From assembly GCA_036339465.1 (NCBI GenBank), contig JAYZAY010000027.1, positions 1 to 38,733 on the forward strand: a DNA stretch of 38,733 nucleotides, in the 5' to 3' direction. Source of the DNA: Myxococcota bacterium. Its GTDB lineage: Bacteria; Myxococcota; XYA12-FULL-58-9; JABJBS01. Positions 1-38,733 of the stretch are shown here, piece by piece. Positions within the stretch are counted from its first letter, which is position 1. Every line of letters starts with the position of its first letter. The notes beneath the pieces are model-generated. The model worked only from the letters and a program-made list of their open reading frames with translations. It had not been told where the DNA came from and did no database searches. Position numbers and translations under genes: made by a program.

Positions 1-1
1 A

Positions 2-493
2 AGATTGGAGACAACTCGGCAGCGAATATTGTCCAAGTCTGGAGAGTCGATTCCCGTCAACTTGTCTGCGGCGATCTTGTACGATGATGGTATTGAAATA
101 GGCACGGTGGGGATTTTTACGGATTTAAGAGAGCGTTTGAAAGTTGCAGAGAAATTAAGGGCAGCTGAAGAAGAACTGAGGGAGCGGGAACGTCATAAGC
201 TCACCATCGAATTGGCGGGGGCTGCGGCTCATGAGCTTAATCAGCCTCTTACTTCGATTGTGGGTTATTCTGATATCTTGTCGCGGCGCCTACCAGAAGA
301 CGAACGACTTCATCGTGCTGTTAATATTATTGTTCAGGAGTCGACTCGAATGGCTGAGATTGTAAAGCGTTTGGGTAAGCTCACAACTCGAAAAACCAAG
401 GAATATATTGGTGAAACCTCTATCTTACATCTCAATCGTGGTCTTCCGTTGGAAACGGGCCTTGATAGGGGGGAGGAGGAACCATATGAATGA
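2..493 (+). CDS. PAS/PAC + HisKA signalling protein, 5'-truncated by the window; no HATPase domain
   Basis: Frame is open from the window edge. PAC-like segment (SKSGESIPVNLSAAILYDDGIEIGTVGIFTDLRE) is followed by H-box AHELNQPLTSIVGY, and the ORF stops ~85 aa later without N/G1/F/G2 boxes. Confidence 0.8.
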   Translation, partial: RLETTRQRILSKSGESIPVNLSAAILYDDGIEIGTVGIFTDLRERLKVAEKLRAAEEELRERERHKLTIELAGAAAHELNQPLTSIVGYSDILSRRLPEDERLHRAVNIIVQESTRMAEIVKRLGKLTTRKTKEYIGETSILHLNRGLPLETGLDRGEEEPYE

Positions 494-526
494 GTCGATG
501 GGATTTCTAGAAAGAGGAAGTATTGC

Positions 527-1318
527 ATGAAAAATCGATGGTTGTTGATTTCCTTTTCGGCGCTCAGTTCTCTCCTGTTCATCTCTGAGAATGTTGCTTT
601 TGCGGAGGATTTAAGTGCCAGACAAATTGTAGATCGTTGCCTGAAAAACAATGCTTTTGGTTTTAATAATGCAGAGGCTCAGATTGAATTGGCTATTTTT
701 AGTAAGCGAGGCTCGAAACGAATTCGTTCTATCAAGATTAAGTCTCAGGAAGAGAATGAGTTAACCAAAACTTTGATCCGTTTTCTCGCTCCCGCAGACG
801 TTGCTGGAACAGGATTTCTTTTATTGGAAAATCGGGGGGCCGATGATGAACAATATCTATTTCTACCAGCACTTGGGAAGGTTAAGAGAATTTCTGGTCG
901 ACAACGAAACCAACGTTTTATGGGTACGGATCTCACCTATGCCGATATGGAGAGTCGTGACTTAGAAGATGCAACCTTAACGAGGCTTTCCGATCAAGCT
1001 TTAAGTGGTAATCCCACCTATGTGATCGAAGCAGTTCCCACAAATATGAAAGAAAGCCAGTATAGTAAGACTAAATCGTGGATTCATAAAACATCATTTG
1101 TGCCGTTGAAGGTCGAATTCTTCGACAAGCGCGGCAAAGCATTAAAAACGCTTTTGGTTCGAAGATTGGAGAGAAAGGATGGTCGCTGGCTCTCTCGTGA
1201 TACTTTGATCAAGAATGTTCAAAAGAAGACAAAGACGGAAATGAAGGTTCAGGATATTCGCTTTGATATTCAATTTAAGAAAAAAGATTTTACACAACGT
1301 GCTCTCAAAGAAGGTTAA
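527..1318 (+). CDS. Outer-membrane lipoprotein-sorting (LolA-like) protein
   Basis: Signal peptide and motifs RFLAPADVAGTGFL, QYLFLPALGKVKRI and FMGTDLTYADM, typical of this family. RBS AGAGG upstream. Confidence 0.85.
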   Translation: MKNRWLLISFSALSSLLFISENVAFAEDLSARQIVDRCLKNNAFGFNNAEAQIELAIFSKRGSKRIRSIKIKSQEENELTKTLIRFLAPADVAGTGFLLLENRGADDEQYLFLPALGKVKRISGRQRNQRFMGTDLTYADMESRDLEDATLTRLSDQALSGNPTYVIEAVPTNMKESQYSKTKSWIHKTSFVPLKVEFFDKRGKALKTLLVRRLERKDGRWLSRDTLIKNVQKKTKTEMKVQDIRFDIQFKKKDFTQRALKEG

Positions 1319-1339
1319 CCTGTCCCTTTCGGGTTTTAC

Positions 1340-3175
1340 ATGATTAAGTTATTCATCTCTTTGTCTTGTTACTTTTGGTTTTGTCTGATCCTTGCAGTTT
1401 TCTCCGGACCGATTGTTCTCGCGAATATTGCAGAAGCTTCTGAAAAGTCATTTGGAAAGGTGGTTGTTTCTGATCCGAAAAGTGGTTTCGAGGCCAAAGA
1501 ACCTATCCCATTGAAAGTGATTTCTGACGATGTCTTCATTGTGGAAGAGGATGTTGTCGAACAAGGAAGTGAAGAAACGAAAGACGCTCCCTCCTCTGAA
1601 GATAAAGGCATTGTTATTGTAGAGGAAGCTCAATCAGAATCATCTGAATCTCTGGCCGAATCAGTGGTCATTGTTATGGAAGATCCTGAGGAGGTTGAAG
1701 AAAAACTTTCTTCCGTTTTGGAGTTGCCCTCAAGAACGTTTACTTTGAGATGGAAACGAAAAATCCGCACTCAGCTGCTTGTTGACACTGCTTTCGAAAA
1801 CACAGACGAAGATGCTGTTGAGTGGTGGAATTTGGCTGGTTTGAGATTAGAGGCTCGGAGTAATGATGGCTGGTCAGCTGTCACGGATGTGCTCTTACGG
1901 TGGGGGGTTACGGGTGAAAAATCAGAAGAGGGTACCAGCTACTACTTATTGAATAGTCGTGACTTAAAATGGAGTTCTCAGAGTTCGCTCCGAGAAGCCT
2001 ATGTCAGATATGCATGGGATGGGTTGGAAGTGTATGGCGGAACGAGAATTTTTTCATGGGGGAGGAATGAATTTCTTGCGGCTGGCGATGTTATCAATCC
2101 CGCAAGTCTGCAATACGATGTATTGGGCGCATTGACGTCTACGCGGGATTCTAAGGTTGCGGTAGCAGTTTTGGGTGGTGCTTATGCCGGAGATACGTGG
2201 TCTGTAGAGATGGTGGTTATACCCTTCTTTCGACGCGCAGAAGCCTTTGTGTTTGGGAGAGATTTTTCTCTTTTCGGGAGCGGCAGTGATTTAGAGGCGC
2301 AGATTAGAGCAGTGGCCCCAGTCCATCCATCCATTGAGGATGATTTGCAACGCGCATTGGTAGGCACAGAAAAACCTTGGGCTTCAATGGAAAATTTTTC
2401 GTTGGCATTACGGGGAGATTATTCTTGGCCAACGATTGATGTGGGGTTGAGCCTATATTGGGGGTGGGACTCGAATCCCAGTGTTTGGCTCGATGATGAT
2501 TTGAGAATGTTATTGAAGACAGGCGCAGCTCGGATCCCGGGAGTGGGTGTTGGGGCCACGTTGATTGATCCCACGGATCCTGTGAATGCCCGGGTTCAGC
2601 AGAAGTTGACTTTGGGACAAACCCTTTTGGAGGTTGATTACGAACGAATATTGATTGGTGCCATCGACGTTCAGTGGGTTCTGGGAGAGGTTATTGTCAA
2701 ATTCGATTTTGGTGGGGCGCCAAACCGTACCTTTTATCGCGATAGTTTTGATTCTATTCGGTTGCCGAGCGCACAATTAACCTTGGGGCTCGAATACAAT
2801 TTCGGAGAAGAGTTCTACATACAAGTTACGGGATTTAGTCAGGTGGTTTTCAATATTCCCGAAGGTATATGGCTACAATTATTTGACGATCTGAGTCGCA
2901 CTAACTCGAATCGAAACTCTAAATTGAGTTGGTTGGGCGGGGCTTTTAGTTCCTTGCGGTATTCAATGGTGGATTTTGGGGGGGACTTCGAGCTTGCGAC
3001 GTTGATGAAACTCAAGCCTTTTGAATCCGTAGTTTTGGGTAAATTCACCTACCGTGATTTAGAACCCCACGAATTTTTTGTCGGCTGCATGTTCTTGACA
3101 GGGGCTCTAGGGGGCACCCTGAAGCCATTCGAAGAGAGTGACCTAGTCTTTATGGGATACCAGGCTACCTGGTAA
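1340..3175 (+). CDS. Putative outer-membrane beta-barrel protein (DUF1302-like) with acidic N-terminal region
   Basis: LREAYVRY...GTRIFSWGRNE...DVINP motif, amphipathic strands and terminal aromatic residue (GYQATW). Lies next to the LolA-like gene. Confidence 0.65.
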   Translation: MIKLFISLSCYFWFCLILAVFSGPIVLANIAEASEKSFGKVVVSDPKSGFEAKEPIPLKVISDDVFIVEEDVVEQGSEETKDAPSSEDKGIVIVEEAQSESSESLAESVVIVMEDPEEVEEKLSSVLELPSRTFTLRWKRKIRTQLLVDTAFENTDEDAVEWWNLAGLRLEARSNDGWSAVTDVLLRWGVTGEKSEEGTSYYLLNSRDLKWSSQSSLREAYVRYAWDGLEVYGGTRIFSWGRNEFLAAGDVINPASLQYDVLGALTSTRDSKVAVAVLGGAYAGDTWSVEMVVIPFFRRAEAFVFGRDFSLFGSGSDLEAQIRAVAPVHPSIEDDLQRALVGTEKPWASMENFSLALRGDYSWPTIDVGLSLYWGWDSNPSVWLDDDLRMLLKTGAARIPGVGVGATLIDPTDPVNARVQQKLTLGQTLLEVDYERILIGAIDVQWVLGEVIVKFDFGGAPNRTFYRDSFDSIRLPSAQLTLGLEYNFGEEFYIQVTGFSQVVFNIPEGIWLQLFDDLSRTNSNRNSKLSWLGGAFSSLRYSMVDFGGDFELATLMKLKPFESVVLGKFTYRDLEPHEFFVGCMFLTGALGGTLKPFEESDLVFMGYQATW

Positions 3176-4129
3176 TTATTTTAGTGAAGAAATGAGTTCG
3201 GGGACGACGTCGAAGAGGTCAGCCACTAGGCCGTAATCGGACACTTGAAAAATTGGAGCGTCGGGGTCTTTATTGATTGCCACAATCACCTTAGAACCTT
3301 TCATTCCTGCCAAGTGTTGAATGGCGCCGCTGATACCAATCGCGAAGTAAAGGTTTGGCGCTACGACCTTACCGGTTTGGCCGATTTGAAGGTCATTGGG
3401 AACCCATCCAGCATCACAAATGGCCCGACTCGCACCCACGCCGCCGTTGAGGCAGTCTGCTAAATCTTCAATGAGCTTGAAGTTTTCTTGAGCTTTGAGT
3501 CCTCGGCCTCCCGCTACCACCACATCGGCACTGGTTGCGTCAGGTCGCTCACTTTTGACTTGTTTAATAGAGATGAATTCAGTTTTGAGGCTACTTAAAT
3601 CGACGTTTAAGTCGTGCGCTTCAACGGGAGATTCTCCGCCTTCTGCTGGATCGTCGAACTCGGTGGCTCGAACAGTCGCTATATGTGTGTCTGTGGCCAG
3701 TTCTACGGTGGCAATAACATCACCCGCCCACATTGGGCGTTTGAACTGGTTTGCGCCTACCACCGCCATGACATCACTGGCCATGGCTGCTTCGAGTTCA
3801 CCGGCAACGCGCGGCATCAGATCTTTGGTGCTAGAAGTTGTGGCTCCCGCCACCATCGTGGCTGAGGAGGCCTTCGCTCCCGCTACCAGTGCTTGAGTGT
3901 AACTCTCAGCTTGGTAATTCTCGAAACAGGCATTGTCGAAAGTGTGGACTTTCGCGGCACCGTATTTCCTGGCTTGGTCAACGACTTCGCCAAGGTTTGA
4001 GCCAATTAATGCGAGGTGGAGTTCTCCACCTTTTACTTTTGCCAATTCTTGCCCGAAGGTCACAGCAGCAAGAGAAGATTTCTTAACCTCGCCCTCTGCG
4101 TGCTCCACGAAAATAAGAACGTTACTCAT
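3176..4129 (-). CDS. etfA: Electron transfer flavoprotein alpha subunit
   Basis: VVVAGGRG, GASRA, QIGQTGKVVAPNLYFAIGISGAIQHLAGM, AINKDPDAPIF. Confidence 0.97.
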   Translation of the reverse strand: MSNVLIFVEHAEGEVKKSSLAAVTFGQELAKVKGGELHLALIGSNLGEVVDQARKYGAAKVHTFDNACFENYQAESYTQALVAGAKASSATMVAGATTSSTKDLMPRVAGELEAAMASDVMAVVGANQFKRPMWAGDVIATVELATDTHIATVRATEFDDPAEGGESPVEAHDLNVDLSSLKTEFISIKQVKSERPDATSADVVVAGGRGLKAQENFKLIEDLADCLNGGVGASRAICDAGWVPNDLQIGQTGKVVAPNLYFAIGISGAIQHLAGMKGSKVIVAINKDPDAPIFQVSDYGLVADLFDVVPELISSLK

Positions 4130-4141
4130 TGTGCACCTCTC

Positions 4142-4933
4142 TTAAATTACTTTTGCTTCGTTTTTGAGTTTCTCGACAAGCTCTCCAATATTTTCCACCT
4201 TAATTCCTGCGGCTCGAGAAGGAGGCGCTTCCATACCAATGACCTTGATGATTGAAGAGGTGTCTCCGAGCAGGTCTTTGGCTGCCAGCTCTTCGATGGG
4301 CTTTTTCTTGGCTTTCATGATTCCAGGTAGCGACGCGTAACGAGGTACATTGAGCCGAAGTTCGGTGGTAACAACAGCAGGTAGTTTAGCCTTGAGAACT
4401 TCAACGCCACCGTCGACTTCGCGAAGCGCTTGGAGCGAACCGTCGGCAATACTGAGCGCCGTTTGTTTGCCTTTTTCCTCTGGGCCTTCCAATGATTCTT
4501 CTTTCGAGGTGAAGCTGATTTGGCTCCATCCCAATTGCTGTGCTAAGAGCGCACCCACTTGTCCTAGATCGTCATCTACTGATTGCTTACCAAGGATGAT
4601 AAGATCCGGTGACTCCTTTTCCACCACTTTCTGAAGAGCCTTAACTTCATTGTGGGGGTCTAAATTCTTGTCCGCCACCACATGCACGCCCCGGTTGGCG
4701 CCCATGGCTAAGGCGGTGCGGATTTGCTGTGTGGCGTCTTTTGGTCCCACACATGCTACAATGAGTTCACCACTATGGGCATCACGAACTCGAAGTGCTT
4801 CTTCGACGGCGATTTCATCGAAGGGGTTTACCACATACTTCATTTGGTCCGTTTCAATTCCTGAACCATCGCCTTTAATCTTTACTTTAATCTCGGGGTC
4901 TTCCACCCGTTTAATGACTGTCAAAACTTTCAC
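4142..4933 (-). CDS. etfB: Electron transfer flavoprotein beta subunit
   Basis: NPFDEIAVEEALR, ALAMGA, GKQSVDDD, PRYASLPGIMKAKKKP. GTG start. Confidence 0.97.
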   Translation of the reverse strand: MKVLTVIKRVEDPEIKVKIKGDGSGIETDQMKYVVNPFDEIAVEEALRVRDAHSGELIVACVGPKDATQQIRTALAMGANRGVHVVADKNLDPHNEVKALQKVVEKESPDLIILGKQSVDDDLGQVGALLAQQLGWSQISFTSKEESLEGPEEKGKQTALSIADGSLQALREVDGGVEVLKAKLPAVVTTELRLNVPRYASLPGIMKAKKKPIEELAAKDLLGDTSSIIKVIGMEAPPSRAAGIKVENIGELVEKLKNEAKVI

Positions 4934-5065
4934 GTATGACCTCTTTTTTTGGTGTTATAGCTCGAAGCCTACCTGCCGATTGGAAGGTAAAGGGATGGAG
5001 CAAAAGTGTCAAGCAATGGAGGGGAGGTTTGCGGGAAGTATTGATGGTTCGTTGATTTTAGTCGT

Positions 5066-5794
5066 TTAGATCCGCGCCACAACGGGCGGGATTATATCTG
5101 AATTTTCGACATCTTGGTGGATTTTTATAATGTATCGGGCAACCTGCGCCGGTGTATTGAATGCATTTTTCGCTTTAATGTCATGGAATTTCTGAACCAT
5201 CGGAAATTGTTCTTCGCTGCATTTCCTGATTTGAGTCTGCATATCTGTATTTATAACACCCGGTGAGAGCGAAATGGCGCGTAGTCCGCTTTCCAATTCT
5301 TCTTCGGCAATGCAAGTGGTAAGTCGCTCCATAGCGGCTTTGGTCGCACAGTAGGCTCCCCAATGGGCGTAGGGCTTTTGGGCAGCACCCGATGAGATAT
5401 TGATGAGTAAGCCTTTATGTCTTTGATTGCGAACGTGGTTGATAAATAGCTTACTGGCTAGGAAGACTGCTTTAAGGTTGACGTTGATTGCTTGCTCAAA
5501 GGCAGCGTGGGTCATTTCTCGGACAGGACAAATGGGGTCTAGAATCCCAGCATTGTTAATCCAAAGGCTTATTTTTCCGAAAGTTTCAATTGTGTGGTTG
5601 GTAAAGCGAGTCAAGGATGATTCGTCGGTGATGTCGAATTGGGTCTCTATGCACTGGGGGTGCTTTATGGGAATGGGTCTTGAATGTGAGCAAGCACCAA
5701 CGGAGTACCCTTCCTCGAGTAGGCTTTGGCAGAGTCCAAGGCCGAGCCCTCGGCTAGCGCCGGTTACCAGTGCGCAGGGTTTATCGGTATTCAT
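5066..5794 (-). CDS. SDR family oxidoreductase (benzil/sepiapterin reductase-like)
   Basis: TGASRGLG, NNAG, NISSGAA, catalytic YCATK, PGVINTDMQ. Confidence 0.9.
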   Translation of the reverse strand: MNTDKPCALVTGASRGLGLGLCQSLLEEGYSVGACSHSRPIPIKHPQCIETQFDITDESSLTRFTNHTIETFGKISLWINNAGILDPICPVREMTHAAFEQAINVNLKAVFLASKLFINHVRNQRHKGLLINISSGAAQKPYAHWGAYCATKAAMERLTTCIAEEELESGLRAISLSPGVINTDMQTQIRKCSEEQFPMVQKFHDIKAKNAFNTPAQVARYIIKIHQDVENSDIIPPVVARI

Positions 5795-6465
5795 GAGCTG
5801 AGGGATTGATTTGCACTGCCCCTAAGAGATTGGATTGTTTGTTCGTAGTTCTCCGACTTGAATATCGCTGAGCCCGCCACGAAGACATTCGCACCAGCTT
5901 CAGCCGTTCGTTTAATGTTTTCCCCGTTGATGCCGCCGTCGACTTGAATATTCAAATTGGGATAGCCCCGTTCGATTACGAGTTTTCGGAGGTTGTTGAT
6001 TTTTGGCAGCATGGTATCAATGAATTTTTGACCACCAAATCCTGGATTAACGGTCATGATCAAGACCATGTCGAGCATATCAAGAACGTGTTCAATAGAA
6101 CGAATTGGAGTTGATGGATTCAAAGCGACTGCGGGTTTTGCACCTAGGTTTGTAATTTGGGAAAGCGTGCTGTGGAGATGGGGGCATGTCTCGGCGTGGA
6201 CGGTTAGTCGATCGGCCCCTGCTTTGACGTAGTCTTCGATACTGTGTTCGGGCTTTTCAATCATGAGGTGAACGTCAAATGGCAAAGAGGTGTGTGGGCG
6301 GATTTTGCTGATGACCGGTGGCCCGAGGGTTAGATTCGGGACGAAATGTCCGTCCATAATATCGACGTGAACCCAATCGGCCCCCCCTTTTTCGATGGCT
6401 TTGAGCTCAGTGCCTAGGTTGGCGAAATCCGATGCGAGAATGGATGGGGCGATAATCGTTTTCAT
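5791..6465 (-). CDS. rpe: Ribulose-phosphate 3-epimerase
   Basis: APSIL, HVDIMDGHFVPN, DVHLM, MTVNPGFGGQKF, VDGG. Confidence 0.98.
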   Translation of the reverse strand: MKTIIAPSILASDFANLGTELKAIEKGGADWVHVDIMDGHFVPNLTLGPPVISKIRPHTSLPFDVHLMIEKPEHSIEDYVKAGADRLTVHAETCPHLHSTLSQITNLGAKPAVALNPSTPIRSIEHVLDMLDMVLIMTVNPGFGGQKFIDTMLPKINNLRKLVIERGYPNLNIQVDGGINGENIKRTAEAGANVFVAGSAIFKSENYEQTIQSLRGSANQSLSS

Positions 6466-6584
6466 GTAGCTTCCTCAACGCTTGGGGTATCCCATGTGGT
6501 TGTAGGAGACAAGTGGATTTCTCTTGGATACGTGACTTGGTTGGAAGATCTAGGATACTAAGTATAGTGTGTCAGGAGGCGTTT

Positions 6585-7040
6585 ATGGCTCGAAGAAGTT
6601 CTGTGCATGATCTCATCCAATCTCGCAAGGCTCCGAAGCCTGTTGGTGCCTACTCACAAGCTCTTCGTGTTAACGAGCCAGGGGCACAGCTTTTTGTGTC
6701 CGGGCAAATTCCTATGGAGTTACCCAGCGGCAAGATTTATACGGGAAATGTCAAAAAGCAGGCCGAGATAGCTCTGAGCCATGTGAAGAGTATCGTGGAA
6801 GATGCGGGCTTTTCTATGGATGAAATTGTTAAATGCTCGATTTTTCTGACCGATATGAAACATCTTGAAACTGTGGATGCCGTTTATCAGACCTTCTTCA
6901 CGGGTGGCTCTCTTCCGGCTAGGGTTGTGGTTGCGGTAGCTGGGTTGCCTAAGGATGTGAACGTGGAGGTTGAGGCGATTGCGGTTAAGAAGGCAGTGGC
7001 GCAGGAGCAGGTGTTTCCAGGGGAGGGGTCTGGTTGGTGA
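6585..7040 (+). CDS. RidA/YjgF family enamine/imine deaminase
   Basis: APKPVGAYSQA, VSGQIP, PAR, LPKDVNVEVEAIA. ATG at 6585 with RBS AGGAGG at 6574-6579. Confidence 0.9.
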   Translation: MARRSSVHDLIQSRKAPKPVGAYSQALRVNEPGAQLFVSGQIPMELPSGKIYTGNVKKQAEIALSHVKSIVEDAGFSMDEIVKCSIFLTDMKHLETVDAVYQTFFTGGSLPARVVVAVAGLPKDVNVEVEAIAVKKAVAQEQVFPGEGSGW

Positions 7041-7063
7041 TATGCCGGTTGGTGGTATGGCCA

Positions 7064-7097
7064 GGGCATCATGATTTGAGGGGCATCATGATTTGAG
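7064..7097. repeat. Perfect 17-bp tandem duplication GGGCATCATGATTTGAG x2
   Basis: Copies at 7064-7080 and 7081-7097. The second copy contains the stop codon of the 7086-8567 gene. Confidence 0.95.
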
Positions 7098-8567
7098 TGC
7101 TTTTCGTGCCCGGACTTTGAGGGGGTATTGTATACTTATTTGATGGGCCAAGGCCTCTGCGGTTAGAACTTGTCCTTCTAGTCCCAAAGAGAAGAGATCT
7201 CGCCTGTAGGTTGTCCAGAGATTTCTCCATCGCGTTTTGAAACTCTGGCAGGGGTGTCCCAATAAGGTTTCTAAAGGGTCTGTGCTTCTAAAGTGGTAGT
7301 TGGGTTTGTTTTTGAAAGTGATTTTGTCGGCCAACACTGCTTCGAGCCCATCATCCAAGAATGGAATCAATGTCTTTAGGTCTGTGATGATTTGTTCGGT
7401 CCATTTTGCTTTGGCTTTATCGGATTTTTCGTCACCATTTTTGAGTTGTCGGATCAGGGTCAGACGTGAGTATCCGTCGATTTGATTCAACGAATTAGGT
7501 GTATCAGAGACTTTTTCGGCTTGGGTTTTAAAGCCCAGGATCGGAGCTTTGAGGTCATTGTTACTCGGAATGAAGAAATGGTTGCTTAGTCCCACGGGTA
7601 TGACGAAGTTCTTTACGATTAAGTGTAAATGTCCGAATGGTTGATTTTGGTGTTTTTGGCTCTGAGCGATGTTTAGCCTCTTTGCATTTTCATGTGGAAG
7701 TAAATCTTGAGGGTCGCGACTGTCGAGAACCACGACGCGTGCTTTGAGGTATGTGTCATCCTTGAGTCGAAGATGCTTCACCCGACCGAAGCTTCCTTCG
7801 ATAAGGCTTACTTCGCTCAAGGGGCTGATCGGGATGCCCACTTCTCGAGCGCGTACAAGCAGTTGGGATATCAGAGTCTCTTGCTGCAGTAATGGTACGT
7901 TGCCCCCTAATTGCAGAAGGGTCGACAGCCCTCGGATCAAGGCCACGGCACCGTCGGGGGTGTTAGGATTGATGTTGTTTCTGACCAGTTCTTTCAAGGC
8001 TCGATGGATATTGGGCGACTGATTGTCGAGGGACTTGCATAGCGCTTCTGCGGAGGACTGAATGGATTGAAAATCCTTGTTGGTTTTTCTTTTAAGGCCC
8101 CAGTGCTGCCAATAGTTTCTTGGGTGTACCGAGTCTGTCCTATTGAGGAAATGGTCGATTTCAAGATCTAACTGCTTGATTGCGTGGACTGTTTTTTCAA
8201 GGCGAGGTGCGCCGGTGCCAAAGACTCGTTTGAATTCGCGGCGACTTTCTTCGTTTTGCTGGTGGTGGAAATCCAACCTTTTTTTGGGCCATAACAGTTG
8301 CACTCTTGAGGAAGATTCCCGGAGGATGGGGGGGGCGAGTTCCAGACGTTTAAGCACGGCGTGTGCTCGGGTTGCATTGGCGATGAAGGGGATGCAGGTG
8401 GGCTCATTAGGGGCATACCAATCATTTTTCGCCTTGGAGAACGTGGTGTCTTGTGAGGTGAAAACGGCAGTGCGGTAGCCACGGCGTGACAACAAGCTGG
8501 CCGCCAAAAGTCCGGTTGTTTGGTCGGTGATAACAATGCAGTCGTAGGTTTGCTTAGGAATGGGCAT
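7086..8567 (-). CDS. FAD-dependent oxidoreductase-fold (phytoene desaturase-like) protein with degenerate dinucleotide-binding motif
   Basis: N-terminal YDCIVITDQTTGLLAASLLSRRGYRTAVF aligns with the Rossmann beta-alpha-beta but lacks GxGxxG. C-terminal LGLEGQVLTA resembles the desaturase-family tail. Confidence 0.6.
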   Translation of the reverse strand: MPIPKQTYDCIVITDQTTGLLAASLLSRRGYRTAVFTSQDTTFSKAKNDWYAPNEPTCIPFIANATRAHAVLKRLELAPPILRESSSRVQLLWPKKRLDFHHQQNEESRREFKRVFGTGAPRLEKTVHAIKQLDLEIDHFLNRTDSVHPRNYWQHWGLKRKTNKDFQSIQSSAEALCKSLDNQSPNIHRALKELVRNNINPNTPDGAVALIRGLSTLLQLGGNVPLLQQETLISQLLVRAREVGIPISPLSEVSLIEGSFGRVKHLRLKDDTYLKARVVVLDSRDPQDLLPHENAKRLNIAQSQKHQNQPFGHLHLIVKNFVIPVGLSNHFFIPSNNDLKAPILGFKTQAEKVSDTPNSLNQIDGYSRLTLIRQLKNGDEKSDKAKAKWTEQIITDLKTLIPFLDDGLEAVLADKITFKNKPNYHFRSTDPLETLLGHPCQSFKTRWRNLWTTYRRDLFSLGLEGQVLTAEALAHQISIQYPLKVRARKALKS

Positions 8568-9226
8568 TACGGCGTTCGCTCTTGGGAGTTGAGAGATTGC
8601 CTGCTTCCTATGGGTTTGATTTCAGGACGGGATTTTTGAAATCGACTTAGAATTTTGTCTGCCCAGCCACTCGAATTCTTAATGGGTGGGTCTTTCTTTT
8701 CGATTTTTTCGCCCATTTTTCGTGGGTTGATGTTGTCAAGCTCTGATAAAGTTGGCCATCGATTTCCCCATTCCCATGGATCATCTCTAATGTTCTCAGT
8801 GGAGATGGTCTGTGCGATTTCTTGAATGTTTGGTTTTTGTCCGGGGTGATTTGATGGTTCGGTATCCTGAATTGCGATGATTATTTCGGTTATTGTTGCC
8901 GGCAGTTGCACTTTGCTTAGGTGAGGATGCGTTAACTTTTTGACAAGAGATGAAGATGATTCAGGTCCCATGAGAATGGTTGGGGCTTTGATTGTATTTA
9001 GGAAGGATTGGACTTCGTGGTGGTGGTGGTTCTCCAGGGCGTTGACATGCAAAAGGAATATGTTGGGACAGGCCATAAAGGCGAGTTCCACGGATTGTGA
9101 GAGGGTATTTGCGGGAAAGACACAGAAGTTGTTCAGCCTGAGAAGGACTTCGAGGCAGCGCCTTCGCTGTTGGTCTGGATCCCAGAGGAGCAGGTTGGAT
9201 TTTTCGGGTTTAGAAAGTTTTTTCAT
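8567..9226 (-). CDS. Pseudo-receiver domain protein with low-complexity C-terminus
   Basis: LLLWDPD...PNIFLLHV...PTILMG follows the receiver beta/alpha pattern, with His at the phospho-Asp position. TAATG overlap with the downstream gene. Confidence 0.55.
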   Translation of the reverse strand: MKKLSKPEKSNLLLWDPDQQRRRCLEVLLRLNNFCVFPANTLSQSVELAFMACPNIFLLHVNALENHHHHEVQSFLNTIKAPTILMGPESSSSLVKKLTHPHLSKVQLPATITEIIIAIQDTEPSNHPGQKPNIQEIAQTISTENIRDDPWEWGNRWPTLSELDNINPRKMGEKIEKKDPPIKNSSGWADKILSRFQKSRPEIKPIGSRQSLNSQERTP

Positions 9227-9363
9227 GGTTACTTATGTGTCCGTATGAGCTGAGGTTGTCCGTGTGTCAAGACTCCGACTTCGGGATTGCCTACCTTAGG
9301 TTGTGATGTTAAACGCCGCTGGGGGAAGAATTCAATAGCGTGTATCATTTGGAGGATTTTACA

Positions 9364-11373
9364 ATGGTTCAGGATATTAGAACGATGGTAAGGGCTCTTC
9401 TTTTGGGCTGTATCTGGCTTTTACCCGGTTTGGCTTGGGGCTATGTGGCCGACGAGGGTGTGGCCATGGGGGATTTAGGGGAGGATTTTGGCACCCCTCA
9501 ACAATTGTTGCGCTATCCCCATCAATTACGAAGCTCAAACCAGTCCATTTATGTTCAATGGACAAAGGGTATGAATGGGCAATCTTTTCATCCGTATAAG
9601 ACCATCAGTTTAAACGATCTGTTAAATCCCGCGACCCAGAATCCATCGAGTCTACAGAGTGGTAGTTTGCTTCTACATAGTGAAAATGAAGCGATGGCCA
9701 ATGGCCTGGGATTGGTTTTTTCTCCAATGGATAATGTCTATGTTGGCTTGTGGTTCTCAGATTATGCGCCTGCATGGGGTGGTTTTGTGGATCGTGGATT
9801 GATTGGAGTTGGCTGGATCAACTATGTAGGCGGTGGGGGCGCAACCGACTTTTCCAAAATCGACCAATACCGTACCGCAGAAGCAGGTTATCGGCAATTT
9901 GATAGCTCTTTAGCCTATCGGTGGTCGGAAATGGATCTCGACCTTGGCTTTCGGGTTTATGGTGGGGGTTCTTCCCGGAGCCAGAGCCCCGATGATTCCA
10001 CAGGCCCTGTTGTGGTGCTCTCCGGATCTCAATCAAATCCGACGACTTCAAACCAATTTACTGTTTTTGACGTTGCAACCAGTCGTTATGGAGCCTCTGA
10101 CTTTGGTTTTGTTTTGGGCGCCGGTTTTGATGGGGTACCTGGGCTATCATTGGATTTTAGTGTTGGGGCCGAGTTCATTGGTTTCGAGTATAACGTGAAT
10201 AATATTGGGGAATTAGTTGATGCCGGTGGCCAGGGTCTCGAGTTCTCTTTGCGGGCTCATTATGAAGTGAACCGACGTTTTTCTGTGGGTTCGAGCCTTA
10301 CGTTTGAAAAATTAGGATTGTCTTTTGAGCCTCTTCGACAGCGGGATGGTGGCATACTCCCGGTGTATGATTTTGGGGCCATTGATGGATCGAGTTTGGA
10401 TGACCCAAATTCAGGTAACAATACCCTAGCAGGTTCGTCAGGGCCCAGTGGCGCAATAAGCGGTGATGTGAATGAAATAAGACCTGTCAAGGGAACTGTT
10501 TATCAGGAAGATCTGTCAAAATTGAATTGGTCTATTTTGGTGGGGTTTAATCCCAATTCACGACTGGAGCTTTTGGCGGGAGTCGGTATGTCTTTGGTGA
10601 ATGGACAGGTTGTCTCAGGAGTTGGTGGCAAATGGGAGGCTTCATCCAGTGGGGGGCTGACGGCGTTCCCCCACGTCCGGATTGGTTTGAATGGCGCAAT
10701 TACTGATTGGCTGGATCTGATGATTGGTTTGAGGCACGGGGTTTATTCGTGGCAGCTGAAGAACCGTGCTTTCGATGATAGAATTCCAAAAGACGATCAG
10801 TATCAAACGGCTTCTGGTGGTGTGGTCGATGATAATACAAGCAGTGGAGCGAGTGCCGCTGGAGGAACGCAGGGTGTCACACCTCCGGCTGAGAATATGA
10901 ACAAAAATCGGCAGGAAAAGATAACAGAGTCTACCGAAACGTTTACGAACACAGATCTTACGTTGGGACTGAAATTTAAGTTTGGTGATTTCTCCATCAT
11001 GACGCATTTGAATACAGATACGCTTTTTAAAGGACTGTATTTTCTTTTCGGTGAGAGTGCCAACGGAAATGCTTCGGGGAGCGAAACTGCCAAGGCCCCA
11101 TTGGTATGGGTGGGAATGCGTTATTATTGGGGTGGAGATGATCACGAAGATGAAGAAGAAGTAGCCTTGCCGGTTTTGCCAAAAAGGGCTGTTCCGAATC
11201 CAGCCTTAACTCCAAAGAAGAAGGAGCTAGAATTAAATATTGAGGTCGTTCCTCAGAAAAAGAAGCGTTTTCCCGTCTTCCCGCGGAAGAGCACGAAACC
11301 CAAAAAACGATTGTTTCCGTCCTTAGATGATGAAGAGTCGATAACAGATGACTTGAATTTGAGTGATGATTAA
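9364..11373 (+). CDS. Secreted, probably outer-membrane beta-barrel protein with charged C-terminal tail
   Basis: RBS GGAGG at 9351-9355, signal peptide (AWG cleavage) and many alternating aromatic/hydrophobic strands ending VGMRYYW, then an acidic/basic tail. Confidence 0.6.
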   Translation: MVQDIRTMVRALLLGCIWLLPGLAWGYVADEGVAMGDLGEDFGTPQQLLRYPHQLRSSNQSIYVQWTKGMNGQSFHPYKTISLNDLLNPATQNPSSLQSGSLLLHSENEAMANGLGLVFSPMDNVYVGLWFSDYAPAWGGFVDRGLIGVGWINYVGGGGATDFSKIDQYRTAEAGYRQFDSSLAYRWSEMDLDLGFRVYGGGSSRSQSPDDSTGPVVVLSGSQSNPTTSNQFTVFDVATSRYGASDFGFVLGAGFDGVPGLSLDFSVGAEFIGFEYNVNNIGELVDAGGQGLEFSLRAHYEVNRRFSVGSSLTFEKLGLSFEPLRQRDGGILPVYDFGAIDGSSLDDPNSGNNTLAGSSGPSGAISGDVNEIRPVKGTVYQEDLSKLNWSILVGFNPNSRLELLAGVGMSLVNGQVVSGVGGKWEASSSGGLTAFPHVRIGLNGAITDWLDLMIGLRHGVYSWQLKNRAFDDRIPKDDQYQTASGGVVDDNTSSGASAAGGTQGVTPPAENMNKNRQEKITESTETFTNTDLTLGLKFKFGDFSIMTHLNTDTLFKGLYFLFGESANGNASGSETAKAPLVWVGMRYYWGGDDHEDEEEVALPVLPKRAVPNPALTPKKKELELNIEVVPQKKKRFPVFPRKSTKPKKRLFPSLDDEESITDDLNLSDD

Positions 11374-11696
11374 GAAATCACGGCGGATTTTTCGGGAACT
11401 GTGGGTTGTTTCGTAAAAACGACTGTCTAGAATTGGATGCTTAAAGCTGTTGTCCGAGTTTGTCGCTGGCTTTTAGAAATAGCCTTCGGTACCACACCAG
11501 GCCTATGGCTTTTTATTGCTCGCTACTTTGCTCTTACGTCGCTGGTGGGGTGGGCTTTGGAAGAGTCGAATTTGTTTTCCGTTATGGTTCTAAAAGAGGG
11601 AGAGGATTCAATGGTTACAAGCGTGTGTGGGGTGAATATGCGCTGAGCGTTCTTTGGGCGGTGTAGATGGTGTTTAGAAGTACCTGCTCTATTTGG

Positions 11697-12701
11697 TCAT
11701 GCTTTTTTTTTGTTCTTCTTCTCTTTGACCAGTTTTGCTTTGACCTCTTTGAGCTTTTTCCGAGCATCTTTGATAAGGGGCGATTTCTTATGATTGTTGA
11801 CAATCTCTTCGAAAAAGATGGCTGCGTCTTGGAGGTTTCCGATTTCCACAGAGCAGGTACCGATACGAAAATATGCGTCATCGACCCGCTTACCGTTGGC
11901 GAATTGGTCAACAACTTTAATGTACTGCTGCAACGCCAATCGGTAGCTTTTCTTCGTGAAATGGAGCTCACCAAGCTGGAAATAGGCTTCGTCCGTATAG
12001 CCTTGTTTGGAAGGGTATTTTCTAATTAATTTTTTGTATGTGAGAGTGGCGGCTTGATGCTTTCCCGATTTTTGGAGTGTCCGGGCTTCTTTGAGCAGAG
12101 AGTCCTTGGTGATAGTCGTTTTTGTTTTTGTTTTTGTTTTTGTTTTTGGAGTGCTCGTGCCGGTGTACTTTTTATTTTCTACATTCTTAGTCAATTTTTT
12201 GGAAGGTGGGGGCAGCTTTTTGGTGATTGTCTTGTGAGGTTTTGGGACCTCGTGGGATACCCTTATGACGGGATCGTCCAGTCTCTGTTCTATATTCTCT
12301 AGGCGTTTGACTAGACTGTTTTCTTCACCGAAGTGCTTTTCAATTTCTTGGGTCCGATGTTCAACGATTTCAAAACTTCCCCTAAGAGCTTGTGCTTCTT
12401 GGATCAGCCTTTCGATCTTGATGCCCAGGTCGGCATCGGTCATTCGGGCGGCTTTATTGAGTTTGTCGAGGGTTAGCGAAACTTCCTTAATTTTCTCAGC
12501 GATTTCAATGCCACGTTCTTCGTGGGTGGCGGTTTGTTTCTCTAACGTGCGATTGGCATTTCGCATTTCTTCTTGCAGGTGATTGATGTCTCGGAGCATT
12601 CGCTCGCCGGTTTGAGCAGGAACCCAACAGGCAGAGCTTCCAAATGAAAGAATTGATACTCCCAGGAACAATGGGATTTGAAGCTTTTTGGATAGCCGCA
12701 T
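11697..12701 (-). CDS. cpoB: Tol-Pal-associated CpoB/YbgF-like TPR lipoprotein
   Basis: Lipobox SSAC, N-terminal coiled coil and C-terminal TPRs (YTDEAYFQLGE, VDDAYFRIG). Lies directly downstream of the Pal-like gene. Confidence 0.8.
   Translation of the reverse strand: MRLSKKLQIPLFLGVSILSFGSSACWVPAQTGERMLRDINHLQEEMRNANRTLEKQTATHEERGIEIAEKIKEVSLTLDKLNKAARMTDADLGIKIERLIQEAQALRGSFEIVEHRTQEIEKHFGEENSLVKRLENIEQRLDDPVIRVSHEVPKPHKTITKKLPPPSKKLTKNVENKKYTGTSTPKTKTKTKTKTTITKDSLLKEARTLQKSGKHQAATLTYKKLIRKYPSKQGYTDEAYFQLGELHFTKKSYRLALQQYIKVVDQFANGKRVDDAYFRIGTCSVEIGNLQDAAIFFEEIVNNHKKSPLIKDARKKLKEVKAKLVKEKKNKKKA
12118..12147. repeat. Hexamer microsatellite (GTTTTT)x5 encoding KTKTKTKTKT in the CpoB linker
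   Basis: Five exact copies at 12118-12147. Confidence 0.95.
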
Positions 12702-12843
12702 GTGGGTCTCCTTTACCTTCTAGGCCTTTGAATTCAAGGCGAAGTCATCGATAGGATATCTTATTTTTGGCGGGGGGATAAGAAATCGGCAAAGCGGTGT
12801 AACAACAATGTTTCTACTGCGGAAAGGGGGTTCATTTTCATGT

Positions 12844-13641
12844 TCATGGGCCAATGAATTCGACGCGTCGGTTACGAGCCCAGCATGTTTCATCTGCTCG
12901 TTCACAGACTGGCTCGTTCTCACCCTTAGAACGGACGACGAATTTTTCGGGATCGGCGCCGAGGGTTTTTAGGTAATTACGAACGGTGGTGGCACGTTTT
13001 TCACCAAGAGCAAGATTGTATTCTTGGGTACCCCGATCATCACTGTGCCCTTCCAGGACAATACCTAGGGTGTCAAATTCACTGATGCATTCAGCGGCCA
13101 TTTGAAGCTGTTGTTGGCTGTTGGTGGTTAGTGCATAATCATTGAATTCAAATAAGATTGCTTCGCGGGCAAGATTGTCCTGTTTGGAGAAAAGTGTATT
13201 ACAACTTTTCCGTCTCTCTTTTTGTTCCGGGGTTTCTTCAGCGCAGATATTGTTGAGGCAAAGAAAGCCAGTGGCGCAATCCATTGTGGAGTGGCAGGTG
13301 ATGGTTGCGGAGATCGTGGTCGGGTCTTGACACACACCGTTGATGCAACCCAAGCTGGTTGTACACTCATCGGCTTCAGTGCAAGGCTCACCGAGTTGAG
13401 AGAGCTTGTGCTTTTCATCGCAACGACCACTGTTACAAAAGTAGCCATCGCCCCGGGCTTCGACGCATTGAGCATCTTCGATGCATTCTTGACAAGTCCC
13501 CTGAACGCATACATCTCCTAGGGCATCAGGTCGCTGACATTCGTTATCACTCTCGCAGATATTTGTATCTGGTTGACAAGCAATAGTCATGGCGGTCATT
13601 ATCCAAGCATTTATGATCAGTGATAATTTAAATCTTTTCAT
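12844..13641 (-). CDS. pal: Pal/OmpA-family peptidoglycan-associated lipoprotein with N-terminal Cys-rich repeats
   Basis: Lipobox TIAC and OmpA_C motifs FEFND, LEGHSDDRGTQEYNLALGEKRA, SKGE, NRRVEF. Start placed at MKRFKL (13641). Confidence 0.85.
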   Translation of the reverse strand: MKRFKLSLIINAWIMTAMTIACQPDTNICESDNECQRPDALGDVCVQGTCQECIEDAQCVEARGDGYFCNSGRCDEKHKLSQLGEPCTEADECTTSLGCINGVCQDPTTISATITCHSTMDCATGFLCLNNICAEETPEQKERRKSCNTLFSKQDNLAREAILFEFNDYALTTNSQQQLQMAAECISEFDTLGIVLEGHSDDRGTQEYNLALGEKRATTVRNYLKTLGADPEKFVVRSKGENEPVCERADETCWARNRRVEFIGP

Positions 13642-13881
13642 TCTCTCTGCTCTCCCTCTCGGTTTGGTGGGGCCATATAATGACAAGATATTCTATGCCG
13701 GCAAGAAAGCTGGGACTTTTGCCTCTCATGGAATAGGTTTTTAAACCCTTAGCTCGAAATTTTCAAGCGGTGATTACCCTCTTCGTTCTGTTTAAAGTGC
13801 TTCTTAGCTTCTCTTGGGCGCTTCCGCTCATCCTGGCCTTGTTTTTTAATTCAAGCTCAGTTAGCTCGTGGTTCACCCAAT

Positions 13882-14490
13882 ATGTTTGAGAAGATAATAG
13901 AATACGTACAGGACGCCCATCCTATTTATTATTTTGGGCTTTTGATGCTCGCGGGGCTTGGCATACCCGTGAGCGAGGATGGGTTAAACGTTTGGACGGG
14001 TGGGCTATTGGGGCGGGAGCAGGCTCCATACGGCACCCTAAGCTATGTTATTGCCCTATATGCCGGCGTCGCCTGCAGCGATATGCTGACATTTTTCTTG
14101 GGTCGCTGTGCGAATCGAGCTTTTGGAAAGTCCATTAGAAAGTTTCTTTTTCGTGATCCAGCGGTGGTGGAAAAGGCCATGATTTCCATTCGAAAGCACG
14201 GGGATATGGCGGGATTTGTTCAGAGGTTTTCACTAGGAGCCCGTTTACCGATTTCATTTTTTTCGGGGTATTGCGGTATTTCGGCGCCCAAATTCTTTCT
14301 CGGTGTGTGTGCAGGAGCAGCGATTACACTGCCTTTGCAATTGAGTTTGGGGTATCTGATGCGAAATCAGATCCAGCATGTTTTGGATTTCTTAGTCGAG
14401 TACGGTAGTTTGGTGGGATTGTTGATTTTGGTGGGATTGGGTTTTGTTGTTTTTCGGTTTGTTCGACGAGACGTGAAGATGGGGTTGTAA
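13882..14490 (+). CDS. DedA family membrane protein
   Basis: GLGIPVSED, SDMLTFFLGR, RFSLGAR and several transmembrane segments. Confidence 0.9.
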   Translation: MFEKIIEYVQDAHPIYYFGLLMLAGLGIPVSEDGLNVWTGGLLGREQAPYGTLSYVIALYAGVACSDMLTFFLGRCANRAFGKSIRKFLFRDPAVVEKAMISIRKHGDMAGFVQRFSLGARLPISFFSGYCGISAPKFFLGVCAGAAITLPLQLSLGYLMRNQIQHVLDFLVEYGSLVGLLILVGLGFVVFRFVRRDVKMGL

Positions 14491-14517
14491 GTTCCGACTT
14501 GTAATGCAAGTCGTCGT

Positions 14518-16446
14518 TTAATTTGATCGCATGATTTTAGAGTGCAGGCGTCTTTCATTTCCGTGGCGAATGGTGACCTGTTGTTTATCTGCGTATTCGA
14601 GAATTGGGATTAGCCATTTTCGAGAAATTCCACCTAAGGCTTCTTTGAAGGTCGATGCACCGAGGTTTTCTTGGTCGGTTTGGAATGCGTGTATGATTGC
14701 TTGAAGAGCTTGTTCTGTGGCGTTACTGCCGAGGTGTTGATTGTCCTTTAGACGAACAATTTTGTTTTTGTATCGAAGGTAAGCGAGGATAGTACCGAGT
14801 TCTTTTGGGGCGATTTTAAGGGAGGTTGCCAATTCTTTATCTGTGGGAGGCGTGAATTCGGAGTCTTCAAAAAGTTCGAAAATTTGGGTTGCAAGGGGCT
14901 CCTGAGAGGGGGTGAGTGTGGGCCGGCGACCGGGTAGCGTGATCACCTGCTCAGCGCGGACGAGCCAGCCGAGCTCTTGGCCAAGTGTAAGTGTCGCTCT
15001 AAAGAGGGCAGGTGATAAATAGGGTAGCCTTGATTGCAGCTCTATCTCTGCGACGCCCTCCGCCACGGTATCGGTCTTTAGTACATCTGACACAATGTCC
15101 TTCAACTCTTTTGCTCTTTCGCACACCAGAGCTCGATGGAACCAGTATTTTCCCTCTTGTGCCGATACGATTTTTTGATTGAGAACGAGCTCGTTTAGCA
15201 GTGCTTTGGGTTCCCAATTTTCAGGTAGGCGTTGAGTTAACTCTGCTTCGGAAAGTCCGTGGTGATGGCAGTTGGCGACCAAGCTTTCTAGCCAGTTTAG
15301 TTGGGTTTCGGGGTGGTATTTGGAGCAGAGTTGGAAAGAGCGGGTGACGCTTCCTTTGCCGGTGGGGGCGAAGGGATCGATGATGGTGCCACCCCCTATG
15401 GTTGCAATGGGGCGGAGTCCTGGTTGACGAACGATAAATTTTTGCCCAGCGAACGTTAGAATTGGTTTTTTGAGTTTAATGATTGCTGAAACTTTTTGTC
15501 CAGTTTCGATTCCTGATTCAAAGATGATTGTTCCCAATATTTCGAAGGTTCCAATATGAACCATTGCTTCGATATTTTTGGCATCGGTTAGGGTGACCAA
15601 AGGGCTTAATTGGACCACGATTCTCTGGGTGGGCTGGAAGCTTTCGGGGCTGACCAATAGGCTTCCGCGTTCTAGGGTTCGAGGCAGCCGTCCTGAGAGG
15701 TTAAGAGCTGTGCGCATACCCCGATGGGAGGATTCAATGGATTTTCGAGCATTTTGAATTTCCCGTATCTTAATCTTTCCAAAATAACCGTGATTGGGGG
15801 AGAAAGCTGCTAGGACATCACCCTGCGAGATGTGCCCTCTATTAATGGTTCCAGTGGCAATGAGTCCTCGACCGGAAGATGAAAATGAACGATCGATTGG
15901 AATATAGGTCGGTCCCTCGGTATTCGGATTCAGAGACATGGTGACTTCACGGGTGAGTTCTTGTTTGAGGGTTGTGAGTCCTTCTCCTGTTTTTGACGAA
16001 ACTCGAATTGGAGAATGTTTCTCAAAAATAGTTCCCGCTACAAGTTCCGAAATTTCTTCTTCTAGAAGTTCTAGGAGTTCGGGGTCGCTGAGGTCGGATT
16101 TTGTGATGATGACGCGACCAATTTCGACGTTCAAGAGTCGAAGAATGTCAAAGTGTTCACGAGTTTGCGGCATGACTCCGTCATCTGCGGCAACAACAAG
16201 CAGGGCCATGTGAATGCCGCTGGCACCGGCGATCATTGTGCGAACGAATTTTTCGTGTCCGGGGACATCGATGAAGTGGATGGTTTGTTCAGGGCTTATT
16301 TGCCAAGGAACGAAGCCTAAATCGATAGTGATACCTCTCTTCTTTTCTTCCGGGAGCTGGTCTGGATGAAGGCCTGAGAGGGCTTGCACAAGGCTGCTTT
16401 TACCGTGGTCAATGTGGCCAGCAGTTCCAATATTGAGGGTTTTCAT
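14518..16446 (-). CDS. selB: Selenocysteine-specific elongation factor
   Basis: [32 protein letters not shown] and C-terminal winged helix [18 protein letters not shown] overlap with selA. Confidence 0.96.
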
Positions 16447-17825
16447 CTTTTGTTTTCCAGGGTCTTGCACAGAGGTCGTAGTTCGATGAGTGCTGATATG
16501 ACTTCTTGATCGTCGTTTTCTGAGATAGCCCGGGGATGCAACTTGAGTTGGTTTTCTGAGATATGCCCAATGATCGGCAGATCGTGGTGTCGCAAGGCAT
16601 TTGCGAGCTCTTGGGGGTATGACGATGAGATGGCCAATGCGACGCTCTGGATTTCACTGGTGGGCATGGTACCGCCACCCACGGTATCGATGGCGGTGAT
16701 AACTTCTCCATAACCGGCCTGCGAGCGCCAGTATTCTACGCGTGCTTGGAGTTTCTCTAGGGAGGTGTTTAGTTGTCTGAAAAGAGGAATATCGATATGT
16801 TCTCTTTTTTTGCGGTAAATATCCAAGGTAGCCATGATTCCAGCCAATTGAATTTTGTCGCACCGAAAGGCTCTGGCAAGGGGATGTTTTTTCAATTGGG
16901 CAATGAGTTCTTCGCTACCCACAATTGCGCCACCCTGTGGTCCGCCCAGGAGTTTGTCGGTGGAAAATATCGTTAGATCAACGTTTTGGGCGATGCCCTC
17001 CTGAACGGTGGGCGCCTTCGGTAAGTTCCACTTTTCTGTATCGACGATGCAACCTGTTCCCTGATCATAAATAACTTTCGCACCATATGGTTTGGCGAGT
17101 TTGACGAGTTCGCCCAGTGTCGGTTCTTCGACGTAGCCTACCTGTGAAAAATTTGAGCGATGTACCACGACGAACAACTTTGCGCCCGCTTCCGCAGCTT
17201 CTTGGAAATCCGAAAGGCGGGTTCGGTTGGTGGTACCTACCTCCATGAGCTCCACGCCCGCAGCGGAAATCATGGAGGGCAGCCTAAATCCACCACCAAT
17301 TTCTATGAGCTGCCCGCGGGAAATTGCGACTGGTTTATTTTGGTGAAGGCAGGAAAGAGAGAGAATTAATGCCGCTGCGCAGTTATTCACCACGAGTCCA
17401 CTGTCGGAACCAGTGGTTTTTGTCAGTAACTCAGAGACTCCTCGGAGACGAGAGGTTCTTTTTCCGGTAACCAAGTCGAATTCTAGATCACAATAAGTGT
17501 GGGCTTCGTTCATGGCAATTGAGACATTTTCAGGTAAGGGGGATCGGCCCAAGTTGGTGTGGAGTAGTACACCGGTTGCGTTGATGACTCGATGGTATGG
17601 CTTGAACCGGGAAGACAATTGCTGAAGTATTTGAGTGTGAATTTGCTCTTTTGTGGGGATCGCATGAATTCGTTTTGTTGTAAAATCCTTGCGAATGGAA
17701 CCCAGGATAAGCCTTGCTGCTTCCGTCAAAGTTTCCGGTGGGATGTCCTTGGTGATTGGTTGTGGCTTTAGTTCTTCGATAAGTTGATGAACCGAGGGAA
17801 GCTGCCTTAGGGATTGTTTAACCAT
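16443..17825 (-). CDS. selA: L-seryl-tRNA(Sec) selenium transferase
   Basis: RVINATGVLLHTNLGRSPL, VNNCAAA, EIGGGFR, EVGTTNRT and PLP-Lys motif DKLLGGPQ. Confidence 0.97.
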   Translation of the reverse strand: MVKQSLRQLPSVHQLIEELKPQPITKDIPPETLTEAARLILGSIRKDFTTKRIHAIPTKEQIHTQILQQLSSRFKPYHRVINATGVLLHTNLGRSPLPENVSIAMNEAHTYCDLEFDLVTGKRTSRLRGVSELLTKTTGSDSGLVVNNCAAALILSLSCLHQNKPVAISRGQLIEIGGGFRLPSMISAAGVELMEVGTTNRTRLSDFQEAAEAGAKLFVVVHRSNFSQVGYVEEPTLGELVKLAKPYGAKVIYDQGTGCIVDTEKWNLPKAPTVQEGIAQNVDLTIFSTDKLLGGPQGGAIVGSEELIAQLKKHPLARAFRCDKIQLAGIMATLDIYRKKREHIDIPLFRQLNTSLEKLQARVEYWRSQAGYGEVITAIDTVGGGTMPTSEIQSVALAISSSYPQELANALRHHDLPIIGHISENQLKLHPRAISENDDQEVISALIELRPLCKTLENKR

Positions 17826-17897
17826 AATTTGGTTGACATGAATGAACGAAAACAGAGGAAATCAAAACAGTAAAACGCAAAAGATTGGACGTTGGTT

Positions 17898-18260
17898 TTA
17901 CCCGTTGATCTTGGATAGGGCTTCGGCGAATTTGTCGGCCGTGAATGGTTTTCTAATGACGAAGTCAGCTCCTGCACTGGCGGCTGTGTTTTCGATTTCG
18001 ACGGAGCTGTCGGCAGTAACTATGCCAAAGTGTACCTGGGCCCCGTTGGCTCGAATGGCCCTTAAGAGAGCGAGCCCACTCATTTCTGGCATGTACCAAT
18101 CACTAATGACCAAGTTAGGGTGCTCGGTTAGAACTTTCTTAAGGGCCTCAACACCATTGGCGGCTTCTATGAATTCATGATCGCCGGATCCTGAACTTGA
18201 CACTACCCGCCTAACGAGATCACGCATTCCGCCGCTGTCGTCTACCACAAGAATTTTCAC
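17898..18260 (-). CDS. Single-domain CheY-like response regulator
   Basis: ILVVDDS, ISDWYMPEMSG, VTA, KPF. GTG start. Confidence 0.92.
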   Translation of the reverse strand: MKILVVDDSGGMRDLVRRVVSSSGSGDHEFIEAANGVEALKKVLTEHPNLVISDWYMPEMSGLALLRAIRANGAQVHFGIVTADSSVEIENTAASAGADFVIRKPFTADKFAEALSKING

Positions 18261-18441
18261 GATTTCCTCACTTTTATTACGGTAACTACGGTGACAAGGG
18301 CTTGTATCGGAACTCTCGTCTACGTGTCGATGTCTTTTCCGCAGGCACTTTCTTATGAAAACACGATTCGAGAGTCGACCTCAAGTTTATGGGAGGTATG
18401 GGGGCGAGGGATTTCAGATCTTTCTTGAACTTTCGGACTTT

Positions 18442-18987
18442 TCAAGGGAATTGGCAAACACCTTCTGTCTTATTATCAGTGGTTTGGCATATTTGGGAGG
18501 CAATACATTGGTCACAAATGCCGGCAGTGTTTCGGGAACCCATTTTTCGGCACCAACTCAGGTTACCGTAGATGGCTGAGCACTGGCTGTCGGTTGTGCA
18601 ATCCGTGCATACCTTTGTAAGAGCTCCATCGGCATTCACGGAAGAGCATGTGAAGCTTGAGCTCAGAATACCGGTTGCGAGTTCGGTGCAGTCGCTGCTG
18701 GTGTCACACTTACGCATACACATTGTCGGCCCGGTCGTGGCTACACATGCAAATTCTATGGTACCCAGAGTGGGACAATCTGCGTCGCTAACACAATGGC
18801 GGCTTGGCCCCGTGAACCCATCATTGGGGAATGTGCAGCTTCTCAGGCAGCTGGCGGTTTTTGTATCGCAGCGATAACCGTCAAAGCAGTCTTCAGCTTT
18901 CGTGCATTCGGTAATAGGGTCAGCTTCAGCACAGCCGATTAAGTGGAGGCTGCCCATGAGAACCAAAAATAGATTGAGTTTACCCAT
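18442..18987 (-). CDS. Cysteine-rich lipoprotein of unknown function
   Basis: Lipobox LIGC, 20 further Cys in C-x5-C-type repeats, and RBS GGAG upstream of ATG 18987. Confidence 0.75.
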   Translation of the reverse strand: MGKLNLFLVLMGSLHLIGCAEADPITECTKAEDCFDGYRCDTKTASCLRSCTFPNDGFTGPSRHCVSDADCPTLGTIEFACVATTGPTMCMRKCDTSSDCTELATGILSSSFTCSSVNADGALTKVCTDCTTDSQCSAIYGNLSWCRKMGSRNTAGICDQCIASQICQTTDNKTEGVCQFP

Positions 18988-19129
18988 GAACACTTGCTCC
19001 TAAGTCTATTGATAGCATCATTAAAAAACCCTCTAGTACGGAACCATGGCACTCGCCAAGAGCTTAGGTCCTTTGGCGGCTATTTATGGGATTCAAGGTA
19101 TGGAAAGGGTGATCATTTTGTACTTCAGG

Positions 19130-19156
19130 GTGGCAGTCTATGAGGGTGAGTGCCAG
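19130..19156. promoter_or_regulatory. CIRCE-like HrcA operator
   Basis: GTGGCAGTC-N9(TATGAGGGT)-GAGTGCCAG compared with consensus TTAGCACTC-N9-GAGTGCTAA, upstream of groES. Confidence 0.75.
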
Positions 19157-19218
19157 TGGCCTTTATTTGTCTGAATAATAACGAATACTTATGTGACGAT
19201 AAAAGTTTATTCTCTGCC

Positions 19219-19246
19219 TTGACAAAAATTCGGAGATGCCTATATT
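19219..19246 (+). promoter_or_regulatory. Putative sigma70 promoter of groESL
   Basis: TTGACA (19219-19224), 16-bp spacer, TATATT (19241-19246). Confidence 0.6.
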
Positions 19247-19369
19247 CGCGCGCATGTAAGTTGACTTGGGAGCAGTGTCACTCCTGTGGGAGTCGGCTGC
19301 AGTCACCGCGAATAGGTTTGGGTGCCGTGTGCACGTGTATTTAAAATTAATTATAAGGAGGCTAGCGAG

Positions 19370-19657
19370 ATGAAATTTCGTCCGCTCCAAGACCGTATTT
19401 TGGTCAAGCGTATTGAGAATGAAGAGAAAACAGCTGGTGGAATCATTATTCCTGATTCGGCTAAAGAAAAGCCACAAGAAGGATTGGTTGTTGCGCTAGG
19501 TAATGGAAAGCGTCTCGACGACGGTACCCTACTTACTTTGGATCTTAAAAAGGGTGATCGTATCCTTTTCGGTAAGTACTCAGGTTCTGAAGTGACGATC
19601 GATGGGGACGAGCATCTGATCCTTCGTGAAGATGAGATCCTAGGTGTTATGGAATAG
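19370..19657 (+). CDS. groES: Co-chaperonin GroES
   Basis: [40 protein letters not shown]. Confidence 0.99.
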
Positions 19658-19709
19658 TACAGAGCTCTTAGTGGAGTGACGTACTAAAATTTATCTATTA
19701 ATTGGCTGA

Positions 19710-21368
<1,659 letters not shown>

Positions 21369-21393
21369 ATTAGTCCTTTCCTAGGTTTTATTG

Positions 21394-21426
21394 AAAAGGG
21401 TCCCGCTTGCGGGGCCCTTTTTTTTT
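21394..21426 (+). terminator. Rho-independent terminator of groESL
   Basis: AAAAGGGTCCCGC-TT-GCGGGGCCC followed by a T-run. Confidence 0.92.
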
Positions 21427-21529
21427 GTCGTTCTAAGGGGTCACGTTTAACGCTTGTAATCCTACGGGTTCTCAGGCAGTTTCTCAAAAAGATTAGGGCG
21501 CCTACACCAGGCCTACAAGCGAGATAGAG

Positions 21530-21775
21530 ATGGCAGATAAGAAAGAAATCGAAACCAGGGTCTGTGATATTATCGTCAAACAATTGGGTGTCGCGGTGAC
21601 AGAAATCGCTCCAGAAAAGTCATTTGTTGACGATCTTGGTGCCGATTCTTTAGATATCGTTGAATTGGTGATGGCCATGGAAGAAGAGTTTGGTTTTGAG
21701 ATTCCCGATGAGGAAGCGGAAAACATTCAAACGGTGGCCAACGCCGTTGAATATATCACCGGCAATCACCCCTAG
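21530..21775 (+). CDS. acpP: Acyl carrier protein
   Basis: [20 protein letters not shown]. Confidence 0.97.
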
Positions 21776-21786
21776 GAGAAACCTAG

Positions 21787-22227
21787 ATGAAGGTCGCGAT
21801 TGCTTCTGATCATGGTGGCTTTACTTTACGCCATGTCTTAATGGAACATCTGAATTCCATTGCGGTCGAAGTTCTGGACCTGGGTTGTCGGAGTGAAGAG
21901 TCAGTCCATTACCCTGATTATGCTAGCGAATGTGCCCATACCATTTTGAAACACGATGCCGATATCGGTATTCTTGTTTGTGGTACGGGACTCGGTATGT
22001 CTATTGCCGCGAACAAGGTGGATGGCATCAGAGCGACTGTCTGTACGAGTGAATACATGGCTCGTATGGCAAGGGCTCACAACAACTCAAATATCCTTTG
22101 TTTAGGTGAAAGAGTCGTGGGATCTGGAATAGCGGTTGATATTGTTAATGCCTTTATTGAAACTCAATTCGAGGGTGGTCGACATCAACTACGTATAGAT
22201 AAAATTAGCCAATTGGAGCAGCCATGA
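21787..22227 (+). CDS. rpiB: Ribose-5-phosphate isomerase B
   Basis: [31 protein letters not shown]. Confidence 0.96.
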
Positions 22228-23489
22228 ATCCGTATTCTCATGTAAAGCAAAAGGACCCAGATATTTATAATGCCATTCGAGGTGAGCTGGAGCGTCAGTC
22301 ATCCGGGCTTGAGCTGATTGCGAGTGAAAACTTTGTAAGCCGTGCGGTCTTAGAGGTGGCGGGCACAGTTTTGACCAATAAGTATGCGGAGGGGCCTGCT
22401 GGTCGTCGTTATTATGGTGGCTGTGAGATGGTGGATGTCGCCGAATATCTTGCTTGTGACCGAGCTTGTGAATTGTTTGGTGCTGAGTACGCGAATGTGC
22501 AGCCACACTCGGGAACCCAGGCCAATATGGCTGTTTTTATGCATGCCCTTGAGGTGGGTGATACCATGCTGGCCATGGATCTCGATGCAGGAGGACATTT
22601 GACCCATGGCTCCCCTGTTAATTTTTCGGGGCGACTTTACAATGCAATTCAATATGGTGTGAGCGAAGAAGATGAGCGGATCGACTACGACCTTGTTCGT
22701 AAGCTCGCAGAAGAAAATCGTCCCAAATTGATTGTCGCTGGCGCAAGTGCCTACCCAAGAATTATTGACTTTGAATTTTTTGGAAAAGTGGCACGAGATA
22801 TTGGGGCTCGTTTGATGGTCGATATGGCGCATATTGCAGGCCTTGTGGCTGCTGGTGAACATCCGAACCCCGTGCCCCATGCTGATTATGTTACCACGAC
22901 AACCCACAAAACTTTACGTGGTCCTCGTGGTGGTCTTATTTTGGCTCGTGGTGAGTATAAAAAGGGATTGGACAGTGGGGTTTGTCCTCGTATCCAGGGT
23001 GGTCCATTGATGCATGTTATCGCAGCAAAAGCGACTGCATTTAAAGAAGCGTTGGAACCCGGTTTCAAGGATTACCAAAAGCAGATTAGGAAGAATGCGA
23101 CTGCTTTGGGTGAAGCAATGAGTTCGAAGGGATTCCGATTGGTTTCTGGCGGTACCGACAATCATTTAATTCTCGTAGATCTTCGTCCGAAATCAATGAC
23201 GGGTAAAGTTGCGGAGAAAGCTTTGGACAAGGCGGGAATTACCGTCAACAAAAATAAGGTTCCATTCGATCCGGAAAAGCCATTGGTTACCAGTGGGATT
23301 AGAATTGGTACGCCTGCTGTGACGACTCGTGGCATGGATGAAGATGCGATGGTAAGGATTGCGGGTCTTATTGACCAAGCACTTGAAGCGCCGCTTGACG
23401 ATTCGCACCTTGAGAGGGTTAAGGGCGAAGTGAAGAAGTTGGCGGCACAATTTCCTCTTTATCCTGATTTGCTTGAAACGATGAGCTAG
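22224..23489 (+). CDS. glyA: Serine hydroxymethyltransferase
   Basis: [36 protein letters not shown]. Confidence 0.98.
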
Positions 23490-24312
23490 GGAGCTCTGGG
23501 CATTTGCCCAGGTGCCCAACCAAGTGCATGGTGTCATGAAGGCCAGGTTGTAGGAAAATCCTGCGAAGGTGTAGGCCTCTTGCAGGAGCGGTGGGGCCGG
23601 CTAGGGCTCTGTCTTCCGAGTCGAGTACGTGTTTGAGATGATGTATTGGCATCAAGCCAGAGGCAATCTCTGCTAAAGAACCTACTATAATTCTTACCTG
23701 TTTTCGGAGAAAAGATTCACCAGAAACGGCAATCGTGAATTCTTGGGTCCCATCGCTAAGTGTGATGCTTTTAGTTGTGACCGTGATCTTGCGATGGGTG
23801 TTGATCTCTGGGGCTCTGATAGCGGAGAAGGCTCTGAAGTTATGGTGCCCAGAAATTAACTTGGAAGCTTGCTGTAGTGAGTATGGATCCAGTGCGACTG
23901 CGATCGGCCAGTAGTTATCTGATGCCCACACGTCATTTTCCTGATTATCCTTGATAAGGTATTCATAGTGCTTGCTCAGCGCCAAATTCCGGGCATGAAC
24001 CGTTTTCGGGATCTCATGGAGTTGGATATATGTGAGTCCGGTTGGCAATGGATGGTCAGGTTCAAAATAAGAACAAAGTGGTTCTCTGAGATAGAAACTT
24101 GCGAAATTTTCATCGGCATGAACTTCGGCATCTGTTCGACTCGCAAATTGCAGTCCTCCTACTCTTTTCGTGCCAAGTCTTCGGAAACAGTCGAGTAGGG
24201 CATCCGTTACGGTGTATTGGTTCGGCTGGCGGATGACTCCCCGAAAGGCTTTTCCACAATAGCCAAATCTTGCTAGATAGTGATATCGGCCTTTTTCGTC
24301 TGGTGGGTACAT
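23419..24312 (-). CDS. truA: tRNA pseudouridine synthase A family
   Basis: [18 protein letters not shown] (catalytic Asp), [20 protein letters not shown]. Confidence 0.85.
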
Positions 24313-24343
24313 TACGCTAATTCAGTTAACAGATGGATTTATA

Positions 24344-25420
24344 ATGGAAAAGATTCGGCATAGCTCAACTGACCTGCTCGAATGGAATGAGGGTGTGGTC
24401 CCTCGGGTTCGGAAAGCTTTGCTGAAATATTATCTCAAACACCATCGTGATTTACCGTGGCGCCATACTCGCGATCCCTATGAAATTCTAGTTTCGGAAG
24501 TCATGCTACAGCAGACTCAGGTAAAGACTGTGGCACCACGGTATACAGAATTCTTGAGAAGGTTTCCAACTGTTGAAAGTCTTGCGGAGGCAAGTGAAGA
24601 GGTGGTGTGCGAATCTTGGGCGGGTTTGGGCTATTATCGAAGGGCAAGAAATTTACGTCGCGCGGCATCTCAAATTGTTGACGATTTTGAGGGTGAGTTT
24701 CCACAAACGGCCAAGGAGTTAGAAAAACTTCATGGCGTAGGTCGGTATACGGCGGGGGCTGTGGCGTCGATCGCTTTTGAACAGAATGCCCCCATTGTTG
24801 ATGGGAATGTGATTCGCGTTTTTACGAGGGTTTTTCGTTTTAATCTGCCGAAAGAAAACTCTCGGCTCTTAAAAACAATTTGGGCAATCGCTGAGGAGAT
24901 TGCTCAAGGCACGGCTCCAGGTCAGGTGAATCAAGCGATTATGGAACACGGAGCAACCATTTGTACGCCAGGGAAACCCGATTGCCGTAGCTGCTGTATC
25001 CAAAAATTTTGTGGGGCCTATTTGGAGGGCGAGCCTACTCGTTATCCTCTGAGCCTTCCCAAAAAGAAAAAGAAAAAATTAGCGGTGGCATTTGCTTGGT
25101 GTGAGCAAGACGGTAAGTTGCTCTTGGAGCAACGACCCGTGGATGGACTTTGGGCCGGATTATGGGAACCACCGAGTGCGGTTGAGAAGGACAAAAGCTC
25201 TGCCTTAAAAGTTCTACAATCGAGATTAAACACAACATTGAGGGGACCGATAGTAAAAGTGAAGCACCTACTCACGCACCGGGAGGTAACAGCTTTGGTT
25301 TATATTACGGACCGACCCGCAGGCTTGCGAAACCATGGCTGGTACGAAGAACCCCTTAAACAACCTCTAAGTGGTTTGGCGAAAAAGGCGATCATCGCTA
25401 TGGATGGAATTGAGGTATAG
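24344..25420 (+). CDS. mutY: A/G-specific adenine glycosylase
   Basis: LPWR, SEVMLQQT, GLGYYRRA, HhH-GPD VDGNV and the C-x6-C-x2-C-x5-C Fe-S motif. Confidence 0.96.
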   Translation: MEKIRHSSTDLLEWNEGVVPRVRKALLKYYLKHHRDLPWRHTRDPYEILVSEVMLQQTQVKTVAPRYTEFLRRFPTVESLAEASEEVVCESWAGLGYYRRARNLRRAASQIVDDFEGEFPQTAKELEKLHGVGRYTAGAVASIAFEQNAPIVDGNVIRVFTRVFRFNLPKENSRLLKTIWAIAEEIAQGTAPGQVNQAIMEHGATICTPGKPDCRSCCIQKFCGAYLEGEPTRYPLSLPKKKKKKLAVAFAWCEQDGKLLLEQRPVDGLWAGLWEPPSAVEKDKSSALKVLQSRLNTTLRGPIVKVKHLLTHREVTALVYITDRPAGLRNHGWYEEPLKQPLSGLAKKAIIAMDGIEV

Positions 25421-25437
25421 CCTTTATAGAACGACGA

Positions 25438-26091
25438 CTAGCTTGCTTGGATCTGTGGTTTTCGACAGAAGAAGCGTTCGCATTCCGTGATAAACCAGTC
25501 AGCCTGAGCAGGATCGTGAATATTGAATTCAGTCACATCGACCACCATAACATCGATTTTATGTTTGGCCCGAAGAGATGATGGTAGCGCTTGATAGTAA
25601 CCATTGAGTCCTTTAAGGAAATCTTCTCGAATACCCTGTTCCTCTTTACGGCCGCGCTTTCTTATCCTTGATAGTAGAACATTTTCATCATTACATTCGA
25701 AGCAGATGACCTTACTTGGTTGTCGAATACCCCGGTTCAACCGCTCGAAATATTCGAAATAGAGTTCGAGTTCATCATCACTCATGTATCCAAGGCCATG
25801 GAGATATTTCGCAAATATTTCAGGATCTTCCATCAGGGTTCGATCTTGAATACAGCTCTTGGGTACCGTGTCGATGAGTTCGTGATGCGCAACTCGCTTA
25901 ATAAGAAACTCCAGTTGCAGCGTGAACGACCAACGTTCCATATCGGAATAGTAGGGTTTGAGAAAACGGTTGTCGATCACGGGCTCGTCGAAGAGTTCAT
26001 AGCCGAAGTGTTTACTGATAAGCTTGGCTGCTGTGGTTTTGCCTGAGCCGATATTACCGGCCATCGCTACGAAATGTTTTAATTCACTCAT
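25438..26091 (-). CDS. Deoxynucleoside kinase
   Basis: P-loop AGNIGSGKTT, EPV, DRT and lid RIRKRGR. Confidence 0.92.
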   Translation of the reverse strand: MSELKHFVAMAGNIGSGKTTAAKLISKHFGYELFDEPVIDNRFLKPYYSDMERWSFTLQLEFLIKRVAHHELIDTVPKSCIQDRTLMEDPEIFAKYLHGLGYMSDDELELYFEYFERLNRGIRQPSKVICFECNDENVLLSRIRKRGRKEEQGIREDFLKGLNGYYQALPSSLRAKHKIDVMVVDVTEFNIHDPAQADWFITECERFFCRKPQIQAS

Positions 26092-26255
26092 AGCTGGGCC
26101 TTTTATCTCTAGCCATCGATGGGCTCAATACACGGTGTGTGATTGCGCTATGATTTACTTGGAGCGCAGGAATGGAAATGGTGCGGTGATGTGTTCGATT
26201 TCCGCTGGAAAAAACAATGCTCCTGAGTACTTAACACTGTTTTAATAGAAAAAGC

Positions 26256-26440
26256 CTTCCCCTTCTAGTATGCCTGGTGAGCGATCATTTGTTATGGTCA
26301 GCCGCTGGATGGGCTTCGAGCTATCCACCTCATTCATGCCAACCAGGGTTGATTTATTCGGGCCATTTTCAGATTAGACGTTCGGGTATTTCGGTGAAGC
26401 TGACAAAGGTGACCAGAGTGAAACTAATCGCTGTGGGGAG
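26256..26440 (+). ncRNA. Candidate structured RNA, unassigned
   Basis: Nested stems CTTCCC/GGGGAG, AGCGAT/ATCGCT, CATTT/GAGTG, TGGTCA/TGACCA and TGGATG/TATCCA in a ~660-bp gap with no convincing ORF. G-U pairs favour the + strand. Confidence 0.4.
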
Positions 26441-26756
26441 TGTGGCTATAGCCTTTCAAGGGTAGAATTGAGATTTTCTCTTGTAAAACCGATTATCTTG
26501 GGACACAGAATTAATTGAGTAGCGAATTGAGTTTATCCCGGCCATTTATTCATGGTGGTTTTAATGCCTATTTTGAAATTGGGATGGTGGTTTTGGGGAT
26601 AATTTTAGCATGCGTTTTGCGGCAGAAGGCATTACTAAGTGAATCGAGGGAGACCCGGATCTTTTGACTGGATTGATAGTGAGTTAGGAAAAGTAGACCA
26701 AATGGGGAAACCATCTTTAAATGGGGGGGAGTACCGCTTGTTGGAGGAAAGATCGT

Positions 26757-27536
26757 ATGAAGATTTGTGTTGTGGGTGGTTTGGGGCGGATGGGCTCGCT
26801 TGTTCGGGAGGTTACCAGAACTTCGGAACGGTTTGAGCAACGATTTGAAGTTGCAAGTATTCTAGATAGGACTGATGGGAACATTTCCGAGCCAGGGTTA
26901 AATGGGATCAAAATTACCGATGACGTTATTGATGCATTTGCAGATATTCATGGTGTGGTCGATTTTTCTGCGCCGGCGGCTTGTTGTAGGACCCTTCCTA
27001 TCGCTGTAGACCGGGGTATTCCTTATCTACTTGCATCCACGGGTTTAGCTCCAGAACACTACGGTACGATTGATATGGCCGCCAAAGCCATTCCCCTCTT
27101 GGTAGCTGCCAACTGTAGCTTGGGTGTTAATCTACTTTATGGGTTGGTGGCAAAGGCCGCTGCTGCTTTGCCGGATTTTGATATGGAAATATTTGAGATC
27201 CATCATCGTCACAAACGAGACGCACCTAGTGGTACGGCAAAATATCTAGGAGAAGCAGTTGTTGAAGGCCGTAAAGAACAAGGGGTCGCCCATACTTGGG
27301 GGAGGGTGGGTTTGAGTGAAGGTCGCCAAAAAGAAGAAGTTGGTTATGCTGCTTTACGGGGTGGCTCCGTTCCTGGTGACCATACAGTCTATTTATTTGG
27401 TGAAGATGAACGCTTGGAGCTCACCCACCAAGCACAAAGTCCCAGAATTTTTGCTGAAGGCGCCTTAAGTGCGTTGGGGTGGTTGGCGGACAAAGAGGCG
27501 GACTTATATGGTATGCGTGACCTCTTCTCCTTCTGA
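26757..27536 (+). CDS. dapB: 4-hydroxy-tetrahydrodipicolinate reductase
   Basis: GGLGRMG, DFS, EIHHRHKRDAPSGTA, LRGGSVPGDH. RBS GGAGG at 26743-26747. Confidence 0.96.
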   Translation: MKICVVGGLGRMGSLVREVTRTSERFEQRFEVASILDRTDGNISEPGLNGIKITDDVIDAFADIHGVVDFSAPAACCRTLPIAVDRGIPYLLASTGLAPEHYGTIDMAAKAIPLLVAANCSLGVNLLYGLVAKAAAALPDFDMEIFEIHHRHKRDAPSGTAKYLGEAVVEGRKEQGVAHTWGRVGLSEGRQKEEVGYAALRGGSVPGDHTVYLFGEDERLELTHQAQSPRIFAEGALSALGWLADKEADLYGMRDLFSF

Positions 27537-28092
27537 GCGACTCCATAAGCCGGTACATGCGTATATTGCAGCCGGCGGGAATTTGGGGCCTGTTCTAGAG
27601 CTTCTTGATTGGGTTAGGATTCAATTGGAGAACCGAACGAGGTCCTTGGTTAAGTGCTCTAGGGCTTACCGAACCCGTGCGCATGTTCTCCCTGGAGTGA
27701 GTGGTCCCGTGCCGGATTACTGGAATTGTGTTTTTGAGCTCGAAACGAGCCTACGTCCCCTTGTTTTATTGAAGTCCCTTTTGAAATTGGAGACTGAACA
27801 AGGACGTGTCCGTCTACATCGATGGGAACCTCGTGCGCTTGATTTGGATTTAGTGCTGTATGGGCAATGGACTGTGTGTCATCGGGATTTAGTTGTTCCT
27901 CATCCACGAATGTACGAGCGAAGGTTTGTCTTGGAACCGTTGCATGAACTCAATCCAAGGCTAACGATTCCCGGAGCACCCGGGACACTGAACTCACGTC
28001 TGGAACAATTAAGATTGACAGCCCCTGATGACATTCTGAATGTACGGGATTTTCAGTACCGACGTAAGGGGATGATTCTGAATACAGGTTAA
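27508..28092 (+). CDS. folK: 2-amino-4-hydroxy-6-hydroxymethyldihydropteridine diphosphokinase
   Basis: AYIAAGGNLG, RWEPRALDLDLVLY, VPHPRMYERRFVLEPL. Start is uncertain (27508 or 27517). Confidence 0.93.
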   Translation: MVCVTSSPSERLHKPVHAYIAAGGNLGPVLELLDWVRIQLENRTRSLVKCSRAYRTRAHVLPGVSGPVPDYWNCVFELETSLRPLVLLKSLLKLETEQGRVRLHRWEPRALDLDLVLYGQWTVCHRDLVVPHPRMYERRFVLEPLHELNPRLTIPGAPGTLNSRLEQLRLTAPDDILNVRDFQYRRKGMILNTG

Positions 28093-28164
28093 TCTTAAAG
28101 ATTACCAGAAGAGTACGAAAGAGCTATTCGCTGTTGGCGTAGCAAGTCCTTCTGAATCGGAGGC

Positions 28165-28557
28165 CTATGCTTCGATTGAGTTCTGTTTTCTTCGCGTAAC
28201 GAAGGGGATGAGCCCGAGTAGAAACCAAGGTAATATTGGAGCTTGTTGGCAACCACTCTCTTCGTCTGTTTCGGCTTGTCCCCTTGGCTGGTAGAAGTCG
28301 ATGTGGGTATCAGAGTCCAAAGCCCAGCCACTTTCACTGAACCACATCGATACGAGAAGATATAGCTCATTTTCGATGGACGTGAGACCTTCGGCAGGAA
28401 TGGAGAGTCCTCGGTTGCTTTCCACTTGTGAGTTGCGTTTTGATTTTTGACCTACGGTCCTCGCATCGGTAATGATACCTCCTCCAGCTAGGGCGGGGGC
28501 GGTAAAAGACAGGCCAAAGCATGTACAGAACAAGAGGATAATGGATTTCCTCAACAT
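28165..28557 (-). CDS. Small exported protein with MYXO-CTERM-like C-terminal sorting signal
   Basis: Signal peptide (..APALA) and C-terminus ESGCQQAP-ILPWFLLGLIPFV-TRRK (GC, hydrophobic helix, basic cluster). Confidence 0.7.
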   Translation of the reverse strand: MLRKSIILLFCTCFGLSFTAPALAGGGIITDARTVGQKSKRNSQVESNRGLSIPAEGLTSIENELYLLVSMWFSESGWALDSDTHIDFYQPRGQAETDEESGCQQAPILPWFLLGLIPFVTRRKQNSIEA

Positions 28558-29324
28558 GATTCACTCACTTCATCCACCACGCTGATTTTGGGCGACTCAC
28601 AACGCCAGTGGATAGCTACTGTTAGATGATACGGGATCGTGTCTGAAGTCTCTTCTGATTCGAGAAGTGCAAGCGCCCTTTCAAGCGTATCGAGACTCAG
28701 ACGATATCGATTAGAGTCGGCCAGACAATCGAATTGTGACATAATTGCCATGTCTTTTTCGTCACCGCTCACTTTTTGGAGAGAAGCTTCTTTTACCAAT
28801 TCTAGAATAGAATCGTTTTCGCTCAGGTTCTCTTTTTTATCCCGTGAAGTTCCTACTATTAAAACGGACTGGTGGTAAAGCCTAGTTTGAGCTGCAACAT
28901 TCGTAATTTTTAGAAGTTCTTCAAAGAGGCTCTGGAATTGGTTTGGCCGTAAGGCTCGAATGGTTGTGGGGCTTAACCGAAAGGTCTTGATCCATACCCT
29001 GGAAAGGCCGTGGCTTTCAGCCCCATGAAGGGAAGATAGCCCCGCGTTCAGAGATGGAAGAATGTACCGCTGGAGAAAGGTCATCATCCCCTCTTGTCGG
29101 ACCTGTTGATATGTCTCCGCAACCGCGAAGATTTTTCCGTCTTTCCCCTCTTGAATGAGGCCATTCCGAACGAGCCTCCCGAGCATATCGATGGAGCCCA
29201 GCCTTCCTAGGAGCTCTTGCTTGGACATGGGTGTTTCAAGGAGTGCTAAGATGAGCTCCATATTGTCCTGTAAAAGGTCGTATGCAAATTCTGACTCAAT
29301 GTTGAGTCTCTCAGCTGGCATCAT
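28551..29324 (-). CDS. Hypothetical protein with predicted N-terminal winged helix-turn-helix
   Basis: LILALLETPMSKQELLGRLG...LGRLVRNGLIQEGKDGKIFAV resembles ArsR-like wHTH domains. Overlaps both neighbours. Confidence 0.6.
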   Translation of the reverse strand: MMPAERLNIESEFAYDLLQDNMELILALLETPMSKQELLGRLGSIDMLGRLVRNGLIQEGKDGKIFAVAETYQQVRQEGMMTFLQRYILPSLNAGLSSLHGAESHGLSRVWIKTFRLSPTTIRALRPNQFQSLFEELLKITNVAAQTRLYHQSVLIVGTSRDKKENLSENDSILELVKEASLQKVSGDEKDMAIMSQFDCLADSNRYRLSLDTLERALALLESEETSDTIPYHLTVAIHWRCESPKISVVDEVSESC

Positions 29325-30535
29325 TTCCGTGCCTCGGGGAAAACTTCATAGTAAAGTTGGTGAGCAACGCTTTTTGGAGGCATCCTTGCAGAAGTTGTGC
29401 CAAAGTATTTACGGAAATCGGCCTGGGTTTCTGCACCCGAAACCAACCAGAGGGCAACTTTTGAAAGTCGGTGCATTCGTTCGCTGACCCGGCGATACGT
29501 TTTTTCGTCGGGACCGAGGTCGTCGAAAATACCCTGAACCGACTGTGTAAGCTTATTAAGGGTGTTTATGGAAATATCGTGATGTTTGGCCAATTCTATG
29601 AGTTTCGTTTTTGCGACGAGAAGATTGAATTCGCTCTCTAGCTCATCGACTTCCATCGCTTCTCGAGCGGACTTGGCAAATTGAAACTCGCGGTGGATGA
29701 ATGGGTGAACCATATGACTATCGAGTGCTTCCGGTAGGTCGTCGATGGCGCTGGCGAAAACCATGTCTCTGACGACTTCACGGAGTTTTCGAATACTAAC
29801 TTCGCTAGATCTAATAATGGCTGTTTCAATATCAGCCCTTGCTTGTCGAGTGAATCCGTAGAAATTTTTGGCCCCGAGATCTTCGGCGACTTCCCTGGCG
29901 AAGGCTTGCGATAATTCTGATATATCGTTACGACGCTCAAATAATGGGGGTAGTTGAATTTTTGCCGCAGCTCTATCGACGATATCCCTGCGGAACTCCC
30001 CTAGCTCTACCATTTCACGTAGATCGCGGTTTGTGGACAGAATGATCAATGCATCGCTTTGCTTTACTGTGTGATCGCCTACCGACCGATACTCTCGCTC
30101 TCCGAGAAAGCGTAAAAGTCTTGCCTGGTCTTGAGCCACCAAGGATTGGATTTCATCGAGCACCAGCGTGCCACCCTTTGCCTTGGCGACCAAACCGCCA
30201 TAGTCGCGATCTGCTCCGGTAAATGCACCTCTTTTATAACCAAAGAGTTGGCTTTCGAAAATGCCGTTTCCTAAATTGGCACAGTTCACCTCGACGAGCT
30301 CTCCGCCTCGTCCTAAGGCCTTTTTAGCTGCACGGTGACATGCGGACGCAATGACTTCCTTACCCGTCCCTGTATGCCCCGATAAAAGGACGACGTCTTT
30401 TGTCTTACGGAAGATAATCTTTGACGGAATTTCGCGCTTCAGATGCTCTTTTATATCCGAGCCGATGATACCTAGATCCGTGCAAACATCACCCACATGC
30501 GTGGATGCTTTATATGTGATAGTCCCCGAGTCCAT
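29321..30535 (-). CDS. Sigma54-dependent enhancer-binding protein (AAA+), no N-terminal regulatory domain
   Basis: Walker A GHTGTGKE at ~aa 53, VNCA, ESQLFGYKRGAFTGA, Walker B LVLDEI, STNRDL, FRRD. Confidence 0.93.
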   Translation of the reverse strand: MDSGTITYKASTHVGDVCTDLGIIGSDIKEHLKREIPSKIIFRKTKDVVLLSGHTGTGKEVIASACHRAAKKALGRGGELVEVNCANLGNGIFESQLFGYKRGAFTGADRDYGGLVAKAKGGTLVLDEIQSLVAQDQARLLRFLGEREYRSVGDHTVKQSDALIILSTNRDLREMVELGEFRRDIVDRAAAKIQLPPLFERRNDISELSQAFAREVAEDLGAKNFYGFTRQARADIETAIIRSSEVSIRKLREVVRDMVFASAIDDLPEALDSHMVHPFIHREFQFAKSAREAMEVDELESEFNLLVAKTKLIELAKHHDISINTLNKLTQSVQGIFDDLGPDEKTYRRVSERMHRLSKVALWLVSGAETQADFRKYFGTTSARMPPKSVAHQLYYEVFPEARK

Positions 30536-30571
30536 GAGAGGGATTTCGTCACACCTTGGCCTATAGAGTCA

Positions 30572-30620
30572 AGTTCGTAATCACGAACTCTTATAAAAAA
30601 AAGGTTCGGAATCATGAACG
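30572..30620. promoter_or_regulatory. Tandem palindromic sites (putative upstream activator sequences)
   Basis: AGTTCGTAATCACGAACT (30572-30589) and GGTTCGGAATCATGAACG (30603-30620), 31-bp period, shared core GTTCG-N-AATCA-N-GAAC. Confidence 0.65.
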
Positions 30621-30728
30621 AGTTGGATGTTGAGCAAAAAACGTCCGAATTTGGTAACATTGTGCCCAACCTCCTAACTTTTCTTGGCTTCTCTTATTTT
30701 TTTCCACCCATGTAGTTCAAAAAGGATT

Positions 30729-30745
30729 TTGGCACGGAACCTGCT
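30729..30745 (+). promoter_or_regulatory. Sigma54 (-24/-12) promoter
   Basis: TTGGCACGGAACCTGCT compared with consensus YTGGCACG-N4-TTGCW. GG at 30731-30732 and GC at 30743-30744 are 10 nt apart. Confidence 0.85.
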
Positions 30746-30755
30746 TAGTCATAAT

Positions 30756-30986
30756 ATTGTGAGCGCTGGAAATAAACTCGCTAGCTCCCCCCGGGCAAAA
30801 GCGAAAGCTTAGAACCATCGTTCATTTACGCCAAGCTTGTTTGAGCGGCGCTTTTATGAAGGTTCCAATGGGCACTGTCACAATACTGCGGCAGGGAGCT
30901 GGAATAAGAGAAGTCTACAATCGTCTGTTATTCATCGTGAGTTTCAGACAAGCGTGTACCTACGCTGTAGATGTCGCTCAAACAAT
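30756..30986 (+). ncRNA. Candidate sigma54-transcribed multi-branched structured RNA (sRNA or long 5' leader), unassigned
   Basis: The closing stem starts at the predicted TSS and encloses nested helices including a GAAA tetraloop. No RBS-supported ORF. Confidence 0.6.
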
Positions 30987-31168
30987 GTTGGCCTAATACT
31001 TATCTGGTGGTCAAAGTCTAGCCTATTCCCAATATTTTTTAAGTCAGGAAGCGAAAATCAAAAAGAACATAGGGAATTATTAAGTTGAAAATCGGTGAAA
31101 GCAGAGTTACATATACCTGGGTATCGTACTGTTAGTTTTCTGCCAATCTAATCAATGGAGCTCAAAGG

Positions 31169-31486
31169 GTGTCAAAAGTTGTACATTTGTCCAATGATGC
31201 GCATGCGCAGGCGAAAGTTTTTTGCAAGGCGCGAGGATTGAAGATGAGTGATTGGGTTGGGTGCCTGATTCTTGAGGCGATTTCTTCGCAAACTCAAGAA
31301 GCAGTAGAGCCGGAGCCTGTTCCTGTTCTGGAGGTACCCGAGGCTCCCAGGAAGAAGAAACTTCCGGAGATGGACGATACGGTACAGTCGACTGATGATG
31401 GAACACCAGTCTACGCACAACCCCCATTTTGGGCAAAGCCAAAGTCCGAACCAGAAGAAAAAGAGATCGATGTATCAACCCTCTAG
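31169..31486 (+). CDS. Small protein with predicted ribbon-helix-helix N-terminus
   Basis: GTG start with GGAG at 31157-31160. SKVVHLS-NDAHAQAKVFCKARG-LKMSDWVGCLILEAI matches the beta-helix-G-x-x-S-helix RHH pattern, followed by a Pro/Glu-rich tail. Confidence 0.65.
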   Translation: MSKVVHLSNDAHAQAKVFCKARGLKMSDWVGCLILEAISSQTQEAVEPEPVPVLEVPEAPRKKKLPEMDDTVQSTDDGTPVYAQPPFWAKPKSEPEEKEIDVSTL

Positions 31487-31627
31487 GGGCCTCGATTTTT
31501 CTTGACTCTTAGCGAAGCATCAAGCATTAGCTAGCCGCCGCTTTAATAAGCGGCGTGTGGATTGTTTAAGACCCTCATGATTGAGTCTTTGGTTTTTAAG
31601 GATCTTGATAATCCCATCGCGAAAATT

Positions 31628-31716
31628 GCCGCCTTGGTGGAATTGGTAGACACAACGGACTTAAAATCCGTCGGGCTTAAACTCCCGTCCCGGTTCGACT
31701 CCGGGAGGCGGCACCA
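31628..31716 (+). tRNA. tRNA-Leu (anticodon TAA)
   Basis: Acceptor GCCGCCT/AGGCGGC, D-loop GGAATTGGTAGAC, anticodon arm ACGGA-CTTAAAA-TCCGT, long variable arm, GGTTCGACTCC and encoded CCA. Confidence 0.98.
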
Positions 31717-31747
31717 TGAATCTTTCCCTTTCGATATTTCACGGTTC

Positions 31748-33514
31748 TTAAGACTTGAGCATTTGTACCGCCCAGTTGGCGATGGTTTTGTCTTTTGAAT
31801 CAAGTGCTTCACGCGCTAATTCGGTGAGGCCTATATGGCTTGGTTTTTTTTCGAGTGCTTTTTTTGCGGCCTCGAGGCTTTGCTGTAGTTTGGGTAGGTC
31901 AGCGGTTTGTCGATGAATCTTGGCTTGAAGTAGAAAGTCGTTCCAATCGAAGGTAGGGTTTTCATCTCCCAGAGTATTTAAAGCATTGCTAAATTCTCGT
32001 ACCTCCATCTCTTGTATTGCGAGAGCCCGTCTGAGAGGTCGGTAAAATGGGTTTGCTCTAATCCCGTTTTTACGTAGTTGACGGGCTTCACTTAAGTTGT
32101 TTTTGGTTTCGTATAAATTTGAGAGTTTTTCAAAACTAAGGGGGAAAGCAGGAAATAGTCTCATCAGATGATGGAGAGCGGCGTCAAGATGACACGCATT
32201 GCGGGAATCCAAATGCGTGACATAGTCCCAGTGACCTCGAATGGATTGGGGATACCGTTCCAAGAAACTCTGGAAGTCATTATTTTGGAGTGTCTCGGGG
32301 GCGGCAAATTTTATTTCCACAAGATAGTCGCACCAGTAGTGATGGCCCGCTCCTTCCCTAATCAGTTGTAGAGCGGCTGGGGGAATGTTTTGTGGGGATT
32401 GGCTCAATCCCATGATGACCGATTTTTCGAGGTTTCCATAGGGCAGGGAGACAAACTCATTGGAGGTGGATTGGTTTGTTGGCGGTGGACTACCTCGTAA
32501 TTGACAGTATTGGTTTGCCCGTTGTTCAACGTTAAGGTTTTCGATTCTATGTTTCGCCACGTAGCTCCGACAGTTGGTTTGAATTTCGCGTCGTAAATTC
32601 GGATTCTCAATGAGTCGCTTAATTTGCTGGCTCAGTTCCGTGGGTGAACCATAGACAAATCCGGTTTTACCATTTTCTACCGCCATTTGATAGGGTGCAA
32701 GATCACTGACAATGGGTACGACTCCGTGGCCTGCATATTCAAGAAATTTAATGTCTGACCGGCATCGATTGAATTCCGTGTCCAAGAGGGGAGCAATACC
32801 GATATGGAGGGTGCTTAAGAAATCGTAATATTTTTCGAGTGAATTTTGCGGGGTGTATTTCCAGCGACCCTCGGGAAGCTCGCTCTTTAATATCGCTTTA
32901 AATGCCTCTGCTCCCATCAGTGAAAAGGTAAGCTCGGGTATTTCCAGCAATAGGTCCCGAATACAGGGTAGTATTGACAGTAAATCGTCTCGATGTCCCC
33001 ATGAACCTCCCCAACCAATGTTGATGCAAGATGAGTTGGTTGGACTTTGGGTTTTGGGTAGTTCTAAGAGATGATTGGGGAACACCACCTGATTGGGGTT
33101 AAGGTACCCGTATAGCTCTTGCAAATGGGGCATTGAGAATTGAAGCAGATTACTTTTGTGTGCCGCCCACTGGATGAGAGACTGATTTAACTCATTTTGG
33201 TAAAATGTGGTGGTTGGGTTCCAGTGCTGAACGTTGGTGAAGCTGTCGTTGATTTCGTAAATAAAAGGAAGATGATGGGTGATGCGATGTTGCAGGGCGG
33301 GAAGCATGTCGATGTCGATGGTATCGCAGAGCAGCAGCAGTTGGGAATTTCTTAAGGATTCAAGGGCGTGTGGATGTACCAGGGACTCATTGCTGATGCT
33401 GAATCCTCCCACCTTGGCCAGGGCTTTTCCCGGCTGACGAGTTCTGTAGATATGATCCCCTTGCTGGCTTACATGGGGGGGCTCCATCCAGAGCATTTGC
33501 GGCGCTTTTATCAT
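31748..33514 (-). CDS. GT-B (GT4-like) glycosyltransferase with C-terminal TPR-like region
   Basis: YEIND, IGWGGSWGH, IGIAPLLDTEFNRCRSDIKFLEYA, PIVSDLAPY, GKTGF, followed by helical repeats. Confidence 0.8.
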   Translation of the reverse strand: MIKAPQMLWMEPPHVSQQGDHIYRTRQPGKALAKVGGFSISNESLVHPHALESLRNSQLLLLCDTIDIDMLPALQHRITHHLPFIYEINDSFTNVQHWNPTTTFYQNELNQSLIQWAAHKSNLLQFSMPHLQELYGYLNPNQVVFPNHLLELPKTQSPTNSSCINIGWGGSWGHRDDLLSILPCIRDLLLEIPELTFSLMGAEAFKAILKSELPEGRWKYTPQNSLEKYYDFLSTLHIGIAPLLDTEFNRCRSDIKFLEYAGHGVVPIVSDLAPYQMAVENGKTGFVYGSPTELSQQIKRLIENPNLRREIQTNCRSYVAKHRIENLNVEQRANQYCQLRGSPPPTNQSTSNEFVSLPYGNLEKSVIMGLSQSPQNIPPAALQLIREGAGHHYWCDYLVEIKFAAPETLQNNDFQSFLERYPQSIRGHWDYVTHLDSRNACHLDAALHHLMRLFPAFPLSFEKLSNLYETKNNLSEARQLRKNGIRANPFYRPLRRALAIQEMEVREFSNALNTLGDENPTFDWNDFLLQAKIHRQTADLPKLQQSLEAAKKALEKKPSHIGLTELAREALDSKDKTIANWAVQMLKS

Positions 33515-33684
33515 GTATGAAACCTATACCATGGTTGCCTGACTGGCTCGATTTTATCTTGTTATTGAGGGGTATCAGGGGAGCTGGTTATGGGGGGCAT
33601 GGGGGTCATTCGATTTTTCCTTTATCGGCTTGCAATTTTCCAATGGACGACCTTATGAGGGCGATTTGCAAAATGGAGGGATCA

Positions 33685-35154
33685 ATGTTGAAAGAATTTG
33701 CGCCAATTGCCATCTTGCTGGCGGTGGTGACGTTAGTTTTCTGGCGGTTACCAAAGGTAGAGTTGGGACATACGGACGCCTTTAGGCGACGCCGAGTGAT
33801 GAACTGGCTCCCCCTCGGCCTGACCTATGCGTTTCTTTATATGGGGCGTTACAATCTTACGGTGAGTAAGAATGCTCTCGGCGATCTAATGTCGAATGCC
33901 GATTTTGGGACTATCTTTTTTTGGGGCACGCTGACTTATGGCTGCGCCTTTGTCATCAACGGGCCCTTAACTGACCGTTTTGGGGGTCGAAAGACCATTA
34001 TGTGGGCTGCCGTCGGCTCTGCCGTCATGAATGCTGCCATGGGATTTGTGACCATGGGCATTTTGAATGGCTCGATTGATGCCGGGACATCTTTGGTGCC
34101 GCTCTTTTCCATTCTCTATGCTCTCAACATGTATTTTCAAAGCTTTGGCGCGGTTTCTATTGTGAAAGTGAATGCTGCTTGGTTTCATGTTCGGGAACGA
34201 GGCGTTTTCGGGGGGATTTTCGGGATCCTGATTTCGCTGGGGGTCTATTTTGCCTTTGATGTGGGTCGAATGATTGTTGATGCGGCGCGAAGCAGCGTAC
34301 CGGAGGGAGCGGTCGCCCCGATCTGGTGGGTTTTCTTTGTCCCTGCCATTTTGCTCATGATTTTCTTTGTGATCGATTACTTTATGGTTCGTGATACCCC
34401 GGCGGATGCAGGACAACGGGATTTTGATACGGCCGATGCCTCATCGGGTGAGGATAGTAAGCAACTACCGGTCTTTGAGGTTGCTAAAAAGATGGTGACC
34501 AATCCTGTGATTGTGACGATTGGCTGTATCGAATTCTGCAGTGGGTTTTTGCGGAATGCAATTATGCATTGGTATATCATTTTTGCGAAGCAAACTGGGA
34601 TTATGGATACCTTTGTTCCCCAAAACTGGGGCATGTTGCTCTGCTGTGCAGGAATCATGGGTGGGGTTTTTGCGGGGGTTATTTCAGATCGGGTCTTCCA
34701 GTCACGGCGTGGCCCTGTCGCTGCGATCCTTTACGCCGGAATGGTACTTGGGGCTGCGGGTTTGGTTGGTGTTTTGACGAGCCCTTACGTGGGTGCACTC
34801 GTCATTTTTATGTCACTATGTATTATTGGGGTTCACGGGATGCTTTCGGGAACCGCCTCCATGGATTTTGGAGGGAAAAAGAATGTTGGTGTTGCGGTCG
34901 GTCTTATTGATGGTCTGGTGTATTTGGGTACCGCATTCCAATCGGTCCTTTACGGGAATATCTTACCAGAGGGTGATTTGGCAAAGGACCCAGCCAATTG
35001 GGGCTCTTGGCCCGTGGCCATGATTATTGTGTCTGTCGTGGGTTTGTTGTTTGCGACCAAGGTTTGGAATGCAAAACCACAGGGTAAGAAATCCGATCCA
35101 GGCACAGAAAAAAGTCAGGGTATGGCCACCAAGCCTGAACCGGTAGGTGCCTAG
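33685..35154 (+). CDS. MFS transporter, GlpT/UhpC (OPA)-like
   Basis: YAFLYMGRYNL, GPLTDRFGGR, WFHVRERG, RDTP, ISDRVF..RRGP. ATG at 33685 with RBS GGAGG. Confidence 0.88.
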   Translation: MLKEFAPIAILLAVVTLVFWRLPKVELGHTDAFRRRRVMNWLPLGLTYAFLYMGRYNLTVSKNALGDLMSNADFGTIFFWGTLTYGCAFVINGPLTDRFGGRKTIMWAAVGSAVMNAAMGFVTMGILNGSIDAGTSLVPLFSILYALNMYFQSFGAVSIVKVNAAWFHVRERGVFGGIFGILISLGVYFAFDVGRMIVDAARSSVPEGAVAPIWWVFFVPAILLMIFFVIDYFMVRDTPADAGQRDFDTADASSGEDSKQLPVFEVAKKMVTNPVIVTIGCIEFCSGFLRNAIMHWYIIFAKQTGIMDTFVPQNWGMLLCCAGIMGGVFAGVISDRVFQSRRGPVAAILYAGMVLGAAGLVGVLTSPYVGALVIFMSLCIIGVHGMLSGTASMDFGGKKNVGVAVGLIDGLVYLGTAFQSVLYGNILPEGDLAKDPANWGSWPVAMIIVSVVGLLFATKVWNAKPQGKKSDPGTEKSQGMATKPEPVGA

Positions 35155-35183
35155 ACAGGGTTCATAAGAAAAACTGGCATTGG

Positions 35184-35225
35184 AAAAGCCCGCTTGTGAA
35201 TTTTTGTTCGCGAGCGGGCTTTTTT
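35184..35225. terminator. Bidirectional Rho-independent terminator
   Basis: AAAAGCCCGCTTGTGAA-loop-TTCGCGAGCGGGCTTTTTT between convergent genes. Confidence 0.9.
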
Positions 35226-35249
35226 CGTTCTGATTCAGAAAGCCAGAAA

Positions 35250-37010
35250 CTAGAATTCGTCGATTTCAAAATCCATCATTGCTTTCTTGGTGCCTTCTAA
35301 TCTGCCGACGTAGGTATGAATCTCGGGCAAAACCTGCTGAAAGAAGAATCGAGCTGTTTTAACCTTGGTTCGGTAGAATTTACCTTCTTTGGTGAAGGCA
35401 TATTCGAGCTGTAGTCCCCACATAAACGCAAGGGCTGCCATGGCGAAAAGATTGAGATAACTTGAGGCACATGCGCCCGCTTCTTCTGGATCTTCGCTTC
35501 CTCGAGCTGAAAGTTGCATTGTTGCAGCATTGAGTTTCTTAGAGGCATCCTTAATGGGCTCGAGGAATTCAGCCATGGCTTCGTTTTCTTTGTTGCGGCG
35601 GATAAATTCCGTCACGCGACCGTTGTATAACTGAAAAAGTCGCCCCATACCCATGGGAAGTTTTCGTCCTACTAGGTCGAGGGCCTGGATGTGGTTGGTC
35701 CCCTCGTAAATCATCGCGATTCTCAAATCACGAAGGTATTGTTCGATGGACCAGTCGGTTGTGTAACCTGAGCCACCGCATGCTTGCATGGCATCACTGG
35801 TGTTTAAGAATCCTTTTTCAGTACAATAACTTTTAACCACCGGGGTTAGGAGGGCGACAATATCATCTGCTTCTTGTCGCTTTTCTTCGGAGGGGTGTTT
35901 TTGAGCAATATCTAAGTGAATACCCACATAGTAAGCTAGGGCTCGCATGGCTTCTGTCGATGATTTTACCGTGAGGAGCATTCTTCGAACGTCGGGATGA
36001 ACGAGGATGTTGTCGGCTGATGCGGTGGGATCTCGCTTGGTGGAATCCAAGGAACGACTTTGGCGCCTATCCCTCGCGAATGCTACCGCTGTTTGATAGG
36101 CGATTTCTCCTAGGGCAATACCTTCAAGGCCCACGCCAATCCGGGCGGTGTTCATCATGGTGAACATTGCGCGCATACCCTTGTGGGGCTCACCGATGAG
36201 GTATCCCACCGCGTTTTCGAGATTGATCACACAGGTAGGGGAACCGTGAATACCCATTTTGTGTTCGATGCCACCACAGTAGACAGGGTTTCGGCTCCCA
36301 TCATCCATGATTTTAGGGACCGCGAAAACGCTAATTCCTTTGATTCCCTCAGGGGCGTCAGGCAGACGTGCCAGTACGAGGTGGACGATGTTTTCAGTCA
36401 AGTCGTGCTCGCCGAAAGTAATCCAAATTTTTGTGCCTGTGAGTCGGTAGTGTTCTCCTTCTGGAATTGCCTTTGTGGACATGAGTCCTAGATCGGTGCC
36501 ACATTGGGGCTCGGTAAGGCACATGGTACCGGTCCATTGTCCGGTTATAAGTTTAGGCAAGAACCTATGTTGTTGTTCAGCAGTGCCGTGGTGAATTAAG
36601 CTCTCGACTAGCCCATTGGTTAGTCCTGGGGCCATGGAAAAGCTCTTATTGGTGGCGGTAACCATTTCATTGATGGCCATGCCGATGCACATGGGGGCGC
36701 CGCCTCCTTCATGGTCAGCGGAGTGTGCCATTCCGACCAATCCCGTTTCTACGAATTTGTCGAAGGCTTCTTTGAATCCCTCGGGGGTCTTAACCTCCTT
36801 GGTCTTTGGATCCCAAGTAACGCCCTGGTTATCCCCCACACGGTTGAGGGGTAAAAGTTCGTTGGTACAGAATTTTCCGCATTCTTCCATAAGTGCAGTG
36901 ACAGTGTCCAAGTCGAAACTATCGTAACCGGGAAGTTCGGTTAGCTTATTGTAATTGAATGCTTCGAAGAGGAAGCGGATATCATCGGTGGGAGCCCTAT
37001 ATATTTGCAT
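35250..37010 (-). CDS. Acyl-CoA dehydrogenase (long form with C-terminal extension)
   Basis: GTMCLTEPQCGTDLG, GTKIWIT, EHKMGIHGSPT, IYEGTNHIQALDL. Confidence 0.95.
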   Translation of the reverse strand: MQIYRAPTDDIRFLFEAFNYNKLTELPGYDSFDLDTVTALMEECGKFCTNELLPLNRVGDNQGVTWDPKTKEVKTPEGFKEAFDKFVETGLVGMAHSADHEGGGAPMCIGMAINEMVTATNKSFSMAPGLTNGLVESLIHHGTAEQQHRFLPKLITGQWTGTMCLTEPQCGTDLGLMSTKAIPEGEHYRLTGTKIWITFGEHDLTENIVHLVLARLPDAPEGIKGISVFAVPKIMDDGSRNPVYCGGIEHKMGIHGSPTCVINLENAVGYLIGEPHKGMRAMFTMMNTARIGVGLEGIALGEIAYQTAVAFARDRRQSRSLDSTKRDPTASADNILVHPDVRRMLLTVKSSTEAMRALAYYVGIHLDIAQKHPSEEKRQEADDIVALLTPVVKSYCTEKGFLNTSDAMQACGGSGYTTDWSIEQYLRDLRIAMIYEGTNHIQALDLVGRKLPMGMGRLFQLYNGRVTEFIRRNKENEAMAEFLEPIKDASKKLNAATMQLSARGSEDPEEAGACASSYLNLFAMAALAFMWGLQLEYAFTKEGKFYRTKVKTARFFFQQVLPEIHTYVGRLEGTKKAMMDFEIDEF

Positions 37011-37052
37011 GGTTCAACCTTTTCTCATGTGGTGTGTATTGGCCACGCCCAG

Positions 37053-37078
37053 ATAAAATGAAGCACGGTTCAGTTTAT
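37053..37078. promoter_or_regulatory. Imperfect 26-bp palindrome, candidate repressor operator for the acyl-CoA dehydrogenase
   Basis: ATAAAATGAAGCACGGTTCAGTTTAT, 10 of 12 outer positions complementary, ~42 bp upstream of the start codon. Confidence 0.45.
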
Positions 37079-37420
37079 GTCCGGAAACTCAATTTAGCAA
37101 GACAAGAAAGCGAATCTGGGTTTGAGTGCCAAACACCTCCGTGAGGATCCGAGTTTTTCCTAATATCTTATTATTTTGTCTGCCCTAACTCCATATCAAG
37201 CAGGTACGAAGGTTTTCTTAGGACCAGATAATTATATCTTTATTTCTACAATCAAAATAGTCTCTTGTGTTGTTATGTGTCGTATTATTCAACAAATACT
37301 ATGCCAACTGCCGAAGTTTATTCCAAAATAATGGGATCTTTGGTATCATAACCAAAGAAAGGACGCACGTGGAGGTGATATATACAAATTGATTCGTCGA
37401 TAGGGGGTATATCTCCACGG

Positions 37421-37723
37421 ATGATTCGGTCGAATTCAGGTTCGGGGGCCTTCGAGGAGCGCGTGAAACAGCGCATCGAAATTCGGGAGAAAGATGAACT
37501 CCAAGAAACACTTCGGAAGAAGGTGACTGAAGATTCTAGAAGGAGTGCCGCACCCGATTTACATATGCAGTTGATTAAGGAGAAGGCAGAAAAGGCGCCA
37601 GGGGTAGATTCCGACGCTTCCGGTGAGCGAAGGACTCGGGAGGCTGTTGGTTATGATGCCGCCGGTGAAGTTCGAAGTCCTTTGTCGCAGAGCTCCGGAC
37701 AGTTAATCAACCTAGAAGTGTGA
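37421..37723 (+). CDS. Small hydrophilic hypothetical protein
   Basis: 100-aa ORF filling the gap, charged, ending GYDAAG...GQLINLEV. Confidence 0.55.
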   Translation: MIRSNSGSGAFEERVKQRIEIREKDELQETLRKKVTEDSRRSAAPDLHMQLIKEKAEKAPGVDSDASGERRTREAVGYDAAGEVRSPLSQSSGQLINLEV

Positions 37724-37878
37724 GTTTTATGGGTGGTTTTTTTGTATGCTCGGTTTTGTCTCCTACCCTATCATGACGACGACCGCTAGGGGAGCTGTAT
37801 TCAGGCAGTGGTTTTCATTTTAAGTTTTCCGAGGCATGACTGTGGCGTTAACCCTCTTCTTTCGTTAGGTCAGCGGTT

Positions 37879-38733
37879 ATGTCAAATCTTGAAAACAGAT
37901 TGAATAAGCTTGGGCATTATCCAACCCCCTTAGAAAAATGGGATAAGTTAGGAAGCCGCCTTGGCTGTGAACTTTGGGCTAAACGCGATGACCTCATTGG
38001 TTTAGCCTTTGGTGGTAACAAGACCCGTAAACTCGAATATCTGACCCACGCAGCGGAGCAGGAGGGTGCCGACTGGTTGGTGACAACGGGGGCTCCCCAG
38101 TCGAATCATTGTCGTCAAACCGCGGCTGCGGCAGCCAAACTGGGATTTGGTTGCACCTTACTCTTAGGAGGCCCGGGTATACGAAGTGTGACTGGAAATC
38201 TCCTACTCGACTACATCATGGGTGCTGAAGTGGAGTGGACCACAAGTGACATGCATGCGCGTAATGAAATGTTGGGAAGTCTCCTAGAGCGTCTTAGGGA
38301 AAAGGGGCGCCGACCTTATTTGATACCCCTAGGTGGGAGCAATCATTGGGGGACTTTTGCTTTTGTAAAGGCGATGGAGGAGCTTAAAGACCAATTGGAG
38401 GCATTGGAAATCGAGCCGCCCGACGTTATTGTAACGGCCTCAAGTTCAGGCGGTACCCAGGCGGGATTGGCATTGGGGACGGCAAAGCTAGGTTGGTCGA
38501 CCCAAGTCCTGGGAGTCTCTGTTGATATGGATGAAATGTCTCTGCGGACTGTGGTCACTCAGTGTATGTTGAATGCCACGAAATATTTTTCTGACCTAAG
38601 TGACGTGACGTTGCCCGACCTTTGGATCGATGATTGCATGGCAGAATTTGAGTATGCAGCCTTTACGGATGATGAACGTGCTCTCTTGGTTGAAGTGGCC
38701 AGAGCCCAGGGAGTGTTGTTGGACCCGGTTTAT
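37879..38733 (+). CDS. D-cysteine desulfhydrase / ACC deaminase family PLP enzyme, 3'-truncated by the window
   Basis: Translated by hand from ATG 37879: PTPLE..KRDD..GGNKTRKLEYL, QSNHCRQTAAAA, SSGGTQAGL, ending LLDPVY at the window edge. Absent from the ORF track because it has no stop in the window. Confidence 0.92.
   Translation, partial: MSNLENRLNKLGHYPTPLEKWDKLGSRLGCELWAKRDDLIGLAFGGNKTRKLEYLTHAAEQEGADWLVTTGAPQSNHCRQTAAAAAKLGFGCTLLLGGPGIRSVTGNLLLDYIMGAEVEWTTSDMHARNEMLGSLLERLREKGRRPYLIPLGGSNHWGTFAFVKAMEELKDQLEALEIEPPDVIVTASSSGGTQAGLALGTAKLGWSTQVLGVSVDMDEMSLRTVVTQCMLNATKYFSDLSDVTLPDLWIDDCMAEFEYAAFTDDERALLVEVARAQGVLLDPVY

Follow-up and report, generated by a model that had tools for sequence, protein, structure and literature searches.

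What does a sensor-less sigma-54 activator switch on at this locus, and what holds it in check? An earlier note had proposed a self-contained circuit, in which such an activator and its co-encoded proteins drive a divergent structured RNA and a gene for a small RHH-like protein. All features of that description were present in the window (the whole 38,733-nt stretch of DNA analysed here), where they are arranged as follows:

28165..28557, minus strand: exported protein of 130 aa that begins with a signal peptide and ends in a MYXO-CTERM-type tail (Cys-hydrophobic-Arg)
28551..29324, minus strand: 257-aa partner protein, whose ArsR-like winged helix precedes a long helix and then an alpha/beta domain
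29321..30535, minus strand: 404-aa sigma-54 activator (bEBP), Pfam Sigma54_activat at E 2e-44 (residues 44-188)
30540..30572, minus strand: conserved block before the activator start, with a TTGAC (minus strand) that abuts palindrome 1
30573..30588, no strand assigned: palindrome 1, GTTCGTAATCACGAAC, an exact GTTCG-N6-CGAAC and putative activator site
30604..30619, no strand assigned: palindrome 2, GTTCGGAATCATGAAC, with one mismatch; its start lies 31 bp beyond that of palindrome 1
30730..30745, plus strand: predicted -24/-12 promoter, TGGCACGGAACCTGCT, with one mismatch to the consensus
30756..31168, plus strand: ~413-nt leader preceding the 105-aa gene; no ORF in it is conserved
30861..30900, plus strand: P1/bulge/P2 RNA motif, a covarying two-helix element in the leader
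31169..31486, plus strand: 105-aa RHH-like protein (GTG start), with ~45 RHH-like N-terminal residues and a disordered linker
31628..31716, plus strand: tRNA-Leu(UAA), in synteny with the 105-aa gene

The host belongs to an uncultured marine order of the Myxococcota.

Judged from its sequence, the locus represents a genuine form of PspF-like sigma-54 control, lineage-restricted and with partner proteins and a leader RNA motif that are new, and its cassette of minus-strand genes appears to turn on the adjacent gene for a small DNA-binding protein by way of a long RNA leader. The combination had gone unrecognised in the earlier note and stayed unmatched here: Pfam, NCBIfam and Rfam held no corresponding family, and a literature search found no paper describing it.

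The three minus-strand ORFs (404, 257 and 130 aa) were confirmed at their coordinates and overlap by 4 nt between the first two and by 7 nt between the last two. The activator retains intact Walker A and GAFTGA motifs, and an rpoN gene was found in this genome. Its description as sensor-less and PspF-like held up, with ~43 residues and no sensor domain N-terminal to the AAA+ domain and with the PspF AAA+ domain as its closest solved structure (E 6e-44); because it has no sensor domain, it would be constitutively competent. Against the NCBIfam PspF equivalog the protein scores 178 (cut-off 443), and the best NCBIfam match to its AAA+ part is the RNA-repair activator RtcR, at 185.5 bits and thus below the cut-off of 650 bits; unlike RtcR, it has no CARF domain, only 43 residues preceding its AAA+ domain. 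The C-terminal ~60 residues were the most conserved part in an alignment of 11 orthologues, and a search for this family-specific domain returned 10 orthologous activators and nothing else; it matched neither HTH_8 nor any other HTH significantly, the hit to HTH_60 being weak (E 0.084).

Together with the 257-aa winged-helix protein and the small MYXO-CTERM-tailed protein, the activator forms a conserved cassette. Within the order, 11 of 22 genomes have it, and in a second Myxococcota family all seven do. The co-occurrence and synteny that the earlier note proposed to test held for the partner gene: among 41 relatives, the activator and 257-aa genes co-occur strictly and lie adjacent (11/11 genomes), as they do in the five second-family loci fetched (5/5), and in the loci of both groups the 257-aa gene is always immediately downstream of the activator gene. 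The 257-aa family was present in 19/401 genomes of a phylum-wide sample. Retention of a MYXO-CTERM-type gene with the cassette was likewise seen, a gene of the 130-aa type following the 257-aa gene in 9/9 loci of the order with enough DNA and following the pair in 3/5 loci of the second family.

The 130-aa family has a conserved mature N-terminus (GG-V/I-I-T-D-G-R type) and an L-Y-L-x-x-S-M motif (nine orthologues aligned), and its C-terminus of Gly-Gly-Cys, a transmembrane hydrophobic stretch and an Arg run resembles the MYXO-CTERM and GC_trans_RRR tails. Matches to these families are weak (TIGR03901 MYXO-CTERM in 3/9 orthologues, best E 0.011; TIGR03382 in 3/9, best E 0.014), and the window's own copy matches neither, its own HMM support being weak (E 0.07). 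The protein further differs from them in its very small size, in having distinct conserved motifs at the N-terminus and in the centre and in the constant position of its gene after those of a sigma-54 activator and its partner.

Palindrome 1 lies at a distance of 38-53 bp from the start codon of the activator gene, and the palindrome centres fall at about -175 and -144 relative to the transcription start predicted at ~30756. Motif counts in the window alone were at chance level and not significant, with one match to the sigma-54 pattern against 0.28 expected (at least one in 26/100 shuffles) and two palindromes against 1.17 expected (at least two in 33/100 shuffles); genome-wide, only three exact palindromes were found versus eight for the reversed control. 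The case for these putative sites rests on their position and on conservation across orthologous regions. Here alignment upheld the earlier proposal, since the palindromes and the -24/-12-like block were kept in all 10 intact-cassette intergenic regions, and a positionally homologous TTGGC-N8-TG block was present in all 10 orthologous regions. The paired-palindrome pattern occurred at the cassette intergenic region in 9/10 intact-cassette genomes and elsewhere in 1/12 other genomes of the order and 3/19 outside it, versus 1/41 genomes for the reversed-pattern control. Metagenome contigs provided 10 intact-type activator genes divergent to a 105-aa gene, nine of them with palindrome pairs and one with a single palindrome. 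The block at 30540-30572 forms conserved columns in the 10-genome intergenic alignment and may serve the cassette itself as promoter or operator.

On the other side of this region, the 105-aa gene is an order-wide core gene, present in 22/22 genomes of the order and 0/19 outside, and often without the cassette. The ~45 N-terminal residues of its product superpose on MatP-RHH, Arc, CopG, MazE and ParG (target-normalised TM 0.6-0.8, rmsd 1.3-3.4), and the top Foldseek matches were all RHH proteins, at E 0.5-3; it is set apart from CopG, Arc and MetJ by these E values, by having no Pfam family and by a long tail with P-R-K-K and P-P-F-W motifs that are conserved among 29 aligned homologues.

No conserved peptide was found in the leader at 30756-31168 (best E 0.12). 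The whole leader folds with an MFE of -117.9 kcal/mol (z -2.26, 1/100 shuffles as good), which is moderate, and its motif runs from P1 (GGUUCC/GGAGCU) through a 5' bulge (AAUGGGCA) and the P2 hairpin (CUGUC/GGCAG) to the 3' arm of P1. P2 is 96% paired with compensatory changes at 6/7 pairs, P1 has a mean of 6.8 bp versus 3.4 in shuffles, the UGGGCA bulge is conserved, and metagenome contigs yielded further covarying variants; Rfam had no family for the leader RNA at E up to 1. The motif goes with the 105-aa gene, not with the activator: it is single copy in this genome, was found only beside that gene, always on its strand and 250-450 nt upstream, occurs in four genomes without the cassette and is absent at the cassette loci of the second family. 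A structured RNA downstream of the promoter, as first proposed, is present as a covarying structure, but it looks like a 5' leader and not a Pxr-like sRNA. In our view the 105-aa mRNA has in this motif an older cis element, which probably acts post-transcriptionally and independently of the activator.

The idea of a self-contained circuit did not survive these distributions, half of the genomes with the 105-aa gene lacking the cassette and the motif being found apart from it, nor the indications that the activator would serve further targets beyond this locus, including a second palindrome and sigma-54-promoter locus in the same genome. There, contig C58 carries palindromes and a canonical -24/-12 promoter before an operon for a 320-aa secreted protein and a large zincin lipoprotein, a site also present at the orthologue in G005. 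In the second family (G064 and G191), palindromes precede a canonical promoter, with a homologous zincin operon adjoining the cassette. At these independent loci the palindromes lie ~50-230 bp upstream of GG-N10-GC promoters and the zincins are homologous (E 4e-14); palindromes of the GTTCG-N6-CGAAC type were also located 75-119 bp upstream of the activator genes in 3/5 second-family loci. Such placements associate the activator family with GTTCG-N6-CGAAC palindromes upstream of predicted -24/-12 promoters. Most of the zincin paralogue loci retrieved from other cassette genomes had no palindrome-promoter pair in a flank of ~1.5 kb, which may be too short.

The 257-aa protein, without a family in Pfam or NCBIfam, was modelled at pLDDT 77, and its N-terminal winged helix found its best structural match in the ArsR repressor 6j05_B (Z 8.1, rmsd 2.6, 72 residues). 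Complex prediction with the activator gave a median score of 0.55, which lies in a band where, by the tool's own rating, wrong calls outnumber right ones unless the pairing was likely a priori, versus 0.00 for the best of three controls; contact agreement between runs was at least 58% and partner pLDDT at least 71. In calibration the mark was reached by 116/157 solved complexes versus 2/215 mismatched pairs, scores of 0.60 or less comprising only 18 of the passing solved complexes plus both passing mismatches. As to the earlier idea that this protein gates the activator, the prediction weakly suggests a complex; the control itself is a step that we infer.

The reading that best joins these results, to which we assign a probability of about 0.55, takes the cassette activator to work through the palindromes and the -24/-12 promoter on the 105-aa gene with its leader, under gating and within a wider regulon. 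The C-terminal domain of the activator would bind both palindromes in the intergenic region that separates the activator gene from the divergently read 105-aa gene, and the bound activator would open the promoter at 30730-30745, giving a transcript from ~30756 that carries the ~413-nt leader ahead of the RHH-like gene. The same binding probably autoregulates the cassette too, because palindrome 1 abuts the TTGAC element before the activator gene; PspF autoregulates its own gene. The co-translated 257-aa winged-helix protein would probably restrain the activator in trans, and the exported MYXO-CTERM protein may give an envelope-side input.

The 105-aa gene and its RNA motif also occur where no cassette is present, so the adjacency of gene and cassette could instead be historical, which we consider unlikely: the zincin operons would be the real targets, the intergenic palindromes would autoregulate the cassette only, the 105-aa gene would be read from its own sigma-70-type promoter, and the -24/-12-like block would be no working promoter in most genomes. 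The order-wide, often cassette-free distribution of the 105-aa gene would suit such a history, as would the second family, with a single palindrome before its activator genes and no divergent target, and a conserved box nearer the 105-aa start in several families. The promoter bases of this genome also fit a sigma-70-like TTGGCA-N17-TAATAT (9/12 matches), and the -12 GC is kept only here and in G001 and L019, the other eight of 11 orthologous regions having TTGA, TTGG, TTGT or CTGG. Non-GC -12 elements do function in Salmonella, however, where the sigma-54 sites reported include TTGT (pspA) and TTGA (STM0649.S) (PMC3844500), and the orthologous forms are therefore compatible with sigma-54. The place of the block, its orientation to the 105-aa gene and its GG/TG spacing are moreover kept in 10/10 intact-cassette regions, and the site here is paired, as at the zincin promoters presumed to be activated, whereas in the second family the sites presumed to be autoregulatory are single. 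G012, the sole genome whose activator homologue no longer has GAFTGA or the Walker B glutamate, also has no palindromes, promoter block or RNA motif at its locus. An output in the form of a free-standing Pxr-like sRNA, ending before a 105-aa gene with a separate promoter, seems to us quite improbable. It would accord with the distance of the promoter from the start codon, with a conserved covarying motif ~105-145 nt past the predicted start, with an exact RNA-library contig that spans only 30770-30919 of the leader and with the precedent of Pxr, an sRNA adjoining a bEBP gene in Myxococcus (PMC5684412), but short contigs cannot set RNA ends, no terminator-like site was found on the plus strand at 30760-31168, and a single-copy motif without an Rfam match, tied to the strand and vicinity of the 105-aa gene, present without the activator and missing from second-family cassette loci, tells against it.

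For the partner, a possible though doubtful alternative is that it binds DNA at the cassette promoter block as an ArsR-like dimer, acting as co-regulator or repressor and not as anti-activator, with the 130-aa protein as a co-expressed surface product. A long helix that could mediate dimerisation does come after the ArsR-like winged helix, the conserved block beside the activator start (30540-30554) is otherwise unexplained, and G012 keeps the 257-aa gene although its activator homologue has become unable to contact sigma-54. A stoichiometric partner, on the other hand, would accord with the strict pairing and with translational overlap of 4 nt between the two genes, the complex prediction passed, if weakly, while all controls scored 0.00, and the sensor-less activators studied so far have protein partners, as described for PspA-PspF (PMC3791423) and HrpV-HrpS (PMC3105312).

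With the preferred reading, a partner-restrained activator driving the 105-aa gene, the locus resembles PspF-PspA of Escherichia coli in the missing N-terminal regulatory domain and closely related AAA+ domain, in a divergent target, in binding sites that adjoin the activator's own promoter and in control expected from a separate protein. It differs in that the partner has no PspA/IM30 signature and is encoded in the activator operon, not the target operon, that the C-terminal DNA-binding domain is not HTH_8, and that the predicted control extends to an RHH-like gene and to zincin operons. HrpR/HrpS of Pseudomonas syringae are likewise described as sensor-less bEBPs restrained by an unrelated small protein, HrpV (PMC3105312, PMC4145663), whereas here there is a single activator gene and no co-dependent pair, the partner has no similarity to HrpV, and the outputs differ. 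In the same phylum, the Pxr sRNA beside nla19 of Myxococcus xanthus is also a structured RNA adjoining a sigma-54 activator gene (PMC5684412); unlike Pxr with its three stem-loops, the RNA here consists of two helices and the UGGGCA bulge, forms part of a protein gene's leader and occurs without the activator.

Exact RNA-library contigs, which may derive from DNA and show neither start, strand nor RNA ends, also span 28183-28410 in the 130-aa gene and 31212-31378 in the 105-aa gene. In five of the nine other loci scanned (G001, G002, G019 and two views of G012), the tRNA-Leu gene follows the 105-aa gene within ~270 nt.

The anatomy described in the earlier note held up, with the cassette (the 404-aa activator, the 257-aa partner and the 130-aa MYXO-CTERM-type protein, three minus-strand ORFs), the palindromes, the promoter, the divergent 105-aa gene and the tRNA-Leu all found in place:

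28165–28557, minus strand, 130-aa protein, overlapping ORF
28551–29324, minus strand, 257-aa protein, overlapping ORF
29321–30535, minus strand, 404-aa activator (Pfam Sigma54_activat), overlapping the next ORF
30573–30588, palindrome 1, GTTCGTAATCACGAAC
30604–30619, palindrome 2, GTTCGGAATCATGAAC
30730–30745, predicted -24/-12 promoter facing the 105-aa gene, TGGCACGGAACCTGCT
30861–30900, plus strand, RNA motif: P1, 5' bulge (A/U/G)(A/U/G)UGGGCA, P2 hairpin, P1 3' arm
31169–31486, plus strand, 105-aa RHH-like gene, GTG start
31628–31716, plus strand, tRNA-Leu(UAA), downstream of the 105-aa gene

The best reading of this locus, to which we give a probability of about 0.55, is a PspF-like, trans-controlled activator with a palindrome pair, two targets, autoregulation and gating. 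The activator would bind the palindrome pair and switch on both the 105-aa gene, from the -24/-12 promoter, and a zincin operon on another contig of the same genome (C58), and autoregulation would run via palindrome 1, which abuts a TTGAC in front of the activator gene. The 257-aa protein would gate the activator, and the MYXO-CTERM protein might provide an input from the envelope; this gating is the weakest step of the mechanism.

The 404-aa protein matched Sigma54_activat (PF00158) over residues 44–188 (E 2e-44; 151.7 bits vs a cut-off of 20.2), and its closest solved structure was the AAA+ domain of PspF (E 6e-44). In each of the 11 aligned orthologues the AAA+ domain begins at residue ~44, and because only ~43 residues lie N-terminal of this core the activator has no sensor domain. 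GAFTGA or GAYTGA, G-x-T-G-x-G-K-E and L-D-E were present in 10 of these 11, the exception being the copy of one relative (G012). The most conserved part of the alignment was the C-terminal ~60 residues; the C-terminal domain was found in 10 orthologous activators only, and gave no match to HTH_8 and a weak one to HTH_60 (E 0.084, residues 309–373). The genome also encodes rpoN (contig C11; Sigma54_DBD, E 1.3e-65). The activator shares with PspF the absence of an N-terminal regulatory domain, and the cassette resembles Psp and Hrp in its predicted manner of working but belongs to neither, because the activator scored well under the cut-off of the PspF equivalog TIGR02974 (178.3 vs 443.55 bits), its putative DNA-binding domain is different, and no PspA or HrpV homologue was found (Pfam and NCBIfam detected no PspA-type negative regulator in the 257-aa or 130-aa protein). 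It differs from RtcR both in its NF038308 score (185.5 bits vs a cut-off of 650, matching at profile positions 202–449 only) and in having no N-terminal CARF domain, a criterion for RtcR.

Full-length activator orthologues (54–68% identity) occurred in 10 of the 41 relatives, the source genome counted, and G012 is an eleventh genome with a divergent copy. The 257-aa protein was found in exactly these 11 genomes among the 41, always directly downstream of the activator, and was not found in any of the five genomes with an activator-less 105-aa locus in which it was looked for. Across 401 genomes sampled from the phylum, the family appeared in 19, namely the 11 relatives, seven of seven genomes in a second cassette-bearing Myxococcota family (f26) and one of 172 in family f17. 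The activator of f26 (45–47% identity) adjoined the 257-aa gene in five of the five loci fetched, and the co-occurrence that the earlier note proposed to check is seen in both groups; a MYXO-CTERM small protein came next in three of these five. For the 130-aa protein, tblastn missed everything outside one relative (G001), and ORFs read downstream of the 257-aa gene revealed a small homologue in nine of nine loci. All of these homologues carry a signal peptide and an L-Y-L-x-x-S-M motif, the N-terminus of the mature protein is conserved among them, and a tail of Gly-Gly-Cys, hydrophobic stretch and Arg run is visible in eight of the nine. TIGR03901 (MYXO-CTERM) and TIGR03382 each gave weak matches in three of the nine (best E 0.011 and 0.014 respectively), while the sole HMM match of the window's own copy was NF045523 (E 0.07). 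At E ≤0.1, Pfam and NCBIfam offered no family for the 257-aa or the 130-aa protein beyond chance-level rows.

Motif counts within the window were not above those of shuffles, and the argument must therefore rest on other genomes. Ten aligned intergenic regions share a near-invariant GTCAAGTTCGAAATCACGAACC block, a second GTTCG-N6-CGAAC ~30 bp on and, after the palindromes and toward the 105-aa gene, a TTGGC-N8-TG block in constant place, in keeping with the paired sites and promoter read from the window alone. Palindrome centres lie near -175 and -144 from the predicted start (near 30756) in the window, and at predicted distances of -93 to -175 across the orthologous regions. The -12 GC is retained only in the source genome, G001 and L019, being replaced elsewhere by TTGA, TTGG, TTGT or CTGG. 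Salmonella sigma-54 sites include pspA (TTGT) and STM0649.S (TTGA) (PMC3844500), so such non-GC forms are not disqualifying. Paired palindromes were detected in 9/10 intact-cassette genomes, where the match fell at the cassette region, in 1/12 other genomes of the order (the source's order, 22 of the 41 relatives) and in 3/19 genomes outside it; the reversed-pattern control matched in 1/41.

The cassette of G012 (L011/L029) is degenerate. It keeps the conserved activator C-terminal domain and the 257-aa gene, its activator homologue (33% identity) has lost the GAFTGA stretch and reads D-H where Walker B should have D-E, its small third protein has no membrane tail, and palindromes, promoter block and RNA motif are all missing from its 219-bp intergenic region. 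This genome serves as a natural control. The same 219 bp contain a 9-bp inverted repeat, TGCCAATGA ... TCATTGGCA.

Loci elsewhere confirm the palindrome–promoter arrangement independently. A putative second target of the same activator lies outside the window on contig C58 of the source genome (L058 3300–4600), where the GTTCG-N6-CGAAC-type palindromes GTTCGAGACTACGAAC and GTTCTAATTCACGAAC stand upstream of TGGCATATTAATTGCT; the genes that follow encode a secreted protein of 320 aa and a Met-zincin lipoprotein of >1103 aa. The orthologous operon of G005 showed two palindromes and TGGCACGGATTGCGCA on manual reading. In two f26 genomes (G064 and G191), palindromes and the canonical promoters TGGCACGTGCGCTGCA and TGGCATCGGCGCTGCA precede genes for a secreted protein of 339/359 aa and a zincin of 1480 aa, the latter homologous to that of the source genome (E 4e-14), the whole arrangement lying immediately upstream of the cassette. 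Exact palindromes numbered 19–20 per genome in these two (1–2 for the reversed control), and genome-wide enrichment was not seen in the source genome (3 exact vs 8 in the control), which suggests that the regulon may be larger in the two f26 genomes. One of the other two exact palindromes of the source genome was set aside, as it lies inside a coding ORF, and a palindrome of G191, immediately downstream of the cassette, is paired with TGGCACGCGCACTGCA. The zincin family gave 2–7 matches per genome in 18 of the 22 genomes of the order. Among 30 zincin paralogue loci scanned, the palindrome–promoter pair was seen only at C58 and its G005 orthologue, the flanks of the remaining loci being perhaps too short to reach the site; at a zincin locus of G017 the bases after a palindrome pair are masked. 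GTTCG-N6-CGAAC can be used for reading the regulon in uncultured genomes, a regulon whose predicted members so far include large secreted zincins.

The 105-aa gene was present in all 22 genomes of the order and in none of the 19 outside it, its usual place being right after dapB-folK and ahead of tRNA-Leu(UAA). At 9 of 18 genome loci dapB was its immediate upstream neighbour, co-oriented and without an intervening cassette, folK being detectable in seven of these nine. Six of the 24 metagenome loci likewise showed the dapB-folK arrangement without the cassette (folK in five, dapB alone in L105), 11 had a divergent activator and seven were too short for a call. These arrangements mark the cassette as an accessory element inserted at one fixed position, and the linkage proposed in the earlier note stood in part: the gene is order-wide, but at those nine loci it has no cassette beside it. 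The N-terminal ~38 residues of the protein are highly conserved. Pfam and NCBIfam returned nothing usable for it and the ESM Atlas no usable match; the top Foldseek rows were all RHH proteins with probabilities ≤0.97 at non-significant E-values of 0.5–3, and the monomer model shows the two helices of an RHH fold and not the strand.

The leader of this gene (~413 nt) folds moderately better than shuffles (z -2.26). Three-frame translations of eight leaders, searched for a hidden small ORF, shared nothing better than E 0.12, a peptide match that sits over the RNA motif, and no terminator-like site was found in the leader. In an unfitted alignment of 14 sequences, P2 was 96% paired with compensatory changes in six of seven pairs. 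P1 differs wholly in sequence among lineages and always keeps its pairing (mean 6.8 bp vs 3.4 in 2000 shuffles, top shuffle mean 4.7), and G-U pairs restrict the structure to the strand that carries the 105-aa gene. The covariance model matched once in the source genome and scored strongly in 14 of the 41 relatives, themselves its seed genomes, comprising the 10 intact-cassette genomes and four of four genomes of the cassette-less family f3. On metagenome contigs it found 12 full and two partial matches, with new covarying arms in L090, L092, L095, L096 and L098; in the metagenome alignment fitted by the model, 86% of cells are paired and compensatory changes appear in 12 of 13 pairs. The RNA covariation that the earlier note proposed to look for was seen. 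The motif occurs in cassette-less f3 and is absent from the f26 cassette loci, and therefore belongs to the 105-aa mRNA and not to the activator. The self-contained circuit with an RNA output that the earlier note envisaged has accordingly to be given up, since the 105-aa gene is often cassette-less, C58 offers a putative second target and the motif is tied to the 105-aa mRNA. An Rfam scan of 27500–32500 (E ≤1) matched the tRNA only, and the motif, whose bulge is invariant and which Rfam does not list, is a compact, well-covarying RNA candidate. The system does not look Pxr-like.

Contigs of two marine RNA libraries match the window exactly at 30770–30919, 31212–31378 and 28183–28410, a hint of transcription from contigs that show no transcript ends and may include DNA carry-over. 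Library runs X3 and X4 held nothing from the window. Pieces of tRNA in runs X1 and X2 were ruled out as the window tRNA, their mismatches and unlike flanks assigning them therefore to other organisms.

The role of the 257-aa protein is where readings diverge. Its model (pLDDT 77) consists of a winged helix, a long helix and then an alpha/beta domain, and the winged helix aligned with ArsR (6j05_B; Z 8.1, rmsd 2.6, 72 residues). An ArsR-like DNA-binding role instead of gating is a live alternative; HTH_5 and HTH_20 gave no match to the protein, Foldseek against the PDB nothing at E 0.001 or better, and the ESM Atlas leads below 0.9 only. The structure comparisons gave no assignment for the alpha/beta domain. 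The contact with the activator suggested earlier received weak support, in that their predicted complex scored 0.55 vs 0.00 for the best control. The idea of a split RtcR, with the 257-aa protein as a detached CARF domain, was unsupported by structure comparisons.

A bolder proposal, which we consider improbable, treats the three genes as a new trans-envelope signalling device with PspF logic, new parts, and zincin and RHH outputs. The MYXO-CTERM protein would report the sorting state of surface proteins or extracellular proteolysis, and its signal would release the activator from the 257-aa protein acting as a winged-helix anti-activator. The freed activator would then turn on the surface zincin operon and also, via the leader with its UGGGCA-bulge hairpin, the order-wide RHH regulator; the hairpin would be a new class of regulatory RNA motif, and read-through into tRNA-Leu(UAA) might add a further effect. 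The PspF-like, trans-controlled activator with two targets is the reading that we prefer.

What emerges is a variant of sensor-less sigma-54 control that is real, conserved and lineage-restricted; its novelty lies in two partner proteins outside any known family and in a leader RNA motif that is also new. Literature searches on enhancer-binding proteins with MYXO-CTERM, and on sigma-54 with ribbon-helix-helix proteins in myxobacteria, turned up no account of the combination. To our knowledge, only a few sensor-less sigma-54 activator systems are known (Psp, Hrp). In each of these, the partner acting in trans defined a signalling route that was new. The cassette is a candidate third solution to sensor-less control, conserved across two Myxococcota lineages; its partner protein matches no known family, and a small surface-sorted protein accompanies it. 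Its hosts are uncultured, and the evidence comes from sequence and models.

Several smaller features accompany these genes. No Shine–Dalgarno sequence is visible ahead of the activator ATG at 30535 (window 30536–30572), and upstream there is a conserved block with an AAT at 7 nt from the start codon, then TTGAC another 18 nt away, which suggests that the activator mRNA of the source genome may have a very short leader or none; elsewhere, as in G013, a GGAG is present and the leader is longer. In the 105-aa protein, residues ~58–90 (window 31400–31440) contain the (near-)invariant P-R-K-K-x-L and P-V-Y-A-Q-P-P-F-W within a tail otherwise variable and acidic, and these look like short docking motifs for a partner. 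Its ESM Atlas entry starts at residue 26, read as M (window 31169–31246); this truncation removes M-S-K-V-V-H-L, a conserved strand in the RHH-like fold, and public gene calls therefore likely miscall the start site. A box, GATCTGTCGGACCC(C/T)(T/C)GATCAA, preceded by GATC-rich repeats, lies ~75–110 nt upstream of the 105-aa start at L023–L027, L030, L032 and L034, in families with and without the cassette, and is unrecognisable in the family to which the source genome belongs; a proximal promoter is one possible role, an operator for the RHH-like protein another. On the other side of the gene, tRNA-Leu(UAA) follows within ~270 nt in several families (window 31487–31716; L013, L018, L006, L011), and in the source genome a GC hairpin stands between the two at 31535–31556.

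Follow-up and report, generated by a model that had tools for sequence, protein, structure and literature searches.

Some bacterial small RNAs have a sigma54 promoter and an activator devoted to them, as GlmY with GlrR and CrcZ with CbrB. Qrr with LuxO in Vibrio is described in the same terms (PMC10162802). Pxr of Myxococcus xanthus is described as an ncRNA of three stem-loops that adjoins the gene of an NtrC-like activator (PxrR) and has a predicted sigma54 promoter with an upstream enhancer-binding region (PMC5684412). As far as that account goes, the locus analyzed here resembles Pxr/PxrR in belonging to the same phylum and in placing an ncRNA beside its own sigma54 activator gene. It lies in the window, i.e., the whole stretch of 38,733 nucleotides of Myxococcota DNA that was analyzed, and the sequencing runs that hold this stretch are marine and seawater runs.

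The intergenic gap at 30536-31168 (633 nt) separates two diverging genes and contains a structured RNA. This RNA is real, conserved and non-coding, looks expressed, falls outside Rfam, and was previously uncatalogued; the published literature that was searched held no description of it. The original prediction had proposed a novel ncRNA or cis-regulatory leader at this place. That proposal is borne out by compensatory changes among relatives, the lack of an Rfam match, the lack of conservation of the open reading frames (ORFs), the presence of rpoN, an activator gene and palindromes, and coverage by RNA contigs. The features of the locus are the following.

28551-29324, minus strand: 257-aa gene that overlaps the stop codon of the activator gene; winged-helix plus four-stranded alpha/beta domain (model pLDDT 78.9)
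29321-30535, minus strand: sigma54 activator (bEBP) gene, 404 aa (PF00158, E 2e-44)
30573-30588, no strand assigned: upstream palindrome 1, GTTCGTAATCACGAAC, 157 nt ahead of the promoter, candidate activator site
30604-30619, no strand assigned: upstream palindrome 2, GTTCGGAATCATGAAC, 126 nt ahead of the promoter
30730-30745, plus strand: sigma54-type promoter TGGCAC-N5-CTGCT, TGGCACGGAACCTGCT, with GG at 30731-32 and GC at 30743-44
30759-30825, plus strand: domain I of the minimum-energy fold, a 5′ hairpin with closing helix GUGAGCG/CGUUCAU and a C-rich apical loop
30837-30985, plus strand: domain II, with closing helix 30837-49/30973-85, carrying arm a and arm b
30851-30910, plus strand: arm a, the conserved core rod, with P1b 30851-57/30904-10 and P1 GGUUCC 30861-66/GGAGCU 30895-900
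30867-30874, plus strand: one-sided bulge AAUGGGCA between P1 and P2
30875-30894, plus strand: hairpin P2 of arm a
30913-30972, plus strand: arm b, a three-way junction with hairpins 30923-49 and 30951-66
31035-31040, plus strand: U6 run, possible 3′ end, preceded by a weak hairpin only
31169-31486, plus strand: 105-aa ribbon-helix-helix (RHH) gene with a GTG start and GGAG at 31157-60
31628-31716, plus strand: tRNA-Leu(UAA), just after the RHH gene

The AAA+ domain of the activator begins near residue 44, so that the protein is without an N-terminal sensor domain. Its top NCBIfam rows were RtcR (185 bits) and PspF (178 bits), both far under the cut-offs. The RtcR row, as the best of these, raised the idea of a Y RNA or Rtc RNA-repair module, which was rejected, given that neither Ro60 (TROVE, PF05731) nor RtcB (PF01139), one of which such modules usually have encoded nearby, was found in this genome (G000, 92.8% complete). 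The 257-aa protein had no match in Pfam or NCBIfam, and Foldseek against the PDB gave no fold match at E≤0.001. It is co-operonic with the activator and could be a trans-acting partner of this sensor-less protein. A second perfect sigma54 consensus, TGGCACAACTTCTGCA, was observed at 29387-29402 on the minus strand, within the 3′ end of the activator gene and ∼63 nt before the ATG of the 257-aa gene; it was not matched by the pattern search in nine homologous loci.

On the other side of the gap, the model of the 105-aa protein showed a strand-helix-helix layout (helices 9-22 and 26-43). The top Foldseek rows were CopG, Arc, MatP and antitoxin RHH domains, with weak scores (E 0.4-2). Pfam and NCBIfam gave no family match, and searches of the protein atlas and of PDB sequences gave no useful match. 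The protein was found in 22/22 genomes of the order and represents a small RHH family of that order that is in no catalogued family. Its homologues have an invariant N-terminus, MSKVVHLS...MSDWV, and a C-terminal motif, PKKKxL ... VPVYAxPPFWA. A tRNA was also seen in the equivalent position after the RHH gene in four homologous loci.

Folding of the plus strand at 30756-30986 gave −80.2 kcal/mol, compared with −62.4 ± 5.0 kcal/mol for shuffled sequences (z −3.53; 0 of 200 shuffles as low), an outcome of the shuffled-control check that favors the original prediction. For the minus strand, z was −2.28, and 1 of 200 shuffles was as low. The longer segment 30756-31045 gave z −4.11, with domain II the same as in the shorter fold. 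The G-U pairs in P1 and P2 are compatible with the plus strand only, which, together with the better z-score of that strand, agrees with the earlier assignment of strand from G-U pairs.

The secondary structure first proposed for this RNA holds at the 3′ junction but fails in the 5′ half. All of its helix strands are present at the positions given for them. For its second domain, the three-way junction TCTACA/TGTAGA with two hairpins recurs in the minimum-energy fold, with the junction shifted by one pair, and the same architecture of arm b is also predicted for six relatives. The 5′ helices fared differently in a 7-sequence alignment, where CTAGCTCCC/GGGAGCTGG was 60% paired, AAGC/GCTT 70%, and the long hairpin 40 to 50%. 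In the same alignment, P1 was 97.6% and P2 100% paired, and both compete with those 5′ helices. The closing stem proposed at 30756-65/30975-86 is not conserved and competes for its 3′ strand with the closing stem of the minimum-energy fold, 30837-49/30973-85. Indeed, ATTGTGAGCG (30756-65) resembles TTGTTTGAGCG (30836-46), and either can pair with CGCTCAAACAAT (30975-86); these two alternative closing stems were seen in this genome only, and none were seen in relatives. The most conserved feature of the RNA, the AAUGGGCA bulge, was absent from the original prediction. A tertiary pairing of UGGG with C-rich hairpin loops (CCCC in domain I, GUACCC in arm b) was considered by eye and discarded as inconsistent across families.

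The conserved core, at 30861-30900 within the rod 30851-30910, has a simple plan: helix P1 of free sequence, the one-sided bulge (AA)UGGGCA, the hairpin P2 of 5 to 9 bp, and the other strand of P1, with 0 to 2 bases opposite the bulge. In a sequence-only alignment of the core from eight sequences (A5), 94.5% of the cells were paired versus 71.9% in shuffles. Twelve of the 13 pairs were altered on both sides; 0 of 500 shuffles matched this, and slid controls reached at most 54%. An absence of covariation among homologues would have counted against the original prediction, and these compensatory changes point the other way. Moreover, RNAalifold counted compensatory changes in 23 of 47 pairs with four sequences and in 23 of 77 pairs with seven, and predicted the closing helix, arm a and arm b for the f1 sequences.

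Constrained folds gave the same layout in all 17 sequences that hold the core, with CG, UA, GU or GC as the first pair of P1. Sequences folded one by one showed the same plan in families f9 and f4 and a plain long rod in f3. Domain I and arm b vary considerably between families. An equivalent of domain I, with other helix sequences, is present in the genus g2 relatives, and its pairing on the column alignment is poor (41 to 50%). The domain II closing helix has counterparts of quite different sequence in relatives. The MAFFT alignments A8 and A10 misplace the 3′ part of the G000 sequence, and the cells that appear broken there are alignment artefacts.

The sole match from blastn of 30700-31170 in 41 genomes was a promoter-like stretch of 31 nt in G004, where it lies at an unrelated locus. 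Since this direct DNA search gave nothing useful, homologues were sought through the flanking proteins. The core was found in 17 sequences, comprising 14/22 genomes of one order of uncultured Myxococcota (5/6 in f1, 4/4 in f3, 1/1 in f4, and 4/4 in f9) and three metagenome contigs. It is always single-copy and upstream of the RHH gene in the same orientation (17/17), and the distance from the motif to the RHH start codon ranges from 250 to 661 nt. A covariance model of the 39-nt core built from eight sequences (R1) scored 44.9 bits at 30861-30900, with one strong copy per genome in its eight sources and weaker copies in G008 and the f3 genomes. The count of 14/22 is partly manual, because R1 missed or shortened the f3 and G017 forms, which were found by eye. 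No motif was seen in the other eight genomes of the order, where folK lies directly ahead of the RHH gene, and it was found in 0/129 other sampled genomes of the phylum.

A metagenome scan with the pattern AATGGGCACNNNNGGATGGTC yielded 83 stretches, from which 80 loci were scored with R1. It added three close relatives from genus g2, with the RHH gene in each and the activator in view in two; the other 77 scored loci were chance matches. Two weak rows (L132 and L081) and G020:C219 were set aside as chance-like, since none of the RHH, activator and 257-aa genes lies near them.

The neighbours of the RNA differ among families. Activator orthologues (E≤1e-70) occur in 10/22 genomes of the order, with the RNA alongside in 10/10, and the activator-to-RHH gap measures 530 to 910 nt where the activator is present. 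The 257-aa gene was found in 11/22 genomes. In family f3, the RNA lies between folK and the RHH gene; here an activator orthologue was not found and there was no convincing sigma54 site. Genome G003 is without the RNA, yet has a homologous 150-nt region ahead of the RHH gene, which suggests that this gene has its own promoter. In G012 (family f8; L020/L031), we observed a distant activator (33% identity) and a gene resembling the 257-aa gene (28%), ∼185 nt from the RHH gene, and the RNA motif was absent between the activator-like and RHH genes. In G004, the two halves of the locus are on separate contigs (C202 and C785) because the assembly breaks in the activator-RNA gap.

A further conserved block, GATCTGTCGGACCC(C)TGATCAA, is near-invariant in f3 and f9 at ∼90 to 135 nt before the RHH start; it was seen at loci L010, L012, L013, L017, L019, L022 and L043. 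The stretch shared by the two families reads GATCTGTCGGACCCCTGATCAA, and in f3 repeats of CGCGATCGCAGA come before it. The block may serve the RHH gene as a promoter or operator.

The sigma54-type promoter at 30730-45 has the consensus TGGCACGGAACCTGCT, with the −24 GG and the −12 GC at exact sigma54 spacing, and the pattern TGGCACN5YTGCW occurs twice in the window versus 0.02 matches expected. The genome encodes rpoN (PF04552, 221 bits, G000:C11), and the activator gene and palindromes flank the promoter. The transcription start predicted from this promoter is at ∼30755-57. Ten genomes with the activator (nine relatives and this one) have sigma54-like sites 45 to 168 nt ahead of the bulge, and the −12 element is TTGA or TTGG rather than TTGC in several relatives. 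Both palindromes are conserved and adjoin the start of the activator gene, palindrome 1 being kept as GTCAAGTTCGAAATCACGAACC in relatives. The promoter, the two palindromes and the divergent activator gene go together with the RNA in 10/14 genomes.

Genome-wide, 2/142 sigma54-like sites have such a palindrome 40 to 300 nt upstream, and the site of the RNA has two. The other site is near position 15846 of contig C58 (minus strand), where GGTTCGTAGTCTCGAACC and then TGGCATATTAATTGCT lie ahead of an exported-looking 320-aa ORF whose N-terminus is signal-like. This site, too, may be targeted by the activator.

Expression was assessed from RNA-library contigs, which show sequence cover and from which true 5′ and 3′ ends, strand and abundance are not readable. 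Run X19 contains a 153-nt contig on 30770-30919 with 0 mismatches. Run X20, from another study, contains a 260-nt contig of a strain variant on 30771-30995 and a separate contig on 31156-31301, and run X17 covers 31212-31378. None of these three RNA runs covers 30300-30769, which the DNA run X1 spans. The X19 and X20 contigs both begin at 30770/71, 14 to 15 nt past the predicted start, although contigs do not show true ends. With the DNA continuing across, this shared beginning is a weak hint of a 5′ end. The gap at 30996-31155 between the two covered parts in X20 was considered as a sign of two transcripts and dismissed, as lack of cover is not evidence. The variant itself has 16 listed substitutions, nine of them unpaired, and six of the seven paired ones keep the pair; in arm b, the pair 30931/30941 is swapped from U-G to G-U.

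The gap also contains small ORFs of 83, 51 and 42 aa, which were rejected as the product since tblastn against 14 homologous loci gave a best E of 0.74. This includes the open 83-aa ORF at 30837-31088, which the original prediction had named as the alternative product and whose translation is not conserved in relatives. With Rfam 15, the gathering scan of the window returned the tRNA only, the scan of 30500-31250 at E≤10 gave a single row, to let-7 (E 0.46), located ahead of the promoter, and nine homologous loci at E≤5 returned tRNAs only. The match to a known family that would have counted against the original prediction was thus not found in Rfam 15, either for the RNA or for the nine homologous loci. 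A 6S RNA identity (RF00013) was likewise rejected: there was no match at the RNA locus, and the canonical 6S RNA of the genome is at C43:22592-22782 (81 bits).

Our preferred reading, held tentatively as falling a little short of an even chance, is that of an activator- and sigma54-dependent small RNA in which the UGGGCA bulge-hairpin serves as a docking site. Transcription would run rightward from the promoter at 30730-45, starting near 30756, and give an RNA of ∼230 to 285 nt. The divergently encoded sensor-less activator would switch this promoter on, probably by binding the two palindromes of the GTTCG-N6-CGAAC type, 126 and 157 nt upstream. The predicted RNA would consist of a 5′ hairpin (domain I) and the branched domain II, whose arm a rod would present the invariant one-sided bulge (AA)UGGGCA beside a hairpin. 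In this reading, the bulge-hairpin may specifically dock a partner (a protein or a second RNA), and the transcript may be a discrete small RNA acting in trans. This reading is favored because the anatomy matches that of small RNAs whose genes adjoin that of their own sigma54 activator. In favor of a discrete RNA, U-runs follow the structured domain directly in G002 (U6), in G005 (U8) and in three f3 genomes (hairpin plus U5), and G003 keeps the RHH-proximal region without the RNA. Against a small RNA, the terminator scan of the window called no terminator-like site at 30986-31168, the U6 run at 31035-40 included, and the −12 element deviates in several relatives. Also against it, the RHH gene follows the RNA in the same orientation in 17/17 cases, even in f3 without an activator orthologue. 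A cis link between the two would explain that persistence at least equally well, which keeps the possibility of a leader close behind. The sequences are kin, and the shared position may be simply inherited.

As such a leader, the structured RNA would be the 5′ part of the RHH mRNA and control the RHH gene, which is possible at a lower probability. The bulge-hairpin could then be bound by the RHH protein, another protein or a small ligand, and downstream terminator-like elements would set read-through or mRNA stability. Its position on the same strand, 250 to 661 nt ahead of the gene, holds in two upstream contexts, i.e., a divergent activator or folK in tandem. Several relatives have attenuator-like hairpin-plus-U-run elements between RNA and gene, no terminator was called in the window, and there is precedent in Aca2 and Aca1, DNA-binding regulators reported to bind structured RNA also in their own 5′ UTR (bioRxiv 10.64898/2026.07.27.740549). 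However, the RHH gene is without the RNA in 8/22 genomes, G003 has the gene-proximal region but not the RNA, and the spacing up to the start codon is large and varies. The f3/f9 block ∼90 to 135 nt before the gene resembles a separate promoter or operator, and in G002 the U-run comes after the entire closing helix of domain II, which leaves no obvious alternative fold. That the bulge-hairpin is a specific receptor for the downstream-encoded RHH protein or a small ligand, and the locus a new kind of riboregulator, is unlikely. If true, an RNA driven by sigma54 and the activator would titrate or gate the DNA-binding RHH protein, and genes under RHH control would thereby respond to an enhancer-dependent signal.

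We consider it quite unlikely that the RNA is real and has no regulatory function of its own, being instead a stable processing product or protective 5′ structure of a sigma54 transcript, or a terminator region that insulates the divergent genes from each other. The narrow distribution (14/22 genomes of one order and 0/129 others in the phylum), the large differences in domain I and arm b between families, and the finding of no target or partner would fit this. However, six invariant bases in the bulge, UGGGC(A), flanked by freely covarying helices in four families, are unexpected for a mere stabilizer, and a dedicated activator and promoter serve the RNA in 10 genomes. It is very improbable that the stretch acts at the level of DNA (e.g., as a palindrome bound by a protein or as the remnant of a mobile element) or encodes a small protein. 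To this one may credit the open 83-aa frame at 30837-31088 and a minus strand that beats shuffles somewhat (z −2.28). Against it, the helices differ completely in sequence among relatives yet remain complementary, and their G-U pairs suit a single strand; the genome has just one copy of the element, relatives do not keep the ORFs, and the stretch is covered by RNA-library contigs.

Under the preferred reading of a small RNA beside its sigma54 activator, the locus offers a testable recognition element, namely an invariant one-sided bulge between covarying helices, and a candidate family for RNA catalogues. It is also a small defined system for a heterologous host, with a sensor-less activator, a partner protein, palindromes, a promoter and the RNA. 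The narrow distribution limits its wider impact for now.

Compared with described systems, this RNA belongs to a known kind but forms a new family; within the range of the searches, it occurs in a single order of uncultured Myxococcota. Two regulators resemble it at the level of a structured RNA upstream of a small DNA-binding regulator gene: Aca2 and Aca1 are HTH proteins of phage anti-CRISPR operons whose motifs overlap the ribosome binding site (bioRxiv 10.64898/2026.07.27.740549). In contrast, the motif here is 250 to 661 nt from the start codon, the protein is of the RHH type, and its RNA binding is hypothetical. The f3 element, a long and mostly double-stranded rod, recalls 6S RNA, from which it differs in the absence of a two-sided central bubble. 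Qrr, GlmY and CrcZ are short Hfq-dependent base-pairing RNAs or protein decoys with repeated motifs, whereas the RNA here has a single conserved bulge-hairpin and no repeats. Pxr, compared through its published description only, differs from this RNA of 230 to 285 nt with its branched domain and UGGGCA bulge, and no Rfam or sequence link between the two was found. In that same description, the activator of Pxr is encoded upstream in tandem, whereas the activator here is divergent and without a receiver domain. Small RNAs beside their own sigma54 activator, such as Qrr and Pxr, head major behavioural switches. At the present locus, an RNA unrelated to them would be wired in the same way, and marine metagenomes are the sole source from which its lineage is known.
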